Shown here: positions 1-64,000 of the stretch, one piece after another
Layout: each line of letters opens with the position of its first letter
Numbering within the stretch: the stretch's first letter is position 1
Origin: a virus
Taxonomy: Duplodnaviria > Caudoviricetes
Length of the DNA stretch: 64,000 nucleotides
IMG/VR virus record: IMGVR_UViG_3300036851_000198
Span: 1,829 to 65,828 of that record
Direction: 5' to 3' (one strand)
Program-made: the position numbers and the translations under genes
The notes under the pieces: generated by a model
Databases searched by the model: none
Seen by the model: only the letters and a program-made list of their open reading frames with translations
What the model was told of the DNA's origin: nothing

Positions 1-129
1 AATCCCATGTTCGGCATGGTGCCCGATGCTCTTGTCGTAAACCTTCTCGAATCGAACAACGTGCTTCTTGGGAACGGGAACGTCAAGAACGACATCAAAC
101 TTATTCTGGCTTTTCTTTGCCGCAGGCAT
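1..129 (-). CDS. hypothetical protein (runs off window start)
   Basis: ATG at 129 with AGGAG SD upstream; open to position 1 (MPAAKKSQNKFDVVLDVPVPKKHVV...). Confidence 0.6.
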   Translation of the reverse strand, partial: MPAAKKSQNKFDVVLDVPVPKKHVVRFEKVYDKSIGHHAEHGI

Positions 130-202
130 TACACTCCTGTTCGGGGTATATGATGGGTTTCGGGTTCCTTGTTCGGGAGTTAGTCTAACGTCCAAATAAC
201 AA

Positions 203-745
203 CTACGCGCCCGCCATCACCTCGTCCACGAAGTCTTGGCTGACGAACTTCGTCATCTTGGTGCCGCGACTTCTATTGCGCGTGATAAGCGCGTCCAGCC
301 TACCATCTACTTCCATATGGTGCCTCCTGCAAAGCGGGATCAGATTTCCCGGGTTGTTGTTTGTTATATCGCCATCTATGTGATGGATGTCTTGAAATAA
401 TTTCCGACATCCTTCGTATTGGCACAGCACATCATCCGGAACCGGATAAAGCGCCCTATATGGTCTAGGAGATTTGGAATGTCCTCCTTTCCAGGCATGA
501 TGATCGGGTCCATATCTTGCCGATATTCGTCCTGAACACTTTTTACACAATCCGGTCTTACTCCAAATTGTTATTGGATTTCCGCAGTCTGTGCAATTCT
601 TAGGTTTGTTATGTAAATCCTCATTCCAAACAGGGCTATTAGGTCCGCTCATTAGCGGGCGCTGCCAATGGTGTGTGCAGTACCCAGTTTTGTTTCTGTG
701 CCCTAGATTCTTACCACACGTTGGGCACTTAGGCCATGACTTCAT
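203..745 (-). CDS. HNH homing endonuclease with Zn-finger repeats, fused to the displaced C-terminus of the upstream gene
   Basis: CxxC repeats, WKGG, HHIDGDITNNNPGNLIPLCRRHH; more AT-rich than its neighbours. Confidence 0.9.
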   Translation of the reverse strand: MKSWPKCPTCGKNLGHRNKTGYCTHHWQRPLMSGPNSPVWNEDLHNKPKNCTDCGNPITIWSKTGLCKKCSGRISARYGPDHHAWKGGHSKSPRPYRALYPVPDDVLCQYEGCRKLFQDIHHIDGDITNNNPGNLIPLCRRHHMEVDGRLDALITRNRSRGTKMTKFVSQDFVDEVMAGA

Positions 746-968
746 CTACGAAATCTTGGTTCACGAATCTGGTCATTTTCGTTCCACATGAATGCTGCCC
801 TTGAACCATCGGCTTCCACTTGCCCTGAACTGCGGTAAAGGTAAGAACTGGATCAGTGATTGCCTGGTTCTTCTTGCGGCATGACACGCAGTAAGCGGTG
901 ATCTTGCCGTCGAGTTCGACGTCAGAGGGCTTCTTTCCCTTGGGCTTGGGTGACTTTGTTTTTGCCAT
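729..968 (-). CDS. small Zn-ribbon protein, DUF5679-like
   Basis: AYCVSCRKK...G.HSCGTKMTRF pattern. Confidence 0.7.
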   Translation of the reverse strand: MAKTKSPKPKGKKPSDVELDGKITAYCVSCRKKNQAITDPVLTFTAVQGKWKPMVQGQHSCGTKMTRFVNQDFVDEVMA

Positions 969-1315
969 TACTGTGCTTCCTCCTTGTTGGTGAGGTCGAT
1001 CGGTCCTACGTTGTACCCCGAGTCGGGGTCGTCGCGGTGCGCGCTCAGGAGCGCCATCACTTCGTCGGTTACGAGTGGCCTTAGATCGTCAGGCATGTCC
1101 TCCTTCAGTTTGGCGAGCGGCAGTCCCGGCCACATACCGCCGTTCCGCAGTACCTCCTGCCAGTCGGGGTGCTTACTCCAGTCTACCTCCCCGTTCTGTT
1201 CTGGTTCCGGCTCCTTGTTGAACTCCTGCCAAAATGTTCCACCAGCAGGGAAATCCCAGCCAACTACCAATCGTTCTTGTCCGTTCTCGTATCTGGACAA
1301 AATAATCCTAGACAA
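968..1315 (-). CDS. hypothetical protein
   Basis: ORF coupled to both neighbours, GC-rich third positions. Confidence 0.7.
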   Translation of the reverse strand: MSRIILSRYENGQERLVVGWDFPAGGTFWQEFNKEPEPEQNGEVDWSKHPDWQEVLRNGGMWPGLPLAKLKEDMPDDLRPLVTDEVMALLSAHRDDPDSGYNVGPIDLTNKEEAQ

Positions 1316-1865
1316 CTTTTGCGCTCCTTTTCACTTCTTCTCGATGGTAACTCATGCAATTCAAAGAACAAAATCTCCTTGAACTTCTACTTGCTGTGTA
1401 CTCCTTTCCGCGCCACTCACAAACTTTGATTTTTGGCGAATCCTTCTTGAACCATGTTGCTCTTACTTGCGGGGTCCTTGCGTGATCAGAGTGAGACAAC
1501 GGCTTCATGTGATTTGTATTCATACACAAATGCCTTCCGCATTTATGATGAAGATCGAAGCCTTTTGGTATTGGTCCTTTCTTTTGCTTCCAAATCCATA
1601 TGTGGCCGTATGCCATCCTCTCTCCGTCCCAAAACTGGGCCTGCCCGCCTCGTGTTCCGGCTATCCACATTAGACATGGACCTTTCACAGACTCAGATAG
1701 GTCCTTTGGAAAGGGAACTCGCTCGATCTTTTCCATAAACCGATCCATTGGCGGTCTAGTTGGTAGGCCGGTACGAGCATCATATCCCTTCTTGAAACCT
1801 TTATTCTGATGCCGTCTACAAGTACAGCCGGGCTTGCACTTGCGCGGCGTGCCGCGCCTTGGCAT
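1308..1865 (-). CDS. HNH homing endonuclease
   Basis: CLMWIAG...GPIPKGFDLHHKCGRHLCMNTNH and a C-terminal FCSLNC finger. Confidence 0.9.
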   Translation of the reverse strand: MPRRGTPRKCKPGCTCRRHQNKGFKKGYDARTGLPTRPPMDRFMEKIERVPFPKDLSESVKGPCLMWIAGTRGGQAQFWDGERMAYGHIWIWKQKKGPIPKGFDLHHKCGRHLCMNTNHMKPLSHSDHARTPQVRATWFKKDSPKIKVCEWRGKEYTASRSSRRFCSLNCMSYHREEVKRSAKVV

Positions 1866-2119
1866 TACTTCACCGTTACCTTATCCCCATTTCTGGTAAC
1901 CGTCGCAAACCACGAACGATCTTGAAATGGATCAGGTCCGACGACGTTGAACGACATGTCTTCAGGCAGATCGCTAGCGTAGCCCGACCACCCACGCACG
2001 ACAGCCGACGTGCTGGATAGATAGACCTTTGAGGGGCCCTCCTTGATGGCATCCTTCAGAGCCTTCTTTGTCTTCCTGCCCTTGCAGATGAAGTCTGCTC
2101 CACCTTGTTCGAAGCTCAC
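1865..2119 (-). CDS. hypothetical protein
   Basis: GTG start after GGGAG; conserved-looking VVGPDPFQDRSWFATV. Confidence 0.65.
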   Translation of the reverse strand: MSFEQGGADFICKGRKTKKALKDAIKEGPSKVYLSSTSAVVRGWSGYASDLPEDMSFNVVGPDPFQDRSWFATVTRNGDKVTVK

Positions 2120-2153
2120 TTCTTCATCTCCCTCTTGTGATAGTCCTTCTTGG

Positions 2154-2723
2154 TCACGATACGTACAACTCCCTTTGCATCTCGGCAGCAACAAGGAATT
2201 CATTTTCGGCGTCTTCAATTCTTGATAGACATTCGCCAATCAATTGAAGTTCATCCTCGCTAGCATTTGAGTAATCAACTCTGGCTGCTGATTTGATCCA
2301 TCCCTCTGCTGATTGAAGTCTGCGGATCCCATCGGCAACAGTTAGCGCGACGCGACTGTGTGCTATTGTTCTGCCGACAAGGGCTTCTGCATCGACCTTG
2401 GTCATGCCAGGCTTGATTATGTCGAATCTATTATCTTGATAAGCAAGAACTCTGTGTACGGTCCATGATACACCAGATATACGTCTTGATTTTGGCCATT
2501 TTTGACTCACCTTACGTAAGTTCATTATGTGACCTATTGATGCATCACAACCTATATCTCTTGCCCATTTTTCGAGAATCTCCGGTATTTCTAGAGATCC
2601 AGAAAAATCATTTTTGTAGACGTTGACGACTTTTCGGGCTAGGTCCCCCAATTCCCAGTTCATACTGCTTTGTGCCACCACTATCTCGCGGCCTCTTTGA
2701 ACACAATCCTCGTAACTAATCAT
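2154..2723 (-). CDS. hypothetical helical protein, possibly DNA-binding (DUF6192/LmbU-like)
   Basis: NWELGDLA...RKVSQKWPKSRRISGVSWTVHRVLA; AT-rich insert. Confidence 0.55.
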   Translation of the reverse strand: MISYEDCVQRGREIVVAQSSMNWELGDLARKVVNVYKNDFSGSLEIPEILEKWARDIGCDASIGHIMNLRKVSQKWPKSRRISGVSWTVHRVLAYQDNRFDIIKPGMTKVDAEALVGRTIAHSRVALTVADGIRRLQSAEGWIKSAARVDYSNASEDELQLIGECLSRIEDAENEFLVAAEMQRELYVS

Positions 2724-3121
2724 GTGTGAATGCTCCAGGTGCCGTAGGGCATCGGGTCCTTGCCGCTATTGCCCCAGGCACGGTGGAAGATAAGGCCGCC
2801 GTGATAGCCCGACTTCTTGTGATGCCAGAAGAACGAACCCGGAGCGGCGTCGGCATTGATTGTGAGCGGACCGTCGTGGTGCTGCGAAACGGTGATAAGA
2901 TGCATGAAGCTCTTGTAGAAACTACGCTCCATATCTGCAACGCGTTCACGTCGTTCCCGAACAATCTCCTGTCCGTGATCGCCGACCTGTTCCCAGGGAA
3001 TATCCTCGCCCTGAGCCCAACGGTGAGCCTGCTCGATTAGCTCCAGACACTCGCGGTACTTATTGATTGCGTCCGTTGTGACGACGCATTCGCTGTTTAC
3101 ATCTTCTACTGTTTGTCCCAT
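2720..3121 (-). CDS. hypothetical protein
   Basis: coupled ORF ending GYHGGLIFH...WSIHT. Confidence 0.7.
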   Translation of the reverse strand: MGQTVEDVNSECVVTTDAINKYRECLELIEQAHRWAQGEDIPWEQVGDHGQEIVRERRERVADMERSFYKSFMHLITVSQHHDGPLTINADAAPGSFFWHHKKSGYHGGLIFHRAWGNSGKDPMPYGTWSIHT

Positions 3122-3393
3122 AGATGCATCAATCCTATCTCATAGCTCGACATGTATTCTGCTTCTATGCCGAGTTGTGCTTCGTCTAGTTTGTCGTTTA
3201 TCTTATCCAACAGTTCGTAGGTAACCCACGGATACGTCTCATAGTTGACTGTTGCTGCATACCCTCCGTCGCCGTAATGAACGTTGACCTTGTGGCCAAC
3301 GCGGTCCTTGCCTCGATACCACCATCCACTCGGACGCAACGAGTGAATGACCTTGCGCACGATAGCTGCGGCTTTGACTGCATCCATGCTCAT
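3106..3393 (-). CDS. hypothetical protein
   Basis: coupled ORF with GGAG SD. Confidence 0.65.
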   Translation of the reverse strand: MSMDAVKAAAIVRKVIHSLRPSGWWYRGKDRVGHKVNVHYGDGGYAATVNYETYPWVTYELLDKINDKLDEAQLGIEAEYMSSYEIGLMHLWDKQ

Positions 3394-3785
3394 ACGTCAA
3401 CTCCTGGATGCAATCGCATCTTCTCGCCAAGTCGAATGGCTGGCCTGCGCAACAGACCGTTGCCGTAGCTCTCTAGGTAGCCTTCGGCGATGAGCTTGTC
3501 TACGCGAGCCTTTACCCATCCATTCTGCTTGTCGAACTGGATCGCCATATCTTTGAGGCGGAACTGATCAGTCGGGACGTACCTCTTCTTGAACCAATCA
3601 AGCACATCGTCCCATGTGACGCCCTTCGGCTTCTGAGCTTTGTAGTCGGCTAGCTCCTGCATTCCCTCAAGAAACTCGGTCCACTCGACTGCCCAGTGGA
3701 TCTGCTCCATCCGCCCGCGAATGTCCTCTATGAGTTGCTGCCGGATGCACTCGCCGCGTTCGATCTGTTCCTCGATGTACGTTAC
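3390..3785 (-). CDS. putative winged-helix DNA-binding protein; start uncertain
   Basis: FRLKDMAIQFDKQNGWVKARVDKLIAEGYLE; no canonical start at the expected junction (see findings). Confidence 0.55.
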   Translation of the reverse strand, partial: VTYIEEQIERGECIRQQLIEDIRGRMEQIHWAVEWTEFLEGMQELADYKAQKPKGVTWDDVLDWFKKRYVPTDQFRLKDMAIQFDKQNGWVKARVDKLIAEGYLESYGNGLLRRPAIRLGEKMRLHPGVDV

Positions 3786-3988
3786 GTCCTCTTCCTTAGC
3801 TTGAGCTTTTGACCGAGTCCGAGGCCCAATCGCCCGCCGTACATGTCGAAGTGCCTTTGACACATGAATGCCCAAGGTCCATGCGACGTTTTGGCATCGT
3901 ACTTTGCCGGTTCATTGACGCCCAAATGTGTGCAGTAGTCGCAGAGCGGCACCCTGTCTACTCTGACTGCCGTATTGTTCTCTTCCAT
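3782..3988 (-). CDS. small Zn-binding phage protein
   Basis: CDYC...YDAKT..GPWAFMCQRHF..GLGLGQKL; GGAGG SD. Confidence 0.75.
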   Translation of the reverse strand: MEENNTAVRVDRVPLCDYCTHLGVNEPAKYDAKTSHGPWAFMCQRHFDMYGGRLGLGLGQKLKLRKRT

Positions 3989-4179
3989 TATTCCTCCCCG
4001 TTCTGGTCCTTCAACTGCGCCTCGACCAGCAGGCTGAGCGACTCCATAAGGTGCGCTCCGTGTCGGAAGAACTCGATCCTCCACTCTTGCTCCTTGGCAT
4101 CGGCGCCAAACTTCTCGATCGGCGGCGGACCTTTTGGCGGCGACTGGTGCGGTCGGCTGTCCTTCTTACCCTTGGGCAT
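3988..4179 (-). CDS. hypothetical protein
   Basis: GAGGAG SD, TAATG coupling. Confidence 0.6.
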   Translation of the reverse strand: MPKGKKDSRPHQSPPKGPPPIEKFGADAKEQEWRIEFFRHGAHLMESLSLLVEAQLKDQNGEE

Positions 4180-4339
4180 CTACAATCTCCTCATCTCGCG
4201 CCGGGAGGTTCCTCCCGCAGCATAGACATTGGACCCACAACGTGATCGGGCATACGATCTTGTCGACCACGATCCTCTGGTAGCGGCTCGGGTCCGTGTT
4301 GCCGCACGGACATGAGTGAAATACGATAAGCGGTTCCAT

Positions 4340-4570
4340 TTAGATCCCCCACTCATTCTTGGCGCCGGTCCGCTCAGCGAACACCTTGCGAGCCTCGTCC
4401 TTACCGAGCCGCTGGCGCTTGGTATCGAGCACGATGTGACCGAAGCCGTCATCCGAGGCTGGTGTAGCTTTGACGACTTCCTCAATCTTGATCGCGATCT
4501 TGTGCGCGATGGTATCGACGTTAGCTGAGTCGAATAGCTCGACTACGATGTACCTGCATTTGTCTGGCAT
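4340..4570 (-). CDS. hypothetical protein
   Basis: AAGGAGAG SD before ATG at 4570. Confidence 0.65.
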   Translation of the reverse strand: MPDKCRYIVVELFDSANVDTIAHKIAIKIEEVVKATPASDDGFGHIVLDTKRQRLGKDEARKVFAERTGAKNEWGI

Positions 4571-4578
4571 GTCTCTCC

Positions 4579-4869
4579 TTATTCCGCTAGCGGCAGATGG
4601 ACCCACGTACCCGGCTTCTCGGCGAACAATTCGTCGTAGGTCTTGGTATTTGTGTCGTAAGGATTCTCTTTGGTGCCGACATTTGTGGGAACCAAAGCCT
4701 TTCGCCAATATAGATGCACATCGGCGTTATTTGCTGATTCGCTATGGCCGTGCGGGCACGCCTCTCCCGACTCCCAATGAGTGAAACCCGGCGTAAGGAA
4801 GTGACCCTCCCCACACCCGAACATATCTCGAACGACGTATGTATCTTTGGGGTCTAGCTTTTTCTTCAT
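4579..4869 (-). CDS. hypothetical protein
   Basis: ORF in operon context. Confidence 0.65.
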   Translation of the reverse strand: MKKKLDPKDTYVVRDMFGCGEGHFLTPGFTHWESGEACPHGHSESANNADVHLYWRKALVPTNVGTKENPYDTNTKTYDELFAEKPGTWVHLPLAE

Positions 4870-4878
4870 GTCTCTCTC

Positions 4879-5523
4879 TTATGCGTATGGCGGATCATCG
4901 AGCCGCGTCTTTGGCGCCGGTCCCGGCTCGCCCTGTCGCCAGTCACCGAACATCTGCTCCATACCGCAGTTCTCGCAGTGCTCGCACGATGTCGGGTCCT
5001 GCGGGTTGACGGTGAAATGTGTGATTGCGTACTCGTCGCAATGCGGGCACTTGGACTTGCCTCCGTGCGCCATCTCTCGTTCGTGTTCGGACTTCTGTTC
5101 CTCCATGTACGAGTCGTAGGCCGGATCGTCCTGCTCTGTTGGGTTCGGGTTTCTGACGCCGTAGAAGTGGCCCTCGACAAGCCCGAATAGCTCACCGACC
5201 GGGTTTTGTCCTTCAAGGAACTTGTCGAACTCGTTGTGCGTGATCGTGATCGGTTCGCGGCGCTCCTTTTGCTCGACTCTCTCCAGGTCTGGTTCGGGCA
5301 GGCGAACGAGCTTGTCCTCGTACTCGTGAGGAGCGTCCCAATCGACCCAGACGTTCTCGTCGTCGCACATCTTGACGGTTCCGTGTTGTCCGGACTCACT
5401 CCACCGAACTCTGTCACCGCTTTTGAAGGGAGGGGTCATCATCTTGTACGCTCCTGCATCGGTATTGCAAATTAGGATTGACTCTCTGTCACCATGCACC
5501 CATATGTCTCCTTTATTCTTCAT
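4879..5523 (-). CDS. hypothetical protein with SH3-like segment and C-terminal Zn ribbon
   Basis: FKSGDRVRW...GTV...VWVDWD; CPHC...CENC. Confidence 0.65.
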   Translation of the reverse strand: MKNKGDIWVHGDRESILICNTDAGAYKMMTPPFKSGDRVRWSESGQHGTVKMCDDENVWVDWDAPHEYEDKLVRLPEPDLERVEQKERREPITITHNEFDKFLEGQNPVGELFGLVEGHFYGVRNPNPTEQDDPAYDSYMEEQKSEHEREMAHGGKSKCPHCDEYAITHFTVNPQDPTSCEHCENCGMEQMFGDWRQGEPGPAPKTRLDDPPYA

Positions 5524-5740
5524 GGAGTTGATTCTTGCTTCTTGGGAATCTGATGGGGAAGCAACTGCCATCCCCACCCGTGAACGAATACACCGGCGAA
5601 TAGCGGCACCCACGAAAACATCCGTGCGCCGCACATTGGGCACTCGAATATGGTAGTTGTCTCGTGGTACCTCTCGCCGGTGTCGATTGCCTCTTCGCGC
5701 GATAGCGGCCGCTCGCAGTTCTGGCAAGGTGAGTGAGCCA

Positions 5741-6004
5741 TCACCGATCCTCCTTCTCGTATGCCAACACGCAGTTGGCGTTGATGATCTTGTACGACGC
5801 TATCTCCACTTCGCAGTTCTCCTGGTAGTAGACAACGTCGCCCGGTTCGAGGTACGGGACCTCATCTCCCACCTCGATGACGATGCCCTTCTTGACGTGG
5901 TGAACCTCTCCGACGATGATGAGCACCGAAGTCCTGGAGCTATCCATCGGCGGGTCCGCGACCAGCACCCTCGGGCCAAACGGCTTGAGTATTGCTTCGT
6001 TCAT
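5741..6004 (-). CDS. groES: co-chaperonin GroES-like protein
   Basis: LKPFGPRVLV...GIVIEVGDEV..LEPGDVVYY...CVLA. Confidence 0.8.
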   Translation of the reverse strand: MNEAILKPFGPRVLVADPPMDSSRTSVLIIVGEVHHVKKGIVIEVGDEVPYLEPGDVVYYQENCEVEIASYKIINANCVLAYEKEDR

Positions 6005-6158
6005 CAGTCTCCCTTGTATCCGTGCCCGAGCAGGCAGCTTGGGCCGTAGTACATCTTTCCGTTGAGGCGTTTGAGCCCCGACCAGGTACGGAAGATGTAC
6101 CGGTGAACTTCGACCCATTGTCCGTTCACCTCGCACCCAAGCAGCGCCTCGCCTTCCA

Positions 6159-6395
6159 TTAGCATCCTCTCTGATCGGCCTGCGCCATCAACTCTTCGTC
6201 GGTGATGTCATGGTGCAGCCGGTCGATCCTGCGCCCTAGCGTGCTGGCGTCACGGATCAGATCCCGCAACTCCTCACGTTTGTCTGAATGCAAGACTGAA
6301 TGCAAGAACGTCCCAGAGTTGGCCCTAGTCAACTGAGACTCGGATAGGCATACATGGGCGTATGCCTCGTTGAGTGCTTCGTGCAGCTTGCTCAC
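6159..6395 (-). CDS. hypothetical protein
   Basis: GTG start after GGGGAGG. Confidence 0.65.
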   Translation of the reverse strand: MSKLHEALNEAYAHVCLSESQLTRANSGTFLHSVLHSDKREELRDLIRDASTLGRRIDRLHHDITDEELMAQADQRGC

Positions 6396-6510
6396 TCTGC
6401 CTCCCCGCTCTGAGCCTTCAGCTCTCTCGTGATCTTAGCGCTGTACCTAGCGCAGACGGTGAGTACCGCGATGGCGAAAATCAACCACGCAATGCAGCTG
6501 ATGATTGCCA

Positions 6511-6759
6511 TTACGACTCCTCAGCGACTGGCTCTTGGATGATCTCCACGGTGCGCGGCGAACCGTTCGGCTCCACGACGTTGATGAAAATCTTGCCGCC
6601 GTTGCTGATGTGCTCGGTGACCTGAAGGTCGCGCTCTTGTGCGAGCCATCTGAAATCACCCATCGTCATTGGCTTGGTCGCGCCTCGGCGGTGGTCGGTG
6701 GGCTTCTTTATCCAGCGACCCACCCTGCTGCTTTTACGGCGTCGATGCTTGTACCTCAT
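6511..6759 (-). CDS. hypothetical basic protein
   Basis: ATGA overlap with the upstream ORF. Confidence 0.55.
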   Translation of the reverse strand: MRYKHRRRKSSRVGRWIKKPTDHRRGATKPMTMGDFRWLAQERDLQVTEHISNGGKIFINVVEPNGSPRTVEIIQEPVAEES

Positions 6760-6926
6760 GCTATCTCCCATCCTTTGTCTATCATTTCCATCGCGCACGG
6801 CTCTGCATGAACGATAACGCTTTTCTTGCGAGGGCTGAGCGGGTCATATAGCTCCGCGCTCGGATCCTTATCAAGTATGGCTTCGCCACAATGGTCGCAG
6901 TCAATTACCAAACCACAGCCACTCAT
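6756..6926 (-). CDS. small Zn-finger protein
   Basis: MSGCGLVIDCDHCGE...HAEPC; ATGA overlap. Confidence 0.55.
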   Translation of the reverse strand: MSGCGLVIDCDHCGEAILDKDPSAELYDPLSPRKKSVIVHAEPCAMEMIDKGWEIA

Positions 6927-7258
6927 TGTATCTCCCTCGTTGCGTCGAATGCCTCGGTTGTGGCGTTGTGGCAAAGGTGGGCAACGGTGTGTAGGTCCGG
7001 CCTCTTGCCGTCCCTCAGAAACGTCATTGCGATGATGCTCGGAGCGAAGTATGGATTGCCTTGCAGGTGAGGCAATTTCTCCCAAACCTCGTCTGTGATT
7101 CTCACAAACAGGTCGCCGTCGTGAAAAATGGCTAGCGCATCGGCTACGTGCGCTCCATCCATGTTCGTTCCCTTCAGCTTTTCGAGGAACGCCTCCTGCT
7201 GGGCATCCGTCATCGCCGCTTGCACGACGAGGTATGGGTCCGGACCTACTCCCTTCAT
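6923..7258 (-). CDS. hypothetical protein
   Basis: ATGA overlap, GGAGG SD. Confidence 0.6.
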   Translation of the reverse strand: MKGVGPDPYLVVQAAMTDAQQEAFLEKLKGTNMDGAHVADALAIFHDGDLFVRITDEVWEKLPHLQGNPYFAPSIIAMTFLRDGKRPDLHTVAHLCHNATTEAFDATREIQ

Positions 7259-7563
7259 GCGCTCACATCCTCCATGTCGTAGCACTGGACTTCGGGAACA
7301 TCCTCGCCGAAGCTCTCCAGCAACTCGATGATGCGGTCGATGGCGGACCAGGCTAGCGCCTCCTGCCCGAAGATCCTCACCTCGTACATCGCCGTGCGCC
7401 CGCCGTTTTTGTTAGCTCCGGACGGAACGCCGCGCACGTTCACAATCCCCGCCGTGGGCGCGATGAGCACGCGCGCCAAGAACGCTGCGTCCTCGTCGCT
7501 CAGCCGTCCGATCCAGTCGAACGGGACGACGCACTTGATGCTGATGTTCTTCACGTTAGCCAT
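7255..7563 (-). CDS. hypothetical protein
   Basis: AAGGAGAG SD, GC3-rich. Confidence 0.65.
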   Translation of the reverse strand: MANVKNISIKCVVPFDWIGRLSDEDAAFLARVLIAPTAGIVNVRGVPSGANKNGGRTAMYEVRIFGQEALAWSAIDRIIELLESFGEDVPEVQCYDMEDVSA

Positions 7564-7828
7564 CTTGGCTCTCCTTGATTGGTAACCCTACGTTTGGTAC
7601 GGAGTTGCGGAACAACTGCCTGATGAACCGGGTTTCGGCAGGGTAGCCGTAGAGTGGTACGGCAATCACTGCGTTGATGTTGAAAAGTCCGTCCATCGAC
7701 ATCTCGTGGATAATCTCCACAATCCTATCGGCCATTTCGCCGGTTACAGGACCGTAGGAGGTGAACCCATCCAGGTTGGCTGGCTTGGTGCTCTGGTCTA
7801 CTACTACGACATATTGCTCGTTCATCAT
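7556..7828 (-). CDS. hypothetical protein
   Basis: AAGGAGAG SD. Confidence 0.65.
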   Translation of the reverse strand: MMNEQYVVVVDQSTKPANLDGFTSYGPVTGEMADRIVEIIHEMSMDGLFNINAVIAVPLYGYPAETRFIRQLFRNSVPNVGLPIKESQDG

Positions 7829-7952
7829 CTGCTCTCCTTGTTGACCTTAGAAGTCGTCCGGATAGTGCAGCGGAGCGACTGTGATGACCTTGATGTTGTT
7901 CGCCTCGGCGTCCTCCTTGTACTCTTCTGAGTAGAGGAATGCCGAGTGCTCA

Positions 7953-8228
7953 TCAGGGTGCTCGATAACGTCGATCTGCCAATCTGTCGAGCATTTCCTT
8001 GATACGATTCTCAAGCTCGCTCAACGGAACTAGCTTTGACTTCGTTCGGCGCGGTTTTGGTGCGTACACCAAAGTCGGTTCGCCGCGCCCGCTAGTGGGG
8101 CGAGGCTTTCGTGGCGCAGATTTATGGAATGCCCTATATCTCACAACTCTCCTTTGTTCGTTTGATCCTGCAACTGCCGTGATCGGGAATCGGACCCAAT
8201 CCGCGAGACTGAAGATCCTACGTGGCAA
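7953..8228 (-). CDS. hypothetical basic protein
   Basis: GGAGG upstream of TTG start. Confidence 0.45.
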   Translation of the reverse strand: MPRRIFSLADWVRFPITAVAGSNEQRRVVRYRAFHKSAPRKPRPTSGRGEPTLVYAPKPRRTKSKLVPLSELENRIKEMLDRLADRRYRAP

Positions 8229-8299
8229 CTTACAAATGCCTCCAGGTTATGTCTCGCAACACCATGCACGGCAACGCATTTCATACGTGAGTCTCCTTG

Positions 8300-8777
8300 T
8301 TATACCCAGGTTTGAGTCGTGGTCGTCGGTCGCGCAGCACCAAATCTGTTTTGTGGCCCTTGGTGCGGGCTTAGGACGAGAGCTTGAAACCTAACTGGTA
8401 GGACTCGTGTTGTTCAGAGCATATGGATGCAGTCGCACGCTGCGTGTGCTCCCCAGGCTTGCATTGTCCTGGCGTCCGCCCTTACCATCTTTCGCTACAT
8501 ACTTCGTCCGTTGCTGATCCGTTGCCTGCTTCACAACTTCACACTCGGCGGGGTCGCGCAACATAGCGTCTGCGTCAAGGCGGTCGATGCTCCCATATAA
8601 CCCCTGTAGCTCGGGTATCTCCGCGCTCATTGCGCAGGGCCGATCAATTATGAGGATCGGGCTTTCATTAGCCGGTGACTTTGCCACTCGGCTTGCAGCT
8701 TCAGAGGATGCTGCTCCAGGTTCGTTTGCCTTCAGACTGCCTCCCCGCTCTGGGGGCTGCGACCGACGGCATACGTA
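8300..8777. ncRNA. candidate large structured RNA or long untranslated leader
   Basis: no convincing ORF; ends pair (CGTCGGTCGC 8324-8333 with GCGACCGACG 8759-8768); several internal hairpins; lies between a promoter and the first SD. Confidence 0.55.
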
Positions 8778-8783
8778 GAAGGA

Positions 8784-8812
8784 ATTATACTCGGCCTCTC
8801 TATCAGGGGCAA
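8784..8812 (-). promoter_or_regulatory. sigma70/HrdB-type leftward promoter
   Basis: TTGCCC-17 nt-TATAAT on the minus strand at a divergence point. Confidence 0.7.
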
Positions 8813-8910
8813 ACGCGGGCGACGTCAACTTTCCCCGTAGTTCCCCATCGCGCCCATTGGGTTCGCGGTACGATGCGCGCCCGGAGTCCGTCTCATCTTG
8901 AAGGAGCAGA

Positions 8911-9438
8911 ATGTCGGGTCCCAACCCGAACGCATGGTGCGTAGTGTCTGTCGATCCAGGCGGAACGACAGGAGTCGCCGCCGCGCTTATCGACACAAGC
9001 CAATCAACAGTCGCTTCGGCCATGAAGCGCGCCCATCGAAAGGGGCTGCTGAAGACATTTACTATCACTGGTTCGCACTCGGACCAGGCCATATCAATCC
9101 TCAAGTTCACAAACGAGTACTGGTACAGAAACCACATCGAGCTTGCGCGGGTAGCCGCGCGCCGTTGCACCCTTGCAATCGAGGATTTCCAGCTTCGCAC
9201 GATGAGCGCCGATATCACGTCGTTGCGTATCATCTCGGGTTTGGATTGTATGTTGAAGGCCGGAGGGATTGAGGAAAGCTCCGAACAACATGCGGTGTAC
9301 GTCAAGCAGATGCCAGGTGATATGGGTTTCTGCACCGATTCGATGCTCAAAGATTGGTCGCTTTGGCGCGGTCGAACTGTTCACGAAAGGGATGCTTTGA
9401 AACATCTGGCCTCTCGTGTCAACAAACTTCTAGGATGA
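8911..9438 (+). CDS. RuvC-like Holliday junction resolvase
   Basis: VVSVDPGGTTGVA, IEDF, HERDALKH; AAGGAG SD. Confidence 0.8.
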   Translation: MSGPNPNAWCVVSVDPGGTTGVAAALIDTSQSTVASAMKRAHRKGLLKTFTITGSHSDQAISILKFTNEYWYRNHIELARVAARRCTLAIEDFQLRTMSADITSLRIISGLDCMLKAGGIEESSEQHAVYVKQMPGDMGFCTDSMLKDWSLWRGRTVHERDALKHLASRVNKLLG

Positions 9439-9441
9439 TCC

Positions 9442-9630
9442 ATGAAGCTAAAAGAGTTACTTGAGTTCCAGGGAGTACCCGTTGATTCATTTTTGAACAC
9501 CGAGGTAGGCAAGCGCGTCGGTGTTGCTCCCCAATTAGAAGTCTCAACAAGCGCGACAATTTCTGGTGGATCACACGGAAATATGGATACATTCATATAC
9601 ATTCAGATCATCGATTTCAGAAGAGGGTGA
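9442..9630 (+). CDS. hypothetical protein
   Basis: short ORF with GTGA overlap to the next gene. Confidence 0.5.
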   Translation: MKLKELLEFQGVPVDSFLNTEVGKRVGVAPQLEVSTSATISGGSHGNMDTFIYIQIIDFRRG

Positions 9631-9944
9631 TAAAGGTCATCGACATAGGGCACGATCACTCGATGCGCTACTTCAGGTGGAGTCCCGATCGGGAGTTGAA
9701 CCCTCAGTACGATGGGATACCTGACGAGCCGAAGGCCGGAATCATCATCGATCATAAGAAACCTGATGGAACAGAGTGCTCGGGCGTTTGTCACTTCGAT
9801 ACACCAGTAATGCAAAAGGTCTTTCCTGAAGCCAATCACTGGCAGGTGGAATCCTGGGACCCTCTTACGATGTCACCATCGATTCTCTGTCGTACATGCG
9901 GCGATCACGGCTTTATTCGCGAAGGTCGCTGGGTCCCGGCTTAG
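9627..9944 (+). CDS. DUF6527-like Zn-binding protein
   Basis: PLTMSPSILCRTCGDHGFIREGRW. Confidence 0.7.
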   Translation: MIKVIDIGHDHSMRYFRWSPDRELNPQYDGIPDEPKAGIIIDHKKPDGTECSGVCHFDTPVMQKVFPEANHWQVESWDPLTMSPSILCRTCGDHGFIREGRWVPA

Positions 9945-10115
9945 GTGCCCATGTCAGAGCGTTGTCAGGGTATGTCAGACACGATTCCCAGGCAAAGTAG
10001 TCGTCCTACCGGGGGTTCACTATGTCGAAGCCGGGTAAGCTGTTGGGAATAGGGCTGCTGTTGGCTCTTGCAGTGGCAATCGTACATGACGTTTGGCTCT
10101 ATCGGAGGTACACCA

Positions 10116-10346
10116 ATGAAGGCTCTCAAGTTTGATTACATCAATTGGAAGGGCGAAGCTCACACCTATGTCATAGTCCCGACCGGCGCAGATATTGGTC
10201 CGAAGAAGAGTCACGGCGAGTTCCGACCAATGTTGCATGGCAACGTTCTGACGCGTGACGGCGATGACCGACCAGAAATGGGGCCGACTCGTCGCCGATC
10301 GTTTGTCCTAGCCGAACTGAAGAACATCAAAGAGGTTGAAGTATGA
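10116..10346 (+). CDS. small WYL-like SH3-fold protein
   Basis: LKFDYINWKGE....IVP...RRSFVLAELKNI; GGAGG SD. Confidence 0.6.
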   Translation: MKALKFDYINWKGEAHTYVIVPTGADIGPKKSHGEFRPMLHGNVLTRDGDDRPEMGPTRRRSFVLAELKNIKEVEV

Positions 10347-10627
10347 CTGAGGATCTTGAGTTATGGCAATGGAACCATGACGCCGAAAAGCGCGAACGAG
10401 GTTTAGCAGTTGTTGATCGACCGGAACCAGGCTCACGATGGAGAAATAGGCATTGTGGCGATCTAGTTTCCGTTCGTTTGGTGATGGACAGATCACCAGG
10501 AGGCGGACTTATGTACCCGATTGTTGAGTTCGTTCCCGATGATTACCAACGTCCGTGGTTTGCCGATCACGAACCTTGGTGGGCTCTCGATGAGTGGCAT
10601 AGCGATTGGAAGGAAGTGGAAGTATGA
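10343..10627 (+). CDS. hypothetical protein
   Basis: ATGA overlaps at both ends. Confidence 0.6.
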   Translation: MTEDLELWQWNHDAEKRERGLAVVDRPEPGSRWRNRHCGDLVSVRLVMDRSPGGGLMYPIVEFVPDDYQRPWFADHEPWWALDEWHSDWKEVEV

Positions 10628-10821
10628 GTAGGCACTATGGCCAACATAAAGTTTGGGAGTCCGATTCCACGGGCGAGATTGTTGTACACATCGACCAAGT
10701 CGAGCCTCCTAATTGGGTGGCAATGCCATGGGACGACTTTCTTACGATGGTATCAGATTATCATGAGTTCGTTCCCGAAAAACCTGACTCGAACCTTCCA
10801 TCAATGAAATCGAAAGGTTGA
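10624..10821 (+). CDS. hypothetical protein
   Basis: ATGA overlap. Confidence 0.55.
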   Translation: MSRHYGQHKVWESDSTGEIVVHIDQVEPPNWVAMPWDDFLTMVSDYHEFVPEKPDSNLPSMKSKG

Positions 10822-10824
10822 AAT

Positions 10825-11052
10825 ATGAGGCATCCAGATCCAGAAGATATGCCCGATTTCATCAAGGACGCCCTCAAGTCCGCCAAAGTTGATCCAAACG
10901 ATGTTCTGGAACTCAGCTACTACTGGAGCATCTATCACCCAATTCCCAAACTTCAAGTGAAGCTGGTGCACATCACCCAGCATATTGATATCGCCATCGT
11001 GGCGCCGGGGACGCTCACCGATGCTCTCGGTCCCGACCAACATGAAGTTTGA
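10825..11052 (+). CDS. hypothetical protein
   Basis: operon context. Confidence 0.55.
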   Translation: MRHPDPEDMPDFIKDALKSAKVDPNDVLELSYYWSIYHPIPKLQVKLVHITQHIDIAIVAPGTLTDALGPDQHEV

Positions 11053-11153
11053 GAATATGCTACGCTTTCCGAGGATCATCCGGATGCGGGTCGAGCGGTT
11101 TGTGGTGAGCCGCTCGGCCCCAACCATCGCCACGAAGCAAGGGAGCAGACCGC

Positions 11154-11675
11154 ATGAAGGCTATTCAGACCAGATACTCTGGTCGTCATTTTCGGTCCCG
11201 TCTGGAAGCACGATGGGCAGTTTTCTTTGACGTTCTTGAGGTAGACTGGGAGTATGAGCTAGAGGGGTTTGACCTAGATGAGCTAGGTTGGTACCTGCCC
11301 GATTTTTGGTTGCCATCAATTGATTGCTGGTTTGAGGTAAAGCCAAAGGAGGCTAATGAAAAGGAGTGGGCGTTGTGTAGTGCGGTACGAGAAAACTTTG
11401 GCCCAATCATTCTCTCAAATGGCGGCCCCGACAAGATTCAAACTCTTTTGTGTATGAGTACTTGCGATAGTGGCGGCGGCCATTTTGATTGTGAAGGGGC
11501 CTTCACCAAAGTAATCAATGGCGCTCCCATATTCTCGCATTTGTATGATAATCACGAACTCTGTGACCATAATTGGAAGGATATTGAGTGGGTAGATATC
11601 GGCGATCCCACAAAGGCTTCGCCCCAAATGTGGAGAGCGATTGAGGCGAGTCTTTCCACTCGATTCGGTCGATGA
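11154..11675 (+). CDS. PD-(D/E)xK endonuclease-like protein
   Basis: FRSRLEARWAVFFD...YLPDFWLP...EVKP. Confidence 0.85.
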   Translation: MKAIQTRYSGRHFRSRLEARWAVFFDVLEVDWEYELEGFDLDELGWYLPDFWLPSIDCWFEVKPKEANEKEWALCSAVRENFGPIILSNGGPDKIQTLLCMSTCDSGGGHFDCEGAFTKVINGAPIFSHLYDNHELCDHNWKDIEWVDIGDPTKASPQMWRAIEASLSTRFGR

Positions 11676-13693
11676 ACAATGATTCGGTCTTTAGGGCCGC
11701 GCTCAAATATGCCAAACAAGGGCTTCCAGTCTTTCCTTGCCGTCCCAACAAAAGGCCATTTACCAAGAATGGCTTCTTGGATGCCTCAATAGATCCAGAC
11801 AAGGTTCGCAATTGGTGGATCCATTGGCCAAATGCCATGATCGGGATGCCAACCGGCAAGTTGTCCGGTGTTAGCGTGGTTGATGTTGGAAAAGACCCAT
11901 TGCCAACGGAACTAGATCAGTTTGTGAAGGCGAACGCTCGTGGTTGTGCCAAGCAACGGACTATGAGCGGAGGCTACCATCAACTTTACAAGCACGTTGA
12001 TGGGGTTCCTAGTGTTGGTCATGATAGTAGCAGGGGCGAACCAGATATAGACATCCGTGGCGAAGGTGGTTATGTAATTCTGGCCCCCAGTATAGGCAAG
12101 AACGGCCAATATCGATGGGTGCGTAATATGAGCTCTATCAAAGAGAGCTTTCCGGTTGATCTTGTTGGTATGTTGCGCAGCCGAAGAAACGGGAACAAGC
12201 CTTCCTCTAAGCCACCAGAAGAAGTGGAAATTGGTGAGCGCTATCCGGTGCTCAGATCACTTATAGCCGGTTTGTGGAACAGAAATGTTTCAATAGATGA
12301 AGCCCTAGATCGGGCCAAAGAGTTCAATGAACAGATGGCTGATCCTGTTCCGAATGAGCAGTGGGAGCGTCTTGTTCATTTTGGTTCTTGGCTCGAAGAT
12401 GAGGCTGAAACAAAAGAGGATATGTTCTGGATTGAGACTCCAATCCTCGATCACATTCGTTCCCATGCTCAAGCAAACCGAACGGCGCCATGGCCAGTTC
12501 TTGGTTGCGAACTTGCCAGAGTGGCTGCCGCTACCCATCCCAAGGTACAACTACCAGGTCGAGGCAGCGGTGCGAATAAGGGCAGTCTGAACCTCTTTGT
12601 TGCGCTTGTCGGAGAGCCTGGTAAGGGCAAGGATCAGGCGCTAGCCGAAGCTCGCAGCGCAATCGAGCTTGGTGATGATGATATAGCTTTGATGAGGCTT
12701 GGCTCGGGTGAAGGTCTTGCTCACGCTTACAAGGGTCGCAAGCGGGCTAGCAAGGATGAGCCGTACAAGGAGGTGTGGCTTCGTAGGCAGGTGATGTTTG
12801 AGGAGAGCGAGATTGAGACGGTTTTGAAGTTGGGCGGGCGACAGGGCAGCACCCTCATCTCAGAGCTACGGTCGGCTTGGAATGCAGGAAAGCTCGGGCA
12901 TATGTTCGTTGACCCTCAGAAGCGACTTGATATACCGACTCACTCTTATAGGATGTCGCTAGTTGTAGGAGTGCAGCCAAGCAAGGCAGGCGTGATCCTT
13001 GACGATTCGGCGGGCGGAATGCCGCAGCGGTTTTTGTGGTTGTTGTGCTCGGATCGCTGGGCGCCAGATTTCACAAGTAGTGAGTACGAGTTGAAGCCGA
13101 TTCAACTTGCTTATGCTGAAGTCCTCGACTCTGATCCAGAAGATCACATCATCCCTGTTTGTCAGTCTGCGGTTTCTGATATCGATGACTTTGCGAAGCG
13201 GAGTCTGCGCGGAGAGTATGATGGTGACCCTCTACGTGGGCATTGGCTCCAGAGTAAGCTCAAGGTCGCTGGTCTGTTGGCTATCATGCATGGTTGCACC
13301 GAAGTCGATGATGAGTGGTGGAGGATAGCGGACCTAGTTATGAAACGTTCAGATGAAGGCCGAGCGGTCTGTGCCTACCACTCGTGGCTTGAGCACGGCA
13401 AGGTGATTCGTGGCAAGGCCAAAGACGCTGCCGTGATTGCCGTCACATCGGCTGAGGCTGTTGAGGAAAAGAAGGTTGGACGGTGTCGAAAGGGTATCTT
13501 GAAGGTTGTGAAACCCTATCCGTCGTGGGTTGCTATGACGAGGATCAATAGGTCCTTGCGGTCGGACTTGAAAGACATACTTCATGATACGCTCGATTTG
13601 ATGGTATCCGAGGGTGTGTTGCGCGTTCGAACTCGTGGCTCTGGTGGACAGATATCCCAGCAGTATCAGCTTGCTCCGAAATCGAAGTGGTAG
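11672..13693 (+). CDS. bifunctional DNA primase/polymerase fused to a P-loop (DUF3987-like) domain
   Basis: VFPC..KRP, WPNAMIGMPTG, DIRGEGGYV; NLFVALVGEPGKGK. Confidence 0.9.
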   Translation: MNNDSVFRAALKYAKQGLPVFPCRPNKRPFTKNGFLDASIDPDKVRNWWIHWPNAMIGMPTGKLSGVSVVDVGKDPLPTELDQFVKANARGCAKQRTMSGGYHQLYKHVDGVPSVGHDSSRGEPDIDIRGEGGYVILAPSIGKNGQYRWVRNMSSIKESFPVDLVGMLRSRRNGNKPSSKPPEEVEIGERYPVLRSLIAGLWNRNVSIDEALDRAKEFNEQMADPVPNEQWERLVHFGSWLEDEAETKEDMFWIETPILDHIRSHAQANRTAPWPVLGCELARVAAATHPKVQLPGRGSGANKGSLNLFVALVGEPGKGKDQALAEARSAIELGDDDIALMRLGSGEGLAHAYKGRKRASKDEPYKEVWLRRQVMFEESEIETVLKLGGRQGSTLISELRSAWNAGKLGHMFVDPQKRLDIPTHSYRMSLVVGVQPSKAGVILDDSAGGMPQRFLWLLCSDRWAPDFTSSEYELKPIQLAYAEVLDSDPEDHIIPVCQSAVSDIDDFAKRSLRGEYDGDPLRGHWLQSKLKVAGLLAIMHGCTEVDDEWWRIADLVMKRSDEGRAVCAYHSWLEHGKVIRGKAKDAAVIAVTSAEAVEEKKVGRCRKGILKVVKPYPSWVAMTRINRSLRSDLKDILHDTLDLMVSEGVLRVRTRGSGGQISQQYQLAPKSKW

Positions 13694-13707
13694 TTGGGGC
13701 TTGTTTC

Positions 13708-13883
13708 ACTGTAGGACTGTAGGACTGTAGGACGTGGTCGGCGCGATTTTCTCAAAAAATCGTTGCGAGCGCAACTGGTTTTAGAATGTCCCTATATAGA
13801 TCAATAATGTCCTGTTGTTGTTATTTTCAAGTTTTTTGCCCAGATTCCGTCCTACTCGGTCCTACACGTCCTACACGTCCTAC
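13708..13883. repeat. putative replication origin: convergent iterons around an AT-rich core
   Basis: ACTGTAGG x3 (13708-13733) facing GTCCTAC x4 (13849-13883), directly after the primase gene. Confidence 0.75.
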
Positions 13884-14180
13884 TCTCTTTTTCTGTTTCC
13901 TGTGGGTTGTATCGGGGTGAGGTCTGTCCTATGCGCGCACGCGAGGACGACTGTTTGCCCTGGTAGTCATGGTTTTTCCAGTACAAAATGTCTCAAAGCC
14001 ACACCTCAAGCGCCCAAATCACCCCATAGGGGACCCATATCAGCCTTCAAAACACACATGTCAGACGTACACATAGCAAGTCAAACCAACGTACAACAAA
14101 CCAACACAAAAGACGTCAAAACACACCAGCTCACAGCGGGGAGGACCCATGTTTTGGCCTTCAAAACCGTGGTAAAATGG

Positions 14181-14220
14181 GTGTAAAGTATGTGTAAAGT
14201 ATGTGTAAAGTGTGTAAAAC
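14181..14220. repeat. tandem GTGTAAAGTAT repeats
   Basis: four GTGTAAA cores, the first three spaced 11 bp apart. Confidence 0.8.
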
Positions 14221-14297
14221 AGCCCAACAAACCGCTATTTCCAAGACAAAATACCTCCCCGGCATGGATTTATAGACCAACTCAGCCCGAAACCAAC

Positions 14298-14350
14298 AAA
14301 AAAACACCAGAGCCAGGAACCCGTACGTAGTACGGGTCCCTGACCCTGGT
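14298..14350 (-). terminator. intrinsic terminator of the leftward early operon
   Basis: 21-bp stem (with G-U pairs on the minus strand) followed by T7. Confidence 0.85.
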
Positions 14351-14418
14351 ATGTGCGCGTCAACCTCCTAACAGCTTGATGACAGCCATCACCGCTGCAA
14401 CCAGCAGGATGAGGTTCA

Positions 14419-14604
14419 TCATTTCTTAGCCACCCTCCTTGGCCTGCGCTTCGGCAAGGCCTGTTCGATGAGGTCCCTGATGTACGGCTCACGAGGGACC
14501 ATTCCGCGCTCGCGGTCGATTCTGTCGATCAGGTCCAGAGGAATCCGGACCATTACGCTTGGCGTTCTGCCGTCGTTGACGCCCTTTTGCTTGGGCTTTG
14601 CCAT
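14419..14604 (-). CDS. ribbon-helix-helix DNA-binding protein
   Basis: VMVRIPLDLIDRIDRERGMVPREPYIRDLIEQAL. Confidence 0.75.
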   Translation of the reverse strand: MAKPKQKGVNDGRTPSVMVRIPLDLIDRIDRERGMVPREPYIRDLIEQALPKRRPRRVAKK

Positions 14605-14715
14605 CAGCAGAGCCAAGTCGCCGGTCTTGTGGGGTTCGGTATACAGCTATCCGAACCAATCAAAGCCGTGCCGACGGCAGCCAACACCATCGTCAGAGCT
14701 ATGAGCCTCTTCATC

Positions 14716-14934
14716 TTACCTCCCCGCCGTGACCTGTTCGAACAGGTCCTTGGTGTTGGACTCGATTTCGATGACCTTGTAGCCTTCCTTATCCGCCCAC
14801 GCATGGGCGTCGATCAGGCTATCCAGACCGCGTGGATCCCATGGATCACGAAAGATCCTGATGAGATCGTGCTCTGGAGTTGTCACCGAGTGGCAGTTGG
14901 GGAACATACCCGACTGCACGATGTGAACGTCCAT
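14716..14934 (-). CDS. hypothetical early protein
   Basis: AAGGAGAG SD. Confidence 0.65.
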   Translation of the reverse strand: MDVHIVQSGMFPNCHSVTTPEHDLIRIFRDPWDPRGLDSLIDAHAWADKEGYKVIEIESNTKDLFEQVTAGR

Positions 14935-14991
14935 TGTACTCTCCTTTGGTTGGTTGCACGTACAAGGGCCATCTTTCGATGGCCCCCGTAC

Positions 14992-15153
14992 CTACACCCT
15001 CTTGGCGCGACGCCGTTTGGGCTTGGGCAGCCGGATCATCGCCGGGTTGACCCCGATGGGCTGTTTGTAGTTCTTCGACGTCACGGCGTCGCCGGTGTAA
15101 AACCCGACGCCGGGCGTGAATACGAACGCCTCATAGCCCTTGGGAACCTTCAT
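14992..15153 (-). CDS. hypothetical early protein
   Basis: GGGGAG SD, ATGA overlap. Confidence 0.55.
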   Translation of the reverse strand: MKVPKGYEAFVFTPGVGFYTGDAVTSKNYKQPIGVNPAMIRLPKPKRRRAKRV

Positions 15154-15296
15154 CGTGTCTCCCCTGTGACCTTGACGCCGAGCGTGCAAAGCTCAGCGAT
15201 CAGGCGGTGCTGCTCCATGAGCAGCATGTGCCGGTCCCAACGCTCTGTCTTGCGACTGAGCGCGTTGGCCTGTTGTACTCGCCTGCTCTCCTTCAT
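15150..15296 (-). CDS. hypothetical early protein
   Basis: GGGGAGG SD. Confidence 0.5.
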   Translation of the reverse strand: MKESRRVQQANALSRKTERWDRHMLLMEQHRLIAELCTLGVKVTGETR

Positions 15297-15427
15297 CCTG
15301 CCTCCCCGTCCTGAGATGGGTTGTATCGCCATGCCGATGAACTTCAACGACGATTGGCGTGAGCATGATGCTCTCCTGACCTATTCGGGGTTGGGACCGA
15401 CCTGATGGCCGGCCCCACCCCGAAGGC

Positions 15428-15691
15428 TCACATCTTGTTGGGGTGAACCCAATCTGGGTTGTTACTGCGCATCAAGTTGCATGGTTTGCAACTTGGCTGG
15501 ATGTTGGTTCGGCGATAGCTCCCACCAGGAATGATCCTGTCCTGCTCAATCCTGTTGAGCGGGAACTCCTTTTCACAATGGACGCATGGGCAAATCCCAG
15601 TGTCCAGGCTGCCAAACATCGCCAACATCCAAGTTTTCCGGCGGGCGCGGTCTTTCGACTTCCCGCGCTTGTCGCCGCCATTACGTGGCAT
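15428..15691 (-). CDS. small HNH endonuclease
   Basis: CVHC...EQDRIIPGGSYRRTNIQPSCKPCN. Confidence 0.8.
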   Translation of the reverse strand: MPRNGGDKRGKSKDRARRKTWMLAMFGSLDTGICPCVHCEKEFPLNRIEQDRIIPGGSYRRTNIQPSCKPCNLMRSNNPDWVHPNKM

Positions 15692-15807
15692 CAGAAACCC
15701 CAGTTACGGGCGCTGACAACGGCGCTGAGTAGATCGCTGAAGCGACCGCGCACAACACCATCAACGATGACGAAGCACCCATCAAAGGTGCTCGTGACCT
15801 GTACCAT
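15691..15807 (-). CDS. 38-aa hypothetical protein
   Basis: TAAGGAGAG SD, TGATG coupling; below the ORF-track cutoff. Confidence 0.6.
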   Translation of the reverse strand: MVQVTSTFDGCFVIVDGVVRGRFSDLLSAVVSARNWGF

Positions 15808-15900
15808 GTTGCTCTCCTTACTTCGGTGACCCTTCCCACTCGCCCGTCTTCACGGACGATGGGGAAGGGTACCCGCCGAAGCGGGTACCCGAATCCAACC

Positions 15901-16269
15901 CTACGCGCTGCGCTTGCGACGCGCCGCGCCCGTCTTGGGAGCGGACTTCTTGGCGGCGGGCTTGCGCGGCTTGGGGCCGCTGGCCTTCGCCCCGTGCTCA
16001 CGGGCGTGACGCGTACCCTTGCGCGTATCGCCATCCTTGTACGAGTCGTACGACTTGCCGACGACCATGACGTGCCCGAACTCCCTGAGGAGCTTGATTC
16101 GCGTCGGGCCGCTGAGCCACGAACCGTACTTGGCGCGTAGTTCGTTGCCGGACATCCCGGCCGTGCGATCCTTGGCGATCTGTCCGGCCAGGATACGCCG
16201 CTTCGCTACCGTGAGGCCGCGGAAGTCCTCGATGGTGAGGGCCGTGGCGGACTTCTTGACTGACGGCAT
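15901..16269 (-). CDS. highly basic early protein, possibly nucleic-acid binding
   Basis: TAAGGAGAG SD; Lys/Arg/Ala-rich tail KPRKPAAKKSAPK. Confidence 0.75.
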   Translation of the reverse strand: MPSVKKSATALTIEDFRGLTVAKRRILAGQIAKDRTAGMSGNELRAKYGSWLSGPTRIKLLREFGHVMVVGKSYDSYKDGDTRKGTRHAREHGAKASGPKPRKPAAKKSAPKTGAARRKRSA

Positions 16270-16663
16270 GTTGCTCTCCTTACTTCGATTTACCTACCTG
16301 CCGAATGGCAGCGCAAGAGAGCATGCCGAAGCATGCTCCCCGCGTTGCAATTCGGAGAGGGGCGATTCTCGCGACTGCCCGCGATAGGTCCGCCCGGACC
16401 CTTGCACGTCTAGACCCGAACCTGCGGGTACCTGCCCGGACTCCCTGCCGTTCTTGCCTGCTGCCCGCACGGGGTAGCTACTCTTCCCCCGCGCGAACCT
16501 AGTTCCGACGGAATGCCGGAGCATGCACCTATTCGGTACGTGCGCGCGGTCCTCTCTGCTCGACCGCTCCGCCTCGCACGTTCCTAGCGCGTTTACGCGC
16601 ATCGGGGGAGGAGGCGCCTCCCGGCCCGGGGAGCCGTTCCTTCCGGCTCGACCCTGCTCCGCA

Positions 16664-16693
16664 AGGGTAGCAGGCCGCGGCATGCCTGCGCAA
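16664..16693 (-). promoter_or_regulatory. candidate leftward early promoter
   Basis: TTGCGC-18 nt-TACCCT at the divergence from terS. Confidence 0.45.
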
Positions 16694-16957
16694 GAGTTTC
16701 GGCAAAACATTTTTCGTTGCGCATGCAACGGCATGCCGCAGACTTGCGCGCTTGCTTCCGTCCGGTCGATGCCTGCTCTCGCGCGCCGTGCGCCGCGCCC
16801 GTCCGGAAAGTTTCGGGCTTAGGGAGGCTGGCTGTGGGTTGAGTATCGCTTGGCGGTCCCCGGAATTTCTCTTGACCCTACCGTACAAATCACCCTCGCG
16901 CACGCGCGTAATAGGGCTAGGAGAAAGCACCAACTCAAGATAGCCTCACGACGCACC

Positions 16958-17701
16958 ATGGCAGGCTCCCCTCTAAAGCGACAGCGTCAACGCCAGTTCA
17001 ACAAGGACAGGCGAAGCCCACCCAGGTATCCAGAACTGGCGGCCATCTACGCCGAGAAGTGGAACAGCTTTGACGCGATGCGCGCTGCCATGGTCCAGGC
17101 CGGGATTGTCGAGCACGGCATTAGCCCATACGATTGTATCCAACGAGCAATTGACGATGTCGCCACGGACTACCTGTTGCTCAGACGTAAGATCGACAAG
17201 GAGTCAAGTAACATTGAGGAACAGATCGAGCACCCGCTTCACGACTACATGGAGCACCTTCGTGAGTGTATGGTTCGGTACTCAACGTTCGCCGCGCAGT
17301 ACGACATCAACAACAAGAACCTCAAACTTAGCGAGGCCAGACTCGCCCTCTTGGCGAATGGCCTCCGCGAAATCGCCCGACAGCTGAAGCTCTCCGACGA
17401 GCAGACCAAACAGATGCCCGCAATGTTGATAAACATCTTTGCACAGACGCAAAACCTTGACGTATACAAAGCGACCGCCCTCGCTGAAATCCTTGGCAAC
17501 GACGCCGACATAGAAATCATCGACGGCAACGCCGAGGAAATCCTCCCCCAACCAGCCCCGATGAAGACCATTCGCTCCCGGCGCGAGCACGGCCAGAAGA
17601 TTTCCAGGAACCGAAACCAGGCAAAGAAACAACTCACCGAGGAAGCGCAGCAGGCCAAGCTCGGCAAGAACACCCGCTCATCCAAGGCAGTAGGTGGGTG
17701 A
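16958..17701 (+). CDS. probable terminase small subunit
   Basis: helical ORF immediately upstream of terL; start uncertain. Confidence 0.6.
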   Translation: MAGSPLKRQRQRQFNKDRRSPPRYPELAAIYAEKWNSFDAMRAAMVQAGIVEHGISPYDCIQRAIDDVATDYLLLRRKIDKESSNIEEQIEHPLHDYMEHLRECMVRYSTFAAQYDINNKNLKLSEARLALLANGLREIARQLKLSDEQTKQMPAMLINIFAQTQNLDVYKATALAEILGNDADIEIIDGNAEEILPQPAPMKTIRSRREHGQKISRNRNQAKKQLTEEAQQAKLGKNTRSSKAVGG

Positions 17702-17884
17702 AATGGGGCCGGGTGCCGCAACACGCCAGCCTCCCCCGTGGTCGCGGCACCCGGCTTCTCGTTGCAATCGTCGCTTGTGTGGCCATCTTCCTCGCCGGGG
17801 CGGTGAGGTAGGTCAGGTGTCGCCCATGGGAACGAAAACCCGCACCATTGTGCCCCCTTTGGTGCAGGCGGCACCCGACTGATC

Positions 17885-19420
17885 ATGCTCGAAGTCACCG
17901 CCAAGAGCAACCTCGTCCAAGATCTGGAGAAGCTCCACGAGCTTTGGAACCCAAAGCCCAGCCCGTATCTGAACGACCCGATCGGGTGGTTGCATAACGT
18001 AGCCAAACAGGAGACTTGGTCCGGACAGGACGAAATCATCCAGTCAGTAGCAGACCATCGACATACTGCGGTGAAGAGTTGCTTCGGAATTGGCAAAAGC
18101 TGGACCGCAGCCTGGCTGGTGGGATGGTGGTTAGCAGAGAAAGCCGACCCATTCGTGGTAACGTCCGCCCCGACGAGCCATCAGGTCCGGACGATCCTCT
18201 GGCGGTACATCCGACGTGCGCAAACAGTAGCAGGACTCCCCGGGGTAATCAACCAGGGGCAGGTGCCCGAATGGAAGATCGCGGGTGAGCTTGTAGCATT
18301 TGGGCGCAAACCGGCTGACTACCTGGACGCGGACGAGGCAGCCGCCGCCTTCCAGGGGATCCATGCGTTGAACGTGCTAATCATTCTGGACGAGGGGTCG
18401 GGTATCCCCGAGTGGCTGGTGAACGCCTGTGAGGGGCTAGTCACGAACGAGAACTCCAGGATTCTCGTCATCGGCAACCCCGGTGACCCCGTGAGCCCAT
18501 TTGCCCGCATGTTCAGGCCCGCGTCGGGCTACAACAAGATAACCATAGCCGCCAAGGATACGCCCAACTTCACCGGCGAACACATCAGCGAAAACCTCAA
18601 GCAGTATCTCGTCAGTAAGCTCTGGGTTGACGAGCGCGCAAAGCGATGGGGCAAGCACAGCCCGCTGTACGTTTCCAAGGTTGACGCAGAGTTCCCCGAA
18701 GTCACGGACGACACCGTCTTCACCCCGGCGATCATCAACAAGGCGGTCCTCATAGACCGATCCAAGTTCGCCGTCAACGTCAAGGGCCGCTACGGGTTCG
18801 ACGTTGCGCGCATGGGTGTGGACGAAAGCTGCATCTACCACAACCGCGCAGGGTACATCCGCATGGTGAAGAAGTGGGGCAAGAAGGACACGATGGAGAG
18901 CGTAGGCGAGTACCGGCGCATGGTGAAGGACGAACCAAGACTTGCTCCGACCGCCGTGGTTGATGTCGTCGGCATAGGGTCCGGCGTATTTGACCGCCTC
19001 AAGGAGTTGAACTACAGCGTTGTTCCGTTCAACTCTGGCGAAAAGGCTTTCAACCCCCTCAAGTACAAGAACCGGCGGTCTGAGGCGTACTGGGAAGCCA
19101 AGGAGATGATGGATGAGGGGTTGATTGACATCGAGTTAGAAGATGAAGACCTTCAGGCCGAACTTCTGGAGCACAAGTACAAGACAACCAGCACCGGACT
19201 CATCCAGATCGAGCCGAAGGAGGACATCGCCCAAAGACTGGGTCGAAGTCCAGACCGCGCCGACGCCTTCGTCATGAGCCTCCAGAAGAGCGCCGATCTT
19301 ACCCAGCTCATGCGCGAGCAACAGCAAACCAAACCTCAGGACCCGACAGAGCCGCCGCCCGACCGGGGCAGCGATGCACCCGAAGATCTGGTTTCTGACC
19401 TCTTCGACATAAAGATGTAA
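17885..19420 (+). CDS. terL: terminase large subunit
   Basis: Walker A SCFGIGKS, IILDE, IGNP, nuclease GFDVARMGVD and SPDRADA. Confidence 0.95.
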   Translation: MLEVTAKSNLVQDLEKLHELWNPKPSPYLNDPIGWLHNVAKQETWSGQDEIIQSVADHRHTAVKSCFGIGKSWTAAWLVGWWLAEKADPFVVTSAPTSHQVRTILWRYIRRAQTVAGLPGVINQGQVPEWKIAGELVAFGRKPADYLDADEAAAAFQGIHALNVLIILDEGSGIPEWLVNACEGLVTNENSRILVIGNPGDPVSPFARMFRPASGYNKITIAAKDTPNFTGEHISENLKQYLVSKLWVDERAKRWGKHSPLYVSKVDAEFPEVTDDTVFTPAIINKAVLIDRSKFAVNVKGRYGFDVARMGVDESCIYHNRAGYIRMVKKWGKKDTMESVGEYRRMVKDEPRLAPTAVVDVVGIGSGVFDRLKELNYSVVPFNSGEKAFNPLKYKNRRSEAYWEAKEMMDEGLIDIELEDEDLQAELLEHKYKTTSTGLIQIEPKEDIAQRLGRSPDRADAFVMSLQKSADLTQLMREQQQTKPQDPTEPPPDRGSDAPEDLVSDLFDIKM

Positions 19421-19716
19421 TGAAGATCACCTCCGATAGAACAGAGATCAAGGGCCGGATCGAAGGCGCGGTAAGCGGCCAAGTTGAGGACACAGCTGAA
19501 GTCGTCGGCGGCATAGTGCGCGGCATCAGCGGCCAGGGCATGATCGCAGGCAACATCCGCGAGCTAGGCTCAGATGGCGGGATCGACTGCAACGTCTTTA
19601 TCCAACCGGACCCGCCCGAAACGGATATGGAGCAGTACGTGTGGTATGAGACATACCCCGTAGGCCATGCGAGTGAAGGCGAATTGCAAACAATCTGGAC
19701 GTTTGGGATCGAATGA
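19420..19716 (+). CDS. hypothetical protein
   Basis: TAATG coupling to terL. Confidence 0.6.
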   Translation: MKITSDRTEIKGRIEGAVSGQVEDTAEVVGGIVRGISGQGMIAGNIRELGSDGGIDCNVFIQPDPPETDMEQYVWYETYPVGHASEGELQTIWTFGIE

Positions 19717-20300
19717 CGCCCGTACTTCAGAACGCCTTTGAAAACCTCTCCACCGAGGCGAAGCAGGACACAGAAATCGCACGGTTGGAGGAAATCAGAG
19801 CCGCAGTACAAGACCTTGCTTCGGACGACGAGGGTGTAGCGCGTGAGGTCACGCTTGACCTCATTCGCATTGCTATACAAGACCTAGCATCCGACGATGA
19901 GGGCATCGCGCGCGAGATCACGCTCACCCAGGTCGCTGCTAGCCTTGCCACGATCGCCCAGGCATTGGACAACAGATTCGGCGGCGGCAAGCTACCGCAT
20001 ACCCAGTTGGTGTCGAATGTTGGTGACACCATCCTGCTCACGCCGACGGAAGGCAGCCGCCTAATCGTCTACTGGGTTTCGGCGATCAATGATCCAGACG
20101 CATCGGCCACACCCAAGGTTACGTACAAATTCGGCGATGGTCAAGAACTTTACTTTGCGCCCGCCGTGGCGCATTGGGAACCGTTCCCAGGACCCATCAA
20201 CAACGGTGGCGCATCGACCGCCAATAGCCGATTGCTCTGCGAGCTTGATGTTGCAGGGGATGTTCCGGTCACAGTTCACTATAAGGAGGTTGCGCCGTGA
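19713..20300 (+). CDS. hypothetical virion-associated protein with an internal 23-aa repeat
   Basis: QDLASDDEG(V/I)ARE(V/I)TL occurs twice. Confidence 0.65.
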   Translation: MTPVLQNAFENLSTEAKQDTEIARLEEIRAAVQDLASDDEGVAREVTLDLIRIAIQDLASDDEGIAREITLTQVAASLATIAQALDNRFGGGKLPHTQLVSNVGDTILLTPTEGSRLIVYWVSAINDPDASATPKVTYKFGDGQELYFAPAVAHWEPFPGPINNGGASTANSRLLCELDVAGDVPVTVHYKEVAP

Positions 20301-20488
20301 GCGCATTTCATGGCGTCGGTCGTAGTGAACCGATCAGTGTGGCGCGTGCTGTGCTGCAAAAGGCAGATGGCACGATACAGGTTCACTACTCGATTCCGGA
20401 GTTGCCGTGGCACCACTTCCGGCGTCGCCTGAAGCTTTGGCGACATCTACAGATGATGCGAGCCGAAGACAAGGAGATGCTGTCGTGA
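20297..20488 (+). CDS. hypothetical protein
   Basis: AAGGAGG SD. Confidence 0.6.
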   Translation: MSAFHGVGRSEPISVARAVLQKADGTIQVHYSIPELPWHHFRRRLKLWRHLQMMRAEDKEMLS

Positions 20489-20667
20489 TGAAGCTCAAGG
20501 CGCGGGTCATCCGTAGCTGGGACGTTGTGGTCGATGCCGAGTATGGCGACGATCAGGACACGCTACTCAAGAAGGCCGTCAAAGAGGCAGACGGCAAGCC
20601 GACCGATGAAACAGCGGTCCTGCTCCCCAACACGAAGAAGGGCGATGATCGGGAGGTTGACGACTAA
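20488..20667 (+). CDS. hypothetical protein
   Basis: AAGGAG SD, coupled. Confidence 0.6.
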   Translation: MKLKARVIRSWDVVVDAEYGDDQDTLLKKAVKEADGKPTDETAVLLPNTKKGDDREVDD

Positions 20668-21047
20668 TGGCCCTGACGACCGAGGGCCGCGAGTGGTACA
20701 TCGACAAGGTCCAGGATGTTGCCACCTTGACGAACGCCAAGATGACGGCGATTGGCTGGGGGACCGGCGTGACGGCCGAAGCGGTCGGCGATGTTGGGCT
20801 AGTGACCGAGGCAACGGAGGCGCGTGTCGTCGGAACACTCAGCCAGCCGACATCGACAACGGATCGGCTCGTCGGCACGATGACGTGCGCGGGCGCGCTG
20901 AAGAATATCACCGAGGTTGGCCGCTTCAACACGACGAACAAGTCCGAAACGGCGGGCAACACTTACCTGCTCCAGCGCCACCTCTTCACGGCGATCCCGA
21001 CCGACGTTGGCGACTCGATCACCTTCACTTTGGACGTCCTCGACTGA
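20667..21047 (+). CDS. virion structural protein (fibre/collar type)
   Basis: AIGWGTG...ITEVGRF...GDSITFT pattern common in phage fibre proteins. Confidence 0.65.
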   Translation: MALTTEGREWYIDKVQDVATLTNAKMTAIGWGTGVTAEAVGDVGLVTEATEARVVGTLSQPTSTTDRLVGTMTCAGALKNITEVGRFNTTNKSETAGNTYLLQRHLFTAIPTDVGDSITFTLDVLD

Positions 21048-21057
21048 TGACGGCGTA

Positions 21058-22455
21058 ATGCCCACAAGCGCGCAAAGTTTCTTTGCCTCCACGATCGACC
21101 ATGATGGGGCGTGGGGGACGGATATCCGCAAGCTCGCGGAGGCTGCCGGGGGTGTTGACGGCTCGACCATGGGTGCATTCGGGACCGCAGCCGCGACAAT
21201 CGTCATGGATCCGTTCACGACGCGCTCGACCACGGGTACGGCGGACGCTCCGGAATTCGGGTGGGCAATCAATCGTCTGGGGGCGGACGGCATGGAATCC
21301 TCAGCGACAGCCAAACGCATCATCCCCGCGGGTACCTGGGACTTCTTTGTTCAGGTGTCGGCCGCAGTTGCCACCACCAACGTTCATTTTGAGGTGCGCG
21401 TCTATCGGGTATCATCCAGCGGCACGCGGACGCTGTTGATCGGGCCGCTCAACACAAACTCCACGCTGCCGATCTCGTCCGGTACCGACCTGAGCGCGTC
21501 GAGCAGTGAGAGCCAGATCACGCTTGAGGCAGACGAGACGCTGCTGGTGTCGTTTACGATGGTCAAAGAGGGCGGCACCTTGCTTGGCGAGACATATAAC
21601 TTCAATGTCAACAACGGTGGCTCACAGGTCGCTAACGGGATGGTTCGGGTGCCATCGCCGGGGATTCGTACTCAGCGATTTCGTAGTGATGAGGCAAGCC
21701 TCGCGCTGACTGCGGCGCGCTCCAAGGAGTATATCCCGAAGTCCAAGACGGCGAACCTGGCGCTCGTTGGTGCCTTCAGCCGCCAGACCGCGGCGAGCCG
21801 GGAGTTCGTGACCAACTTGTCACTCACGGCGGCGATCCAAAGGGCTATGGCTCCGATGCCGAAGGCTGTCCTGCTTACGCTCGCTTCCAGTGTCAGCAAG
21901 ACGATTGCTCCGACACCCAAGATCGCCACACTCACACTCTCGACAGCCCTGTCCAAAGTGATGACTTTGATCCCTAAGATTGCCGCACTTACGCTGTCGG
22001 CCACAGCGTCACGGTCGATAGCTGCGTCCAGGGAGTTCAGCGCGCCGATCACGCTCACGGCGACCTCACAGCGCCGCGCGGATCGCATTCGTGCGTTCAC
22101 CACCAACCTGTCGCTCAGCGCTGTAGCGGCTCGTATGGTGGCGGCGCAACGAACGTTCTCGACCGCGCTCAGTCTCAATGCGCTGGTTCAGCGAGAAGTC
22201 CAGCCCATCGCCAAGGTCGCTACGCTCAACTTGTCCGGTTCGATGAGCCGTCAGCTGATCGCGGCTCGCGCGTTCGTCGCGAACCTTGCGCTCACGACCG
22301 CGTTCCAGCGGCGCTTCATCAAGGGCATGATGCGCGCCGTCAGCCTGCCGCTGACCGCTCGTGCTCGCGTGGACATTTCGACCGATATGCTCAATCGCAT
22401 CACAAGCGGCGGCACGACGATAATCAAGAAGATCACGAACTTGTTCGATGACTAA
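21058..22455 (+). CDS. virion fibre-like protein with Ala/Thr/Leu-rich beta repeats
   Basis: N-terminal beta-sandwich-like region, then repeated LxLxA..R units. Confidence 0.7.
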   Translation: MPTSAQSFFASTIDHDGAWGTDIRKLAEAAGGVDGSTMGAFGTAAATIVMDPFTTRSTTGTADAPEFGWAINRLGADGMESSATAKRIIPAGTWDFFVQVSAAVATTNVHFEVRVYRVSSSGTRTLLIGPLNTNSTLPISSGTDLSASSSESQITLEADETLLVSFTMVKEGGTLLGETYNFNVNNGGSQVANGMVRVPSPGIRTQRFRSDEASLALTAARSKEYIPKSKTANLALVGAFSRQTAASREFVTNLSLTAAIQRAMAPMPKAVLLTLASSVSKTIAPTPKIATLTLSTALSKVMTLIPKIAALTLSATASRSIAASREFSAPITLTATSQRRADRIRAFTTNLSLSAVAARMVAAQRTFSTALSLNALVQREVQPIAKVATLNLSGSMSRQLIAARAFVANLALTTAFQRRFIKGMMRAVSLPLTARARVDISTDMLNRITSGGTTIIKKITNLFDD

Positions 22456-22474
22456 CCCAGTCAGATGTTTTTGA

Positions 22475-22660
22475 ATGGACACAAAGGAACTCATTCATAT
22501 GGCAGGTCAGTCGGTTGAGGACTGCGCTGAAAGCTTGAATAAAGCGCTGTTGCAGAACCGCGCAGATGAGGCCCATAGCTATGCTATGGCTATGGAGGCA
22601 GCTTCGAGTTCATACCGGGAACTGGTGTTTACCGAACAGAATATTGAGGAGGATGAATGA
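22475..22660 (+). CDS. hypothetical protein
   Basis: short ORF in the late operon. Confidence 0.5.
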   Translation: MDTKELIHMAGQSVEDCAESLNKALLQNRADEAHSYAMAMEAASSSYRELVFTEQNIEEDE

Positions 22661-22827
22661 CGGAGAGCAGAATCACTAACGAGGGCGGCGGTGTGATGCA
22701 CAAGCCGAGCGTTAGCAAGACCGCTAAGGCAACAGACACCAAAGGCATACCGCCCAAGCCGCGCACATTTCACAAGCCTGCCAAGAGCGGGCACTTTCGG
22801 CCATTCACGAATCGAGCGAGGTAGTTC

Positions 22828-23292
22828 ATGGCAAACCGCAACGCACCCGCTTCAGCATTCGGCCACTCCGGCGAGCACAACCATGCGATCCACGGCAGGA
22901 AGGACAAGGTAACACGCTACGATCCAACGGGACCGGCTTCCGCCGCTCGCGTCAGAGGGGCCAAAAGTCCTGGCGCAGGGAATGGCGCTGTTACAGCAAC
23001 GGCAATAGATGATCTGTTTACCCTTACTGGGCATGGTTTCGTTGTTGGTCAGGAGGTTCGCTTCACAGCAATGACCGGCGGTGCAGGTATTGTCGCTGGC
23101 ACGAGCTATTACGTCATCGCATCTGGTCTGACAGCCAACGCCTTCAGAGTGAGCGCGACTCCTGGTGGGTCGACCATCAATGTAACCACGGACATGACTG
23201 CCGGTACGGTCACGCCATGGTCGCATACGTATGTTGGCGGCCCCAGCCGAGAAGGTCGTGTCCTTCCGGTAGTTCCGGGTCCCAGAAAGTAG
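22828..23292 (+). CDS. virion protein with FCCH-like beta domain
   Basis: FTLTGHGFVVGQEVRF...GTSYYV..ANAFRVSATPGG. Confidence 0.7.
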   Translation: MANRNAPASAFGHSGEHNHAIHGRKDKVTRYDPTGPASAARVRGAKSPGAGNGAVTATAIDDLFTLTGHGFVVGQEVRFTAMTGGAGIVAGTSYYVIASGLTANAFRVSATPGGSTINVTTDMTAGTVTPWSHTYVGGPSREGRVLPVVPGPRK

Positions 23293-23296
23293 AACC

Positions 23297-23959
23297 ATGT
23301 CTAGAAGGAACAAAGTCAAGCTAGCCTTTTACAGACGGTCGCTGAAGAAATGGAGAGAGAGGCACGCCTACCGCAAGCGCAAGGCCGACATAGCTCACCA
23401 GAGAAATGACAGAAATGGCGTGAAGAAGTGGTACACTCTTATGAAGGAGGCGGGCGTTGAGATCCGCCGTCGTCGTGCTCAGATCGAAACATTGACTCCG
23501 AGGCCCAGGCCGCAGGCGCCGAAGCGCGCCCTGGTAATAGCCAAGGCTCGTTCGTACATCGGCGTTCGAGAGCGGTACTGGAATGGTGGAGGAATCATCA
23601 ATGTCTGGCAGCAGAATTTTGGTTTCGGCCGGGTGCCGTGGTGTGGCCTTTTTTGCGGCAACATGCTCCGCGCAGTTGGTATTTCGGTTCCATCTGCCAT
23701 AGCATCTGTAGCCTTGATTGAAGGTATGGCGAGGCGCAAACAAAGACCATTCAGAGGCTGGTCAACTGACGAGAAAACCGCAACAAGAGGTGATCTAGCG
23801 ATAATTGGGGGTTACGGTCAACATGTAGAGATGGTAGAGCAGGTTCATGCAGATGGATCGTTGACTACAATCGGCGGCAATACCGGCGATGCGGTTCGAC
23901 GTATGAACCGGCCGCGATCTTCTGTACGCGGCATCGCGCAGGTCAACTTCCCAGGATAA
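23297..23959 (+). CDS. endolysin, CHAP amidase/peptidase
   Basis: ARSYIGVRE, PWCGLF, HVEMVE, TIGGNT; basic N-terminal helix. Confidence 0.9.
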   Translation: MSRRNKVKLAFYRRSLKKWRERHAYRKRKADIAHQRNDRNGVKKWYTLMKEAGVEIRRRRAQIETLTPRPRPQAPKRALVIAKARSYIGVRERYWNGGGIINVWQQNFGFGRVPWCGLFCGNMLRAVGISVPSAIASVALIEGMARRKQRPFRGWSTDEKTATRGDLAIIGGYGQHVEMVEQVHADGSLTTIGGNTGDAVRRMNRPRSSVRGIAQVNFPG

Positions 23960-23968
23960 GGAGTAATC

Positions 23969-24253
23969 ATGAATGACCCAACCCCCATCGAAGGCGTACC
24001 GGCAAACTCTGATGAGGAGCTGAAGGAGATCCTCGCGCAGGAGTCTCTCAACGTACCGCCAAAGAAGCCGGATGTCACACCCACGATGTACGTTGTGGTA
24101 ATAGGCGCAATCACTCAGTTTAGCCGCGCCTTCGGGATTTGGGACGCAAGTCCCGAACAAGTCGATGCTCTGAATGTGGCTTGCGGAATGCTCGTCACAA
24201 TCGGCCTCGGAGATGTTCTGTTGCGCGGTTTCCGGAATCTCAGTCAGCGGTAG
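23969..24253 (+). CDS. putative holin
   Basis: two hydrophobic segments; lies between two muralytic genes. Confidence 0.65.
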   Translation: MNDPTPIEGVPANSDEELKEILAQESLNVPPKKPDVTPTMYVVVIGAITQFSRAFGIWDASPEQVDALNVACGMLVTIGLGDVLLRGFRNLSQR

Positions 24254-24255
24254 TG

Positions 24256-24876
24256 ATGAGTTACGCCAAGCCAACAACAGAAGAAATCCACAAGGCTCTC
24301 AAGACTCTTGGGACGTATCGGGTTATTGCCTGTCAAGTTTCGGCGAGCGAAGGTCCTCCAGACGGTATTGGCGGTCACCACCTGTTGGTTACAGGCTTGC
24401 GCGAAACTTGGTTGGACAACATAAACGGAGACAAGCGTGTTGTCCAAGGCAAGGTCGAGTTTCGCGCAAAGGGATGTTTCCAAATCAACGAGGACTATCA
24501 CTCCGACTTTCTTCGTGAACAGGTCGGATGCAGAGAAGGTACCTGGCAGGCTGTTGCAGGTCACACAGCAACAGAGGAAGGCTTCTGTCCTCGCTTCACT
24601 CCTGCGATGGTGTACGCTCTAGACATTTTGAAGTTCAACAAGCTGTATTCTGAACGACGCAAGATTCCTGAGCGTGGGCAGGTAAGCCTGAGGGTCGCGT
24701 TCAACGGCTACAATCGCGGCATCGACGGTGCCATCGACCAGTACTTCGATGCAATTGCAACAGAAGGCAACATAGACGCAGGAACAACGGGCAGTGACTA
24801 CGGCATTTGGTGCATCAAAAACTCACAACTAATCAAGAAGTGGTTGGAAGCACACGATAACTGGAGGCCACAATGA
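24256..24876 (+). CDS. goose-type lysozyme / GH23-like muramidase
   Basis: GLRET, GCFQIN, GYNRG, DAGTTGSDYG. Confidence 0.7.
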   Translation: MSYAKPTTEEIHKALKTLGTYRVIACQVSASEGPPDGIGGHHLLVTGLRETWLDNINGDKRVVQGKVEFRAKGCFQINEDYHSDFLREQVGCREGTWQAVAGHTATEEGFCPRFTPAMVYALDILKFNKLYSERRKIPERGQVSLRVAFNGYNRGIDGAIDQYFDAIATEGNIDAGTTGSDYGIWCIKNSQLIKKWLEAHDNWRPQ

Positions 24877-24949
24877 GGTACAGAGGACATAGATGGGCAA
24901 AAGGCGGACACACCGGGCCTAATCCTTCCCAGGGATCATGGGGTAAATA

Positions 24950-25162
24950 ATGTTGGACGTCGAAACGCACACGCAGTTCCTCGCTCGAATGTTGGTCTCG
25001 ACCAGAGAGGGACAGCAGATCACTAGCAAGGACGCACAACGTCTGAGTGACCTGGCGCAGTACGGGCCGGGACCGATCCCGACCACGATGCCAGAAGAGC
25101 GCCGGGACGCGAATAGGATTCAGGAACCGGCTGAATCACCAAGAGAGGTGATTCAGGATTAG
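24950..25162 (+). CDS. hypothetical protein
   Basis: ORF in the late operon. Confidence 0.55.
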   Translation: MLDVETHTQFLARMLVSTREGQQITSKDAQRLSDLAQYGPGPIPTTMPEERRDANRIQEPAESPREVIQD

Positions 25163-25487
25163 CAAGTACGATGACCCAGAACGTGATCCACACTTCTATC
25201 CGACCCATCAACATGAAGCTAGCGGCTTACATCGACAAGCCACTGCTGAGGAGGCTGCCATACGCGGGTGGGTCTTTCGATCTGAGTGGTATAAGCGTTT
25301 GGTACCAGACACCAGGAAGTGTGTTCTGCACGGCGAAGTGATGTTCAATGAGCGCGAGTTGACGGGTTACGAGGAAGACATTTTGTACAAGGATTACAAC
25401 AAGGGCATGGCTTCTGGAGGTTCTGGATACAAACACCTTCTGCCTGGCGTTGATACACTTCCTGGACCAGATACAATTCCTGGTTGA
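25158..25487 (+). CDS. hypothetical protein; start non-canonical or uncertain
   Basis: frame is open from 25152; ATT follows a GAGGTG SD; first canonical start only at 25299. Confidence 0.45.
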   Translation: MSKYDDPERDPHFYPTHQHEASGLHRQATAEEAAIRGWVFRSEWYKRLVPDTRKCVLHGEVMFNERELTGYEEDILYKDYNKGMASGGSGYKHLLPGVDTLPGPDTIPG

Positions 25488-25490
25488 TTT

Positions 25491-26888
25491 ATGGCGTTTA
25501 CAGCAAAAGACTGGAAGAATCGTCCCGATGCGAGCACTCCAGCCACAGCTGAGGCGCTGGAGGACATAGAGCTACGTCTAAGCGGTTATACAGATCAGGA
25601 GATTGCAGTTGTTCTGGCGAAACGCGGCGCAGCAAATGGCTTAGCCAGCCTTGGCGCCGATGGTAAACTAGAAGAGGACGAGCTACCGCTTTCGGTGGCA
25701 AGCATTAGCGCTGCGAACACGTTCACGAAGGCGCAGACGATTGCACCCGACAGCAACACGACGGCGCTCACGATTCAGAGCGTCGCGGGGCAGACAATCT
25801 CGCCGCTGAAGGTTCTGCGCTCGGATACCACCCCGCACCTAGAACTGCGCGATTCGACGCTGGTGGTCAGGAAGCTCACCGCTAATGGGTCGATTGCGCC
25901 GGAGCTTCACCTGCTCGCCCAGAACGGCGGCGGGCTGATCGGCATCGACGTGATGGCGGGCGTAAAGAGTTCCGACCTGGCGATCGGCTGCCTGCGCACG
26001 AGCGACCAGACAACGTGGACCTACAACGGCGACATCATCTATATCTCTAACGGCCGGGCGGCCGGGATGCTGGAGCAGGTCGGGATCGGCTGGGCGACCC
26101 CGGCGGATCTTGCCGGCGCGTCGGGCACCGCGCGGCTGACGGTCGCATCGGTGACCGATGGTTCGGGCAACGTGGTCGCCGGTCACGACAACGCGACGAT
26201 CCTTGCCCGCGGCGCGCTGGGACAGACCGCGCCGCTTCTGGCGACGGCGCGCTGGTCGTCGACGGCGCGGTTGTGGTCGGCGTTCATCGACGGGTCGATG
26301 GAGTGGCGCAGCACCGCCAACATAGTTGTGCGGACGCTCGGCACGGATCGCAAGATGTCAGCGTTCGGCGAGAACTCCACCACGCCGCTGCTCGGCCATT
26401 CGGTCGGCGGCGATGCCCAGGACCGCTTCCGCATCACCGCCATCGGCGATCTGGAGTGGAGCCCGGGGACGGGCGGCTCGTTCACCGCCGACTGCAAGCT
26501 GCGCCGCACGAACCCCAACGTCCTGACGGTGGATGACACGACGCTGCGGTTCGTCCGGGTGGCGGGAGGCGGTGCGATCACGGTGCAAGGCACGACCGAC
26601 ACGAACCACCGCATCCAGATCCAGGCGACGGGGATCATCAACTTCGGTCCCGGCAACGCGGCCCAAGACACCGCATACCTCGCTCGTCACACAAGCCAGG
26701 TGTTGCGTTACGGTGACCGCACGAGCGCTGGGAAGCTGACCGCTGATGGCGGGCTGGGCGCTGGCAACAGCGTTGTCCGCACAACGCTCGCCAGCCCGGG
26801 CACCGTGACGCGGATGCTTGAGGTCTTCGATGCGACCGGGGCGAGCATCGGCGCCGTACCGGTCTACGCGACGGGATCGTTCTCATGA
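25491..26888 (+). CDS. tail fibre/spike-like protein
   Basis: MAFTAKDWKN..STP N-terminus, GAANGLASLGADGK motif, beta-rich body. Confidence 0.75.
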   Translation: MAFTAKDWKNRPDASTPATAEALEDIELRLSGYTDQEIAVVLAKRGAANGLASLGADGKLEEDELPLSVASISAANTFTKAQTIAPDSNTTALTIQSVAGQTISPLKVLRSDTTPHLELRDSTLVVRKLTANGSIAPELHLLAQNGGGLIGIDVMAGVKSSDLAIGCLRTSDQTTWTYNGDIIYISNGRAAGMLEQVGIGWATPADLAGASGTARLTVASVTDGSGNVVAGHDNATILARGALGQTAPLLATARWSSTARLWSAFIDGSMEWRSTANIVVRTLGTDRKMSAFGENSTTPLLGHSVGGDAQDRFRITAIGDLEWSPGTGGSFTADCKLRRTNPNVLTVDDTTLRFVRVAGGGAITVQGTTDTNHRIQIQATGIINFGPGNAAQDTAYLARHTSQVLRYGDRTSAGKLTADGGLGAGNSVVRTTLASPGTVTRMLEVFDATGASIGAVPVYATGSFS

Positions 26889-27070
26889 GCCTGCGTCTGC
26901 TCAAGGTGGTGGTGCAGCCCGTGTTCGTGTGGGATGACGGCGACACGTTGCGCGAGGTTCAGGTCGACCCCGTGCAGGTGGCTCCTGCCGACTGGCCCGA
27001 CTATCCCGCCAAGCTCGCCGAGCAGACTGCTGAGCAGGAGGCGATCCTCGCCGAGCAATACGGCGCGTAG
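26885..27070 (+). CDS. small protein, possible fibre chaperone
   Basis: ATGA overlap with the fibre gene, same high GC. Confidence 0.55.
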   Translation: MSLRLLKVVVQPVFVWDDGDTLREVQVDPVQVAPADWPDYPAKLAEQTAEQEAILAEQYGA

Positions 27071-27169
27071 GGGAACGGCAAGCGCACCGTCGCCAAGGCG
27101 TAGCTACTGCTTCGCGTGAAAAGCAATAGGTAGAACGAAAATGAAACGAAATTGAATGGAGGTGAAATC

Positions 27170-28456
27170 ATGGCAAACTCAAGCACTGGAATGAGAGTCG
27201 GAAACGCCGACGGCCCAATCAACGAAAAGGGCTCAGTCGTCAACGAGCCGAACTATCTGGCTCATTGGTCCGACTTCAGCGCAGGCGACGATTTGGAAGA
27301 GAACGAGAAGCTTGTATTTCCGGAGAGCGTATTCACGTACCACCGGATGCGAACCGACCCTCAAGTTCAGGGTTTGCTGACCGGCGCTATCTGGCCGCTA
27401 TTGCGTATGGGTTGGTATCTGAAGCCGAACGGAGCAAAGGACGAAGCTGTCGATAAGATCAGCAAGGACTTGAACCTGCCAATTGCCGATAGCTGGGAAG
27501 ATGTGGGAGAGTTCAACCAGCGTCGAACGCAGAACAGGTTCAACTTCTTGGAACATCTGGAGGCTGCTCTAGAGGCCATTGCCTACGGATTTGAAATATT
27601 TGAGCAGAACGGGTACATCGGCGATGACGGACTGTACCACTACAAGAAGCTCGCGCCGCGACTGCCGCAGACTATCAGCGAGATGAAGGTTGCCAAGGAT
27701 GGCGGGCTGCAATGGGTGAAGCAATGGTACACCGATGCACCCAAGCTCAAGATCGACCGCCTTGTTGTCTACTCCTTCCAGCGACGGGGCGCAAACTGGC
27801 ACGGTCGCTCGATGCTGCGCGGCTGCTACGGGCCCTGGCTTCTCAAGGACCGTGCCATGCGCGTAGGCGTGATGAACATCCAGAGAGCGGGAGTCGGAAC
27901 TCCGGTTGCCCAGGGCTATCCCGGCATGTCAGAAACGGATCTCAAGATCCTGGGTGAGATGGCTAAGAAGTTTATGGCTGGCGACCGTTCCGGCGGGGCA
28001 ATTCCGTATGGCGCATCACTCAAGCTGGTAGGCGTCGAGGGCACCCAGCCGGATACCGTCGGCTTCATCAAGCTCATGAATGAGGAAATGGCGCGCAGCT
28101 TCTTCCAGATGTTCATGCAGCTTGGCCAGACAACAAGCGGTAGCCGGGCGCTTGGACAGACATTCGTGCAGTACCACAAGCTCGTCATCGAGTACATAGC
28201 TCAATGGTTTACCAATATTTTCAACGAGCATGTCATCGAGGACGACATCGAGTGGAACTACGGTCCTGACGAAGAATTTGCGCCGCTCCTTTGTTGGGCA
28301 TGGGATGAACAGGGCAGCGAGGAAAACCCCGAAGGACCGACGGCGGTTGAGAGGCCGTCAACGAAGTGGGATCGCTTGCATGAAAAAGGCAAGCTCGATA
28401 TACCCGGTGACGATGTAGACGCAACGATCGAGATCAGCATGAACGGATCAAGATGA
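27170..28456 (+). CDS. portal protein (Mu gp29/DUF935-like)
   Basis: MRTDPQV, YGFEIFE, GRSMLRGCYGPW, GSRALG. Confidence 0.9.
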   Translation: MANSSTGMRVGNADGPINEKGSVVNEPNYLAHWSDFSAGDDLEENEKLVFPESVFTYHRMRTDPQVQGLLTGAIWPLLRMGWYLKPNGAKDEAVDKISKDLNLPIADSWEDVGEFNQRRTQNRFNFLEHLEAALEAIAYGFEIFEQNGYIGDDGLYHYKKLAPRLPQTISEMKVAKDGGLQWVKQWYTDAPKLKIDRLVVYSFQRRGANWHGRSMLRGCYGPWLLKDRAMRVGVMNIQRAGVGTPVAQGYPGMSETDLKILGEMAKKFMAGDRSGGAIPYGASLKLVGVEGTQPDTVGFIKLMNEEMARSFFQMFMQLGQTTSGSRALGQTFVQYHKLVIEYIAQWFTNIFNEHVIEDDIEWNYGPDEEFAPLLCWAWDEQGSEENPEGPTAVERPSTKWDRLHEKGKLDIPGDDVDATIEISMNGSR

Positions 28457-28496
28457 CAAACTTCGCCGAGCACAACGTGGCCTGTGATCGCGCGAA

Positions 28497-28572
28497 GCGC
28501 CTGCCAACGCGAACAACCGGGGCGTCGGTCGTGTCTGCTCCGCGCCGGGCACTCGGTTGTTCGCTGAGGCGC
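28497..28572 (+). promoter_or_regulatory. long stem-loop upstream of the head module (possible processing or stabilising site)
   Basis: GCGAACAACCG 28509-28519 pairs with CGGTTGTTCGC 28554-28564; SD follows directly. Confidence 0.55.
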
Positions 28573-28580
28573 AGGAGGTA

Positions 28581-28874
28581 ATGATGAGTGGATACAGCAA
28601 TAGCTCCTACTCGATTCAAGGTCAGAAGAACAGACACTCCGATGAGATCGAAGTTGTTCTGGCAAAAACACTTACTACAAAGGCGCGCAAGAAGCTGCCA
28701 AGCTCGGCATTTGTATTCCCCAAGACAAGGCGATACCCTATCCACGACAAGGCTCACGCAATCAATGCGCTAGCTCGGTCGAAGGGCAAGCCCGAAGAGT
28801 CCAAGGTCAGAGCGGCTGTGTGCAAGAAGTATCCGGGCCTTCCAGCGTGCAAATCCAAGAAGGGCAAGAAGTGA
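28581..28874 (+). CDS. small basic head-module protein (DUF6582-like)
   Basis: RKKLPSSAFVFP..RRYPIHDKAHAINALAR. Confidence 0.75.
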   Translation: MMSGYSNSSYSIQGQKNRHSDEIEVVLAKTLTTKARKKLPSSAFVFPKTRRYPIHDKAHAINALARSKGKPEESKVRAAVCKKYPGLPACKSKKGKK

Positions 28875-30046
28875 TGCCGTACAAACTGGCCAGACGTGGT
28901 ACCAAATACTGTGTCGTCAAAGGCAAGGGCGAGATAGTCAAGTGTCACAAGGACAAGAAGTCCGCGCTAAAGCACCTCAAGGCTTTGAAGATCAATGTCA
29001 GCGATGCGCAGGGTGCCGGTCCCCAGCTACAGGTTTCCATCAGCAACGCTATCGCCGCTATGTCTGCAATCGAAGCTCTTCAAGGCGCCAAGCCGCAGCT
29101 GACTACGGTTCCAGACGTTCAGATCGTCAAGACCGGCATCGAATACCCGCTCAGTTCTGGTCCGGCCACTTTCACAAAGGAGGATCTAGCCGATGCCGTC
29201 GCCGCGCAGTATGATCCTTCTGTCCCTCAGCCCCGTATCTGGATCGGTCATTACGACGATGATCGCATTCACGGCAGCAGAGTTCTTGGAACGCCATCTG
29301 GAGAGCCTGCGCTCGGCAAGGTCACCGATATGCGGCTCGAAGATGATGGAAACACAATCTTGGGAAACCTTACTGGTGTTCCGGTGTGGCTGGCAAACAT
29401 TATGTCGTCAGCCTTTCCTAGTCGCTCGATCGAGGGTCGATTCAATATCAAAACTGTAACCGGTCACAGGTGGCGCTTGGTCATCAACGGACTTGCGCTA
29501 CTAGGTGTAGTTTGGCCTGGCGTGACAACGATCGAAGACATTGCTGCTCTGTATACAAAGAAAGGACCAAAGGTAGATGTGACTACTGCAACCCCAGAGA
29601 TGCCGGTGACGATTGTCGCCGCCGCCGATAGACCTGTGGCGGCGCAGGTCACCGTTGAAGATTTGCGTCGTCAGTGGTATGACGCAAATTCAAGTGACCC
29701 CGACAAGAAGTGGTGGTGGATTCGGGGGATCTACCTCTCTCCGAACGAGATGATCATTGATGCTGACGACGGCGGGACTCTGCTCAAGCAGGGCTTCGAC
29801 ATCAAGGGTGAAAAGGTCACATTCGGCAAGGAGAAGAAGGTCAAGATCAAGTACGTCAACGCAGCGCATGGCGGAATCGAAGTCGAGCCGCTCAACGCAG
29901 AAAAGCAGCATGTAGCTCTGTTCGCAAGCAGGGAGGAAAGTCAACCTGAGGAGGATTCAGAAAACACAATCACAGTCGTACTCGGTCGTGCATCTGCCAG
30001 CGGGTCGATGGGCGATACGATCACCGTGAAGCTAGGAAAGGATTAG
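28874..30046 (+). CDS. capsid maturation protease
   Basis: IWIGH, GEPALG, FPSRSIEG, LALLGVVWPGV. Confidence 0.8.
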   Translation: MPYKLARRGTKYCVVKGKGEIVKCHKDKKSALKHLKALKINVSDAQGAGPQLQVSISNAIAAMSAIEALQGAKPQLTTVPDVQIVKTGIEYPLSSGPATFTKEDLADAVAAQYDPSVPQPRIWIGHYDDDRIHGSRVLGTPSGEPALGKVTDMRLEDDGNTILGNLTGVPVWLANIMSSAFPSRSIEGRFNIKTVTGHRWRLVINGLALLGVVWPGVTTIEDIAALYTKKGPKVDVTTATPEMPVTIVAAADRPVAAQVTVEDLRRQWYDANSSDPDKKWWWIRGIYLSPNEMIIDADDGGTLLKQGFDIKGEKVTFGKEKKVKIKYVNAAHGGIEVEPLNAEKQHVALFASREESQPEEDSENTITVVLGRASASGSMGDTITVKLGKD

Positions 30047-30051
30047 AGGCA

Positions 30052-30642
30052 ATGCGCCTTACCTTTGAAGAGGGCGAGCGGGAGTTGGTCGCAGCCCGCC
30101 TCAACCTGGCCGATGACGCCGATGATCAGGCCATCGCCCAGGCAGTAGGAAGTTGGCTCCAGGAGACACCCGGTGAAGGTGGATCTGGTGGAGAAGGTGG
30201 CGAGGGCGGCGAAGGTGGCGGCTCTGGCGACGATGACGATGACGACGCCGACGACGACGCCGACCTGGAAGCGGCAGGCGATGACGTAGTTGTGGTCGAT
30301 GTCGCGGAGTTCAAGAGGCTCCGTAAGCGCGACCGGCTCGCCGGTCAAATCGAAGAGTCCAACCGTCGTCGCGACCGCGATGAGCTGATCGAAGAGGCCA
30401 TCGCTGATGGCAAGTTCGGTCCTGCCCGTCGTCAGCACTACAAGGACCGCTACGACAGCGACTCCGAAGGAACCAAGAAGCTAGTTGCCCGCCTCCAGAA
30501 GAACACAGTTCCTCTGGAAGAGCGAGGCGTCGATGCCCAGACCGACGATGTCGACTCCACGGCGTACCCGACGGAGTGGGTGCCGGAAGTGGCGGCACGG
30601 CATAGCGGTCAGCCCCAGTCACGCGTCCACGGTGAGGAGTAA
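30052..30642 (+). CDS. capsid scaffolding protein
   Basis: acidic and Gly-rich linker, LIEEAIADGKFGPA; position. Confidence 0.75.
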   Translation: MRLTFEEGERELVAARLNLADDADDQAIAQAVGSWLQETPGEGGSGGEGGEGGEGGGSGDDDDDDADDDADLEAAGDDVVVVDVAEFKRLRKRDRLAGQIEESNRRRDRDELIEEAIADGKFGPARRQHYKDRYDSDSEGTKKLVARLQKNTVPLEERGVDAQTDDVDSTAYPTEWVPEVAARHSGQPQSRVHGEE

Positions 30643-30644
30643 TC

Positions 30645-31082
30645 ATGGGTGAGGTAATTGCCAGTTATGATCCTGGCGCGGATATCACGTGTCAGCATAC
30701 CGCAGGCACGGTTGGAGGACGTGGTGTCAGCGTTCCTGCCAGCCGCCACCCCGGCGGTCCTGCCGGGATCAGCGATGCAGCTACGGGCGATGGTCTGCTC
30801 GTTGTCACCGACCCCGCTGCTGGTGCAGCGATCTTCGGTGTCGCGTCTCACGACGTGGCGGCCGCAGGCAAGGTGAACATCATGCGGGCTCCAAAGGTGG
30901 TTCCTATGGAGTGCTCGGCGGCAATCGCAGTTGGTGCGGAAGTGATGGTCGAGGGCGCAGGCAAGGTGCTCACAAGGACGGCAGGCAACACGTCCGTCGG
31001 ACGCGCTCTGTCTGCGACGGCCAATGCCGGTGAGTTCTGCCAGGTCGAGCTGTTTTCCAACGGCGCGCTTCAGCTAAGCTGA
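30645..31082 (+). CDS. head decoration/cement protein (DUF2190-like)
   Basis: IFGVASHDVAA, AAIAVGAEV, VGRALSA. Confidence 0.8.
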   Translation: MGEVIASYDPGADITCQHTAGTVGGRGVSVPASRHPGGPAGISDAATGDGLLVVTDPAAGAAIFGVASHDVAAAGKVNIMRAPKVVPMECSAAIAVGAEVMVEGAGKVLTRTAGNTSVGRALSATANAGEFCQVELFSNGALQLS

Positions 31083-31103
31083 TCAGAAAGGAGTGAAAAA
31101 GAC

Positions 31104-32147
31104 ATGAGTGCAACACTCGTAGCTGTTCAGGAAGAGTTCGTCACCGACGAGGAATCCAAGCAGCGCGTTCATTTCGAGCCTCAGTTCGTGGACCTGGGCG
31201 ATGGTTACATCGCTCTGGCTTCCGGACCGGAGGTTCTGGCTTCGACACCCGCTCAGGTCGCGCACCCTCTGGGACCGCCGACCATCTCGGGTACGAAGAT
31301 CAGCGTCGACACCATGCTCAAGCAGCCGACCCGCATCACACGGATGATCATGGACATGACCCTCCAGAAGTTCGTCGCTGACCGGATCTTCGCATCCGGC
31401 GGCGGCGTGACGGGAGGATCTGTCGTCTACGATTCTGTCGAGGCCAATGACCTCTACACGGAGCGTGACGTCGAGCGCGTCAGCCCGGGCGCCGAGTTCC
31501 CAATCATCACGAGCGCCCGCAGGGTGCCCGGTGTGGCGGAAGTCGAGAAGTGGGGCGGCAAGGTCTGGATCGCAGATGAGGCAAAGGATCGGAATGACTC
31601 GATCCTCTTCACCAACCAGATCCGCCAGCTGGGGAACACGATCGTCAGGAAGATCAACGCTCGTGCCATCCAGACGCTAGAGGCTATGTTCACGGCGCAC
31701 GCAACGCGGGTTGTTGCTTCGCCGAACAACTGGTCAACAGTTACGCCGTATGGCGCGACTCCGACCGCGCCTTCCGCATGGCCTGCTCAGGACTTCGCCA
31801 AGGCGGCGGAAATCGCTGAGACCGACGAGATGGGTATTCGGTATGACCTATGGATCCTGAACCCGACTGACTACACGAATCTTCTGATTCTGTATGGCGG
31901 CGACGGAATCCAGGAGCTACTAAGCACCCTCGGTCTGGAGATTTATGTCACCAACCGCATGACAGCGGGAACGGCGTATGTCGTTGCGCAGCGTCAGGTC
32001 GGACAGATGCGGACTGAGAAGCCGCTCAGTTCGGAGACATGGCGCGAGCCTAACCGCGAGCGGACCTGGGTCCAGGCGAGCGTGCGCCCTTTGATGTTCG
32101 TGGACAACCGTTTCGCTGCTCTCAAGTTCACGAGCATCGCGTCGTAG
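31104..32147 (+). CDS. major capsid protein
   Basis: size and position; ERVSPGAEFP, KWGGKV, RPLMFVDN. Confidence 0.9.
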   Translation: MSATLVAVQEEFVTDEESKQRVHFEPQFVDLGDGYIALASGPEVLASTPAQVAHPLGPPTISGTKISVDTMLKQPTRITRMIMDMTLQKFVADRIFASGGGVTGGSVVYDSVEANDLYTERDVERVSPGAEFPIITSARRVPGVAEVEKWGGKVWIADEAKDRNDSILFTNQIRQLGNTIVRKINARAIQTLEAMFTAHATRVVASPNNWSTVTPYGATPTAPSAWPAQDFAKAAEIAETDEMGIRYDLWILNPTDYTNLLILYGGDGIQELLSTLGLEIYVTNRMTAGTAYVVAQRQVGQMRTEKPLSSETWREPNRERTWVQASVRPLMFVDNRFAALKFTSIAS

Positions 32148-32156
32148 GTTACACAT

Positions 32157-32687
32157 ATGCCAACGGCAAAGGGAACACCCAAAACAACCAAGGTTCGGGT
32201 TCTCGTTCGAGAAGTCGGTTATCAGGGATACGATGAGGATCAACTGGGTAACACCGTCCTAGTCGCTAAGCGCGGTTATGGGCCGGGACAGCCACAGTTG
32301 GAGCCTACTCGCCGCCTGGGACTCGACGCCGATCCTGACTCCAAGAAGTATCAGGAGGCGATCGATCAGTACAAACGCGGCGAGATCATTAGCATCATGA
32401 AGGACGACTATGATAGGCACAAGAAGTATGGTGTCATCATGGATCTCGCCGATGAGCCCGATCCTGAAGAGGAAGCTCTCGAAGAACTCGATGTTGCATC
32501 AGCTTCTGTCGAGGAACTCTCGGAGTGGATCGCCGATGCGAAGCCATCAGTCAATGAAGTTGTCCAGGCAAGTGACGGCGATCCTGATCTGGCTCGCAAG
32601 CTCTTGGATGCTGAGAGTCGCGCCCAGGATGGCTCACCCAGAAAGGGGGTTCTGGACGGCCTGTCCACAGTCATCGGACGGGCATAG
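32157..32687 (+). CDS. hypothetical head-associated protein
   Basis: follows the capsid gene; LLDAE...PRKGVLDGL C-terminal motif. Confidence 0.7.
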   Translation: MPTAKGTPKTTKVRVLVREVGYQGYDEDQLGNTVLVAKRGYGPGQPQLEPTRRLGLDADPDSKKYQEAIDQYKRGEIISIMKDDYDRHKKYGVIMDLADEPDPEEEALEELDVASASVEELSEWIADAKPSVNEVVQASDGDPDLARKLLDAESRAQDGSPRKGVLDGLSTVIGRA

Positions 32688-32697
32688 CGACAAGCAT

Positions 32698-32756
32698 GAG
32701 GGAACCAGTCTGTGGCCTACATATCTTCTCCCTCGGGTTGCAGGCTGGTTCCTTCT
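32698..32756 (+). terminator. long stem-loop after the head genes (terminator or processing site)
   Basis: GGGAACCAGTCTGTGGCCT pairs with GGGTTGCAGGCTGGTTCCT. Confidence 0.6.
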
Positions 32757-32779
32757 GGAGTCCAAATCGGAGCTAGCTA

Positions 32780-33544
32780 ATGGCATTTGTTCTTAGATTT
32801 GAGGATTATCGCCCCAGTCCTCGTGACGACGGAATCAAGTGGGTAACCGCCAGGCTAGAATACTCAAGCTTGTCTGTTGGTCCATTTACTCTGTTCGACT
32901 CAAAGGTCATAGCGAACTATCCGGACGCGCTTGATCCTCCAGAGCTGAGCTTCACAACCGACGACGCACCGCTCACACCTGCATGGTACAGAGTTGTGTT
33001 CGTAGACTCGCTCGGAGGCACGCAGGATACAACTCCATCGTACTTCAAGGGCGGTCCTGCATATCGCCCGTCTACCCGCGACGTTGCACTTCACATCAAG
33101 AATCGAACGATTGATGCGAGCGGCAACTATGTTGGAGACTTCACCGAGGACACCGTCGCCGTTACGGGCGAAGAAGTTGCCGAACTCATACTCAAGGCGG
33201 AAGAGTTTGTTCTTCGGGCACTCGATCAAGATCCGGACGTGGCGATCCCAGACGAGAGCCTCACCGGTGTCCGTAGCCTGATCGCCCTCTTCGCGGCGAT
33301 GCTTGTCGAACTAACGAAGTTCAGCGAACAGGTTGCTCGGGATGCTAGCCCTTACGACAAGCTCAAGGATCTTTTCGATGAGCAGTTGGAAGTTGTTCAA
33401 GTGGACTTGGGTGTAACACCTACGGCCGGTACGATCTCAGGCGCTAGCATGACTGCTTGGTATCTTGTATACCAAGGACAACACGGTACTCCACAGTATG
33501 ATTTTCCCGTAATTCCTGATGTAGGGTGGGGCACCCGCTTTTAG
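32780..33544 (+). CDS. head-tail adaptor
   Basis: position and helical C-terminal half. Confidence 0.65.
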   Translation: MAFVLRFEDYRPSPRDDGIKWVTARLEYSSLSVGPFTLFDSKVIANYPDALDPPELSFTTDDAPLTPAWYRVVFVDSLGGTQDTTPSYFKGGPAYRPSTRDVALHIKNRTIDASGNYVGDFTEDTVAVTGEEVAELILKAEEFVLRALDQDPDVAIPDESLTGVRSLIALFAAMLVELTKFSEQVARDASPYDKLKDLFDEQLEVVQVDLGVTPTAGTISGASMTAWYLVYQGQHGTPQYDFPVIPDVGWGTRF

Positions 33545-33546
33545 TC

Positions 33547-34014
33547 ATGGAATGGATACTTCGATCATATGGCACCAATGCCGCCGAGATGGCTTTGCGG
33601 AATCCCGCCGACCGCAGCGATGAACTGGTGCCCATCCTAGATGTAGTGGGGCGCAGAATGTTGAAGTCGGAGAAGCGTCTGTTTGAGACTAGCGGACGTT
33701 CCGGCGGGCAGCCGTGGGCGGCTTTGAAGCCGATCACCGTCAAGCGCAAGAAGGGCAAGGGTGGCAAGAAGCCACTCATCCGAACGGGCCATGAGATGAA
33801 GAGTTTGTCAGTCAGGGACGCACTGGATAACCTCTACCGGGTAACGCGCTTGTATGTTCTCATCGGATCGACCGCTCCTGGTGTCGAGTATCAGAAAACC
33901 GGCACGCGCAGAATGAAGGCTCGACCGCCGATCATTTTTACCGTGAAGCAGAAGGATGAATGGGTAGGTTTGGTAAACGACTTCATCTTCAGCGGGAACG
34001 TACCCAATGCCTGA
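33547..34014 (+). CDS. virion morphogenesis protein (Mu gpG-like)
   Basis: WAALKPIT, PLIRTG, YQKTGTRRMKARP. Confidence 0.8.
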   Translation: MEWILRSYGTNAAEMALRNPADRSDELVPILDVVGRRMLKSEKRLFETSGRSGGQPWAALKPITVKRKKGKGGKKPLIRTGHEMKSLSVRDALDNLYRVTRLYVLIGSTAPGVEYQKTGTRRMKARPPIIFTVKQKDEWVGLVNDFIFSGNVPNA

Positions 34015-34636
34015 CGAGATTTTCGGACCTGTTCACTCATTCCGCGACTCGGAGGTTGCGCTAGAGAACCACGTCAAGCTCTGGCTCGATACCTTCCTGG
34101 CCCGCCGCGAGCGCGATCGAGATATCGAGCCGGGCACTCTGGCAAGGCCGCGAAGCTACATACCTAAGCAAACCTTCACTGCGCTCCCCGGCGAGGACGT
34201 AACGCCCGCGATCATTATTGTGTCGGATGGCTTCGCTGAAAGTCCCAATCGACACGGCGACGGAAAGTGGGACGTCAAGCTGAGAATGGCAATTGTCGCT
34301 CTGTGTCACGGACCCGAGGCAAGGCTCGCTCGCGACTTGGCTGGCCACTACCAGTACGCATTGACGAACCTCGTGTTGAAGAAGCGAGCGTTCGGTCCTT
34401 GCTCTCTTGACGAATGGCTAGACTTACGATTGGAGGATGTAGACGAAGATCAACAACGTACTCTCTGTGCAGTCAGGATCGAATTGGTGTACGTAGTCAG
34501 AGACTTTGTGGATGATGCGATCAGTCCTCCCGCAGCGCCGGATGATCCGAGTGTGCCGCCGGATGACCCGTATCCGCCACAACCAGATCCGCCGATAGTT
34601 GAAACGCATTCAGAGACAACGGAGGTCATGCAGTGA
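34007..34636 (+). CDS. tail terminator/completion protein
   Basis: position before sheath; PAIIIVSDG. Confidence 0.6.
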   Translation: MPDEIFGPVHSFRDSEVALENHVKLWLDTFLARRERDRDIEPGTLARPRSYIPKQTFTALPGEDVTPAIIIVSDGFAESPNRHGDGKWDVKLRMAIVALCHGPEARLARDLAGHYQYALTNLVLKKRAFGPCSLDEWLDLRLEDVDEDQQRTLCAVRIELVYVVRDFVDDAISPPAAPDDPSVPPDDPYPPQPDPPIVETHSETTEVMQ

Positions 34637-34830
34637 CTAGGTTCTACGGACCGCACGGCACATCAAAGGAGTTTCTGGCATCTGGCGCACCAATTCCAGA
34701 TGGCGACTTCTTCGAGATGACGAAGGAACAAGCTAATGATCCTCACAACAAGAGGCTCATCGAAGAGGGAAAGATCCTGCCTGCGCAGGAAACAAAGAAG
34801 GAAACGACAACAGGAAGCGGTGACGCATGA
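34633..34830 (+). CDS. small pre-sheath protein
   Basis: coupled ORF with LIEEGKIL motif. Confidence 0.6.
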   Translation: MTRFYGPHGTSKEFLASGAPIPDGDFFEMTKEQANDPHNKRLIEEGKILPAQETKKETTTGSGDA

Positions 34831-36314
34831 GGCCAGGCGTAACAATCGAAACTCGGGAGCTTCAGCCTACCACGGCGATCCCGACTGATACTGGCACCGG
34901 CTTCATGGCCGCTGTCGTGGAAGGTGGTCCGATCGCTCTCACGGGCGCGCAGGCCGCGCACAATATGTCTGAGTACGAGGCACTTTGGGCGCACACCAAA
35001 CGCGCATACGTCAACGCAGTTCTGGCATACGACTCAGCCGAAACCTTTTTCAAGGAAGGTGGATCGGTTCTCTACGTCGGCCGTGTGGTAGGTCCCGGCG
35101 CGGTCACGGCATCCGTGATGATCCCGGACAACGTCGCAGCCAACACCCTCCAGGCGCAGGCCAAGGGACCGGGCGACTACGGTAACGACCTAAACGTCGT
35201 CATTCGAACCAACGCTCAGGATGCCAACATTCCGGTCGGTTCATTCCGAGTCAGAGTTCAGACTGACGCGGCAGTTGTCCTGGAAGAGAGCTATGATCTG
35301 CTCGATGACCAGGCGGCTATCGTCTGGGGAAACAATGTGTCGAAATACATCAAGTTCGTTGATCAAGCTTCGACGCTCGATCCGGTGGCGGGAACGTACT
35401 CGCTCGCCTCTGGTACGCTTGACTCTGCTGGCATCACAGATACTCAGTGGCTAGCTGCGCTCGATCGGTTCACATCTGACCTGGGGCCGGGACAGGTGTT
35501 TGCTCCTGGCAGGACAACGTCTGCCGGGCATATTCAGATCGCGAACCACGCACTGGCGAATAACCGCATCGCTGTTCTGGATGGCGCCGACACGGCGGTC
35601 GCCGCAACTCTGATCGCCATGCCTGCCGCAGTCATCGACAGCGGTGCCCGGCGCAGCCGGTTCTCTGGCATATTCGCTCCGTGGTTGAACATCACGGGCC
35701 TTACTGGCGGAACGTTCAGGGTGGTCCCGCCGTCGCCTGCTGTTGCCGGTTTGATGGCGCGCAACGATGCAGCCGGTCGGAGTCCTAATGATCCGTCTGC
35801 TGGCGAACGCGGTATTTTCAACTCGGTACTAAGTCTGACACAGTCGTATATTGATGCCGACCGCGAGGCTCTGAATACCGCCGGTGTGAATATCATCAGG
35901 GACATCTTCGGAACCAGAAAGGTTTATGGATACCGGACGACTGCTGATCCCGTCAATGACGCTCGCTGGGTCGGACTGGGAAACTCTCGCTTACATCGAG
36001 CGGTTGCCGCGCTTGCATACGCTGTTGGCGAGCGGTTCATCTTCCGTCAGATCGACGGCCAAGGTCGTCTGTTCAACGAGTTCGGCGGCTCCCTCATCGG
36101 CGAGGTGTGTATGCCGTTCTTCCTCGCCGGTTCGTTGTATGGAGAATCGCCGCAGGAAGCGTTCAGCGTAAACGTCGGACCGACCGTGAATACGACGGCT
36201 ACCATCGAGGCAAATGAGATTCACGCAGTCATTACACTGAGGATGTCACCGTTCGGAGAGGAAGTCACCATCGAGATCGTGAAGCTTCTCGTGTCAGAAA
36301 CGATCACGGCGTAA
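34827..36314 (+). CDS. tail sheath protein
   Basis: MRPGVTIE, FFKEGG, VPPSPAVAG, LNTAGVNII, YGYRT. Confidence 0.95.
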   Translation: MRPGVTIETRELQPTTAIPTDTGTGFMAAVVEGGPIALTGAQAAHNMSEYEALWAHTKRAYVNAVLAYDSAETFFKEGGSVLYVGRVVGPGAVTASVMIPDNVAANTLQAQAKGPGDYGNDLNVVIRTNAQDANIPVGSFRVRVQTDAAVVLEESYDLLDDQAAIVWGNNVSKYIKFVDQASTLDPVAGTYSLASGTLDSAGITDTQWLAALDRFTSDLGPGQVFAPGRTTSAGHIQIANHALANNRIAVLDGADTAVAATLIAMPAAVIDSGARRSRFSGIFAPWLNITGLTGGTFRVVPPSPAVAGLMARNDAAGRSPNDPSAGERGIFNSVLSLTQSYIDADREALNTAGVNIIRDIFGTRKVYGYRTTADPVNDARWVGLGNSRLHRAVAALAYAVGERFIFRQIDGQGRLFNEFGGSLIGEVCMPFFLAGSLYGESPQEAFSVNVGPTVNTTATIEANEIHAVITLRMSPFGEEVTIEIVKLLVSETITA

Positions 36315-36327
36315 GGAGGGATGAACG

Positions 36328-36759
36328 ATGCCAGGAACAGTCAGCGCACGCAACCACGAAATCACGGTCAGCGTTTCCCACGCTACCGAGACTCGTGATC
36401 TCGGAGTATTTGACACCTGGGAGGGTGCCAACGTCACGGCAGAGAATACCAAGCATCGACGGGGCGGAATGGGTCCTCAGATCGCGGTCGGCGGTCCGGT
36501 TACGGTCGAGGATCTCACCATCTCGCGGGACTACGATTTGTCTCGCGATCACCAGCACGCCCACTGGTTGTCGGACAAGGTCGGTCGCGCTCGCGTGACC
36601 GCCAAGAAGACATTTTTGGATGAACACGGTGTGGCCTTCGGTCCGCCGATCATTATCACTGGCATCCTCATAGGATACAACCAACCGGCGGGTGATTCCG
36701 ACTCCAGCGATGTAGCTATGGTCGAACTCGTTATCAATCCGGACGGTGCAGTCGCATAG
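36328..36759 (+). CDS. tail tube protein
   Basis: follows sheath; HRRGGMG, LTISR, DSDSSD. Confidence 0.85.
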   Translation: MPGTVSARNHEITVSVSHATETRDLGVFDTWEGANVTAENTKHRRGGMGPQIAVGGPVTVEDLTISRDYDLSRDHQHAHWLSDKVGRARVTAKKTFLDEHGVAFGPPIIITGILIGYNQPAGDSDSSDVAMVELVINPDGAVA

Positions 36760-36779
36760 ACAACAGAAAGGCCACAGAA

Positions 36780-37346
36780 ATGGAAGACACAATCAGCACA
36801 GAGCAGCACGCTGAGCTACCGGAATATGACTCGGTAAATGGTGCTATCGGAGCGAGCCTGCTTCAGCAGGCAGACAAGAGGCGCCTTGAGCGCGAGAGGA
36901 ATCTGTTCCTGGATGTTCCTTCTTGGGACGGCGATTTGGTTGCCGAATACCGGGTCGTCCCCAAGGAGGAACTCAGGCTCATCGCAGAACGCGCCATGCG
37001 CAGAGCAAAGAATAAGGAAAGCCGTGCCATCGAGAACGACATGGATCTGCTTGCTACAGCGAACGTCGGCCTACATGCTCGCGATCCGGAGTCGGGGGAC
37101 CGCGTTCCCATCGAAGATGGCTATGGAATCGTGACATATGGCCGAATCGCTCCTATTCTCGGCAAGGAAGAAGAGATCAAGAGCAACTCCGATGCCATCC
37201 GCTATCTGATGGCGGAGCGCAACAATGATGGTACATGGCAGGAGAACATCGTTGCCATTGGTATTCATGCACAGAGCGTCAGCAGGTGGATGCGCGACCC
37301 GAGCAAGCGCGGCACCAGTCTGGAGGATATGCTGGGGGAATTGTGA
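36780..37346 (+). CDS. tail assembly chaperone
   Basis: between tube and tape measure; ends at a slippery site. Confidence 0.75.
   Translation: MEDTISTEQHAELPEYDSVNGAIGASLLQQADKRRLERERNLFLDVPSWDGDLVAEYRVVPKEELRLIAERAMRRAKNKESRAIENDMDLLATANVGLHARDPESGDRVPIEDGYGIVTYGRIAPILGKEEEIKSNSDAIRYLMAERNNDGTWQENIVAIGIHAQSVSRWMRDPSKRGTSLEDMLGEL
37334..37340 (+). other. programmed -1 frameshift site GGGGGAA
   Basis: G GGG GAA just before the chaperone stop; -1 frame open to 37597; same heptamer as actinophage G/GT chaperones. Confidence 0.75.
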
Positions 37347-37597
37347 GCGATGAGGATCTTGAGTTTGTGGCCCATGCCGCTGCTGCCGGAATAGAGCCTC
37401 TTCAGTTCTTCAAGATCAAGGACGAAATGGAGATGGCGGCACTTCGCCTCGTCGCTATGAAGTCAATAGAAGTAGCCAGGAAGTACCGAGAGGACCAGGC
37501 TCAGCTAATCATTAGCAATCTATCCAAAGCTATGGATCGCGGCAGTAGGCGGTCTGGTGGTAGCCAAAACACGAGTTCAACGAGAACGAGAAACTGA
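37343..37597 (+). CDS. tail assembly chaperone, frameshift extension
   Basis: -1 frame ORF abutting the tape measure start. Confidence 0.7.
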   Translation: MSDEDLEFVAHAAAAGIEPLQFFKIKDEMEMAALRLVAMKSIEVARKYREDQAQLIISNLSKAMDRGSRRSGGSQNTSSTRTRN

Positions 37598-39892
37598 GTG
37601 GGAACAAGAACCGAAAGAATTGTAGGTTGGCTGCAAATCAAGGATGCAGCCCGCTTCAAGACTGGCATGAAAAGTGCTGCGCGTTCGGTTCGCGAGTTTG
37701 GCGAAGACACAGCGATGACTTCTGCGCAGCTGGATGCGTTGAATAGAATTGAAGCTAGCCTAGAGCGACAGACTATAGTTTTGTCAACAATCATGCAGGG
37801 TGCCAAACATCAAATAAATGATGTTGGCAATGAAGCAGTAAAAACCGCCGCCAAGATGAAGCTACTTGATGGCGCAATGGAGGGCATAGGTTCACATATA
37901 CCAAGACAGCTAACGAGTTGGGCATTCTGGAAGGATCGTCTGAGTCTCACACGAGGTGAGATCATGACGACGGCGATCACGATGGGCTTGTATCTGTCGC
38001 CTGCTCTCATCGCTCTGGGGTCGAGCGCGTCTGCGGCGCTTATGGGCGGCGGAATCGTGGCAGGCGGCGGCATCGCGGCTCTGACCGTCGGCCTAGCGGG
38101 TCTTGGACTGGTTGCCGGTACGGTTTCGGGGCAGATCGGCAAGGTACAAAACGCACAGGAGGCTTACAACCTTGCCGTTGCACAGTACGGTGAAGGCTCG
38201 AAACAGGCAGCCGCAGCATCGGCGCGTCTGTATGGTGTGATCAGCACCCAGGGCGGGCGCCCTACCTGGGATGCAGTAAAAGCGATTCAGGCGCTCAAGG
38301 ACGAGTGGCGCGGAGCCACCGGCGGATCACGTATTCACTTCCTGGGTATGATGACGGATGGCATCAAGAACCTTCGTCGTCTGCTACCAACATTTGCCCA
38401 GGAAACAAATATGAACATGAAGTCGATGCGCGGCGCTTTCGATGAGGCTGGCACCGCGCTTTCGGGCGCCGACTTCAAGGAGACGATCTCATCTTTGAGC
38501 GGGACGTTCCGCAGCATCATTGGCCCTGTGATGCGCGGCATCGCAAATGTAATCATTTCTCTCGGTCGTTGGTTGCGCGCATCTGGTCCGTGGGTCGTAA
38601 GGTGGGCCAATGCCTGGGAGAGAATGACATTCAGCTGGCGCAGGGGATCGAAGGATAGTGACGTACTTCACGGTCGTATTTCCAAGCTTATGTTTGCTGC
38701 TGGTGCCTGGTGGGGTTTGCTCAAGGCTTTGGGGCGCACGCTGAAACTTATATTCAGAGGGTCAAACGAAGAGGGCACCGAGCTAGTCATCCTGCTTACT
38801 CAGCAGATTGATAAGTTCAACGAATGGCTAGATAGAGTTGAAAAAAGTGGCGAGCTACGCGGAGTGTTTCGTTCATATATCAACTCACTCAAAAGCTTGG
38901 TCTGGTCATTCCAACACCCCATCCAGGCCATAAACCGCTACCTTCCGCAGGTCCTTGATGCATTGGCCGTTGCAATGGCAGAGGCCGGTCCACACGCTGC
39001 CGCTCTGTTTTGGAATACATTCTGGGCGCTAGGTAGCTGGGGCAAGTTCTTTACCATTGCATTCTTCTTGTACAAGTTTGGGGTGCTGAAGAAGGTTGGT
39101 GCGATAGTTGGCGGCCAGTTCGCGCTCGCATTCATAGGTGCATTCGCTCCAAAAGCGGCCGCTGCAATCGCCACCGGAACTGCTGGTACGGCTATCGCAA
39201 CGGCTGCCACCGCAGCTGGTGTAACTGCTGGTGGAGTATTTGCCGGGGCATTCGCGGGCGCCATTGCTTTGGGTGTTGTTGGTCTTGGTGTGATTATTGC
39301 AGCTAAGATAAACAGAGAGGTTGAAGAGTTCTTTGGTCTTGGGGATACAGGAAGAAAGAAGCGGGATAATCCGCCAATAGTGGGGCCTACAGGACCTAGC
39401 AACAAACCAGAGGGTGCTTTGCCTCTCATCAAGGAAGGAGGCAAATGGGTCTGGAAGGTCATAGGCGGCCAAGCTGGCGGGCAAATCCCTGGTACCGGCA
39501 GGGGAGACAAAGTCCCGCTGCTAGGTGAGCCGGGCGAATTTATGATGCGCAGAGAGGCTGTGTCTGGGTACGGTCTGTCGCTAATGAATGCGATAAACCA
39601 AGGGATGGTTCCGAAGCTCGCTTTTGGAGGCGTAATCCTTCCGGGTATGATGGCGGAATTTGGCGATGAGCGCGGACCCGAAATCTCCATTGCTGCGCCG
39701 AAGGGCGGAACAATCATCAGCCCCAAACGCAGCGGCTCGGCGTCCGCAGTCGGGAATCTTCAGGAGCCTGCTATCGACGTTGGCGGACTGGTAGCTCCCA
39801 TCCACGTACATATCGAAGTAGACAAACGAGAGATTGCGCGAGCTTACATCGATCACAGAGATGCGCGCAGATCAAAGCGCGGTGAACGCTAA
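37598..39892 (+). CDS. tape measure protein
   Basis: long helical Ala/Gly-rich ORF with hydrophobic segments; PGTGRGDKVP..GEF motif. Confidence 0.9.
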   Translation: MGTRTERIVGWLQIKDAARFKTGMKSAARSVREFGEDTAMTSAQLDALNRIEASLERQTIVLSTIMQGAKHQINDVGNEAVKTAAKMKLLDGAMEGIGSHIPRQLTSWAFWKDRLSLTRGEIMTTAITMGLYLSPALIALGSSASAALMGGGIVAGGGIAALTVGLAGLGLVAGTVSGQIGKVQNAQEAYNLAVAQYGEGSKQAAAASARLYGVISTQGGRPTWDAVKAIQALKDEWRGATGGSRIHFLGMMTDGIKNLRRLLPTFAQETNMNMKSMRGAFDEAGTALSGADFKETISSLSGTFRSIIGPVMRGIANVIISLGRWLRASGPWVVRWANAWERMTFSWRRGSKDSDVLHGRISKLMFAAGAWWGLLKALGRTLKLIFRGSNEEGTELVILLTQQIDKFNEWLDRVEKSGELRGVFRSYINSLKSLVWSFQHPIQAINRYLPQVLDALAVAMAEAGPHAAALFWNTFWALGSWGKFFTIAFFLYKFGVLKKVGAIVGGQFALAFIGAFAPKAAAAIATGTAGTAIATAATAAGVTAGGVFAGAFAGAIALGVVGLGVIIAAKINREVEEFFGLGDTGRKKRDNPPIVGPTGPSNKPEGALPLIKEGGKWVWKVIGGQAGGQIPGTGRGDKVPLLGEPGEFMMRREAVSGYGLSLMNAINQGMVPKLAFGGVILPGMMAEFGDERGPEISIAAPKGGTIISPKRSGSASAVGNLQEPAIDVGGLVAPIHVHIEVDKREIARAYIDHRDARRSKRGER

Positions 39893-40614
39893 TGCCTACC
39901 AGGAAACAATGGCAGAGCGCCGTTCCGAAAATCCCTCGTCCAAACATCAACACCTTCATTATCCGCAGCGACCGCGACGGCTCCACATTCACCGCATACT
40001 TTGGCGACGGACCGCCGATCGTAATTGATGGCTACGGTGGGTGGCAGGTTACTGCAAGGCCGAAGGAAATCGGGATCACAGAATGGATCGGTCGCAACCC
40101 CATTCAGATCGAGATTCCGTTCATGATCGACAACTATACGTTCAATACCGACATAGCAGATCCCGGTATTGAAACTGAGAGAGAAGTTCGTAAGCTTGAG
40201 AAGTTGTGTGGAATTGGCGGACACACCCAGCCTCCGATCTGCACTGTGAATGGTCATGGCGTTATTCCGCACGACGAAAAGAACGCACCCGGCTATCACA
40301 AATGGGTTATCGAGTCTGTGTCTTGGGACAAGGATATGGAGATCAGATCGGGCGCATCCCAGCGCAGGATGAAGTGCGGCGGCTCGATCACTATCAGACA
40401 GTACATAACCGCGAGCAACATTCTGCCACGACTTGGTCCGAACGCTAGGTCGCGCAATCCTGAGATATACATTGTCAAGTCAGGCGATACCATCTCCAAG
40501 ATCGCCGCCAAGAAGTACGGCGATGCTAACAAATGGAAGCGTATCGCAGACGCCAACAACCTTCGTGACCCGCGCTCGCTTACGATTGGAAAGCGGCTTA
40601 GGATTCCTCGATGA
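39892..40614 (+). CDS. tube initiator/baseplate protein with LysM domain
   Basis: YIVKSGDTISKIAAKKYGDANKWKRIADAN. Confidence 0.9.
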   Translation: MPTRKQWQSAVPKIPRPNINTFIIRSDRDGSTFTAYFGDGPPIVIDGYGGWQVTARPKEIGITEWIGRNPIQIEIPFMIDNYTFNTDIADPGIETEREVRKLEKLCGIGGHTQPPICTVNGHGVIPHDEKNAPGYHKWVIESVSWDKDMEIRSGASQRRMKCGGSITIRQYITASNILPRLGPNARSRNPEIYIVKSGDTISKIAAKKYGDANKWKRIADANNLRDPRSLTIGKRLRIPR

Positions 40615-42644
40615 CGACTGCGCAAGAACTACTCGACAATCCAGGCCTTGGTATTGATCCAATCACGGCGAGTGCTTCCGCGTACTCGGACGATGAGCTA
40701 CGTCACTTCCATATCGGCGAGAACGACATTCAGAAGATCCTTCTGAAGATTTACAACTTTGATGGTTCGGGTAAGAAGTCAATTACAGAAGATGTGCGCA
40801 CGGTCGTACTCGACGCGGAGTTTGAGGACTCCATCGATGCCACGCCGACGTTTACGCTTACGCTGCACGATCCTGATTGGGAGCTTCTGAATACGGGCGC
40901 GCTCGATCACACGATCGACATCAACCCCGGCGGGTTGCCTCGTAGATGGTATCGACTGAATACAGTCAACGTTTCCGACAATACTATCACCCTAGTCTTC
41001 ATAACCCGCAACGCTGCCTACCTGAGCTTCCACACAAAGCCGTACAAGATCAGCCGCAGCAAGATGACTCGGGCGCAGTTCATCTTGACGATGCTAAACC
41101 ACGTCAAGAAGAAGGGCGTCAAGATCAAGCTGTTCTGCCCCGAGCTTGAGAAGAAGCAGCCGATTGCCAAGACTAAGCCAGCGTCCAAGAAGTCAAAGGA
41201 CGAGCGCCGCAGGCCGGGGTTTGAGTCTGACGAGAAGCTGGAAGTCATGAGTAACGCTGGCGAAGTCCGGATTGCCGACTTTAGCCAATTGAAGGTGATG
41301 GAGGAAGCTCTAGAGGGTGCAGTCGATGTAGGCGTAAGTCCTCGCGGAATGGTCGCCGGTCTCATGGTGATCATGATCGAAACAGACACCGGCAAGGCGC
41401 GCAACGCAAACCCAAAGTACAAAGGTGTCTTCCAGCAGGACCCCCGGTACTGGCCTGCAACTGGTGATGTCTACAAAGACGGCGTAGGTGCAAATGGCAA
41501 GACCGGGTTCTGGCCGAGGCTGAAGGAGTATCTTGCAGAGCATCCGGACTCCGATCTTGGAGAGGCTGGTCGAGCGGTACAGAATCCGGGCGACCCCACT
41601 TACGGGATGAAGCTCAATCGCGCTCGTCCATATGCCGATAAAGCTGTCAAGGCGTACACGGGCGGCGGCGGCGCCGACGACGTAACCTGGGCGAAGAAGT
41701 ATGAGTTCATGATCGGACCGCCGGATGGTCCTCGCGGCGAGAACTATCTGGCTGTCACCCACCGTCTTGCTGAAGAGGTCAATTGGCGTGCATACTGGGT
41801 GCGCGATGTGCTGCACTACATCAGCGATAAGGACCTGTTTGCGGCCAAAGCTCGCGCCAGACTGCGCCGGTACGAGAATGGCGTTGAGAGTGTCAGCTTT
41901 GGATGGGATCGCGGCAAGAAGCTAAACAATATGATCATCCGTGTACGTATGAAGAAGTGGTTCGCGCCGATTGGAACGGTAGTCATATTTGACGAGGGAG
42001 GACCGGCTCGCGGGCGCTGGCTAGTGACGAACATTCGCAGGTCAATGTTCGATACGCTCGGAGAGGTCACTCTGAGCAAGCCGATAAACGAGAAGAAGGA
42101 ACCCGCTCACGAGATGGGCAGCCGACCAAAGGACGGTGGCGATACAAATCCGTCAACGCCCGCCGACCACGACGGAACTCCGAAGGACATCATCGACAAC
42201 GTCGTCATTCCGATTGCGCAGCGCATCGGCACCTTCCAGGCAGGTGGCGGCCAGGGCTTCCTGACACCTGAAAGCGTCGATAAGGCTAATGCCCCCAGAC
42301 GAGGCGGACGCACAAAGGGTGGTAGCCCGTCCGACCACGGCGGACCGCCCGAAGAGAGATGGGCTGCCGATATCAGCGATAATTGGGCAGCCACTAACGG
42401 CACGCCGTTGATGGATGAACTCGCCGAAGCTCTGGCAAAGGAGTTCGGGCTTCCGAAGGCTTGGGGAAACAACAAGTGTTACTCTGTCGTAAAGGGCGAC
42501 TACCGATACAACATCTGCTACAAGATGAACGACGACCAGGCTGGTAATCACTTCGACCATGTTCACTTCGGAGTGAAGTATATCGGTCCCGGCTTCCCCG
42601 ATCGTCGCGGACAGAAGAACGAACCGCCGCCGGGTGACTCGTGA
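40611..42644 (+). CDS. baseplate hub with inserted muralytic domains
   Basis: gpD-like halves; internal IET...GVFQQ lysozyme-like segment; C-terminal SDH...AADI...HFDHVH metallopeptidase-like motif. Confidence 0.75.
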   Translation: MTTAQELLDNPGLGIDPITASASAYSDDELRHFHIGENDIQKILLKIYNFDGSGKKSITEDVRTVVLDAEFEDSIDATPTFTLTLHDPDWELLNTGALDHTIDINPGGLPRRWYRLNTVNVSDNTITLVFITRNAAYLSFHTKPYKISRSKMTRAQFILTMLNHVKKKGVKIKLFCPELEKKQPIAKTKPASKKSKDERRRPGFESDEKLEVMSNAGEVRIADFSQLKVMEEALEGAVDVGVSPRGMVAGLMVIMIETDTGKARNANPKYKGVFQQDPRYWPATGDVYKDGVGANGKTGFWPRLKEYLAEHPDSDLGEAGRAVQNPGDPTYGMKLNRARPYADKAVKAYTGGGGADDVTWAKKYEFMIGPPDGPRGENYLAVTHRLAEEVNWRAYWVRDVLHYISDKDLFAAKARARLRRYENGVESVSFGWDRGKKLNNMIIRVRMKKWFAPIGTVVIFDEGGPARGRWLVTNIRRSMFDTLGEVTLSKPINEKKEPAHEMGSRPKDGGDTNPSTPADHDGTPKDIIDNVVIPIAQRIGTFQAGGGQGFLTPESVDKANAPRRGGRTKGGSPSDHGGPPEERWAADISDNWAATNGTPLMDELAEALAKEFGLPKAWGNNKCYSVVKGDYRYNICYKMNDDQAGNHFDHVHFGVKYIGPGFPDRRGQKNEPPPGDS

Positions 42645-43948
42645 CCGTCCAAATCTACAACGGCGTAATCGTAGATGATGCTACAACGCCTGGCGATCAG
42701 GTGCGTGTATCCGTTCCCGACTTGAACTACATGGGGCGCAAGGTATATGGCCCAATGAAGTTCCTTGCGGTTGTGTCTCCAGACCGGAGCCTGGTTCTGC
42801 CGAAGCGCGGCGACCTTGCGCTCATCGGAACCGACGACACGGCGGCTGGCGCGCCATGGGTGGTCGCTTGGTATAGCGCAGAGCTGATCGCGGAGCTAGG
42901 CGAGACACCACCAGACTTTGCCACTCAAGATGAACTCAATTCTCGCTTCCCGGTCGTCGCAGGGGATCTCGTCAAGCCGATCAATCTAGAAGACACCCCC
43001 GGCTCTGATCCGTTGTATCGGGGGCGGGTAACGGGGGACGTGAATCCGCGATGGGAGCAGCGGGCGGACGGGACGATGGTGTGGGGCGACGGGACTGCTG
43101 CGCCCGACGTGAGCTTGTATCGAGCGTTCGCTTTGCAGATGGTAATGAATGCAAGCCTTCAGCTTTCTGGAAACTTGGTCAACGCCACCTTTAGTGCCGC
43201 AGGCTCTAACAGCGCCAACACAAGTCTCGACGCTCCCGCCAGTTGCACCCATGACATGCGGGCATCCTCCTCAGGCGCCGATTTGAAGCGGTCGCGGATC
43301 ATCAACGCTGGCGGCAAGACACACCTTCAGCAGGTCGATGATGCGTACACCGTCGCGCAGAACATTGCTGTGTTCGACCATACTTCTCGTCGCGTGAACT
43401 TTCCGGTCGGAATTGAACTTCCAACGCTCGCTACTGGAGCATCGCTCGGAACCGGAGCGGATGGTGAAATCAAGCATTACCTGGCCGATGCGGCCAACGG
43501 TGTTGTCTGGACGTTCCGCTATCGGGCGGCGTCCGCGTCTGCTTACAAATGGGAATTCATAGGTGGACCATCGTTGTTTGCAGAGATACTAACAAACGAG
43601 TCAACATCCAGCAACACATTTGTGGATTTGTTTACCGCCGGGCCATCAATAGCTCTCCCGTTGGCAGGCGATTACGATGTGTCTATTGGGGCAAGAATGT
43701 ACAATGATGCAAATGGCGCAGGTGCCGAAATGAGCTATAATATCGGAGCCACGGCTGCCGTTGTAGCTGATGGGATCTCTAACTTTGCCAATAACGCTGA
43801 TACGGTTGCGTCTAACAGCGCAAGAGTCAGGCGTAAGACTGGCCTCACAGCCGTAACTTTGACTGCTAAGTATCGTCGGGCCACCGCTGCTGGCAATGCC
43901 CTCTTCCATGATCGTTGGATGTGCGCCATTCCTATCAGGGTGATGTAA
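42641..43948 (+). CDS. baseplate spike (gpV-like N-terminus) with fibre extension
   Basis: VRVSVPD...LPKRGDLALIG...PWVVAW followed by beta-rich domains. Confidence 0.7.
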   Translation: MTVQIYNGVIVDDATTPGDQVRVSVPDLNYMGRKVYGPMKFLAVVSPDRSLVLPKRGDLALIGTDDTAAGAPWVVAWYSAELIAELGETPPDFATQDELNSRFPVVAGDLVKPINLEDTPGSDPLYRGRVTGDVNPRWEQRADGTMVWGDGTAAPDVSLYRAFALQMVMNASLQLSGNLVNATFSAAGSNSANTSLDAPASCTHDMRASSSGADLKRSRIINAGGKTHLQQVDDAYTVAQNIAVFDHTSRRVNFPVGIELPTLATGASLGTGADGEIKHYLADAANGVVWTFRYRAASASAYKWEFIGGPSLFAEILTNESTSSNTFVDLFTAGPSIALPLAGDYDVSIGARMYNDANGAGAEMSYNIGATAAVVADGISNFANNADTVASNSARVRRKTGLTAVTLTAKYRRATAAGNALFHDRWMCAIPIRVM

Positions 43949-44296
43949 ATGACTGAATTCAGACAGCGTGATGTAGAAACACCCCACTTTGCGCTACCAT
44001 TTAGACTAGGCGGCATAAACGGCGGGGCGATTGTGAATGAGCAGGACTCAGACTCCGATATCACCGATTGCATCAAGACCATAATTGCATTTCCGATCGG
44101 TAGCCGTGAGGAGTTGCCGCAGTTTGGTATTCCGGATCTGTTGTTCCGAGAGATAACAACCGATACTGTGTCGGATGTTCGCGATGCAGTCGCAAGATGG
44201 GAGACTCGTGTGGACTTGGAAGGCGAGGATCTGCCGACGTTCGATGAAATGGTAAAGAGCATCTTGTTGAAGGCTCGAGGTAGTGATCCGACGTAA
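43949..44296 (+). CDS. baseplate wedge / sheath initiator (gp25/GPW)
   Basis: FPIGSREELPQFGIPD, RWETRV. Confidence 0.85.
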   Translation: MTEFRQRDVETPHFALPFRLGGINGGAIVNEQDSDSDITDCIKTIIAFPIGSREELPQFGIPDLLFREITTDTVSDVRDAVARWETRVDLEGEDLPTFDEMVKSILLKARGSDPT

Positions 44297-45759
44297 TGCC
44301 AGACTACATCATCGAACCGCTTGAGACCGACCCTGAGGTAATCCGTCAGGATGTAATATCATTCATCCAGGCAGAGTTCCCCGAATGGGAGCCGTCTGAA
44401 GGGCAACTAGACCAGTTGATTTTGAGAGCCACCTCTCTCAAGGCAGCCGTCATTGCAGATATGGCTAGCCGTGTTCAGCGTTCGATTTATCGCTATTTCG
44501 GCGCCACCGTCACGAACATCCTTCCAATAGCCGAGACTTACGCTTCTGTCGTTATCGACTTTGTGGCTATGGATACGGATGGCCACACAATCGACGGCGG
44601 TACACAAGTTGGTTTAGTAGATGCTAACGGCGACATCCATCTATTTTCTACGGTTACAGACGCGGTGATACCAGCCGCGTCTAACAGCGTCCAGGCAGTT
44701 GCTGAGGCGCTAGAGGCGGGCACGGCGGATAGCGGCTTGTCAGGGCCTGTGCAGCTTGTTGAACAGATCGACTGGCTAGAATCTGCCTCGACGGTAGCTC
44801 CGAGTGCTGGCGGCGGCGATCCGGAGGACGACGAGACATACCTCAATCGTCTTACAAATAATCTCGGACTTATGGCTCCGCGTCCGATTCTGGCGCCCGA
44901 TTTTGCCATAATCGCTCGTAACATTCCCGGTGTATGGCGGGCGATTGCTATTGATAACTACCTGCCGGGAACAAACCAAGTCAACACCATCGACTTCACC
45001 GGCACAGTTTCTGGCGGCACGTATACACTCACCCTTGCTGGTGAGACAACTGCCTCTATCAATTGGAATGATTCGGCTGCTACTGTGCAGGCTCGCTTGG
45101 AAGCCCTAGCGAATACCGAAGCTGGTGACGTAACTGTTACCGGCGGTCCTGGTCCGACAGACATGACCGTTACCCACAAGGGTCGATTCGTATATACCTC
45201 TCGGACGATGTCTGCCACAAGCAGCCTTACTGGTGGCGGTAGCGTTTCCGTTACCACCGCGACTGCGGCTGTGGCCGCTAATACAGCAACCGAGAACGCA
45301 GTTGCTGTGGCAGCCATTGATCAAACTGGGATTGGTGTCACCGGTGACATCAAAACCGAGCTAGATGAATACCTTCAATCTTTGAGACAGCAAAACTTTG
45401 TCGTTAGCGTCGTAGATCCGTCGTATACCACAATAGATGTAACGTTCACCGTCGTCAAGCTACCAGGATCGGAGGCTGCCGATGTTGATACCCGCGCCGA
45501 AGGCGCAGTCACCTCATATTTTGACTCTGCTAACTGGGGTATTCCGGATTACCCTGCTGATGGTAGAGGTTGGGAGCGCAAGACTGCGCTACGAATTCAG
45601 GAAATCTACACCATCCTCAACAACGTGCCCGGCGTCGATTACGTATCCGCGCTCACCTTCAGCAATGGAGCGGGCGCAACGCAGGACGGCACAGACAAGA
45701 CGCTCACAGGCACATTCCCGATAACACGACCGGGCACGATTGCCGGGACGGTGGTATAG
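44296..45759 (+). CDS. baseplate J protein
   Basis: GGGDPEDDETYLNRL, IPGVWRA, VPGVDYV. Confidence 0.9.
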   Translation: MPDYIIEPLETDPEVIRQDVISFIQAEFPEWEPSEGQLDQLILRATSLKAAVIADMASRVQRSIYRYFGATVTNILPIAETYASVVIDFVAMDTDGHTIDGGTQVGLVDANGDIHLFSTVTDAVIPAASNSVQAVAEALEAGTADSGLSGPVQLVEQIDWLESASTVAPSAGGGDPEDDETYLNRLTNNLGLMAPRPILAPDFAIIARNIPGVWRAIAIDNYLPGTNQVNTIDFTGTVSGGTYTLTLAGETTASINWNDSAATVQARLEALANTEAGDVTVTGGPGPTDMTVTHKGRFVYTSRTMSATSSLTGGGSVSVTTATAAVAANTATENAVAVAAIDQTGIGVTGDIKTELDEYLQSLRQQNFVVSVVDPSYTTIDVTFTVVKLPGSEAADVDTRAEGAVTSYFDSANWGIPDYPADGRGWERKTALRIQEIYTILNNVPGVDYVSALTFSNGAGATQDGTDKTLTGTFPITRPGTIAGTVV

Positions 45760-45760
45760 A

Positions 45761-46390
45761 ATGTCTGTCGGCGAAGAACTGTATGAAACACTTACGCCGC
45801 TTGTACAACAGTACGGCGACCCCGACGACGCGCTACTTACATATATGACCGGCATAGGAATAATGTTTCAGCCGGTAGACGATATGGCAAAGGATGGGCC
45901 GAATGGCGAGCCTGGCTGGAGCCAGGTAATCGACCTTACACGAGCCAAGACCGAGTGGCTGCCGTGGCTGGGGCAATGGGTTGGTTACTATGTTCCGGAA
46001 AAGGCTGAATCACAAACTGATGAAGAGTATGACGAGCTTGAGCGTGGGCGGATCATATCAAGATCGTCACACCGCAGAGGATCAATCCCAATACTCCGCG
46101 AGGTTGTGCAGGAACACCTCAATGACCCCAAAGATGTAATCATCGATGAGCGAACGAGCAGTCCTCATCAGATTCACGTGTATATTTACAACACCCAGAT
46201 AGCCACAACTGCGGCGCAGGCTGAAGCAGCGGCCCGAAGACAAAAAGCCGCAGGATTGATAATGACTTTCACAATCCTTGGTCTTGGTAGCGTATCTTAC
46301 ACAAACCTACAAGCTGCAAACACGGACTATACGGAAGTCATAACTAGACACGTAGACTATACTAGTGCTTTGACGAACCCCGGCTTGTGA
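45761..46390 (+). CDS. baseplate protein (P2 gpI-like)
   Basis: WLPWLGQWVG, HRRGS. Confidence 0.85.
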   Translation: MSVGEELYETLTPLVQQYGDPDDALLTYMTGIGIMFQPVDDMAKDGPNGEPGWSQVIDLTRAKTEWLPWLGQWVGYYVPEKAESQTDEEYDELERGRIISRSSHRRGSIPILREVVQEHLNDPKDVIIDERTSSPHQIHVYIYNTQIATTAAQAEAAARRQKAAGLIMTFTILGLGSVSYTNLQAANTDYTEVITRHVDYTSALTNPGL

Positions 46391-46407
46391 TATAGACTGG
46401 AGCTTGA

Positions 46408-47217
46408 ATGCCAACTACAACTAGAGGATTTCGTTACCCGCTGGCATCGGATGCGCCGAATGTCCCGTTGGACATGCAGGAGCTTGCTGAAGACATAGAT
46501 CTGATGTGGATCAGCGGTACTCTGGCGGCTCGACCCGCGGCCAGCAAGATCGGCCGCGAGTACCTGGCTACCGACACCGGCGAGACTTTTGTTGATACTG
46601 GTAGCTCTTGGATTTACAAAGGTCGAGCGATTGGTTCCGGTGCAAACAATGTTGTTGCCGGAAACGATGCCCGTCTTACGGACCAGCGCGTTCCGACAGA
46701 TAGTAGTGTAACCAATGCCAAGGTTGCAGCGGCAGCCGCAATTGCGGAGTCAAAGCTAGCCCTGGCGTCGGACGCCGCATCAGGCACAGCGTCGCGGCGC
46801 ACTTTGGGTACGGGAGCTACACAAGCAGCAGCCGGAAACGACGCCCGTTTGTCTGACCAGCGAGTGCCAACGGATGCATCGGTTACAATAGCAAAACTGG
46901 CCACTGCCGTGCTCAACAATTTCCTCAAGCTTGCTACATCAGCAGATCGCAAGTTGGCATTTGGCACCGGAACATCTCCTGCCTTTGACAGCACTTCTGG
47001 TCGTTCAAAGGTTGCCAGTACGATTTCTCATGGCTTGGGACTTACTCCTGTTTTTGCAGTTGTTGTTCCAGGCGGCATAGCGGTTTCGGAGGCAGCAGGA
47101 CAGTACGCTCCTGGATCCGCAGTGACAGCTTTGAGCACGACGTTGATTACCTATCTCCTAACGGCACCAGGTACCTCCAATAACAGCGTAACTTATTGGT
47201 GGGCGGCGATAGCATGA
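46408..47217 (+). CDS. tail fibre protein
   Basis: GTLAARPAA, AGNDARL(T/S)DQRVPTD repeat x2, HGLGLTP. Confidence 0.8.
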   Translation: MPTTTRGFRYPLASDAPNVPLDMQELAEDIDLMWISGTLAARPAASKIGREYLATDTGETFVDTGSSWIYKGRAIGSGANNVVAGNDARLTDQRVPTDSSVTNAKVAAAAAIAESKLALASDAASGTASRRTLGTGATQAAAGNDARLSDQRVPTDASVTIAKLATAVLNNFLKLATSADRKLAFGTGTSPAFDSTSGRSKVASTISHGLGLTPVFAVVVPGGIAVSEAAGQYAPGSAVTALSTTLITYLLTAPGTSNNSVTYWWAAIA

Positions 47218-47837
47218 TGAAACGGCGGATCAGGCTGCCAACCACACCACTTCGCCGATGGTTTACCACACCAGTGGTTCCCAGACGGTGGGCGCTCGCG
47301 GCGATCGGATCGACAGCAGGAATCTTGTTGGCTGTAGCAGTCCTGAGCGCCGATCAGATTGTAGATCTGTTGCGAAAGGAACGCCGCGACGCGGTGAGCG
47401 CGGTTCGCAAGGAGGTCGTGGAGGTCAAGCGGGAGCAACTAGAGCCCGCTGAGGTCGGCAGGATCACTGAGCGTTTGATTCGTGCTAGTCAGCCTACGCC
47501 CGCGCAGACTCGCCGAGAGGTGGATCGCGCGCTGCGCCGTCTTACGGTCCGTCAGCGCCAGCACCTCCTGAACTCGCTGCTGCGGGTGGCGACGAAGCGC
47601 CAGCGGCGAATAATTCTGGGGTTGGTCGCGCCGCCTCCGATCCAGTTGAAACCCAGCGTACCGTTGCGCGCGCCGAGTCCGATTCCTCGGTCTGTGAATC
47701 CTCCGGTTGTGACGCCGCCAGTGGTTGACGTTCCGCCAATTGTACCCCAGGTGACGCCTCGTCCTCCACTTGATGACGATGGCGATGATGAGGACGATGA
47801 GGATGAGAACGACGACGAGTCGGGGAACGGTGGTTAG
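47214..47837 (+). CDS. membrane-anchored protein with Pro-rich and acidic tail
   Basis: one hydrophobic segment, helical middle, PPVV repeats. Confidence 0.6.
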   Translation: MMKRRIRLPTTPLRRWFTTPVVPRRWALAAIGSTAGILLAVAVLSADQIVDLLRKERRDAVSAVRKEVVEVKREQLEPAEVGRITERLIRASQPTPAQTRREVDRALRRLTVRQRQHLLNSLLRVATKRQRRIILGLVAPPPIQLKPSVPLRAPSPIPRSVNPPVVTPPVVDVPPIVPQVTPRPPLDDDGDDEDDEDENDDESGNGG

Positions 47838-47838
47838 T

Positions 47839-48303
47839 ATGCAAGACGATCCGGGCCAAGATGTGCAAGGAGCTGTGACTGGCGAGCATCAGAAACTAGT
47901 CATCGAGGAAACGCTGCGCCAGGTGGCGTCGCGGTCGGACCGGCGACTGTTCATCAAGGCGGCTCTGGTCGGGTTCTTTCTGGCACTAGTCGTGATGATC
48001 CCGGCGACCTGGGTGGTCGGGCTAGAGTTGGCATCTGTCGGTGATGTTGAGCGCTTGGCTTCAAGAAACTGCACTACGGTCCGTGAGATCTCCGACATCT
48101 TCGAGCAAGATGAGGTCGCCGAAGCCGCCGCGACGCGGAACTTCCTGAAGCGCGGCACGCTCGGGTTGACCAAGAAGGAGTTGGAGCAGACGCTCAAGAA
48201 CAACGCTGAGCGCGACGCTGTAAAGATTGTGCGGCTCCGCGCCTTGGCGCAGAGTGATTGTCCGAAGCCGAAGCCCGAGCCTAAGGCGAAGAAGGGTTCG
48301 TAG
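47839..48303 (+). CDS. single-pass membrane protein, lysis-accessory type
   Basis: AALVGFFLALVVMIPATWVVGL segment; extracellular Cys pair. Confidence 0.65.
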   Translation: MQDDPGQDVQGAVTGEHQKLVIEETLRQVASRSDRRLFIKAALVGFFLALVVMIPATWVVGLELASVGDVERLASRNCTTVREISDIFEQDEVAEAAATRNFLKRGTLGLTKKELEQTLKNNAERDAVKIVRLRALAQSDCPKPKPEPKAKKGS

Positions 48304-49109
48304 TGCCTGTCCTGTTGGTGTTGTTGGCGCAGGCGACACCTGCCGGTGGTGGGGTGAGTCCGTTGACGGCGGTGTTGATCGCTCTGCTGGGTGGTGGTGT
48401 GGCAGTTGCCTTGATCGACTGGTGGCGTAACCGAGGTAAGGATCGAGCGATGGAATCTCAGACCAAGGCGCAGGCCGACCAAATCGAAGCCCAACGCAAG
48501 TCGATTGTCGAGGATGTCAACGAGGTTATTTGGAAGCGAACGCAGACAGAACTAGAGCGTGCCGACAGGGAGCTGATGGATGAGCGCGAGGTTCGGCGAA
48601 TGTCTGAGGAGCGTGCCGCCAAGGAGATCGACATTGAGCGCAAGGCCCGGGCACGCTTGGAGAAGGAGGTTGAAGAGCTACGAGCACGGGTCCACAACAT
48701 GGAGGAGAGAGCGGCGGAAGAGCAGGCGACCGCGTATGCGGCGCTGCTGGAGGCGATCCCTGACGCGGTGATCCAGGCGGGCCAATACGGGCTCATCAAG
48801 GCGGTCAACGGGGCCGCGCTGAAGATGTTCGGCTATGAGCGCGGGGAGATGGTTGGTCGCGCGATCACGGATCTGATGCCGGATCGTTACAAGCCCGCGC
48901 ATCGGGCGGGCTTTGCGCAGGCGCTACTCACCGGCAAGGGGCCGTTATTGGAGTCTGACGATCCGACGCGCATCAACGCCTTGTACGCGGACGGCCATGA
49001 GTTCCAGGTGGCGCTACGTCTGTCAGCGCAGAACCATTGCTTCACTGCCGTCCTTCGCCCGTACGTCCCGCGTGACGGCGGCGAGCTACCTCTGGTAGAC
49101 TTCCTCTGA
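48303..49109 (+). CDS. membrane protein: TM + coiled coil + C-terminal PAS domain
   Basis: LLEAIPDAVI...VNGAALKMFGY..EMVG..ITDLMP..Y...H...ADGHEFQV.L.LS. Confidence 0.85.
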   Translation: MPVLLVLLAQATPAGGGVSPLTAVLIALLGGGVAVALIDWWRNRGKDRAMESQTKAQADQIEAQRKSIVEDVNEVIWKRTQTELERADRELMDEREVRRMSEERAAKEIDIERKARARLEKEVEELRARVHNMEERAAEEQATAYAALLEAIPDAVIQAGQYGLIKAVNGAALKMFGYERGEMVGRAITDLMPDRYKPAHRAGFAQALLTGKGPLLESDDPTRINALYADGHEFQVALRLSAQNHCFTAVLRPYVPRDGGELPLVDFL

Positions 49110-49224
49110 GCCCCCCCCCCCCCGGTAGCCCTGTCAGGGCCTTGTCAGACCCTCGTAGACAGCTTTCGACCGCTAATCTGGGGGTAGACCGCGGGCTAGG
49201 GGTGTATAGAGCCTCTGACATCCG

Positions 49225-49494
49225 CTACCGCTCGCGGCATTGACCGGCTGTATAGCGGCTGACGGTTGTCTTGCTGACGCCGGTGATATCCACGATTTCG
49301 GCTACGGTGTACCCACTACGACGTAGACGGACTATCCGATCAATCTCCATCGGACTGAGCTTCGCGCTACGGCCTGGATCATTGGCCCTGAAGTAGTGCT
49401 CGCGATCCCAGCGGCGCTTCTGTTCCCTGCGGCGCTCGCTGTCCGCGTGCTCGGCGTCCCATCGGATCTTCGCAGGATGTCGGTCACCTGCCAT
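49225..49494 (-). CDS. helix-turn-helix DNA-binding protein
   Basis: AKLS...IVRLRRSGYTVAEIVDITGVSKTTVSRY. Confidence 0.8.
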   Translation of the reverse strand: MAGDRHPAKIRWDAEHADSERRREQKRRWDREHYFRANDPGRSAKLSPMEIDRIVRLRRSGYTVAEIVDITGVSKTTVSRYTAGQCRER

Positions 49495-49687
49495 GCTTGT
49501 TTGTCACTCTGACCAATGCATTCTCTGCCAATTCGTATGGAGTATTGTGACCGTAGAGAATGGCGTCGTGTGTATTGTCACGGCATTATCATCCATAGCG
49601 CTTCGAACACTATCACCATGATTGCAAGGCACGCGCATATATCAACCCACGCTGATCGTCCGCCATCGACTACCATCCCTTCTTCTG

Positions 49688-50407
49688 TCATGGTAGATCC
49701 ATTTTCGGTTTCGGGAACATTGGCTCATCCTCGCCGATGCAGCGAGCTAGTCTGGTGCGCGGGTCCTCTGCCATAGCGTCGCTCGCCTTCAGACGCTCAG
49801 CGCGCAGGTGCTCGCGAGCATCAGACTTCTGTTCATCGGTAGGACTAAACACCTTTGTTCCGACGTATCTGTCGACCAACTCCGTTTCTGCCACCTCGCC
49901 TCCCCGCTCTGAGGTGGCATCAAACTCTCCTACGATGGCATCTGGTTTTTGGTTGCGAATATTCAACTCGAATGTTGGTCTCCTTGCTGCGTTGTGTTTC
50001 ATCTCGTTGAGTTTTCGATCTTCGTGCCAACCATCGACGCCGTGCTCGGCTCGCGCCGCGAGCTTTTCCAGGTTCCAGGCAGCCACTCGCTCTAGCTCGA
50101 CGCCTAGCTCGCTAGCGAGCGCAGCAACGTACCAAAGTACATCACCCAACTCGTCAATAATCTGCCCGCGCTTGACTACGGACAGGTCCGCCATTCCCCC
50201 TTCCTCTCGCCAGGACTTGCCGAGTAGCTCGGCAACCTCCCCAGCCTCGCCGTTGAGCTTGAGCACCGCATACGACATCGCTATCGGATGCGCGCCCTCC
50301 ATGGCGTGCGGATAGAACGCGGTAGCCTTCGCTCGCATCTGGTATTGGTGAAACCCCAACTTGGCTTCGGGCATTGTTGCGCTCCTTACGACTTCCATTA
50401 CGGCCAT
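49688..50407 (-). CDS. MazG-like nucleotide pyrophosphohydrolase with C-terminal extension
   Basis: LNGEAGEVAE...DELGDVLWYV...NLEKL. Confidence 0.9.
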   Translation of the reverse strand: MAVMEVVRSATMPEAKLGFHQYQMRAKATAFYPHAMEGAHPIAMSYAVLKLNGEAGEVAELLGKSWREEGGMADLSVVKRGQIIDELGDVLWYVAALASELGVELERVAAWNLEKLAARAEHGVDGWHEDRKLNEMKHNAARRPTFELNIRNQKPDAIVGEFDATSERGGEVAETELVDRYVGTKVFSPTDEQKSDAREHLRAERLKASDAMAEDPRTRLARCIGEDEPMFPKPKMDLP

Positions 50408-50410
50408 TGA

Positions 50411-50771
50411 TCAAACAAACCTTCCCAGAGAATCTCTTTTTCTGTTGTCAACCCTACCCCTCTCATGATACTCGATTATCCGATGGTGCTTGCCATGACA
50501 AGAACGGCAAAGAGGCATCAAATTTTCACGTCTGTTATCCGACGTATCCTCGTTGATGTGGTGCCAGACTTGTCCTTTCCTTCCACACATTTCACACACT
50601 TCTGGTTTGCCATACTTTTTGCGGTTGCGCTTTGCATTGTTGTGCCCAGCATAACGTCCGTGTTTATACTGGACATTATCTTTTCCTACATTCATGGATA
50701 CGCCGGGAAGAACCTACATTCATGGATACGCCGGGAAGAAATGTTCCGTCATTTCGTCGTCCGTCGCTCAT
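50411..50771 (-). pseudogene. HNH endonuclease frameshifted by a 28-bp tandem duplication
   Basis: AAGGAGG SD and ATG at 50771; HHINEDTSDNRRENLMPLCRSCH; removing one repeat copy restores the frame. Confidence 0.7.
50685..50740. repeat. perfect 28-bp tandem repeat
   Basis: CCTACATTCATGGATACGCCGGGAAGAA x2. Confidence 0.95.
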
Positions 50772-50788
50772 TTTGCCTCCTTCTATGT

Positions 50789-51307
50789 CTAACAGTTAGG
50801 CCAGGGCTGGCCGCCGCGTTGTGCGTGCAGGACTGCGGCTCTGCGATCTTGCTCAGCTTCTGATGCTGCTGCCGGATCGCCGGTTCCGCCGACGCTCCGC
50901 CACGTGCCCATGTCGAACTGATACTTGCCTCGGTATGTTCCGTCCTTAGACACAGCCTTCGGGTTGCCCCCTGACTCGCAGCTTGCGATTGACTCTAGCG
51001 TTGATCCTGCCTTGGCAGTTTTGGTACCAGCAGGCGGTTGCCTCGGGAACTTCGGAACAAGAAGTGGGATCATGAGTCGCCGCATGATCTTTATGCTCTT
51101 GGCAAAGTCTTTGTAAGTTGCCTTTCTCGAACTGTGTTTTGTATTCACTCCATACCTTCTGATGTTCCTGCCTGCTGCTTTGGCACCGTGCCGTTTTACC
51201 AGAACCTGCCTAACATCTGTGTACTTCTGTTTCAACGGCTTCTGTCTTGCTTGTGCCGGTGCTGCAATGGTCGGCACGATGATCATAGCCAGCATTACCT
51301 TCTTCAC
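50789..51307 (-). CDS. secreted resuscitation-promoting factor (Rpf)-type transglycosylase
   Basis: signal peptide ending AQA; IASCESGGN...YRGKYQFD..TW..VGG..PAAASEAEQ...QPWPNC. Confidence 0.9.
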   Translation of the reverse strand: MKKVMLAMIIVPTIAAPAQARQKPLKQKYTDVRQVLVKRHGAKAAGRNIRRYGVNTKHSSRKATYKDFAKSIKIMRRLMIPLLVPKFPRQPPAGTKTAKAGSTLESIASCESGGNPKAVSKDGTYRGKYQFDMGTWRSVGGTGDPAAASEAEQDRRAAVLHAQRGGQPWPNC

Positions 51308-51436
51308 GGATTTACTCCAATGATTGTTTGCCTAGTGCAATACTACCCAGCGGTAGGTACATTGACTTCCCATTTTGATCCGCTGGTTCGTGATTGGGCT
51401 AGTAGACCACCTCCAAATTAGTTTGCAAAAGCATTG

Positions 51437-51775
51437 CTAGATGCTACCGGGAATCAGATTGTACCGGGAATCAGATTGGTTTTGGCTCTTAGCGTCACTG
51501 GTTGCTGACTCTAGCGCCTCGATCACGCAGACAATCGCCTGGTGGTCGTCGTGACTCATCTCTTGCGCCGCCGCGTAGGCGTTGTCGATCACTGCCTGAA
51601 GATGGTCGGCGTAGTTCGAGAGGGCGTCGTAGTCGCCCCCGCGGGTGACCGCGAATGGGTGGGTTGGCTTATGTGGTCGAACGGCGTTCATGCGGGGTCC
51701 TTTCGGCTCGTCGGGCACCCAAGGCGGCGCGTACTCGGCGTCGTGTTGGCGCGTGACGTTCAGACGGTCGGCCAT
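51437..51775 (-). CDS. cassette-array protein (chimera of modules A and B)
   Basis: N-terminus shared with 53169-53396, internal block shared with 53396-53596. Confidence 0.7.
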   Translation of the reverse strand: MADRLNVTRQHDAEYAPPWVPDEPKGPRMNAVRPHKPTHPFAVTRGGDYDALSNYADHLQAVIDNAYAAAQEMSHDDHQAIVCVIEALESATSDAKSQNQSDSRYNLIPGSI

Positions 51776-51984
51776 CAGGTGTCCTTTCCGGTCGAAGCGA
51801 GTCCCAATGCGATCTGACCCACCCGAGAGCGCATCAGGCCCGTCGCCTCGGCGATCTGTGCGTGCGTCATTCCCTCGGCCAGCGCGTTGCGGACGGCAGC
51901 GTTGCGGGCCTCGCGGGCTTCCTCGGCACGGCCGTAGGCCCGCTGGTAGCGGGCCTCGGCCTTGCGTAGCTCGGCGTGGGTCAT
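51775..51984 (-). CDS. small HTH regulator
   Basis: RNAAVRNALAEGMTHAQIAEATGLMRSRVGQI. Confidence 0.8.
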   Translation of the reverse strand: MTHAELRKAEARYQRAYGRAEEAREARNAAVRNALAEGMTHAQIAEATGLMRSRVGQIALGLASTGKDT

Positions 51985-52172
51985 TTGGCCGCGATCTCGA
52001 TGGAGTCCATCTGTGTCTCGCAGACGTTGGGGTTGAGCTGGCGGAACTTGCGAACGAAGCCGCCGCCGTGCAGTGCGCAGTGGCGTACGGCTTCGGCCTT
52101 GCGGGCGAAGTGCTCGGTCTGGCCGAGGTTTGGCCAAGCAGTCCAGTAGGTGAAGGGCGTGAAGTTGTTCAT
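51981..52172 (-). CDS. hypothetical protein, probably leaderless
   Basis: ATG 7 nt after the -10 box; ATGA overlap with the HTH gene. Confidence 0.6.
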   Translation of the reverse strand: MNNFTPFTYWTAWPNLGQTEHFARKAEAVRHCALHGGGFVRKFRQLNPNVCETQMDSIEIAAK

Positions 52173-52179
52173 GGACATC

Positions 52180-52219
52180 ATTATGCCAAGACCCATTGGC
52201 AATGTCAAGAGGTCTTGGC
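52180..52219 (-). promoter_or_regulatory. near-consensus promoter with overlapping operator
   Basis: TTGACA-17 nt-CATAAT; inverted repeat GCCAAGACC 52185-52193 / GGTCTTGGC 52211-52219. Confidence 0.8.
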
Positions 52220-52229
52220 GTGTTCACCG

Positions 52230-52445
52230 TCAATCCCTCGTTATCTCATTGAGCGTCTGCACCGAAATCTGCACGCAACCATCGGGACAGGTCACGACGA
52301 AGTTGTGCGCGTCCACGGCAGCGGCTGCAAGCTGGCGGGTGTCCATGACGCCGATGAGCGGATCGTCGTCGGACGGCTCTGGGCCGGTCTGCTCGTAGAT
52401 CGTGCGGCCCACCTTGCGACCCGTGCGCCAAAGACAAATCGTCAT
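52230..52445 (-). CDS. hypothetical protein
   Basis: WRTGRKVGRTIY...IGVMDT..LA...V.AHN pattern. Confidence 0.65.
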   Translation of the reverse strand: MTICLWRTGRKVGRTIYEQTGPEPSDDDPLIGVMDTRQLAAAAVDAHNFVVTCPDGCVQISVQTLNEITRD

Positions 52446-52579
52446 GGACATCCCAAAGCCGTTGACGCGAGCATGAACACGGTAAGCCCCGCGCTACCCA
52501 CCACGAGGAGGATGACGAAGTGGAAGAACTCAACCTTCCGGCCAACTCGCCAGGGAAGCGACTTCTTTCTGTCAGTCAT
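52442..52579 (-). CDS. 45-aa membrane peptide
   Basis: GGGGAG SD, ATGA overlaps, one hydrophobic segment. Confidence 0.6.
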   Translation of the reverse strand: MTDRKKSLPWRVGRKVEFFHFVILLVVGSAGLTVFMLASTALGCP

Positions 52580-52761
52580 CGCGGCTCCCCGGTCGTAGGA
52601 ACACTCAACGTCGCGTACCACTTGTAAGATGGCGGGCGATACAGGGCGTCATAGACGACGAGCGGGATCACACCGATAGTGGGAATGGCGTAGCGCTTGT
52701 CAGGACTCATCGAAGTCTCAGGCTCGGCTTGGTCCCAAAGGGGGTCGCGTTGCTCAGACAT
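52576..52761 (-). CDS. cassette-array hypothetical protein
   Basis: GGAGG SD; ends TGEPR. Confidence 0.6.
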   Translation of the reverse strand: MSEQRDPLWDQAEPETSMSPDKRYAIPTIGVIPLVVYDALYRPPSYKWYATLSVPTTGEPR

Positions 52762-52984
52762 CGCGCCCTCCGGTCTGAGCGTCGCTGGATGAAACAGCGA
52801 GGCGGTGGCATTCGTCGCACCACGTCGCGATCTTGCCCGTGGGGATCGTCGGCCCGGTGACGAGGCGGGCGTGCGGGTGCTTCGGGCAACGAAGTTCGCG
52901 TGCCTGCTGGGCCTTCAACATTTGCTCCTGCTGCGCACGCGGCCCCTTGCGCATCCGCTCGGCCATTGATTCGTGATCGCTCAC
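52754..52984 (-). CDS. cassette-array Zn-ribbon protein
   Basis: GTG start; CPKH...CDEC; ends TGGRDV. Confidence 0.6.
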   Translation of the reverse strand: MSDHESMAERMRKGPRAQQEQMLKAQQARELRCPKHPHARLVTGPTIPTGKIATWCDECHRLAVSSSDAQTGGRDV

Positions 52985-53172
52985 GGTCCGACCTCTTTCC
53001 CGGTCGAAGGAACGCTCTCCACCGTGGGGACCGATCCCCACCCGCGCTGCTTCTCGCGCACCACCATCTCAGCGGTTTCGCGATTGTCGTAAGGACCCAT
53101 GCGGTGAAGCTCCTTCCCGTCGCGGTTGCGGAAGACGGCGTAGAAGCGTTCCGACTTCGGTTTGTCAGTCAT
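52981..53172 (-). CDS. cassette-array hypothetical protein
   Basis: ATGA overlap; ends TGKEVGP. Confidence 0.65.
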   Translation of the reverse strand: MTDKPKSERFYAVFRNRDGKELHRMGPYDNRETAEMVVREKQRGWGSVPTVESVPSTGKEVGP

Positions 53173-53396
53173 CTCGGCTCCCCGGTCATTACGTCAGCGA
53201 TCACGACGATGCACTTTGCGTCGCGCAAGTCGTCCGCGACCTTCACTGTCTCGACGGTGGCCGTGCGGCCGTCGCTGAGCGTCACGGCGTCGCCGGGCTT
53301 CACGGGCAGCGGTAGGCGCGTGAACAGGCGCTCGGGCACCCACGGCGGCGTGTACTCGGCGTCGTGCTGGCGCGTGGCGTTCAGCCGGTCGGCCAT
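53169..53396 (-). CDS. cassette-array hypothetical protein (module A N-terminus)
   Basis: TAATG coupling; ends TGEPR. Confidence 0.65.
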   Translation of the reverse strand: MADRLNATRQHDAEYTPPWVPERLFTRLPLPVKPGDAVTLSDGRTATVETVKVADDLRDAKCIVVIADVMTGEPR

Positions 53397-53596
53397 TAGG
53401 TGTCCTCGCGGCTCAAAGCAGGTTCCAACGCTTCGATCACGCAGACAAGCGCCTGGTGGTCGTCGTGACTCATCTCCTGCGCCGCTGCGTAAGCGTTGTC
53501 GATGACGGCTCGTAGGCGCTGATTCTCGGTCTGCGCCTCGGTGCGCTCACGCACGGCGTTGTCGTACATGTGGACCGGGACCATCAGACCGCCCAT
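53396..53596 (-). CDS. cassette-array hypothetical protein (module B C-terminus)
   Basis: GGAGG SD; ends SREDT. Confidence 0.65.
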   Translation of the reverse strand: MGGLMVPVHMYDNAVRERTEAQTENQRLRAVIDNAYAAAQEMSHDDHQALVCVIEALEPALSREDT

Positions 53597-53773
53597 TTAG
53601 GTGTCCTCCCCGGTCGGTTCATCGAGGACGCTGCACCAGCCCTCGCAGGGCTTCATGGTGAAGGCGATGACGGCCTCGCCGGGCATGACCGTTGAGCGCT
53701 GCCGGTCGACCTCTAGCGGTTCGCCGCAGCGTGGGCACTCGCCGAGGTAGCGCGGGAGCTTGACCTCGGCCAT
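53597..53773 (-). CDS. cassette-array Zn-ribbon protein
   Basis: GECPRCGE; ends TGEDT. Confidence 0.6.
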   Translation of the reverse strand: MAEVKLPRYLGECPRCGEPLEVDRQRSTVMPGEAVIAFTMKPCEGWCSVLDEPTGEDT

Positions 53774-53901
53774 CAGGATCGCTCCCCGATCGAAGCTTCC
53801 TTCTTCGTGGCGGGCCTCCAGTAGACCCGGCCGTGCCCAGCGAGGCACTCCGCGCCATCGCCAAACAAGAGCCATGCCATGATGCAGTCCAGGCAGATCA
53901 C
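53773..53901 (-). CDS. cassette-array 42-aa protein
   Basis: GTGA overlap; CLDC...CLAGH; ends SIGERS. Confidence 0.55.
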   Translation of the reverse strand: MICLDCIMAWLLFGDGAECLAGHGRVYWRPATKKEASIGERS

Positions 53902-54155
53902 GACCCGGCCTCTTTTTCGGTCTTTGCGTCACGGATCGCTTCTCGTAACGCCTTGCGGGCCTCGCCGCATTGTTCGGACAGCGGCTTTTGCCAGCGTGTC
54001 CATGGCGACCAGCGCGGATCGTCGGGATATGGCGTCGTGTTGGCCATGGCGATCATGTGGCTCATCGCCTTGCTCAGCGCCCGGTCGATTTGTTGTGCAA
54101 GCTCGACGCTGATGGTGTAGCTCTTGTCAGAAAGCAACTCTCTTTGCTTAGGCAT
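53898..54155 (-). CDS. hypothetical protein
   Basis: coupled ORF; ends TEKEAGS. Confidence 0.6.
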   Translation of the reverse strand: MPKQRELLSDKSYTISVELAQQIDRALSKAMSHMIAMANTTPYPDDPRWSPWTRWQKPLSEQCGEARKALREAIRDAKTEKEAGS

Positions 54156-54330
54156 TCCGACTCGCTTTGATAGTTGTTACCATTGAACCGTTATCTCCGT
54201 GGTACGGACACTTCGGATCGGTCACTGTGTTGTCCTCGATGAAGTCGAGGTAGATGGCGTATTTGTTGAAACTCCTACCGCGTGCATGGTGATGGATAGG
54301 CGGTTCGACCTTGCATGTACACTCAGACAT
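54148..54330 (-). CDS. small Cys/His protein
   Basis: MSECTC...DPKCPYHGD. Confidence 0.55.
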   Translation of the reverse strand: MSECTCKVEPPIHHHARGRSFNKYAIYLDFIEDNTVTDPKCPYHGDNGSMVTTIKASRNA

Positions 54331-54535
54331 TTTGCAGAAGCTTGAGAGTGTGTTCGGATATTGGACCCCACCAATCGACCCTGCCAATATCTTCCCGGTC
54401 GTTCGCGGCGAGCACATCCAGGTACAGAGAGCTTTCTGTCTTGTGTTTAGTTTGAATAGCTAGCTCCCCAGTTCTTTTGGGATGTTTCACGTCGTCGCCG
54501 TAGTAAGCTGCCATATGGAACTTCCATTCATTCAT
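54323..54535 (-). CDS. hypothetical protein
   Basis: abuts the thyX stop. Confidence 0.6.
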   Translation of the reverse strand: MNEWKFHMAAYYGDDVKHPKRTGELAIQTKHKTESSLYLDVLAANDREDIGRVDWWGPISEHTLKLLQNV

Positions 54536-55438
54536 TTACTGCCACGCTGCGGTTGGGTCGCTGAGCCATTCTGATGAATGGATCTCATCGAAGCGCCCTG
54601 CCTCGACTCGTTCGCGTATGGTGCAACCACGATCTGCTCCTGATTTGAACATACACTTGCCGGTGTTGAAGCAGATCGGCTGAAAGATCTGGGAGTCTGC
54701 AATGTACTCGAACTGCCAGCGCGCTCCACGCAATTCATATGTCGGTCCGCCCATATCTTCAATTTGGTATGCTTTTGGAGGATTGTATTCTCGGATTGCT
54801 TGGCGCAACGATGCCACCCATTCCTTCCAGGGCATCTGGGCTTGTGTGCACAAGCGCTTGCCTATTTCATCTATAAGGTTGCGAAGTGACACTTTATGAT
54901 GAAGTCTAGTAAGAATATCGTGTGGGAGCAAGCCCCGAGCTTCCTCAGCTGGTACGCCGTTAGCGATCAGCCAAGCGTACACCTCTCCGACCTTGTCTAT
55001 GGCTTCGTAGTAGCGCTTGAGCTTCTTGGTATCTGCCTGGATGATTGGACCCGGTCGAACTGACTCTCTCAAGTTTTCCTTGACTGCGAATCGCATTGAT
55101 TCCTGTGCAAACACCGCTGTCCGCTGCCGTACTTCCTGATGCGTATGCGCGCGAGTTACCCCCTCAACCATAATATGTAGGTCGCAAAACTCAAGCGGAG
55201 CCTTTAGTGTGGTCTTGAAACACTCATCGAAGTAGTGCCTGCGCTCGTCGTCGGTAATCTCGCTGAGGTCGTGTATAACGCGACCTTCGTACATTAGTGA
55301 CGCAGCCGCTATTGCTCCTAGCGGATCTGGTGTGGCTGACAAAAGATGCACTACTGGGTGGCTGAGTGCAGTCTCCGGAATCGGCTCGGCCTCATACATC
55401 GAGGAATCTACCCAATTTGAAACTTCCTGTCCCATCAA
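54536..55438 (-). CDS. thyX: flavin-dependent thymidylate synthase
   Basis: PLEF, VTRAHTHQEVRQRTAVFAQESMRF, AEEARGLLP, RLCTQAQ. Confidence 0.85.
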   Translation of the reverse strand: MMGQEVSNWVDSSMYEAEPIPETALSHPVVHLLSATPDPLGAIAAASLMYEGRVIHDLSEITDDERRHYFDECFKTTLKAPLEFCDLHIMVEGVTRAHTHQEVRQRTAVFAQESMRFAVKENLRESVRPGPIIQADTKKLKRYYEAIDKVGEVYAWLIANGVPAEEARGLLPHDILTRLHHKVSLRNLIDEIGKRLCTQAQMPWKEWVASLRQAIREYNPPKAYQIEDMGGPTYELRGARWQFEYIADSQIFQPICFNTGKCMFKSGADRGCTIRERVEAGRFDEIHSSEWLSDPTAAWQ

Positions 55439-55449
55439 TTACTCCTGAC

Positions 55450-55899
55450 TCATTGAACTTCGCCAAGGTACTCGTAGTCCTGCCACCTTGTGTATTGTCC
55501 GTCTATGAAGAATCCCCATCCGCTCTGCCGCTTGCCGGTAAAGATGAGCGTCTTCAATCTCGGCGATGCGTAGGTGATTCTGTGTGCCTCCTTTCGACCC
55601 ATTTTGTGCGCGCTAAAGCGTCGGTGGTGCTGAGTATGGTAGTTGTATGATTTCTTATCTGGATACGGATAGACGCGCTCCGTGTAGCTTCCGCGCAGCA
55701 CTACAGAGATGAACGTCCATGGGTGATTGTGGCAATCGCGGTCGCCGTCTGGTTCGTAGATGTCATGTAGGTAGATGCCGAACCATGGCGTCTGGATGAG
55801 TCGCAGTCGAGCGAGGTACGGAATCCCGCCCTGGCAGTTGATGAGCATCCTAGACCAGAAGGCCCACATCGGCGAACGCTTACCCACAACTTGCGCCAT
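55450..55899 (-). CDS. cupin-fold phage protein
   Basis: IYLH...D.DRDCHNHPWTFISVVLRGSYTE...HRI. Confidence 0.7.
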   Translation of the reverse strand: MAQVVGKRSPMWAFWSRMLINCQGGIPYLARLRLIQTPWFGIYLHDIYEPDGDRDCHNHPWTFISVVLRGSYTERVYPYPDKKSYNYHTQHHRRFSAHKMGRKEAHRITYASPRLKTLIFTGKRQSGWGFFIDGQYTRWQDYEYLGEVQ

Positions 55900-56074
55900 T
55901 ATCTACCTACCATTTGTCCGAAGTGAATCGTACACAACTGCTTTCCGAAACAGAACTCGCATTCCTCGACACGCAGCCATAACTCGATCTCATCTTCAAG
56001 CTCATCCTCGGTTATGACATCGGTCGCGTACTCGTTGTGCAACTTTTCCATCTCCGGTTTGGTATCGAAGTTGT

Positions 56075-56269
56075 TCACAGATCGGTGCTCTTCCAGTTCT
56101 CAAGTGCCTCGTACATGATGTCTTGCGCTCTCACGAATGCGCGGATTGCGTCGTGCTCGCTGGAGTGACCTTCACCGGTGGCGACTACCTCTCCGTTGCC
56201 AGCCTTCAGTCGCCAGCGGTACTCGCCGGGGCTGCCTTCATCCTGATAGAACTCGACTTTTGGTCTCAT
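56075..56269 (-). CDS. YegP/DUF1508 family protein
   Basis: GEYRWRLKAGNGEVVATGEGH. Confidence 0.85.
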   Translation of the reverse strand: MRPKVEFYQDEGSPGEYRWRLKAGNGEVVATGEGHSSEHDAIRAFVRAQDIMYEALENWKSTDL

Positions 56270-56273
56270 GAAG

Positions 56274-56519
56274 TTACCTCCGTAGGTGTTCGAAAGAGGC
56301 GTTTTCAATAGCTTCGATAAGCGCGACGATTCCATGCGCCAGTAGCCTCCGTTCTGCCTGCCTTTGATCGGCAAGAAGCGTTAGCTGTAGCGACATTATC
56401 TCTTCATCTGTTTTGTTAGCCGCATCTGCTTCGACTGCTGCTCGCTCGATGTCGAGTTGATTCGAGTATGCAAAGATGGTTTCCTTCAGGATTTTTTCCA
56501 ATTGATCCTCACTTCCCAA
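56274..56519 (-). CDS. hypothetical protein; start uncertain
   Basis: helical ORF. Confidence 0.5.
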   Translation of the reverse strand: MGSEDQLEKILKETIFAYSNQLDIERAAVEADAANKTDEEIMSLQLTLLADQRQAERRLLAHGIVALIEAIENASFEHLRR

Positions 56520-56545
56520 CCCGGTATGTAATGATCAAGCATCAT
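56486..56545 (-). pseudogene. displaced original 3' end of the glycosyltransferase gene
   Basis: MMLDHYIPGWEVRINWKKS* aligns with the present end KMLDEFCPDWKKRINWTKR*. Confidence 0.75.
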
Positions 56546-57066
56546 CTGATATCCTTCAAACACCTTATGATTGGAGTTTGTGATACACCATATTCTACTG
56601 CTAACCTTCTTATCAATCCGTGTTTATATTTCGCATTGATGTATTTGTTTCTGATCTCTTCCGCTTGCGCTCTGTCTATTTTTGAATGAGCAACCCCCAT
56701 CTTCTGTTTTGTTTCGTTTGTGAGTCGCTTTCCGGTATTTGCCATTGAAATTTTCAATGCCGTTTCTTTTGTTATGACTCTTCCCTTCGCTGCGATACTC
56801 AATTTTGATCGGTATTCATCGCCAATCAACTTGCCCTTATGGTGGAGGCTGGTGTGACACCGAAGGTGCATGAATCGAAGATTTGACGGATTGTTATTTG
56901 CACTATCAAAATCAAAATGGTGGATAGCGATTCTTTCCTGTACGCCTACAAACTTTACACCATCCCAGTATGATTCGGTTTCCTTTCCACAACCCCAACA
57001 ATTATGAGGTCCTTCCCCAAATTTTCCATGAAAGCTCTTGTGGTGCTTCCATTTGCTTGCGCTCAT
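56542..57066 (-). CDS. HNH homing endonuclease with NUMOD3 repeats
   Basis: IHHFDFDSANNNPSNL...CHTSLH; ETALKISMANTGK; AT-rich. Confidence 0.9.
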   Translation of the reverse strand: MSASKWKHHKSFHGKFGEGPHNCWGCGKETESYWDGVKFVGVQERIAIHHFDFDSANNNPSNLRFMHLRCHTSLHHKGKLIGDEYRSKLSIAAKGRVITKETALKISMANTGKRLTNETKQKMGVAHSKIDRAQAEEIRNKYINAKYKHGLIRRLAVEYGVSQTPIIRCLKDIR

Positions 57067-57875
57067 CTTTTAGTCCAGTTTATCCTTTTCTTCCAGTCGG
57101 GACAGAATTCATCTAACATCTTCTTCCAGCGACAGACTAGGTTTCCTCCCATCCTCGGTTTGTTTATATACTCCGGCCACCTTTCGTGCATCATTCTATG
57201 GCAGGAGAACTCGGCTTGGGCTCTCCGGTCCTCGTCCTCATCGTGCAGCGCATTCAATCCTCCCTGTTCATGTCGTCCGCCGATACTCACGCCCTGCACG
57301 CCCGCGTGAACGTACCATGTGTAGCCATAGCGTGCGATTCCTTCGCGGACGATTTCATTGTCGCTCCCAAAGGTATGCAATCGGCTGTCGAAGTTGCCAC
57401 ACTTCAGTGCCCGTGCTATGTCGAGCGAGAACAGGCGCTTGCCCATCGCGTTCGTCATCAAGAGCGGGTCGTCGCGCTCGCGTATTGTGTTGTTTCCGAA
57501 CGTTAGTCCGTAGAATGGCAGCATGGCGCCGATGCCTAGCGTGCGGAGTCTGTCGAATTCCATCAGACGATTGACGTCACTATCCGGATGCGGGTACAGA
57601 TCGTCGTCCGCCATGATGATGCGCGCTATTCCCCAGGAGTCTGCCAAATCAACTATCCATGATCGTGCGTAGGCGATACCTCGATTCGACTTTGGTAGTG
57701 TTAGGACGCTGTGCACATTCTTGAACGGACTTCCTGAGATTAGCTCTAGGTGGCTCGGTGTATCTTCGCGCTCGCCTACGATGTGGATCTCAACGTCCTG
57801 CTCCTGCCACTTCGGAAGCACCTTCTCAAGACAATGCAGGCGGCGTTTCGTTGGTATGAATACGACGGACTTCAT
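57063..57875 (-). CDS. GT-A fold glycosyltransferase (TAGT/GREB1-like), putative DNA modification
   Basis: FIPTKRR, GIAYARSWI, IMADDDL, late GG motif. Confidence 0.7.
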   Translation of the reverse strand: MKSVVFIPTKRRLHCLEKVLPKWQEQDVEIHIVGEREDTPSHLELISGSPFKNVHSVLTLPKSNRGIAYARSWIVDLADSWGIARIIMADDDLYPHPDSDVNRLMEFDRLRTLGIGAMLPFYGLTFGNNTIRERDDPLLMTNAMGKRLFSLDIARALKCGNFDSRLHTFGSDNEIVREGIARYGYTWYVHAGVQGVSIGGRHEQGGLNALHDEDEDRRAQAEFSCHRMMHERWPEYINKPRMGGNLVCRWKKMLDEFCPDWKKRINWTKR

Positions 57876-58144
57876 GGCCCTGTGTCGTAAATAGCCCGTC
57901 TAATATCAGCCATGGCGCCTTTGTACTCTTCCTCCACAAAAAGTCCTTCTTCAATACGACCCAGTACTGATTGGATTGACAGAAGAGCGCCGGTTATCGC
58001 TTTGGCATCGAGACTAACACCTTCGTGAAATAAGAGTTGTCTAGCAAATTCAGCATACTCTCCTGTTGACGATGAATCGCTAGGGATTTCAACTCTGCTA
58101 CCGTCGGCAAAGTTGATGAACCAATCTGGATTCTCTACGTCCAT
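57872..58144 (-). CDS. hypothetical protein
   Basis: AAGGAG SD, ATGA overlap. Confidence 0.65.
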   Translation of the reverse strand: MDVENPDWFINFADGSRVEIPSDSSSTGEYAEFARQLLFHEGVSLDAKAITGALLSIQSVLGRIEEGLFVEEEYKGAMADIRRAIYDTGP

Positions 58145-58155
58145 ATCTGCTCCTT

Positions 58156-58989
58156 TTACGGTCTGATTACCCAGAGCTTGTTTACTTGTACGCCGTAACG
58201 TGGCTTACGGCCCGTGACCAACAATAGATCGCCTTCCTCTAGGTTGAATAGGTAATCTTTGTACTTCGGGAACCTCCATCTGTTGAGTTTTAGCATTGTC
58301 TGGTCGTTCTCGTCGCGGGCATACAGGATGGCGAACTCGCGCAGATGCGGGTCCTTCATCGTGCTCAGATCTACCACCGTGCCGCGTGCCTGGTTCACTT
58401 CTCCTATGTCTCTAATGTTGTACTTTACGAGTTCACCCAGCCAAACTACTCGCCTGCCCTGCTCTTCCTCATCTAGCTCGCGAGCGTTGTGTGTTGGGTA
58501 TGGCAAGCTATCGGCTCCGTCCCGCAGCGCCTCCGACTTCAATTCGCGCTTGACCGCCTTGATCGACTTCTCAAGCCGGTAGATGTCGAATGGGTCGTCC
58601 TGCTCTAGCCACTCTTTGATCTTCTCGATTGACTTCGGACCAATGCCGCTGACTGCGATTAGTTCGTCCCATTGCCTGGGGTCGAACTCGATGATCTTCT
58701 CGGCGGTCTTGGGTCCGATCTTGTCTATCTGGGTATACCCTGCGACGATGCGCTTGCGCTTTAGTTTGCCATTCCAATCAGGCTTCCAGCTTACATCCGA
58801 CTTGCCTGGCACCGGCTTGAGCACCTTGATGTTGTGCTTCTCCGCGTCCCGAAGGATGTCTCGTTGCTTGTGCTCTCCGTAGTGGCGCGCACTGGCTGCA
58901 TAAAAGGCAGTTGGATAGTGAACCTTGAACCACATCGTCCAATATGCTAGCAACCCGTAGGCAACGCAATGGGCTGCGTTGAATGCGTA
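58156..58989 (-). CDS. dnaE: DNA polymerase III alpha, segment 3 (fingers end, HhH, OB fold)
   Basis: YAFNAAHCVAYGLLAYWTMWFKVHYP, IDKIGPKTA; joined to segment 2 across a 5-nt gap. Confidence 0.85.
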   Translation of the reverse strand, partial: YAFNAAHCVAYGLLAYWTMWFKVHYPTAFYAASARHYGEHKQRDILRDAEKHNIKVLKPVPGKSDVSWKPDWNGKLKRKRIVAGYTQIDKIGPKTAEKIIEFDPRQWDELIAVSGIGPKSIEKIKEWLEQDDPFDIYRLEKSIKAVKRELKSEALRDGADSLPYPTHNARELDEEEQGRRVVWLGELVKYNIRDIGEVNQARGTVVDLSTMKDPHLREFAILYARDENDQTMLKLNRWRFPKYKDYLFNLEEGDLLLVTGRKPRYGVQVNKLWVIRP

Positions 58990-58994
58990 CAGTA

Positions 58995-61298
58995 CGAGCC
59001 GGAAGTAATCATACTCATCCAGGCTCGTTTGGCAATCACCTCCTCAATCTTCGGGTAGTCGGTTCGTTTGTGTAACGTTTGACACCCTTCCCAAAATCTA
59101 CCCCAACTTCGGTTGAACTCCTGCTCGCCTATCTTCCGGCTGATGATCTTGCGAATGTACGCGGCGTGCGTCCACGGGAAGTCTCCCACTTCTCGTACAA
59201 TGCGTAGGATCTGTTCCTGATAGACGATCTGAAACTGCGTGTCTGCGGTGATCGCATCAATCGCAGGGTGAAGTCTCTCCGGTTCTGCCCGTCCAAACTT
59301 GATAGCAGCATACGCACTTGCTGCCCCATTGTGAAGAGGGCCGGGTCGAGATAGAGCGTTGCAGTCCATGATCTCGATAAACTTCTCTGGCTTGAGGATT
59401 TGACACACAGATCGCATCGCACGCCCATCAAATTGAAAGACCGCTGTGACATCGTTCTCCTTGAACCCTTTGTATACCCTTTGGTCATCGAGCGGGATCG
59501 AGTACAGATCGTCAAGGTCCATATTGCACCACTTGAGCATTGTCCAGAGCGCACTCATGGTACTCAGGCCCAGGAAGTCGATCTTGAGTAGTCCCTGCCG
59601 CTCCGCGTCGTACTTGTCGAATGCAACAACGTCGGCATAGGTGTCCTTGATCTTCTTGCGATAGATCGCCGCCACGTCGCTAATCGGACCGCTGGATACA
59701 ACGTATGCCGCTGCGTGTACCCCTGACCCTCTGACGTTGCCCTCCAATAGCTGCGCTTCGCGGAGCTTTGGGAACCGTTCTATCACGTCTTGTGCCTGCG
59801 GGAACTGCTCGATGGTGTCCTCGACGGTAGCGCTGGCACGTAGGTCGCCTGAGCTTCGCTCTATGAGGAACGACTTGATCGTCTCAACCTCAAACTTCGG
59901 GATCTTGTAGACGCGAGCGATATCGTCCAGAGAGTTCTTGCCCTTGAAGTACACAAACGTGCCGATGTTAGCTACGTGCCCGTCATACTTCTTCTCCAGA
60001 TACTCGCGCAGGATGCCGGTGTCGCGAACTTCGGATGGGAAGTCGATGTCGATGTCGGGCAAGTCCTCGCGGGTTACGTCGATGAATCGCTCAAAGATCA
60101 GAAGCGGGAAGCGCATCGGATCGACTTCCGTGATGCGCATGACGAACGCTACCAAGCTACCTGCCGCCGAGCCTCGCGCCGGTCCTACTGGTATGCCTTT
60201 GTTCTTGATGAAGACGATGGCGTCCGCGACGATGAGGAAGTAGTTTTCATACCCCTTCTGTTCGATCATCTCGACTTCGTACTTGAGCCTCTTCCTGTAC
60301 TTCGCTCTCTCTGCGCCGGTGAGCTTGTCGAAGCCCCGGTACTTCCAGCCCTCGCGGATCTGGTGACGCCAGAAATCCTTGGCGGTTTTGTAACCCGGCG
60401 GCAGTGGGAACGTTGGCATATCCAGGCGCGGCAGGGTGACGGTGCATTCCTCGGCTATGTCTGCCGTCGTCTGGATCGCCTCTATTGCCTGACTCTGTGT
60501 AAGTCCGGTCCCTTTGAGCTTCCGTAGGATGGTCGAATCGTTGATGGGAGGGGCCAATCCGATGTCGTATCCCCAATCTCTCTCCAATTCCTCCGTAGTG
60601 CGCTTCTCGCCAGGACGTAGGCCGTGCAGTATTTTCTGAACCTCGGCCTCTTCCAGAGCTGTGTAGTGGCAGTCCATCGAGGCCACCAGTCGGCTTCCAA
60701 TACGATGCGCAATCCGAGCGAGTAGCTTGTTTGCTTGTCGAGTTCTCTCAAGCTCAGGAAATCCTTGTACCTCGACGAAATAATCACCGCCGAAATGACG
60801 TTTGAATTCCCTGGCAACTTTGAGTCCGCGACCAAATGACGCATGTTTCTCGTCTAGCCCCTTTCCGCCGACCGTTGAGCAGAACAACAGGCTGCCTGCG
60901 CAGCCCGACATTATGACTAGCCCCTTCTTGTGTTTGCAGAGTGTATCAAACCTTATTGTCGGTTCGTACCTGAACCCCGTCTGTCCTGCATCTGCCGGTT
61001 CACCATTAGGCCCTCTCTCCCAAGAGAGGTTCATCAGTTTGAGCAGGTTCCTGTAGCCGACCGCGTTCTTGGCGAGCACTGTGAGGTGCATCTTGCGCTG
61101 TCCGCGATTGTCCCACGGGCACGGCATGTAAATCTCGCATCCAAAGATCGGCTTGACGCCCTTGATCTTCTCGCACGCTTCCTCAAACTTGACGTGGCTG
61201 TCGATATTGCCGTGCTCGGTCATGACCATCGCAGACATGTTCAACTCGGTAGCCCGACGCACATGAGCCTCGGGCATCTGGTACCCATCGAGATATGA
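58995..61298 (-). CDS. dnaE: DNA polymerase III alpha, segment 2 (PHP, palm, thumb, fingers)
   Basis: SYLDG, GPARGSAAGS, REDLPDIDIDF, GVHAAA, KIDFLGL, VFQF, YQEQ. Confidence 0.95.
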
Positions 61299-61305
61299 CT
61301 AAAGA

Positions 61306-61533
61306 GAAGGTCGAATGATGGTGCAAACTTGCAAACCTCATCGACCTTCTATTCCCCCTCACCACCTTCCGTACAAAGATCGGAGGATCTTTGTGTACTG
61401 CTATCTTGTCGGCTGCCAGACTGTGAGCAAGCGGACCGCGCACCCTCTTTGTTTTGGTTTTGTCCACTTCCTTATCTCGCCAAGATCCGCTGGAGCCTTT
61501 GCCCCAGTTATCGCCACCTGATGTCTTAGGCAC
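61306..61533 (-). CDS. dnaE: DNA polymerase III alpha, segment 1 (N-terminus; alternative start 61341)
   Basis: MRFASLHHHSTF, first half of PHP motif I; joined to segment 2 across a 7-nt gap. Confidence 0.8.
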
Positions 61534-61693
61534 TAGTTTCTCCTAGTTGGATCAGTGCCTCGCCCAGAATCTCTCTATTTTGGTCACGAGGAAATGAGAA
61601 ACCATCATCGTAAGCCATTGCCAATCTAATTGCCCACAGCACTCCTTCGCGCTGATCATCAGTCAGGAAGTAAATGTTACCTTTTGCAGTCAA
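61526..61693 (-). CDS. hypothetical protein
   Basis: TTG start after GGGGAGG, TTGA overlap. Confidence 0.55.
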   Translation of the reverse strand: MTAKGNIYFLTDDQREGVLWAIRLAMAYDDGFSFPRDQNREILGEALIQLGETSA

Positions 61694-62043
61694 GCCGCCT
61701 CCCCGCTCTGGTCTGGTTTCCAACCAAGAAGGTGCCTCATCAAGAACGCCGTATAGTTCATCAGGTCGAGAGCATCGTCCATGACGTTATATATTCTGTC
61801 GGGGTTATCGGGAAGATCGATGAACGAAAGCGCGTGCTGGATGCGCATCAGCTTAGACCGCATATGATGAGCGGCATCTCCTTCATCGAACTCTGCCCAC
61901 AAGCTATGGTGAACCTCTTCTCGATCGACAAAGATCCTCATGGCCTTCAAGAACAGAGTGAACTGCTTGCGGGTATTGTCGTTCAGCGGGATACCTAGCC
62001 TGGCGTAGATTTCCTCTTCGCCAATGATGTTCTCAACGTGCAT
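61690..62043 (-). CDS. helical nucleotide-modification-associated protein (DUF1599-like)
   Basis: SLW...MRSKLMRI...DDALDLMNYTAF. Confidence 0.6.
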   Translation of the reverse strand: MHVENIIGEEEIYARLGIPLNDNTRKQFTLFLKAMRIFVDREEVHHSLWAEFDEGDAAHHMRSKLMRIQHALSFIDLPDNPDRIYNVMDDALDLMNYTAFLMRHLLGWKPDQSGEAA

Positions 62044-62695
62044 GTTGTTCCTCCCACTTGTCGATATTGGCGTTGATTAGATCTAGAGCCTCGTACATAT
62101 CTCGTGCTTTTGGTGTGTACGATGGCACATTGGCCCTCTTGTTGTGCGGTGTGCTTCTGAGGATCGGAACAAATGACCCGAAGATCGCGGATGCCCATGC
62201 TATCTCTTCTGCAAGGTCATCGAGGACTGCACACACCCTGTTGCTTCCGACTATGTTCGAAAGCTGCACATATTTCTGCTCATCATAGATGAGGCCATCA
62301 TACTTGATGTTGTTCCGTCGCAGCCACTCTCGCGTATCCGGATCTATATTGTCGTGGCGAAGGTACGGCCTAGTGGTCGTCAGCCAAAGTTCGGCCCGTT
62401 CGCGAATCTCTGCGCACGCATTGTCTGATCCAGGGTACCACGGCATGGTGCGCTTCCACGCTCCCTGCCGGTACGTGAGCTTGATATCCGACCAGACATC
62501 CTCGGTAATTCCCCAGCTATTACAGCACCATTCTTTGAAGCCCATGCTGCCGTCGTATGTAGTCGGAAGCAAACCTTCAACACCAAGATACCCTTGTGCG
62601 TGCTTCGTGAAGTGGCCTATGTAGTTGCCGAGCGTCCCGTCAATGTCTATCGCTACAACGGGCTTGATAACTTCGTTACACTTAGTGCAGAACAT
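62033..62695 (-). CDS. HAD-family 5'-nucleotidase-like phosphatase
   Basis: VAIDIDGTL, TTRP, VLDD. Confidence 0.85.
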   Translation of the reverse strand: MFCTKCNEVIKPVVAIDIDGTLGNYIGHFTKHAQGYLGVEGLLPTTYDGSMGFKEWCCNSWGITEDVWSDIKLTYRQGAWKRTMPWYPGSDNACAEIRERAELWLTTTRPYLRHDNIDPDTREWLRRNNIKYDGLIYDEQKYVQLSNIVGSNRVCAVLDDLAEEIAWASAIFGSFVPILRSTPHNKRANVPSYTPKARDMYEALDLINANIDKWEEQHAR

Positions 62696-63053
62696 CGGGC
62701 TTTGGTTCCTCTCCATTGTCGATAAAGTTCACCATAGCCCTGCCTACCCCGAGTCGGATTGAGTCGCGAAGCTTGTCTATCATCTGCGGCTCTCGCTTCC
62801 TCGCTTCATCGCTCATATATCCTTTGAACTCAAGGAACTTACCTGCCACCATCGTGCGAAGAATGATGTCCCACTTGTAGTAACTGTATTCGCTCGGCGC
62901 TATTTCTTCCCATTCCATAGGAGGCTTGTACTTCATCAAGATCCAATGCGCGACTCTTGCAGATTGATCTTCAAATCCTCCTTTGAAGACTTCCGGCATG
63001 TCGTCGCGTAGTTGTTTGGAGAGATCCTCAACTAGTTGGCTGTACGTCTTCAT
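62682..63053 (-). CDS. hypothetical protein
   Basis: AAGGAG SD. Confidence 0.6.
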   Translation of the reverse strand: MKTYSQLVEDLSKQLRDDMPEVFKGGFEDQSARVAHWILMKYKPPMEWEEIAPSEYSYYKWDIILRTMVAGKFLEFKGYMSDEARKREPQMIDKLRDSIRLGVGRAMVNFIDNGEEPKPDVLH

Positions 63054-63453
63054 GAGCGCGCATCTCCTTTTGGAGTTCCTCGTCGCCGTATCTGATTGCC
63101 AACCACCTGACGATGTAGTCGATTACCGACTTGACTTCCGGTATCTCTGGATTGTCTGTTTCTCCGAATGGCTCGAACTTCATGTGGCTGAGCTTTCGAC
63201 AGATCATCGGTAGCTCGGCTCCGTACTGGAGCGATATGGACAACATAACAGCGAATGCCTGCACCCATCCTTCAAGTGTACTTCCGGACTTTCCCCATCC
63301 CGTCAGAAATACCTCCCTTAGTCTGCCGTTCTCGTCTACATTGGCGGTTATGTATCCCTCTTGTTGCTGACCGTCGCGAGAATAGATGTGTACCTTATGG
63401 GTGATACCGTATCTAGGATCGTGCAATTTGTGGCGCATCGGCTCTACAGACAC
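63028..63453 (-). CDS. stand-alone TSCPD-type domain (class II ribonucleotide reductase C-terminal)
   Basis: GYITAN..ENGRLREVFL..GKSGST...SISLQYG...KFEP.G.T.NPEI....SVIDYI.RWL. Confidence 0.85.
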   Translation of the reverse strand: MSVEPMRHKLHDPRYGITHKVHIYSRDGQQQEGYITANVDENGRLREVFLTGWGKSGSTLEGWVQAFAVMLSISLQYGAELPMICRKLSHMKFEPFGETDNPEIPEVKSVIDYIVRWLAIRYGDEELQKEMRAHEDVQPTS

Positions 63454-63830
63454 AGTCTCTTGCCGATCCCATTTTCTCTGTAACAATCCAGATCGCAATA
63501 GAATGTTCGCCTTCCATGACGATAGCTATAGCGTTGGTGCTCTGACATGTCAAATACATCTGCGCATCCTGCGCATGACATAGTGGATGGGGCTTCTTTG
63601 CGCTTTCTGTTTGTGTTAGGACGGTGTATCTTCATATGCTCCGATTGATTTGGTAGCAACTGAAGGTTGGATATGTCATCATTCGCAGGATTTTCATCTA
63701 TATGATGAACTACCTCTTCTGGTAGAAGCTTCCTACACAGGTGTTCCTCCATAACGAATCTTGATCTGCGCATCCGTCCCCTACCCGGAACTGTAATGAA
63801 ATACCTATCGCTACTTGGTTGCAGACCCAT
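63444..63830 (-). CDS. HNH homing endonuclease
   Basis: VMEEHLCRKLLPEEVVHHIDENPANDDISNLQLL..QSEH. Confidence 0.9.
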   Translation of the reverse strand: MGLQPSSDRYFITVPGRGRMRRSRFVMEEHLCRKLLPEEVVHHIDENPANDDISNLQLLPNQSEHMKIHRPNTNRKRKEAPSTMSCAGCADVFDMSEHQRYSYRHGRRTFYCDLDCYRENGIGKRLCL

Positions 63831-64000
63831 TAGCTTACCAGATTCTTGTCGCTCATAGATTCAATGGTATCCTCGAACGCGTGGTGTGTCAATATACCTG
63901 GCTGCCACTTACCCATTCTGCCTGCTTTGACTAGGTTCGGGTGGCACTCGCAATCGGTCCCGGCGACTTTGAATCCCAAATCCCATTCCGGATGGTCGTC
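63830..64000 (-). CDS. C-terminus of an FAD-dependent oxidoreductase (UDP-galactopyranose-mutase-like), partial
   Basis: TDCECHPNLVKAGRMGKWQPGILTHHAF*; only the last about 55 codons are visible. Confidence 0.55.
   Translation of the reverse strand, partial: DDHPEWDLGFKVAGTDCECHPNLVKAGRMGKWQPGILTHHAFEDTIESMSDKNLVS

Follow-up and report, generated by a model that had tools for sequence, protein, structure and literature searches.

A late phage protein with a predicted membrane anchor and a FixL-type PAS domain: a possible role in lysis timing

Described lysis regulators and PAS sensors

In current models, phage lysis is timed by the build-up of holin and the energisation of the membrane. Lysis under the control of a signal is known from T4, where it involves the holin T and the antiholins RI and RIII; T is a one-helix lysis protein, and the signal acts on timing through its non-membrane domain. 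The phage VP882 protein VqmA is a PAS-bearing sensor that triggers lysis by transcription. These systems qualify the statement, made in an earlier note on the DNA considered here, that no sensor-gated lysis protein has been described. Our literature search found no published description of membrane-anchored or stand-alone FixL-like PAS proteins, or of small PAS proteins, from uncultured phages. T resembles the protein reported here, hereafter the PAS protein, in having one helix and a non-membrane domain, and the two share no homology. According to PMC13056207, T is oriented N-in with a globular periplasmic domain. This topology is the opposite of that predicted for the PAS protein, and the signal read by T is superinfection, not a cofactor-bound sensor. 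VqmA is likewise a phage-encoded PAS sensor with an influence on lysis, but it is a soluble PAS-HTH transcription factor (PMC8284805) that binds a quorum-sensing compound and works on a lysis-lysogeny switch, and that is neither a membrane protein nor of the heme type.

LysF1b and LysA2b are mycobacteriophage lysis regulators with a single helix and N-out/C-in topology (PMC13056207; bioRxiv 10.64898/2026.08.27.747656). One-helix regulators of this topology from actinophages received their genetic definition only in 2026; in mycobacteriophages, LysF1b and LysA2b switch on a holin-like partner with two helices and determine when lysis occurs. LysF1b, encoded by the mycobacteriophages Girr and NormanBulbieJr of the F1 cluster, is described as a 124-aa protein that has an outside segment of 22 aa, one transmembrane domain (TMD), four basic residues past the TMD and then an extended helix of ~50% KRDE; the start of lysF1b overlaps the upstream gene, and its deletion causes severe lysis defects (PMC13056207). 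The gene for D29 LysA2b (gp30) lies among tail genes, apart from the lysins (bioRxiv 10.64898/2026.08.27.747656).

Residues 1-142 of the PAS protein are built in the same manner, with a short outside N-terminus, a TMD, basic residues and a helix that is ~50% charged. Its gene has a start that overlaps the preceding gene, as does lysF1b, and is located with tail genes, as is that of D29 LysA2b. Homology between the PAS protein and D29 LysA2b is not detectable by BLASTP (E 0.07) or hhalign (probability 0.35%), and LysA2b matches the Pfam family DUF2746 (PF10874) at 26.4 bits, whereas residues 1-142 of the PAS protein give no match to it at E <= 1. The PAS protein also differs in its length of 268 aa and its globular PAS domain, LysF1b and LysA2b being 88-124 aa proteins that lack a globular domain. 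Moreover, the two mycobacteriophage proteins act with a two-TMD partner, whereas none adjoins the PAS gene.

The C-terminal half finds its counterparts in heme-PAS sensors. FixL of Bradyrhizobium japonicum and Sinorhizobium meliloti (2vv6, 1xj6, 1d06, 8js5) shares with the PAS protein the fold, an L-M-P motif, a His on helix F-alpha, a helix that enters the PAS domain, and a dimeric state, which is predicted here. In contrast to FixL, the PAS protein has neither a histidine kinase nor a different output domain and is anchored by an N-terminal transmembrane (TM) helix; it is 22-24% identical to FixL, its FG loop is longer by 2-3 residues, and its heme binding is a prediction. The best single-sequence match in the PDB is FG214 of Fimbriimonas ginsengisoli (10jx). 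According to PMC13060918, FG214 is a one-component regulator whose dimerisation is controlled by heme state, and a crystal structure and the H156I mutant identify H156 as its proximal ligand. FG214 is soluble and has an HTH output and the distal residues H175 and M172, whereas the PAS protein is membrane-anchored and lacks those ligands.

The gene, its relatives and its genomic setting

The DNA analysed, here termed the window, is a stretch of 64,000 nt from an uncultured soil phage that infects actinobacteria. The PAS gene occupies positions 48303..49109 on the + strand and is a genuine ORF of 268 aa according to the ORF list and its translation, with its stop codon at 49107-49109. Its GTG start overlaps the TAG stop of the preceding ORF by one base, and in the alignment all five homologues share the start site and the M-P opening. 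These homologues, each on a contig of its own (13.9, 17.3, 42.1, 42.2 and 55.6 kb), cover the protein over its full length at 41-72% identity, so that the architecture that the earlier note proposed to look for elsewhere does recur. The phage database, searched by megablast and tblastn, holds no relatives of this family, and neither does the viral contig collection. That collection does contain one unrelated three-PAS protein, in a 266-kb phage. Among genome and metagenome contigs there were 96 and 65 candidate matches, respectively, to the PAS part; these are apparently cellular sensors, a few of the alignments reach into the coiled coil, and the search patterns used on these contigs would miss family members such as P0079. 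No split form was seen, as residues 1-140 match no protein shorter than 147 aa. The ESM Atlas gave residues 1-142 no score above 0.86, short of the 0.9 level. Residues 14-130 seem to match the kinase P0116, but this was set aside as similarity of coiled coil and low complexity only.

The PAS gene is the final + strand gene ahead of convergent minus-strand genes and ends the tail-gene (late) operon, where it had been placed before as the last member after two other membrane proteins. Both neighbours fit that description. The gene immediately upstream (47839..48303, + strand) encodes 154 aa with one TM helix (Kyte-Doolittle 2.45), shares the one-base overlap and is translationally coupled to the PAS gene. 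Its product, a possible partner of the PAS protein, has no family match and no homologue except itself, and so gives no sign of conserved synteny. Two genes upstream (47214..47837, + strand), a 207-aa protein has a basic N-terminus, one TM helix (Kyte-Doolittle 2.12), a charged helix, a Pro-rich stretch and an acidic tail; it has no match among families or in the phage database and is possibly part of the same late membrane block. Among hand-picked ORFs of at least 100 aa, the three genes past the tail fibre encode the only strongly hydrophobic small proteins, and elsewhere in that set only the tape measure protein reaches a Kyte-Doolittle value of at least 2.0.

No lysin gene adjoins the PAS gene. 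The lysin-like genes are one for a CHAP protein, 24 kb upstream, and one for a secreted Rpf-like transglycosylase, 1.7 kb away on the opposite strand. The sole two-segment candidate for a two-TMD partner is a 94-aa ORF (23969-24253) that is weakly hydrophobic and without family match. Between the PAS gene and the convergent minus-strand gene lies a spacer of 115 nt with a run of 13 C residues (49111..49123, + strand), the only homopolymer of at least 9 in the window, and the interval 46300-49700 holds no terminator-like site.

Membrane anchor, charged helix and PAS domain

The protein begins with an uncharged, partly hydrophobic segment that has a Gly-rich stretch and low pLDDT (residues 1-19; 48303..48359, + strand). 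It is followed by a single Gly/Ala-rich TM helix (residues 20-41; 48360..48425, + strand), which forms the start of a long model helix and whose residues 20-38 are the sole strongly hydrophobic segment of the protein (Kyte-Doolittle 2.33). Residues 1-41 contain no K or R, and then come R42, R44, K46 and R48. From this distribution the positive-inside rule predicts an N-out/C-in topology, with residues 1-19 outside the cytoplasm. PAS domains of the FixL and DosP type are cytoplasmic.

The four basic residues open a charged helical region (residues 42-151; 48426..48755, + strand) in which D, E, K and R make up 50% of residues 45-142, and AlphaFold2 models residues 20-151 as one unbroken helix. 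The hydrophobic N-terminus and long charged helix of the earlier reading are thereby borne out. For the charged helix the prediction is a coiled-coil dimer with parallel chains in register: in the homodimer model residue i contacts residue i over 76-158, the ipSAE is 0.44 as against 0.00 for the best of three controls, contact agreement between runs is at least 44%, and the partner pLDDT is at least 75. The mark used for such dimers was reached by 20 of 30 solved pairs and by one of 23 single chains, a calibration that is only rough here, with an alignment of our own supplied and an unscored heme riding along. Solved FixL PAS dimers exist (8js5), and the passing homodimer model may therefore reflect memory of those structures.

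The PAS core (residues 152-253; 48756..49061, + strand) was recognised with Pfam, profile searches against the PDB and VIA-align. It matches PF00989 at 34.6 bits (cut-off 22.6), and PAS_8, PAS_9 and PAS_4 likewise score above their cut-offs. Only PAS-family Pfam models match, with no output domain such as a kinase or EAL/GGDEF after the core; a conserved tail of 15 residues is all that follows. The PAS domain is thus complete and lacks an output, as had been proposed. AlphaFold2 assigns the PAS part a pLDDT of 94-98. By phmmer against the PDB, the PAS protein matches FG214 (10jx) at E 5.9e-10 and RmFixL (1d06) at E 1e-8. With the family profile the top match is RmFixL 1d06 (E 6.2e-17), FG214 is found at E 9.7e-15, and heme-PAS proteins (FixL, FG214 and EcDOS/DosP) account for 14 of the 18 sequences at E <= 0.001. 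Structure comparison gives the same picture. Among the Foldseek matches listed, the first 18 rows (ranks 1-23) are FixL, FG214 or EcDOS. In VIA-align, 13 FixL entries and FG214 have Z values of 16.0-17.0 and EcDOS has 14.4, against 14.1 for the first row below the heme-PAS entries; the alignment with BjFixLH (2vv6_C; Z 17.0) has an rmsd of 1.3 A over 100 residues. Sequence and fold place the domain with the heme-type PAS domains of FixL, DosP and FG214, and by its closest relatives it falls in the FixL/DosP type, which Xing et al. (2023) list as cluster 3. Searches by HMM and by structure thus agree with the FixL likeness first noticed in the letters.

That likeness had been noticed through a D-L-M-P...Y...H motif, which is present in the PAS protein, and the His named at the time is the correct one. 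His200 (codon 48900..48902, + strand) lies in model helix 194-210, corresponding to F-alpha, and is matched in alignments by the proximal histidines of RmFixL and BjFixL and by H156 of FG214. It is kept in all six family members, one of them at 41% identity, whereas the nearby His232 and Cys246 vary among the six. His200 is thus the candidate proximal ligand, and the PAS domain probably binds heme b through it. An F-alpha His is common, occurring in 818 of 1073 PAS repeats in 148 top representative proteins and at 130 of 145 cellular loci. The subfamily that it marks is very large, and heme is established for few of its members.

Besides the proximal His, the BjFixL residues R206, H214, I215 and R220 have assigned roles; R220 is an Arg at the start of G-beta that contacts a propionate or bound O2. 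The positions aligned to R206 and H214 vary in the family alignment. R223 is invariant among the six aligned sequences and lies in model strand 222-227, but HMMER places it inside a two-residue insertion relative to RmFixL, and for this reason its standing as the counterpart of Arg220 is uncertain. A distal His or Met of the kind found in FG214 and EcDOS is absent from the PAS protein. The C-terminal tail (residues 254-268; 49062..49106, + strand; pLDDT 54-77) has invariant Y254, R257, L264 and D266 in six of six sequences, as has the last residue of the core, P253, and is possibly a docking peptide.

Possible functions of the PAS protein

Position and architecture, compared with LysF1b and LysA2b, suggest a tentative role for the PAS protein in lysis. 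Searches for known lysis families gave no direct match: the PAS protein hits none of the PHROG lysis families, and XhlA (PF10779) is not found at E <= 0.1 with the whole protein or at E <= 1 with residues 1-142. Its only PHROG matches, to phrog_2658 ('hol-like chemotaxis', E 0.001) and to phrog_1397 (a family of unknown function, E 0.0056), fall on the TM helix and coiled coil and were too weak to use. Membership of the class III holins (T4 T type) was rejected, as their N-in/C-out topology is the reverse of that predicted from the charges of the PAS protein, whose globular domain is of the PAS type that is cytoplasmic in FixL and DosP.

The explanation that we favour, to which we assign a probability of roughly 35%, is that of a late heme-PAS membrane protein that tunes lysis. 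According to this proposal, a late-expressed bitopic membrane protein with N-out/C-in topology would form a parallel coiled-coil homodimer and so hold a pair of heme-type PAS domains, akin to those of FixL and DosP, in the cytoplasm. The PAS domains, probably loaded with heme b through His200, would let the protein take in a signal from the cytoplasm, for example O2, NO, CO or the redox state of the heme. Through the coiled coil, a change in the PAS dimer could reach the membrane helices, in parallel to the route from PAS to kinase in FixL, and there bring the membrane event that starts lysis forward or delay it. In this way the PAS protein may couple the timing of host burst to oxygen or redox state. 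A narrower version, in which a one-helix activator of the LysF1b type gained a heme-PAS oxygen or redox sensor and became a sensor-gated lysis clock, is speculative and in our estimation improbable.

In one alternative, the PAS domain binds another ligand or none and mainly serves dimerisation or clustering. The late membrane function would then proceed without O2 or redox sensing and could lie in lysis, as an accessory, in superinfection exclusion or elsewhere. The lack of conservation at the positions aligned to BjFixL R206 and H214 favours a heme-free domain, as does the wide occurrence of the His in multi-PAS proteins of up to 13 repeats, for which universal heme loading is unproven. In the same direction, Xing et al. 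report the His to be missing from 40% of FixL-cluster sequences, with proof of heme for only a few members. We regard this alternative as rather unlikely, given that His200, unlike His232 and Cys246, is invariant down to 41% identity, and that the best sequence and fold matches are all heme-PAS proteins.

Lysis itself drops out if the tethered coiled coil and PAS domain instead pair with a PAS-containing kinase or cyclase of the host and block or re-tune it. The absent output domain would suit such a modulator of host signalling, among cellular proteins the PAS part comes closest to PAS repeats in histidine kinases and sensors like them, and PAS domains, like coiled coils, serve as dimerisation modules, with a homodimer model that passes. 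However, identity to cellular PAS domains is at most 43% and is scattered over many phyla, so that no host partner stands out; the N-terminal half is restricted to the small PAS-protein family; and the gene lies in the late operon and not among early genes of host takeover. On balance this alternative appears quite unlikely. The suspicion that the gene is a chimeric assembly, or host DNA joined at the C13 run, drew on the homopolymer past the stop codon, and the GC3 of 0.79 in the PAS part against 0.68 in the N-terminal part points the same way. It deserves virtually no credence. The combination of TM helix, coiled coil and PAS domain recurs at full length on five other contigs, which rules out the chimera raised in the earlier note; the C13 run is situated beyond the stop codon and phage genes carry on past it; and the major capsid gene has a comparable GC3 of 0.74. 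A Logan contig from a second assembler also covers 47200-49700 with no differences, although it probably derives from the same reads.

If the favoured reading of a late heme-PAS protein that tunes lysis is true, a cofactor-bearing cytoplasmic sensor wired to a lysis-type anchor would constitute a new input to lysis timing. A natural fusion to a sensor would further suggest that the cytoplasmic helix of the one-helix regulators is a signalling element. In the speculative clock version, the phage would sense from inside the cell how its aerobic actinobacterial host is respiring and bring bursting forward or delay it. Under that version, the PAS gene and that of the secreted Rpf-like resuscitation factor, encoded 1.7 kb away, could both serve the infection of hosts that cycle through hypoxic dormancy.

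Small phage proteins in which PAS is the sole recognised domain were also encountered, as BFVD entries of 169-205 aa and as virus-only ESM Atlas clusters of 183-229 aa. These are leads only. The Atlas matches score 0.91-0.94, one cluster has 1142 members, and they hint that uncultured phages commonly encode small PAS proteins.

A membrane-anchored PAS protein and its relatives

The PAS gene (positions 48303–49109, plus strand) encodes a protein of 268 residues, and its GTG start overlaps the TAG stop of the preceding ORF by one base. Homologues begin at the identical point. An earlier note, prepared from the sequence alone, had read this ORF as a lysis-type membrane protein fused to a FixL-like PAS sensor, and the predicted architecture is borne out: the gene is real and encodes a single hydrophobic segment, a charged helix and a PAS domain that lacks an output domain. 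Residues 1–19 are charge-free, the hydrophobic segment is confined to residues 20–41 (Kyte-Doolittle 2.33), and a basic cluster (R42, R44, K46 and R48) lies right behind it, which by the positive-inside rule places the C-terminal part in the cytoplasm. Asp, Glu, Lys and Arg make up 50% of residues 45–142. In an AlphaFold2 model based on an alignment of 64 rows (mean pLDDT 87.3), residues 20–151 form one unbroken helix that leads into a PAS fold at pLDDT 94–98. The Pfam matches are to PAS-family models alone, four of them above cut-offs.

The genomic position had also been recognized correctly, as this is the final plus-strand gene before convergent minus-strand genes, and both upstream genes encode single-helix membrane proteins. 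One of these (47214–47837, plus strand; 207 amino acids) combines a basic N-terminus and its one membrane helix with a charged helix, a region rich in proline and an extended C-terminal Asp/Glu run; searches of Pfam, PHROGs and the phage database found nothing related to it. Within the PAS gene, a Shine-Dalgarno-like stretch ends 7 bases ahead of the ATG of Met50 (both within 48433–48452), just past the membrane helix. Translation initiated at this Met would yield a soluble coiled-coil–PAS form; the stretch may be a chance occurrence, because Met is missing here from three of the five homologues.

The whole architecture is common to five other proteins, four at 57–72% identity and one at 41%, each from one contig of 13.9–55.6 kb. 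A run of 13 C residues follows the stop codon (49111–49123), and the suspicion that it marks a chimera with host DNA can be set aside, given the five full-length homologues and a contig from another assembler, its reads probably shared with the window's assembly, that spans the run without difference. The family is rare, with two representatives among 1.84 billion clusters at 50% identity; searches of the phage database and, beyond this record, of IMG/VR turned up no further member. Behind the PAS core comes a tail of 15 residues (49062–49106), modelled at low confidence, in which Y254, R257, L264 and D266 are invariant in all six family members; it could act as a docking peptide for some partner.

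The window covers bases 1829–65828 of a 65.8-kb IMG/VR virus record with linear ends, 78% complete by CheckV estimate. Genes for a large terminase, portal, protease, major head protein and tail sheath indicate a contractile-tailed phage, and baseplate J and minor tail or fibre proteins are also encoded. The host is probably a soil actinobacterium, since the major capsid protein is closest to those of Gordonia, Arthrobacter and Mycobacterium phages (identity below 50% throughout 195 records), an Rpf-type transglycosylase is encoded, and the sole sequencing run containing this DNA is labelled soil metagenome.

A heme-type PAS domain

Sequence and fold both support the FixL-like reading well. The best PDB sequence matches are FG214, a heme-PAS regulator (10jx, E 5.9e-10), and RmFixL (1d06, E 1e-8), and a family profile strengthens both (E 9.7e-15 and 6.2e-17 respectively). 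Heme-PAS proteins (FixL, FG214 or EcDOS/DosP) account for 14 of the 18 PDB sequences that the profile matches at E ≤ 0.001, the others being CitA PASc (two entries), ThkA and WalK. Heme-PAS entries likewise fill the first 18 rows among the Foldseek matches listed. VIA-align gives Z 16.0–17.0 for 13 FixL entries and FG214 and 14.4 for EcDOS, with the first row below the heme-PAS entries at 14.1; model residues 154–255 superpose on residues 154–257 of BjFixLH (2vv6_C) at 1.3 Å over 100 residues. FixL and DosP share one PAS cluster (Xing et al., 2023), and at the domain level the protein shows three characters of that cluster: the PAS fold, FixL or DosP PAS domains as closest relatives, and a His on helix F-alpha at the proximal-ligand position. 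Unlike FixL and DosP, the protein has no output domain, and it is therefore not itself a FixL or DosP protein.

His200, the candidate proximal heme ligand, sits in model helix 194–210. As the earlier note proposed, it occupies the proximal-ligand position: it aligns with the FixL His of RmFixL and BjFixL, seven residues past the L-M-P motif, and with H156 of FG214, which a crystal structure and the loss of heme in H156I identify as proximal ligand (PMC13060918, preprint). His200 is invariant in all six family members, whereas His232 and Cys246 are altered in the most distant one. An equivalent His is so widespread that it limits the case for heme: 818 of 1073 related PAS repeats (best 148 proteins) carry it, as do 130 of 145 cellular loci chosen by a motif elsewhere in the PAS domain, and few members are proven heme binders. 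The invariant R223, which falls in a short insertion in the alignment, may be the counterpart of the FixL pocket arginine; FG214 has a distal His and Met that are absent here. We put the probability that the domain binds heme at about 0.6.

A two-copy model that included heme reached an ipSAE of 0.44, versus 0.00 for the best of three controls. The mark was reached by 20 of 30 solved pairs, as against 1 of 23 single chains, a calibration that is only rough here because a custom alignment was used and a ligand added. Contact agreement between runs was at least 44% and partner pLDDT at least 75. Contacts pair each residue with its equivalent over 76–158, together with sheet residues 239–250, as in a predicted parallel, in-register coiled coil with paired PAS domains. 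As FixL PAS dimers have already been solved, this result denotes likeness and not binding.

A possible role in lysis timing and its alternatives

The idea of a role in lysis gains concrete support from recent genetics of LysF1b and LysA2b, one-helix lysis regulators of mycobacteriophages whose build is exactly that of residues 1–142 and whose genes are comparably placed. LysF1b of F1-cluster phages (124 amino acids) consists of an outside segment of 22 residues, one TMD followed by four basic residues, and an extended cytoplasmic helix with about 50% charged residues. At its start the gene overlaps the one upstream, and its deletion causes severe lysis defects (PMC13056207). Its D29 counterpart, LysA2b (gp30, 88 amino acids), is encoded amid the minor tail genes, well away from the lysins, and is a proposed activator of a two-helix partner (bioRxiv 10.64898/2026.08.27.747656). 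The likeness is analogy, not homology: comparison with gp30 gave a BLASTP E of 0.07 and an hhalign probability of 0.35%, and gp30 matches DUF2746 in Pfam while the PAS protein does not. Holin T, of class III, has the opposite topology, and the XhlA model found no match.

Architecture and position make the lysis proposal of the earlier note plausible, but no lysin gene adjoins the PAS gene. Two lysin candidates lie elsewhere. A CHAP-domain protein of 220 amino acids (23297–23959; 29.5 bits for CHAP in Pfam, and weak PHROG matches to endolysins) is encoded between the terminase and portal genes, and 9 bases after it comes an ORF for 94 amino acids, ending at 24253, with two weakly hydrophobic segments and neither a family nor a phage-database match. 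The two may be a lysin–holin pair, distant from the membrane genes at the tail-operon end as in D29. The second, a secreted Rpf-like transglycosylase with a signal-peptide-like N-terminus (50789–51307, minus strand; PF06737, E 4.6e-18), is encoded on the converging strand at a distance of 1.7 kb from the PAS gene. Since only architecture and position speak for a role in lysis timing, we advance it tentatively. That the PAS domain of this membrane protein senses by other means than heme, or not at all, seems unlikely given the invariant His200, but heme has been proven for only a few members of the FixL cluster (Xing et al., 2023). Modulation of a host sensor, for a FixL-like domain without output domain of its own, appears a little more doubtful again.

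Our literature search returned no paper on phage PAS proteins that are membrane-anchored or heme-type; among published PAS sensors encoded by phages, VqmA of VP882 (PMC8284805) comes closest. Small PAS proteins nevertheless seem common in uncultured phages, since the ESM Atlas clusters nearest the whole protein (scores 0.91–0.94) are almost all virus-only PAS sets of 183–229 amino acids, one with 1142 members. BFVD also holds PAS-only phage proteins of 169–205 amino acids. A 266-kb IMG/VR phage (8907–10732) encodes an 87-residue protein of LysF1b-like build (short N-terminus, one membrane helix, charged helix), 336 bases upstream of a 408-residue protein with three PAS_9 stretches and no membrane segment visible by eye. 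This gene pair may be a split version of the fused membrane-helix/PAS arrangement.

What the first reader, a model, noticed from the sequence alone, without database searches (positions are those of the whole stretch)
58984..58997. dnaE coding gap 2: a 5-nt insert UAC-UG-UAC inside the GSY|AFNAAH motif
Seen: the mRNA reads UCC GGC UCG UAC UG UAC GCA UUC AAC GCA GCC CAU. The main frame runs into 14 unrelated codons and stops at 58947. Skipping 5 nt restores SGSYAFNAAHCVAYG (the DnaE YxFNxxH motif) and a further roughly 265 aa of HhH/OB region. Take-off and landing codons are identical (UAC), and the A-site codon is UGU, the minor Cys codon in high-GC genomes. All catalytic motifs of the gene are intact. 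Inference: a second hop. Two independent gaps in core motifs of one essential gene, gated by different codons, would act as an AND-type translational checkpoint on replication. I know of no described double-bypass polymerase. Alternatives: assembly error, a repair scar at a homing-endonuclease or intein hotspot, or a dead gene.
Basis: partly seen in the sequence, partly recalled or inferred. Interest (0 to 1): 0.88.

Follow-up and report, generated by a model that had tools for sequence, protein, structure and literature searches.

The report
Five-base coding gap in phage DnaE
The only DNA polymerase gene of an uncultured soil phage is broken inside an invariant motif by five real extra bases, and the signals around them suggest that ribosomes hop over the break, a rare way of reading a gene that has not been tested here.

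Summary
On the minus strand, 58997-58984 reads TCG TAC TG TAC GCA. Five bases absent from every relative examined break the dnaE-like gene between GS|Y and AFNAAH. A second assembly of what is probably the same sample has the same sequence, so it is not an assembler slip.

Apart from this insert and the 7-nt one at 61302-61296, the gene looks alive. It differs at 6 of 288 family-invariant positions, all conservative changes. No other gene shared with two complete relatives is frame-broken.

Gap 2 has matched UAC codons. UGU, the phage's second-rarest sense codon, sits in the A site. A window-specific 10-nt Shine-Dalgarno-like run and a hairpin end at the take-off codon. This resembles the published candidate bypass sites in Streptomyces phage terminases (PMC10732093), but without their UUA.

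The same motif carries HNH inteins in three other phages.

Best reading: a +5 ribosomal hop, confidence 0.55. A recently inactivated gene is the main rival. No relative shares the insert, so conservation cannot be tested.

Earlier unchecked AI notes of this scan report coding gaps in dnaE of other phages, and this window's gap 1.

The parts
58156..61533 (-). dnaE-like DNA polymerase III alpha gene in three frame segments: 61533-61303, 61295-58992 and 58986-58156
   Evidence: Pfam PHP, DNA_pol3_alpha and DNA_pol3_finger on P0001, and HhH on P0002. It is the only PF07733 match in the 65.8-kb record. Identity to the closest relatives is 75.6% with X at the breaks.
58992..58994 (-). Proposed take-off codon UAC (Tyr of GSY)
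   Evidence: It is the last codon that matches the family in the incoming frame.
58987..58991 (-). 5-nt coding gap UG-UAC. UGU (58991-58989) is the A-site codon at take-off. UAC (58989-58987) is the landing codon.
   Evidence: Insert absent from six aligned relatives. Present in the Logan contig. TGT is the second-rarest sense codon at 2.9 per 1000.
58984..58986 (-). Resume codon GCA (Ala of AFNAAH)
59035..59044 (-). Internal Shine-Dalgarno-like run AGGAGGTGAT, 40 nt 5' of the take-off codon
   Evidence: One of only two 10-nt matches in the window counting both strands. 0 of 79 distinct relatives have a match of 7 nt or more in the equivalent 70 nt. No ATG, GTG or TTG follows it in the target frame before the gap (read).
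58995..59027 (-). Predicted hairpin whose 3' arm (GGCUCG) ends one base before the take-off codon
   Evidence: -15.8 kcal/mol for the 45 nt upstream. 11 of 500 shuffles and 6 of 79 relatives fold as well. The stem also appears in the 111-nt fold, which as a whole is not significant (z -1.37).
58947..58949 (-). Stop codon met by ribosomes that do not hop, 14 codons after the gap
61296..61302 (-). Gap 1: 7-nt insert UUAGUCA between HHHSTFS and YLDG. UCU is before it, UCA is its last three bases, and UUA is in the A site.
   Evidence: TTA is the rarest sense codon. This gap is the subject of a separate finding.
61305..61350 (-). Strong hairpin ending in the gap-1 take-off codon
   Evidence: -22.5 kcal/mol. 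0 of 500 shuffles and 0 of 59 relatives reach it (relatives' minimum -11.0). z -4.5 in a 101-nt fold.

Best explanation
The five bases are a real, frame-breaking insert in the phage's only replicative polymerase gene. The full-length enzyme is most likely made by a short translational bypass.

Proposed steps:
1. Peptidyl-tRNA(Tyr) pairs with UAC (58994-58992) in the P site while the rare codon UGU waits in the A site.
2. The tRNA lets go of the message, the mRNA slides five bases, and the tRNA re-pairs with the identical UAC (58989-58987).
3. Decoding resumes at GCA and yields ...ITSGSY-AFNAAH..., exactly as in every relative.

A 10-nt Shine-Dalgarno-like run and a hairpin that ends at the take-off codon are proposed to promote the slide. 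Refolding of mRNA leaving the ribosome, anchored by SD:anti-SD pairing, would pull the message forward. Ribosomes that do not hop stop 14 codons later. The same gene needs a second hop of 7 nt at 61302-61296.

The insert may persist because it shifts the DNA target of intein homing endonucleases that use this motif.

What is shown: the insert, its reality in the DNA, the intact rest of the gene, the matched codons, the rare A-site codon, the SD-like run and the hairpin. What is inferred: the hop itself, its efficiency, the role of each signal, and the immunity benefit.
For: (1) The DNA is real. Two assemblies agree with 0 differences over 3.5 kb.

(2) The gene is otherwise under constraint. 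There are no other stops or shifts. It deviates at 6 of 288 positions invariant in 12 relatives, all conservative, against 16 and 20 for the intact lineages L006 and L015.

(3) Damage is confined to dnaE. Of 192 ORFs from two complete relatives that hit the window, 9 hit in more than one frame: the 2 dnaE ORFs, 3 antisense or out-of-frame shadow ORFs overlapping gap 2, and 4 unrelated cases (one paralogue at two places, three shadow ORFs). No other shared gene is broken.

(4) dnaE is the only PF07733 hit in the record. The only other polymerase-like domain I found among the ORFs scanned was a primase-polymerase.

(5) Take-off and landing codons are identical. At gap 1 they match in two of three bases (UCU/UCA).

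(6) The A-site codons of the two gaps are the rarest (TTA, 0.8 per 1000) and second-rarest (TGT, 2.9 per 1000) sense codons in 9,648 confident codons.

(7) The 10-nt SD-like run is window-specific. 0 of 79 relatives have a match of 7 nt or more, and only two such 10-mers occur in 128 kb of both strands.

(8) The hairpin abuts the take-off codon. Gap 1 has a much stronger hairpin in the same position, unmatched by 500 shuffles and 59 relatives. That argues the gene as a whole is still expressed.

(9) The 25 residues before gap 2 that encode these signals are 47-60% identical to the three closest relatives. Those relatives are 80-95% identical to each other there, and the flanks are 95-100% identical.

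(10) There is precedent. The phiHau3 terminase has two 10-nt gaps and a prophage terminase has a 7-nt gap at highly conserved junctions, with a proposed 5' stem loop plus flanking Shine-Dalgarno signal and some experimental support (PMC10732093, sections 19 and 20 and passages). Short hops between matched codons over slow A-site codons are known in E. coli (PMC5009743, passages).
Against: No relative carries the insert. Counts: 0 of 15, 0 of 80, 0 of the 16 metagenome loci that cover the motif, and 0 of 75 pattern hits lying in a dnaE. Among genome loci, 52 of 55 have one match spanning the motif and none of the 55 shows a frame change there. The closest relative is only about 76-81% identical, so conservation of the gap, the strongest kind of evidence, is missing.

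UGU is a normal sense codon. It is 28 of 67 Cys codons, occurs twice elsewhere in dnaE, and is read by the same tRNA as UGC (established knowledge). It is neither a stop nor the UUA of the published cases.

The gap-2 hairpin is unremarkable. 6 of 79 relatives fold as well, and the 111-nt fold has z -1.37 with 18 of 200 shuffles as good.

Internal 9-nt SD-like runs occur elsewhere in sense orientation without any gap, for example at 12767.

Matched flanking codons are also what a duplication-type mutation leaves behind.

Two sequential hops would give little full-length protein unless each is efficient. In phiHau3 the full-length product was hard to detect.

Only one sample and only contigs were seen, with no raw reads, so a minor insert-free variant cannot be excluded.
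Confidence: 0.55

Rival explanations
1. The gene is recently inactivated. The contig represents a defective phage genome or a silent prophage whose polymerase was knocked out by two insertions. No full-length DnaE is made.
For: Every relative examined is intact at this motif. The window is the only such case. Only contigs from one sample were available. CheckV completeness is 78%, and the record is linear with no terminal repeats. UGU is an ordinary codon.
Against: Two independent frame-breaking insertions fall in one gene that covers about 5% of the window. None falls in the other genes shared with complete relatives. There are no further stops and only 6 of 288 conservative deviations at invariant positions. 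The window-specific SD-like run and the gap-1 hairpin are not expected in a dead gene. Gene order matches a complete relative with terminal repeats, and no gene of evident host origin was seen in the parts compared.
Confidence: 0.27
2. This rival concerns origin only and is compatible with the hop. The five bases are a scar or immunity mark at an intein homing site, left by error-prone repair of an endonuclease cut or by imprecise loss of an intein. They are kept because they displace the endonuclease target.
For: HNH-type inteins sit at YAF|N in L096 and in Gordonia phage Wojtek, and at AAH|S in L091. Those sites are 2 and 6 codons downstream of the gap. They were the only large in-frame inserts in 80 relatives. 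In T4 the bypass insert protects against the MobA nuclease that travels with it (one passage of preprint 10.1101/2022.08.31.505936). The insert can be read as TGT plus AC, the first codon and the last two bases of a Cys...Asn intein. It also turns CGTACG into the 11-nt palindrome CGTAC-T-GTACG. Both of these readings are my own and post hoc.
Against: No intein and no endonuclease gene lies next to the gap. The nearest HNH gene, at 56542-57066, is 1.1 kb beyond the gene's end. No endonuclease target is known for this motif. The PHP motif at gap 1 carried no intein in the 80 relatives.
Confidence: 0.35
3. The frame is recovered by another route. Either a -1 (or +2) ribosomal frameshift adds one residue (SGSY-L-YAFN), or the C-terminal part is made separately, by reinitiation at the TTG at 58953 that overlaps the stop.
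For: The target frame is open upstream to 59043. TTG 58953-58951 overlaps the stop at 58949-58947. An upstream SD-like run can stimulate frameshifting in bacteria (PMC5009743, passage).
Against: There is no slippery heptamer at or before the gap. A -1 shift would add a residue inside an invariant motif. A product starting at the TTG would lack YAFNAAHCVAYG, and the upstream product would lack it too, although the motif is conserved as far as M. tuberculosis DnaE1. There is no ATG, GTG or TTG in the target frame between the SD-like run and the gap.
Confidence: 0.06
4. The insert is a sequencing or assembly artefact.
For: The contig is metagenome-assembled and comes from one sample. Raw reads were not available.
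Against: Logan's independent assembly of the run is identical over 3.5 kb at word depth 11.5, with no alternative contig. A 5-nt and a 7-nt non-homopolymer insertion are not typical read errors. All other shared genes are in frame.
Confidence: 0.03

Closest known systems
UUA-led coding gaps in large-terminase genes of Streptomyces phage phiHau3 (two 10-nt gaps) and of the StrepC.1 and S. catenulae prophages (the latter 7 nt). Source: PMC10732093, of which I read the abstract, sections 19 and 20, and passages.
   Same: Short frame-breaking inserts lie in an essential gene of an actinophage-like virus, at highly conserved protein junctions. Two gaps occur in one gene. The flanks are contiguous in relatives. 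A 5' stem loop plus a flanking internal Shine-Dalgarno sequence is the proposed signal. A rare codon sits in the A site.
   Different: Gap 2 has no UUA. Its A-site codon is UGU, which shares its tRNA with UGC. It is 5 nt long, not 7-10. The gene is a polymerase, not a terminase. There is no bench evidence here. I could not see the paper's supplementary tables and figures with the gap sequences, so take-off and landing codons could not be compared.
Phage T4 gene 60 50-nt bypass within the MobA homing-endonuclease element. Sources: passages in PMC10732093 and PMC5009743; one passage of preprint 10.1101/2022.08.31.505936; abstract only of PMC7026636.
   Same: Take-off and landing codons match. 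The peptidyl-tRNA is retained. 5' mRNA structure and an SD-like element contribute. The insert lies in a conserved region of an essential DNA-metabolism gene and is linked to homing-endonuclease biology.
   Different: The T4 gap is 50 nt, against 5 nt here. T4 has a stop codon in the A site and a take-off stem loop within the gap, and it depends on a nascent-peptide signal. The T4 endonuclease gene is adjacent, and none is adjacent here. About 40% efficiency was measured in T4, and nothing has been measured here.
Short-distance hops in E. coli over stop or aminoacyl-tRNA-limited sense codons between matched codons (reviewed in PMC5009743, passages read)
   Same: Same geometry: a few bases are skipped, the codons match, and the A-site codon is slow to decode.
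   Different: Those cases are low-level events in synthetic or over-expression settings and are not needed for a natural gene. Here the hop would be required to make an essential enzyme.
Bypassed inserts ('byps') in mitochondrial genes of the yeast Magnusiomyces capitatus (PMC5009743, passage read)
   Same: Many short frame-disrupting inserts are tolerated by translational 'correction'. Matching between take-off and landing codons can be imperfect, as at this gene's gap 1.
   Different: That system uses mitochondrial ribosomes, an unused codon in the A site, and longer inserts (recalled), and it appears independent of mRNA context. Here there are two gaps with context signals in a phage.

Membership tests
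DnaE / DNA polymerase III alpha | PHP, polymerase core, finger and HhH domains in order, with conserved motifs | tested here: met
   PF02811, PF07733 and PF17657 are above their cut-offs on P0001, and HhH is found on P0002. YAFNAAH aligns with YAFNKSH of M. tuberculosis DnaE1 (5lew) in a relative.
Programmed translational bypass (hop) | Non-coding insert inside an ORF whose removal restores the conserved protein exactly | tested here: met
   removing 5 nt gives SGSY|AFNAAH with no residue gained or lost.
Programmed translational bypass (hop) | Take-off codon matched by a landing codon directly 5' of the resume codon | tested here: met
   UAC at 58994-58992 and UAC at 58989-58987. A duplication-type mutation would leave the same pattern.
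Programmed translational bypass (hop) | Slow-to-decode codon (stop, unassigned or starved) in the A site at take-off | tested here: inconclusive
   UGU is the second-rarest sense codon (28 of 9,648) but makes up 42% of Cys codons. No tRNA genes were found in the window. The host's tRNA supply is unknown.
Programmed translational bypass (hop) | Dedicated stimulatory signals in the mRNA or nascent peptide | tested here: inconclusive
   The SD-like 10-mer is window-specific. A hairpin abuts the take-off codon but is matched in stability by 6 of 79 relatives. Their function was not tested.
Programmed translational bypass (hop) | Gap conserved, with variation, among relatives | tested here: not met
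   0 of 15, 0 of 80 and 0 of 16 loci carry an insert at the motif. 0 of 75 pattern hits lie in a dnaE. No frame change at the motif in 55 genome loci, 52 with one match spanning it. No relative closer than about 80% identity is on record.
Programmed translational bypass (hop) | Junction peptide or trans-frame product observed | not testable with these tools
   No RNA or proteome data. No RNA run was listed.
UUA-led actinophage coding gaps (phiHau3 type) | UUA codon at the 5' end of the insert | tested here: not met
   Gap 2 begins with UGU. Gap 1 of the same gene does begin with UUA.
UUA-led actinophage coding gaps (phiHau3 type) | 5' stem loop with a flanking internal Shine-Dalgarno sequence | tested here: met
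   SD-like run at 59044-59035, a 7-nt spacer, then the hairpin at 59027-58995.
MobA / gene 60-type mobile bypass cassette | Homing-endonuclease gene adjacent to the bypass insert, moving with it | tested here: not met
   The nearest HNH gene (56542-57066) lies 1.1 kb beyond the gene's end, with two genes between.
Programmed -1/+1 ribosomal frameshift | Slippery sequence that allows re-pairing in an overlapping codon, with a product colinear with homologues | tested here: not met
   There is no X XXY YYZ or CUU-U-type site at 59000-58985. A one-base shift would add a residue inside an invariant motif.
Pseudogene | Relaxed constraint: further stops, shifts or changes at invariant positions | tested here: not met
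   No further stops or shifts. 6 of 288 conservative deviations. A very recent inactivation would look the same.

The most novel reading that the evidence does not exclude
A natural, obligatory +5 hop over an ordinary sense codon, with no stop and no UUA. It would be driven by an SD-anchored hairpin that refolds behind the ribosome. It would work in series with a UUA-led +7 hop, so that a phage replicase is made only by ribosomes that hop twice. The five bases would also protect the gene's YAFNAAH motif from the intein homing endonucleases that invade it in related phages.
Probability: 0.3. Interest if true: 0.85.

Novelty: new variant of a known kind. Interest (0 to 1): 0.62.

Why it matters
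Required translational bypassing has been shown at the bench for very few genes. In the papers I read, these were T4 gene 60 and its homologues and the yeast mitochondrial inserts, with the Streptomyces phage terminases as supported candidates.

A 5-nt gap gated by a plain sense codon in a replicative polymerase would have three consequences:
- Short hops could rescue insertions in core motifs of essential phage genes.
- The trigger would not need to be a stop or an unreadable codon.
- Recoding would be tied to the arms race with inteins and homing endonucleases.

Practically, gene callers and viral-quality tools would mislabel such genes as pseudogenes.

If the gene is instead simply dead, the case is ordinary, apart from marking YAFNAAH as an intein hot spot.

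Tried and rejected
Assembly error: rejected as the main reading, because the second assembly is identical.

General sequencing noise or whole-genome decay: rejected, because only dnaE is frame-broken among genes shared with G002 and G003.

Independent start for the C-terminal piece behind the SD-like run: rejected. There is no ATG, GTG or TTG in the target frame between 59043 and 58990 (read).

Phage-encoded special tRNA or a known RNA element: none found. ARAGORN found 0 genes and Rfam gave 0 matches at gathering scores.

Tc1/mariner- or IS630-type excision footprint (TA-CTG-TA): I considered this from memory. I set it aside because gap 1 does not fit TA-NNN-TA, I saw no transposase, and it cannot be tested here.

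Conservation of the gap: I looked for it five ways (46/47, 59-61) and found none. The pattern scan required the codons TTC AAC GC and a TCN serine, so differently coded cases would be missed. The window's own record is withheld from these scans.

Megablast against cultured phages: no match.

Expression: no RNA holder was listed, so nothing can be said about it.

A part without extra cover, and the 443-nt 'joint', come from short contigs of about 90% likeness, probably from other organisms. I did not use them.

At about 76% protein identity to the nearest relative, it would measure history before the inserts arose. The invariant-column count was used instead.

Literature: searches found no report of bypassing in a dnaE or Pol III gene (listings only, apart from the papers named).
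Full report
What is there. The window is 64,000 of the 65,828 bases of an IMG/VR virus record from a soil metagenome. The record is linear, with CheckV completeness 78%. On the minus strand lies a dnaE-like DNA polymerase III alpha gene. Pfam finds PHP, DNA_pol3_alpha and DNA_pol3_finger on the 776-aa middle frame and helix-hairpin-helix on the last frame. It is the only PF07733 match in the record. The only other polymerase-type domain among the ORFs I scanned is a primase-polymerase at 11672-13693. 58997-58984 reads TCG TAC TG TAC GCA. The incoming frame runs on for 14 unrelated codons to a stop at 58949-58947. The other frame continues YAFNAAHCVAYG... for about 276 residues to 58156.

The insert against relatives. 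I fetched 15 related IMG/VR loci (48-81% identity). All 15 read the gene in one frame over the part they hold, as does Mycobacterium phage Adjutor gp65. A DNA alignment with six relatives shows two frame-breaking differences. One is a 7-nt insert TTAGTCA at 61302-61296, between HHHSTFS and YLDG. The other is the 5-nt insert at 58995-58991, between GS(Y) and AFNAAH. The remaining window-only indels inside the homologous part of the gene keep the frame. Both inserts fall in columns that are invariant in a 12-sequence alignment. The YAFNAAH motif aligns with YAFNKSH of M. tuberculosis DnaE1.

Wider searches for the insert:
- 80 further viral loci: no frame change.
- 19 metagenome loci, of which 16 cover the motif: none has an insert there. 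L114 and L130 have one-base-type shifts elsewhere.
- 55 genome loci: 52 have one match spanning the motif. L209 and L218 shift elsewhere.
- A pattern scan of IMG/VR for 1-12 extra bases between GSY and AFNA: 75 hits, none in a dnaE.

So the insert is unique to this record, and its nearest relative is only about 76-81% identical.

Is it real? One public run holds the stretch, and it is probably the sample the record came from. Logan's contig of that run matches 58100-61600 with no differing letter and no gap at word depth 11.5. No alternative contig lacks the insert. This is a second assembly, not a second sample. Contigs also drop rare variants, so a minor insert-free allele is not excluded.

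Is the gene dead? I translated every ORF of 70 aa or more from two complete relatives (G002, which has terminal repeats, and G003) and compared them with the window. 192 ORFs hit, and 9 hit in more than one frame. Two of these are the dnaE ORFs themselves and three are shadow ORFs over gap 2. The other four are one paralogue at two places and three shadow ORFs. No other shared gene is frame-broken, and that includes the long virion-region ORFs on the plus strand. With X at each break, the window's protein deviates at 6 of 288 positions invariant in the 12 relatives: A>V, V>I, C>A, L>M, A>S and T>S. The intact lineages L006 and L015 deviate at 16 and 20. Two multi-base insertions in one gene that covers about 5% of the window, and none elsewhere, do not look like neutral decay. 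A very recent double hit cannot be excluded.

Signals at the gap. The codon before the gap and the last three bases of the gap are both UAC. A peptidyl-tRNA(Tyr) could therefore re-pair five bases downstream, and decoding would resume at GCA.

In 29 confident ORF segments (9,648 codons), TTA is the rarest sense codon (8 occurrences) and TGT the second rarest (28). These are the A-site codons of gap 1 and gap 2. However, TGT is 28 of 67 Cys codons, so it is not strongly avoided (a cruder gene set gives the same ranking).

Forty bases upstream lies AGGAGGTGAT (59044-59035), a 10-nt match to a recalled Shine-Dalgarno consensus. Only two such 10-mers occur in both strands of the window. None of 79 distinct relatives has a match of 7 nt or more in the equivalent 70 nt. 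Real start sites in the window use the same kind of sequence, for example at 27158 and 31085. No ATG, GTG or TTG follows this run in the target frame before the gap, so it is not the ribosome-binding site of a separate C-terminal gene.

Between the run and the gap, bases 59027-58995 fold into a hairpin whose 3' arm ends one base before the take-off codon. Its energy is -15.8 kcal/mol, matched by 11 of 500 shuffles and by 6 of 79 relatives. The larger 111-nt fold is not significant (z -1.37).

The 25 residues that encode these elements are 47-60% identical to the three closest relatives. Those relatives are 80-95% identical to each other there, and the flanks are 95-100% identical. Other such window-specific patches exist in the gene, so this is only suggestive.

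Gap 1 has a much stronger hairpin in the same position (61350-61305, -22.5 kcal/mol). No shuffle of 500 and no relative of 59 reaches it. I take that as the best single sign that the gene is still being read, and if so gap 2 must be crossed too.

Published context. An earlier AI note of this scan on gap 1 (e1-6250695) pointed me to Antonov et al. 2023 (PMC10732093), which I then read myself: the abstract, sections 19 and 20, and passages. The phiHau3 terminase has two 10-nt frame-disrupting inserts, and one prophage terminase has a 7-nt insert. Each insert starts with UUA and lies at a highly conserved junction. The proposed signals are a 5' stem loop and a flanking internal Shine-Dalgarno sequence. 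A full-length product was seen in Streptomyces, and a junction peptide was seen in E. coli after UUA was changed to UAA. The review PMC5009743 (passages) records short hops between matched codons over slow A-site codons, and 'savior' indels corrected in translation.

Gap 2 shares the architecture but not the UUA. That is the main way it departs from the published kind. My literature searches for bypassing in dnaE or Pol III found nothing. The scan's own unchecked notes list coding gaps in dnaE of several other uncultured phages. I did not test those.

Why here? Two of the 80 relatives carry large in-frame inserts, both at this motif. L091 has one between AFNTAH and S. L096 has one between YAF and NAAH. 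Both pass the Pfam Intein_splicing cut-off and have weak HNH matches. A homologous intein sits at YSF|NIAH in the DnaE of the cultured Gordonia phage Wojtek. The motif is therefore a homing site, 2 and 6 codons from the gap. In T4 the bypass insert protects the gene from the nuclease that travels with it (one passage of preprint 10.1101/2022.08.31.505936). By analogy, the five bases may have arisen as a repair scar or intein remnant and been kept because they shift the nuclease target. This is inference. No endonuclease gene adjoins the gap. The window's three HNH genes lie at 203-745, 1308-1865 and 56542-57066.

Verdict. The best-supported mechanism is a +5 hop at matched UAC codons, helped by a rare A-site codon and an SD-plus-hairpin element (confidence 0.55). 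The main rival is a recently inactivated gene in a defective genome (0.27). A frameshift or split-gene route (0.06) and an artefact (0.03) are unlikely. The origin as an intein or endonuclease scar is compatible with the hop. An in-frame UUA at 59075-59073 in the same gene encodes a conserved Leu, which sits badly with the idea that such codons are unreadable when the gene is expressed. The case is a new variant of a known kind, resting on one sequence and no bench data.

Noticed in passing
L096:3742-4800; L262 (Gordonia phage Wojtek gp72); L091:3700-4800: DnaE inteins at the YAFNAAH motif. In L096 and Wojtek the intein (C...HHN) is followed by Asn, not Cys, Ser or Thr, so the +1 residue is not a usual nucleophile. 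L091 has a standard ...HN|S junction three residues further on.
   Followed up: partly
window 59075-59073 (minus strand): An in-frame UUA inside dnaE, 27 codons before gap 2, encodes a Leu that is conserved in close relatives (CQTL). If UUA were too slow to read, this codon would also hinder expression. That bears on the UUA-gated reading of gap 1.
   Followed up: partly
window 61350-61303 (minus strand): A 46-nt hairpin (-22.5 kcal/mol) ends in the gap-1 take-off codon UCU. Its 5' arm lies in variable codons (RRSMR) and pairs with the codons of the invariant HHHSTFS. It is absent from all 59 relatives.
   Followed up: partly
window 58997-58985 (minus strand): The insert converts CGTACG into an 11-nt perfect palindrome, CGTAC-T-GTACG, and removes the 6-nt palindrome. 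I cannot say whether this matters for restriction or for a nuclease target.
   Followed up: no
L114:3980-4050; L130:150-360; L209; L218: Other relatives have frame changes elsewhere in dnaE. L114 shifts at MRI|AGYSQ, with one base in place of a codon directly after an out-of-frame TAG. L130 shifts about 17 codons before the motif. L209 shifts at about residue 353-365 and L218 at about residue 565. These may be sequencing errors or further recoding sites.
   Followed up: no
window 54536-57875 (minus strand): Downstream of dnaE lie a TET-associated glycosyltransferase-like gene (57063-57875), an HNH/NUMOD3 endonuclease (56542-57066), a cysteine-dioxygenase-like gene (55450-55899) and ThyX (54536-55438). 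This suggests a DNA base-modification module.
   Followed up: partly
window 57872-58144 (minus strand): A 90-aa ORF directly after dnaE has no Pfam or PHROG match and no counterpart in the complete relatives G002 and G003.
   Followed up: partly
window 19434-19424 (minus strand): The only other SD-like match of 10 nt or more in the window lies antisense to the plus-strand late genes, at the end of the ORF 17885-19420.
   Followed up: no

What the first reader, a model, noticed from the sequence alone, without database searches (positions are those of the whole stretch)
61296..61308. dnaE coding gap 1: a 7-nt insert with matched Ser codons and a UUA codon, suggesting programmed translational bypassing
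Seen: the mRNA reads CAC CAU CAU UCG ACC UUC UCU UUA G UCA UAU CUC GAU GGG. The conserved PHP motif HxHS/TxF/YSxLDG is split between frames, and skipping exactly 7 nt gives HHHSTFSYLDG. The last in-frame codon (UCU, Ser) is matched by UCA (Ser) 7 nt downstream, and the codon after UCU is UUA. A UAG in the new frame blocks any earlier +1 slip. Known: matched take-off and landing codons define bypassing in T4 gene 60; UUA is the rarest codon in high-GC actinobacteria; UUA-adjacent hops have been proposed in Streptomyces phage genes. Inference: full-length replicase is made only when ribosomes stall at UUA and hop, tying phage replication to host tRNA status. Caveat: UUA also occurs in ordinary genes here, such as terL.
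Basis: partly seen in the sequence, partly recalled or inferred. Interest (0 to 1): 0.92.

Follow-up and report, generated by a model that had tools for sequence, protein, structure and literature searches.

The report
TTA-led ribosome-hop insert in phage dnaE
The DNA polymerase gene of this uncultured soil phage is broken by seven extra bases that begin with its rarest codon, and matching breaks in related phages suggest that ribosomes hop over them, a way of decoding genes published so far only for a few Streptomyces phage terminase genes.

Summary
On the minus strand dnaE reads ...ACC UUC UCU | UUA G UCA | UAU CUC GAU GGG. That is 7 extra nt (61302-61296) inside the PHP motif. They are absent from 14 of 14 related loci and from 118 full-length homologues. 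An independent assembly of the likely source run also carries them. A second 5-nt insert (UAC|UG UAC|, 58991-57) breaks the same gene. No other shared gene is broken, and the gene read with both skips keeps 190 of 191 conserved columns.

Searches that did not ask for TTA found the same design in other uncultured actinophage PHP/dnaE genes: a codon, then in-frame UUA (once UAG), 0-5 further nt, then a synonymous codon. Inserts of 6, 7 and 9 nt occur at one site. One insert is kept in phages only 75-83% identical, and another in two contigs that are 99.2% identical. Both window sites have a stable hairpin ending at the take-off codon. Relatives, and 20 ordinary TTA codons of the window, have no comparable hairpin.

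Best reading (about 0.68): short translational bypassing of the phiHau3 type. Nothing was shown at protein level. UUA is decoded normally elsewhere in this phage, so strict gating by tRNA status is doubtful. This scan has noted the same design in other genes on other DNA.

The parts
61303..61533 (-). dnaE segment 1: 77 codons from GTG 61533 (start inferred) to the take-off codon UCU (61305-61303). It encodes an N-terminal extension and the first PHP motif, ...MRFASLHHHSTFS.
   Evidence: ORF 61183..61533. The extension is conserved at 63-66% aa in relatives G001-G003. The piece aligns to columns up to 194.
61305..61350 (-). 5' hairpin 1: a 46-nt stem-loop whose 3' arm ends on the first nt of the take-off codon.
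   Evidence: The 63 nt ending at the take-off codon fold at -22.9 kcal/mol, z -2.55, and 4 of 200 shuffles fold as well. In the 120-nt context z is -2.94. Twelve relatives at the same site give -6.4 to -19.0 kcal/mol and z -2.25 to +0.96.
61296..61302 (-). Insert 1 (7 nt, TTAGTCA): zero-frame UUA 61302-61300, spacer G 61299, landing codon UCA 61298-61296. UAG of the resumed frame lies at 61301-61299.
   Evidence: The insert is present in the Logan contig.
58992..61295 (-). dnaE segment 2: 768 codons from UAU 61295 to the second take-off codon UAC 58994-58992. It covers the rest of PHP, the Pol III alpha core and the fingers.
   Evidence: Pfam PF02811, PF07733 and PF17657. 78% aa identity to L002-L004. 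No stop inside.
58994..59028 (-). 5' hairpin 2: a 35-nt stem-loop whose 3' arm ends on the first nt of take-off codon UAC.
   Evidence: -20.3 kcal/mol, z -3.09, and 1 of 200 shuffles folds as well. Eleven relatives at the same site give z -1.42 to +1.14.
58987..58991 (-). Insert 2 (5 nt, TGTAC): UG plus landing codon UAC 58989-58987, between SGSY and AFNAAH.
   Evidence: Absent from 15 of 15 related loci. The pieces abut at columns 1034/1035. A pattern scan for 1-11 extra nt at this site in viral contigs found 0 hits.
58156..58986 (-). dnaE segment 3: 276 codons plus the stop, carrying the helix-hairpin-helix C-terminal region.
   Evidence: HhH family hits. 61-67% aa identity to the C-termini of relatives.

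Best explanation
Insert 1 is a short untranslated coding gap that ribosomes cross by translational bypassing (hopping).

Proposed steps:
1. Peptidyl-tRNA(Ser) sits on UCU in the P site.
2. The A site holds UUA, the phage's rarest codon and presumably slow to decode.
3. In a fraction of ribosomes the codon-anticodon pairing opens and the mRNA slides 7 nt. Refolding of the hairpin whose 3' arm ends at the take-off codon probably helps.
4. The tRNA re-pairs on the synonymous UCA.
5. Decoding resumes at UAU and gives the canonical ...HSTFSYLDG... PHP motif.

A second hop of 5 nt (UAC to UAC) is needed 2.3 kb downstream to finish DnaE. Polymerase yield is therefore the product of two hop efficiencies.

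Shown: the inserts are real, lineage-specific and confined to dnaE. The same design recurs and persists in other phages. The hairpins are present.

Inferred: the hop itself, its efficiency, the role of the hairpin, and any regulatory use.
For: (1) The insert is real and specific. It is in an independent assembly at depth 11.5 and absent from all relatives. dnaE is the only gene that changes frame among about 30 genes shared with three relatives.

(2) There is no sign of decay. Read with both skips, DnaE keeps 190 of 191 columns that are at least 97% conserved in 118 relatives. Leave-one-out relatives miss 0-7 columns, median 1.

(3) The design recurs, and the searches that found it did not ask for TTA.
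- A scan for 1-11 extra nt between the HHHSxxS and DG codons gave 12 hits. Two were PHP genes. L036 has CAA|UAG G CAG| (7 nt, frame-breaking, one codon from the window's site). L039 has an in-frame extra TTA.
- Among 24 PHP loci fetched by protein, L066 has GGC|UUA C GGU| (7 nt), L055 has GGU|UUA CUC GGC| (9 nt, in frame), L052/L058/L059 have CAY|UUA CAY| (6 nt, in frame), and L056 has a 2-nt insert that makes UCU UUA.
- In 35 PHP regions (11,152 codons) there are 10 TTA codons. Five of them open a lineage-specific insert.

(4) TTA-targeted scans added L079, GGA|UUA U GGC| (7 nt), and L208, GGA|UUA GGC| (6 nt), at the same site. Insert lengths of 6, 7 and 9 nt at one site therefore ignore the reading frame.

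(5) The inserts persist. L052, L058 and L059 are 75-83% nt identical, with 49-62% identity at third positions, yet all three keep TTA. L209 and L210 are 99.19% identical over 4,924 nt and share the frame-breaking insert. On a tree, insert-bearers are scattered among insert-free relatives.

(6) Hairpins abut the take-off codon.
- Window sites: z -2.55 and -3.09, each the lowest z among the loci folded at its site, against 12 and 11 relatives.
- Twenty ordinary TTA codons of the window have no comparable abutting stem. These include 3 sites that also have a synonymous codon 7 nt on.
- At the TEHG site, z is -4.07, -5.16, -4.70 and -1.43 in 4 insert-bearers. In 21 insert-free loci z is -2.24 to +1.38. 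One pair shows a compensatory change.

(7) There is a published precedent. The phiHau3 terminase has two 10-nt UUA-led inserts and an S. catenulae prophage has a 7-nt one. A junction peptide was found by mass spectrometry in E. coli (PMC10732093, sections 3.4-3.6 and passages read).
Against: - There is no protein, RNA or ribosome data. No RNA run was listed.
- No relative carries this particular insert, so its own conservation cannot be judged. The closest homologue (P0002, 85% aa) is full length.
- The phage is known from one sample only.
- UUA is decoded normally elsewhere. About 21 other in-frame TTA codons exist. None of the 8 alignable ones lies at an insertion, and 5 align to Leu in most relatives, including dnaE codon 735. 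The hop must therefore compete with ordinary decoding and may be inefficient.
- Three ordinary TTA sites also have a synonymous codon 7 nt on.
- UCU and UCA are usually read by different tRNA(Ser) species, so re-pairing may rest on 2 of 3 bases (my knowledge, not tested).
- Gap 2 has UGU, neither rare among the Cys codons nor a stop, in the A site. No other phage has an insert there.
- L056 has no landing codon.
- I saw no Shine-Dalgarno-like stretch within about 20 nt 5' of the take-off codon (by eye).
- The hairpin controls are related sequences. Weaker versions of the TEHG stem exist in insert-free L048 and L053.
Confidence: 0.68

Rival explanations
1. The window carries a dead or dispensable allele. 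Two real insertion mutations inactivated dnaE in a defective or helper-dependent genome, or in a phage that can use another polymerase. The resemblance to hop sites is coincidental for this genome.
For: The inserts are unique to this contig, and only one sample holds it. CheckV rates the record 78% complete, with no terminal repeats. A Prim-Pol gene is present at 11672-13693. A matched codon 7 nt on also occurs at 3 of 21 ordinary TTA sites. Gap 2 lacks a slow codon.
Against: Both hits fall in one gene that makes up about 5% of the window, and none falls in about 30 other shared genes. The gene shows no loss of conserved residues. In-frame TTA at the break, a synonymous landing codon and an abutting hairpin occur together at both sites, and recur in independent phages. 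Depth 11.5 in a soil metagenome is hard to reach for a non-replicating phage, although a prophage could reach it. All 118 full-length relatives keep DnaE intact.
Confidence: 0.15
2. The gene is recoded by a mechanism other than hopping: a +1 or -2 frameshift at or next to UUA that gives a DnaE with extra residues in the PHP motif, or a tRNA that reads more than three bases.
For: A slow A-site codon is the classic trigger of +1 frameshifting (PMC5009743, passages read). In L066 and L079 the +1 frame after the take-off codon is open (UAC/UAU GGN).
Against: In the window the +1 frame has UAG directly after the take-off codon. The only +1 route is therefore after UUA has been decoded as Leu, with poor re-pairing, and it would add two residues where 118 relatives never vary in length. 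In-frame 6- and 9-nt inserts of the same design cannot be explained by frameshifting. No tRNA gene was found in the window.
Confidence: 0.06
3. The extra bases are removed before translation, at the DNA or RNA level. Possibilities are population heterogeneity or excision, transcript editing, or a very small spliced element.
For: Contigs drop rare variants, so a minority insert-free allele cannot be excluded. T4 gene 60's gap is thought to derive from a degenerate intron (PMC5009743, passage read).
Against: No variant contig, indel or joint was reported at either site. No Rfam family is matched in the window. The defining features are codon-level ones, namely TTA in the upstream frame and a synonymous landing codon, and they point to the ribosome. 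No 5-9 nt intron type is known (my knowledge).
Confidence: 0.05
4. The inserts are sequencing or assembly artefacts.
For: The sequence is a metagenome-assembled contig. The only holder found is probably the source run.
Against: A second assembler reproduces 3,501 nt with 0 differences at depth 11.5. 5- and 7-nt insertions are not a usual short-read error (my knowledge). The same design appears in contigs of several other metagenomes.
Confidence: 0.03

Closest known systems
UUA-led coding gaps in the large terminase of Streptomyces phage phiHau3 (two 10-nt gaps) and of the StrepC.1 and S. catenulae prophages (the latter 7 nt). Proposed by Smith et al. 2013, which is not held here, and tested by Antonov et al. 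2023, PMC10732093 (outline, section 3.4 and passages read).
   Same: Both have a short frame-disrupting insert with UUA at its 5' end inside a highly conserved motif of an essential phage gene. The flanks are contiguous in homologues. Two gaps lie in one gene. A 7-nt length occurs in both. A landing codon and nearby mRNA structure are invoked. The phage is an actinophage-like virus that avoids UUA.
   Different: The gene here is the DnaE replicase, not terminase. The phage has about 21 other in-frame UUA codons, whereas the paper says phiHau3 mRNA has only two. The zero frame runs 39 codons past UUA before a stop. The second gap has no UUA. The host is unknown and the phage is about 55% G+C. 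The sequences of the published gaps are in supplementary files that I could not open, so landing codons and hairpin positions could not be compared.
Phage T4 gene 60 bypassing (50-nt gap)
   Same: Both have a take-off and landing codon for one peptidyl-tRNA, and an insert in a conserved part of a DNA-metabolism gene. [quoted passage not shown] L036 even has UAG right after its take-off codon, as gene 60 does.
   Different: The gap here is 7 nt rather than 50. The codon pair is synonymous, not identical. There is a sense codon, not a stop, in the A site. No nascent-peptide signal or take-off stem-loop was identified. Homology to the gene 60 element was not tested and none is expected.
Low-level hops at slow or 'hungry' codons in E. 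coli (+5 and +6 hops of Weiss et al. 1987; Gallant et al.). These are cited in PMC10732093 (passage and reference list read). Details are recalled.
   Same: The hop distance is 5-7 nt, re-pairing is at a cognate or near-cognate codon, and there is a slow A-site codon.
   Different: Those events were seen in synthetic constructs or under starvation, at low efficiency. Here the sites lie in a natural essential gene and come with a dedicated-looking hairpin.
Mitochondrial 'byp' elements of Magnusiomyces capitatus (mentioned in PMC10732093 and PMC5009743, passages read)
   Same: Many inserts occur within and across genes, with patchy distribution among relatives and landing codons that pair on 2 of 3 bases.
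   Different: The byps are 27-55 nt G+C-rich mobile elements (recalled) in a mitochondrial system, and they are not led by UUA.

Membership tests
phiHau3-type UUA-led translational bypass gap | A short frame-disrupting insert whose flanks are contiguous in homologues | tested here: met
   The 7 nt are absent from 14 of 14 loci that cover the site. The pieces abut at adjacent alignment columns.
phiHau3-type UUA-led translational bypass gap | UUA is the first zero-frame codon of the insert | tested here: met
   TCT TTA G TCA at 61305-61296.
phiHau3-type UUA-led translational bypass gap | UUA is otherwise (almost) unused by the phage | tested here: inconclusive
   TTA is the rarest sense codon at 1.2 per 1,000. 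In long ORFs 27 were observed against 99 expected. It is nevertheless present in 16 of 55 ORFs, often at conserved Leu.
phiHau3-type UUA-led translational bypass gap | A landing codon that can pair with the peptidyl-tRNA lies at the 3' end of the gap | tested here: met
   UCU to UCA is a synonymous pair. Whether one tRNA reads both codons was not testable. Three of 21 ordinary TTA sites show the same pairing by chance.
phiHau3-type UUA-led translational bypass gap | mRNA structure next to the take-off site | tested here: met
   The hairpin at 61350-61305 folds at -22.9 kcal/mol with z -2.55. Relatives and 20 ordinary TTA sites lack a comparable one.
phiHau3-type UUA-led translational bypass gap | An internal Shine-Dalgarno-like signal near the site | tested here: not met
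   None was seen by eye within about 20 nt 5' of the take-off codon. No formal scan was run.
phiHau3-type UUA-led translational bypass gap | Full-length protein with a junction peptide lacking the gap-encoded residues | not testable with these tools
   This needs mass spectrometry or a reporter.
phiHau3-type UUA-led translational bypass gap | A host with limiting or regulated tRNA-Leu(UAA), such as bldA-type | not testable with these tools
   The host is unknown. Cultured relatives are below 50% aa identity and infect Gordonia, Mycobacterium, Microbacterium, Arthrobacter, Nocardia and Streptomyces.
T4 gene 60-type bypass element | Identical take-off and landing codons, a stop after take-off, a gap of about 50 nt, and a nascent-peptide signal | tested here: not met
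   Gap 1 has a synonymous pair, a sense codon in the A site and a 7-nt gap. It resembles gene 60 in the proposed mechanism only.
+1 programmed frameshift site (prfB/RF2 type) | A P-site codon that re-pairs in the +1 frame, with an open +1 frame | tested here: not met
   The +1 frame has UAG at 61301-61299, and UCU to CUU gives no re-pairing.
DnaE-type Pol III alpha (phage, with N-terminal PHP) | PHP, Pol III alpha core, fingers and HhH domains in order | tested here: met
   PF02811, PF07733 and PF17657 in segment 2, and HhH families in segment 3. 190 of 191 conserved columns are kept.

The most novel reading that the evidence does not exclude
Small cassettes of the form [codon][UUA or stop][0-5 nt][synonymous codon], each sitting just 3' of a hairpin, are a recurrent and repeatedly gained or lost device in the replication genes of uncultured soil actinophages. 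Ribosomes hop over them whatever their length or frame, driven by refolding of the 5' hairpin. This phage needs two such hops to make its replicase. One of them (UAC-UG-UAC) has no slow codon, which would mean that the hairpin plus a perfect landing codon can suffice. Polymerase supply would then be set translationally, perhaps by the host's UUA-decoding capacity.
Probability: 0.45. Interest if true: 0.85.

Novelty: new member of a known kind. Interest (0 to 1): 0.72.

Why it matters
Natural translational bypassing is documented for very few genes: T4 gene 60 and its homologues, yeast mitochondrial byps, and candidate cases in three Streptomyces phage or prophage terminases. If the reading is right, this case puts the phiHau3-type hop into a different essential gene, the replicase.

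It also comes with about ten natural variants in related phages: 2-9 nt long, in frame and out of frame, led by UUA or UAG. Each has a positioned 5' hairpin, which is a directly testable stimulator. Together these form a ready-made mutational series for working out what makes a ribosome hop.

There is a practical side for annotation. Such genes are called as fragments or as N-terminally truncated proteins. The window's DnaE is called as 763 aa and L036's PHP protein as 274 aa.

In the paper library, a search for 'bypassing' + 'UUA' + 'DnaE' found 0 papers. A search for 'TTA codon'/'actinophage'/'frameshift' listed nothing on polymerase genes.

Tried and rejected
- Assembly artefact: rejected as the main reading.

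- General decay of the genome: rejected. The only other apparent frame switch, near 36320, is an intergenic boundary between two + strand genes.

- L036's 'second break': not a frameshift. Its clade has dnaE naturally split into a PHP gene of about 310 aa and a pol gene of about 750 aa.

- PHP proteins of 273-275 aa that start at MALTEHG (P0271, P0276, P0316, P0325, P0348): I suspected more broken genes. Their own contigs were not among the loci fetched, so this stays open.

- Cultured phages: Wollypog, Damien and P3.1 read through the motif without a break. Damien's late annotated start is only a start-codon call. No cultured phage with an insert was found, but the collection cannot be scanned by pattern.

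- Gap-2 site scan: 0 hits.

My loose filter flagged 2 hits and neither is a PHP gene. This says nothing about prophages.

- Endonuclease link, a lead from earlier scan notes: a phrog_4160-like ORF lies next to the PHP gene in 5 of 9 insert-bearing lineages and in 4 of 18 insert-free loci. One copy hits an HNH phrog at E 7e-5 and one hits Pfam HNH_2 below cut-off. The result is inconclusive. In the window, a NUMOD3 ORF (56542-57066) that has no counterpart at that position in G001-G003 lies 1.1 kb 3' of dnaE. No link was shown.

- RNA evidence: no RNA holder was listed.

- tRNA and Rfam: none found in the window.

- megablast against cultured phages: no match.

They bear on the comparison of landing codons and structures.
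Full report
WHAT IS THERE

The window is nearly all of a 65,828-bp IMG/VR virus record. The record is linear and CheckV rates it 78% complete. It is about 55% G+C. It encodes a tail sheath, baseplate J, a Mu-type portal, a capsid protein, a Prim-Pol and a DnaE-type polymerase. Cultured relatives of the polymerase are all below 50% aa identity. They infect Mycobacterium, Streptomyces, Gordonia, Microbacterium, Arthrobacter and Nocardia, so the host is some actinobacterium of unknown genus.

dnaE lies on the minus strand in three pieces:
- 61533-61303
- 61295-58992
- 58986-58156

The zero frame continues to a stop at 61183. The frame that carries the rest of DnaE has UAG immediately before UCA.

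THE INSERT IS REAL AND LINEAGE-SPECIFIC

- Fifteen related loci were fetched from IMG/VR (48-81% aa identity). All 14 that cover the site read HHHST(F/Y/L)S..DG without a break.
- All 15 read SGSYAFN(A/F)AH straight through at a second site, where the window has UCG UAC UG UAC GCA, five extra bases.
- Among the 119 other proteins listed in a search of 5.8 billion sequences, 118 are 1,024-1,192 aa. The closest (P0002, 85%) has 1,123 aa, and one (P0027) has 833 aa at 74% coverage. The window's own product is on record as a 763-aa fragment.
- Logan's separate assembly of run X1 gives a 10.5-kb contig identical over 58100-61600 at word depth 11.5, with no indel or variant reported. X1 is probably the source sample.

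THE GENE IS NOT DECAYING

ORFs of three relatives' genomes were compared with the window by tblastn. dnaE was the only gene whose pieces change frame. The one other apparent switch, near 36320, is an intergenic boundary. The three dnaE pieces were aligned separately to 118 full-length relatives. They abut on adjacent columns at both junctions and keep 190 of 191 columns that are at least 97% conserved. Ordinary relatives miss 0-7 columns, median 1.

CODON USAGE

TTA is the rarest sense codon, at 18 of 15,356 codons in 55 hand-picked ORFs. TGT is next at 68. In long ORFs, 27 TTA were observed against 99 expected from position-specific base composition. The three relatives show a similar deficit.

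TTA is nevertheless used. One search lists 22 in-frame TTA codons, including the one at the gap. I looked at 19 of them, and 8 can be aligned to relatives. None of the 8 lies at an insertion, and 5 align to Leu in most relatives. One of those is codon 735 of dnaE segment 2. Three ordinary TTA codons also have a synonymous codon 7 nt after the preceding codon (take-off positions 34421, 57119 and 59078). The matched pair at the gap is therefore not significant on its own.

THE COMPARATIVE TEST

They do.

(a) A pattern scan of IMG/VR asked for 1-11 extra nt between the HHHSxxS and DG codons. It did not ask for TTA. It gave 12 hits, 10 of them chance matches. The other two are PHP genes:
- L036 has UUC CAA | UAG G CAG | GAC GGU. 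This is a 7-nt frame-breaking insert one codon from the window's site, with CAA/CAG matched and a stop codon in the A site.
- L039 has an extra in-frame TTA.

L036's clade has dnaE naturally split into a PHP gene and a pol gene, so this is its only break. Its 84%-identical relative P0242 is intact.

(b) Twenty-four PHP loci were fetched by protein similarity. They include:
- L066, GAA CAU GGC | UUA C GGU | AGC (7 nt, frame-breaking)
- L055, GGU | UUA CUC GGC | GGA (9 nt, in frame)
- L052, L058 and L059, CAY | UUA CAY | (6 nt, in frame, inside the HHH motif)
- L056, a 2-nt insert that creates UCU UUA but has no landing codon

In 35 PHP regions (11,152 codons) there are only 10 TTA codons. Five of them open such an insert.

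(c) Scans for TEHG followed by TTA added two more:
- L079, GGA | UUA U GGC | AAC (7 nt)
- L208, GGA | UUA GGC | AAC (6 nt)

They also found L210, which is 99.19% identical to L066's contig over 4,924 nt and carries the same break.

So at one site, related phages have 6-, 7- and 9-nt versions. That makes sense only if the insert is not read in the ordinary way.

L052, L058 and L059 are 75-83% nt identical, with third positions 49-62% identical, yet all three keep TTA. On a rough tree, insert-bearers are scattered among insert-free relatives (11 of the 42 loci given were left out because my anchor search missed them).

A HAIRPIN AT THE TAKE-OFF CODON

I folded the 63 nt that end with the take-off codon.

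| Site | MFE (kcal/mol) | z-score | Stem, or shuffles folding as well |
|---|---|---|---|
| Window gap 1 | -22.9 | -2.55 | stem 61350-61305 |
| Window gap 2 | -20.3 | -3.09 | stem 59028-58994 |
| L066 | -26.6 | -4.07 | 0 of 200 shuffles |
| L208 | -25.8 | -5.16 | 0 of 200 shuffles |
| L055 | -29.2 | -4.70 | 0 of 200 shuffles |
| L079 | -23.1 | -1.43 | 21 of 200 shuffles |

In both window sites the 3' arm stops on the first base of the take-off codon. In L066, L208, L055 and L079 the stem closes 1-2 nt before the end of the take-off codon.

Other insert-bearers are weaker. L052, L058 and L059 have z -1.43 to -2.42, and L036 has z -0.99.

Controls:
- 12 relatives at gap-1's site: z -2.25 to +0.96
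- 11 relatives at gap-2's site: z -1.42 to +1.14
- 21 insert-free loci at the TEHG site: z -2.24 to +1.38
- 20 ordinary TTA codons of the window: z -2.82 to +0.98, none with a long stem abutting the preceding codon

The TEHG stem has one compensatory pair (L066). It is interrupted in the two insert-free loci that have a weaker version of it.

These controls are related sequences, so this counts as support, not proof. A 5' stem whose refolding pulls mRNA forward is the driver proposed for T4 gene 60 (bioRxiv 10.1101/2024.12.09.627546, abstract read). A 5' stem-loop is also proposed for phiHau3 (PMC10732093, passages read).

MECHANISM AND CONFIDENCE

The best reading is a hop of peptidyl-tRNA(Ser) from UCU to UCA over UUA-G, followed 2.3 kb later by a hop from UAC to UAC over UG. 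I put it at about 0.68.

Shown:
- The inserts are real and specific.
- The gene is intact.
- The design recurs, persists and ignores the reading frame in other phages.
- The hairpins are present.

Inferred:
- The hop itself and its efficiency
- The role of the hairpin
- Which tRNA(Ser) is involved
- Any regulation

The idea that replication is tied to host tRNA status is weakened by the many ordinary UUA codons, one of them in dnaE itself, and by the lack of UUA at gap 2.

Rivals: a dead or dispensable allele (0.15), another kind of recoding (0.06), removal before translation (0.05), and artefact (0.03).

COMPARISON WITH WHAT IS KNOWN

The closest published case is the phiHau3 terminase, with two prophage terminases. 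It has UUA-led 10- and 7-nt gaps in conserved motifs and a junction peptide shown in E. coli (PMC10732093).

The window meets most testable defining features:
- the insert
- the leading UUA
- the landing codon
- nearby mRNA structure

It does not meet two features:
- near-absence of UUA elsewhere in the phage
- a visible Shine-Dalgarno-like signal

It is not a gene 60-type element. I found no paper on such gaps in a polymerase gene.

Earlier notes of this scan report the same design in portal, terminase, tail tube, adaptor and other genes on other DNA. I used those notes only as a lead for the endonuclease question, which stayed inconclusive.

Noticed in passing
L044 (G006) and homologues; L045 (G007): In a large clade of uncultured actinophages, dnaE is naturally split into a PHP gene of about 310 aa and a pol gene of about 750 aa. 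The two genes are separated by 0-1,300 nt that often hold small ORFs.
   Followed up: partly
window 56542-57066 (-): A 174-aa ORF with a NUMOD3 motif, probably a homing endonuclease, lies 1.1 kb 3' of dnaE. It has no counterpart at this position in relatives G001-G003.
   Followed up: partly
window 57063-57875 (-) and 54536-55438 (-): A TET-associated glycosyltransferase-like gene (PF20691) and a ThyX gene lie next to dnaE. This hints at modified DNA bases.
   Followed up: no
window 59078-59070, 57119-57111 and 34421-34429: Three ordinary in-frame TTA codons have a synonymous codon 7 nt after the preceding codon (ACG..ACA, ATG..ATG, GAC..GAT). None has an abutting hairpin. A hop at any of them would break the gene.
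   Followed up: yes
L056 about 1915-1930: A PHP gene is broken by 2 extra nt that create UCU UUA inside HHHS|TFS. It has no synonymous landing codon. It may be a plain defect or a +2 shift.
   Followed up: no
L209 11696-12259, L085 1720-2091, L052 1465-1890: A small ORF of phrog_4160 (function unknown, faint HNH similarity) lies directly beside the PHP gene in several loci. It sits sometimes upstream and sometimes between the PHP and pol genes.
   Followed up: partly
proteins P0271, P0276, P0316, P0325, P0348: Five distinct PHP proteins from other assemblies are called as starting at the internal MALTEHG. These could hide further N-terminal breaks.
   Followed up: no
window 11672-13693 (+): There is a Prim-Pol primase-polymerase gene with a DUF3987 region, so the phage has a second polymerase-type domain.
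   Followed up: no
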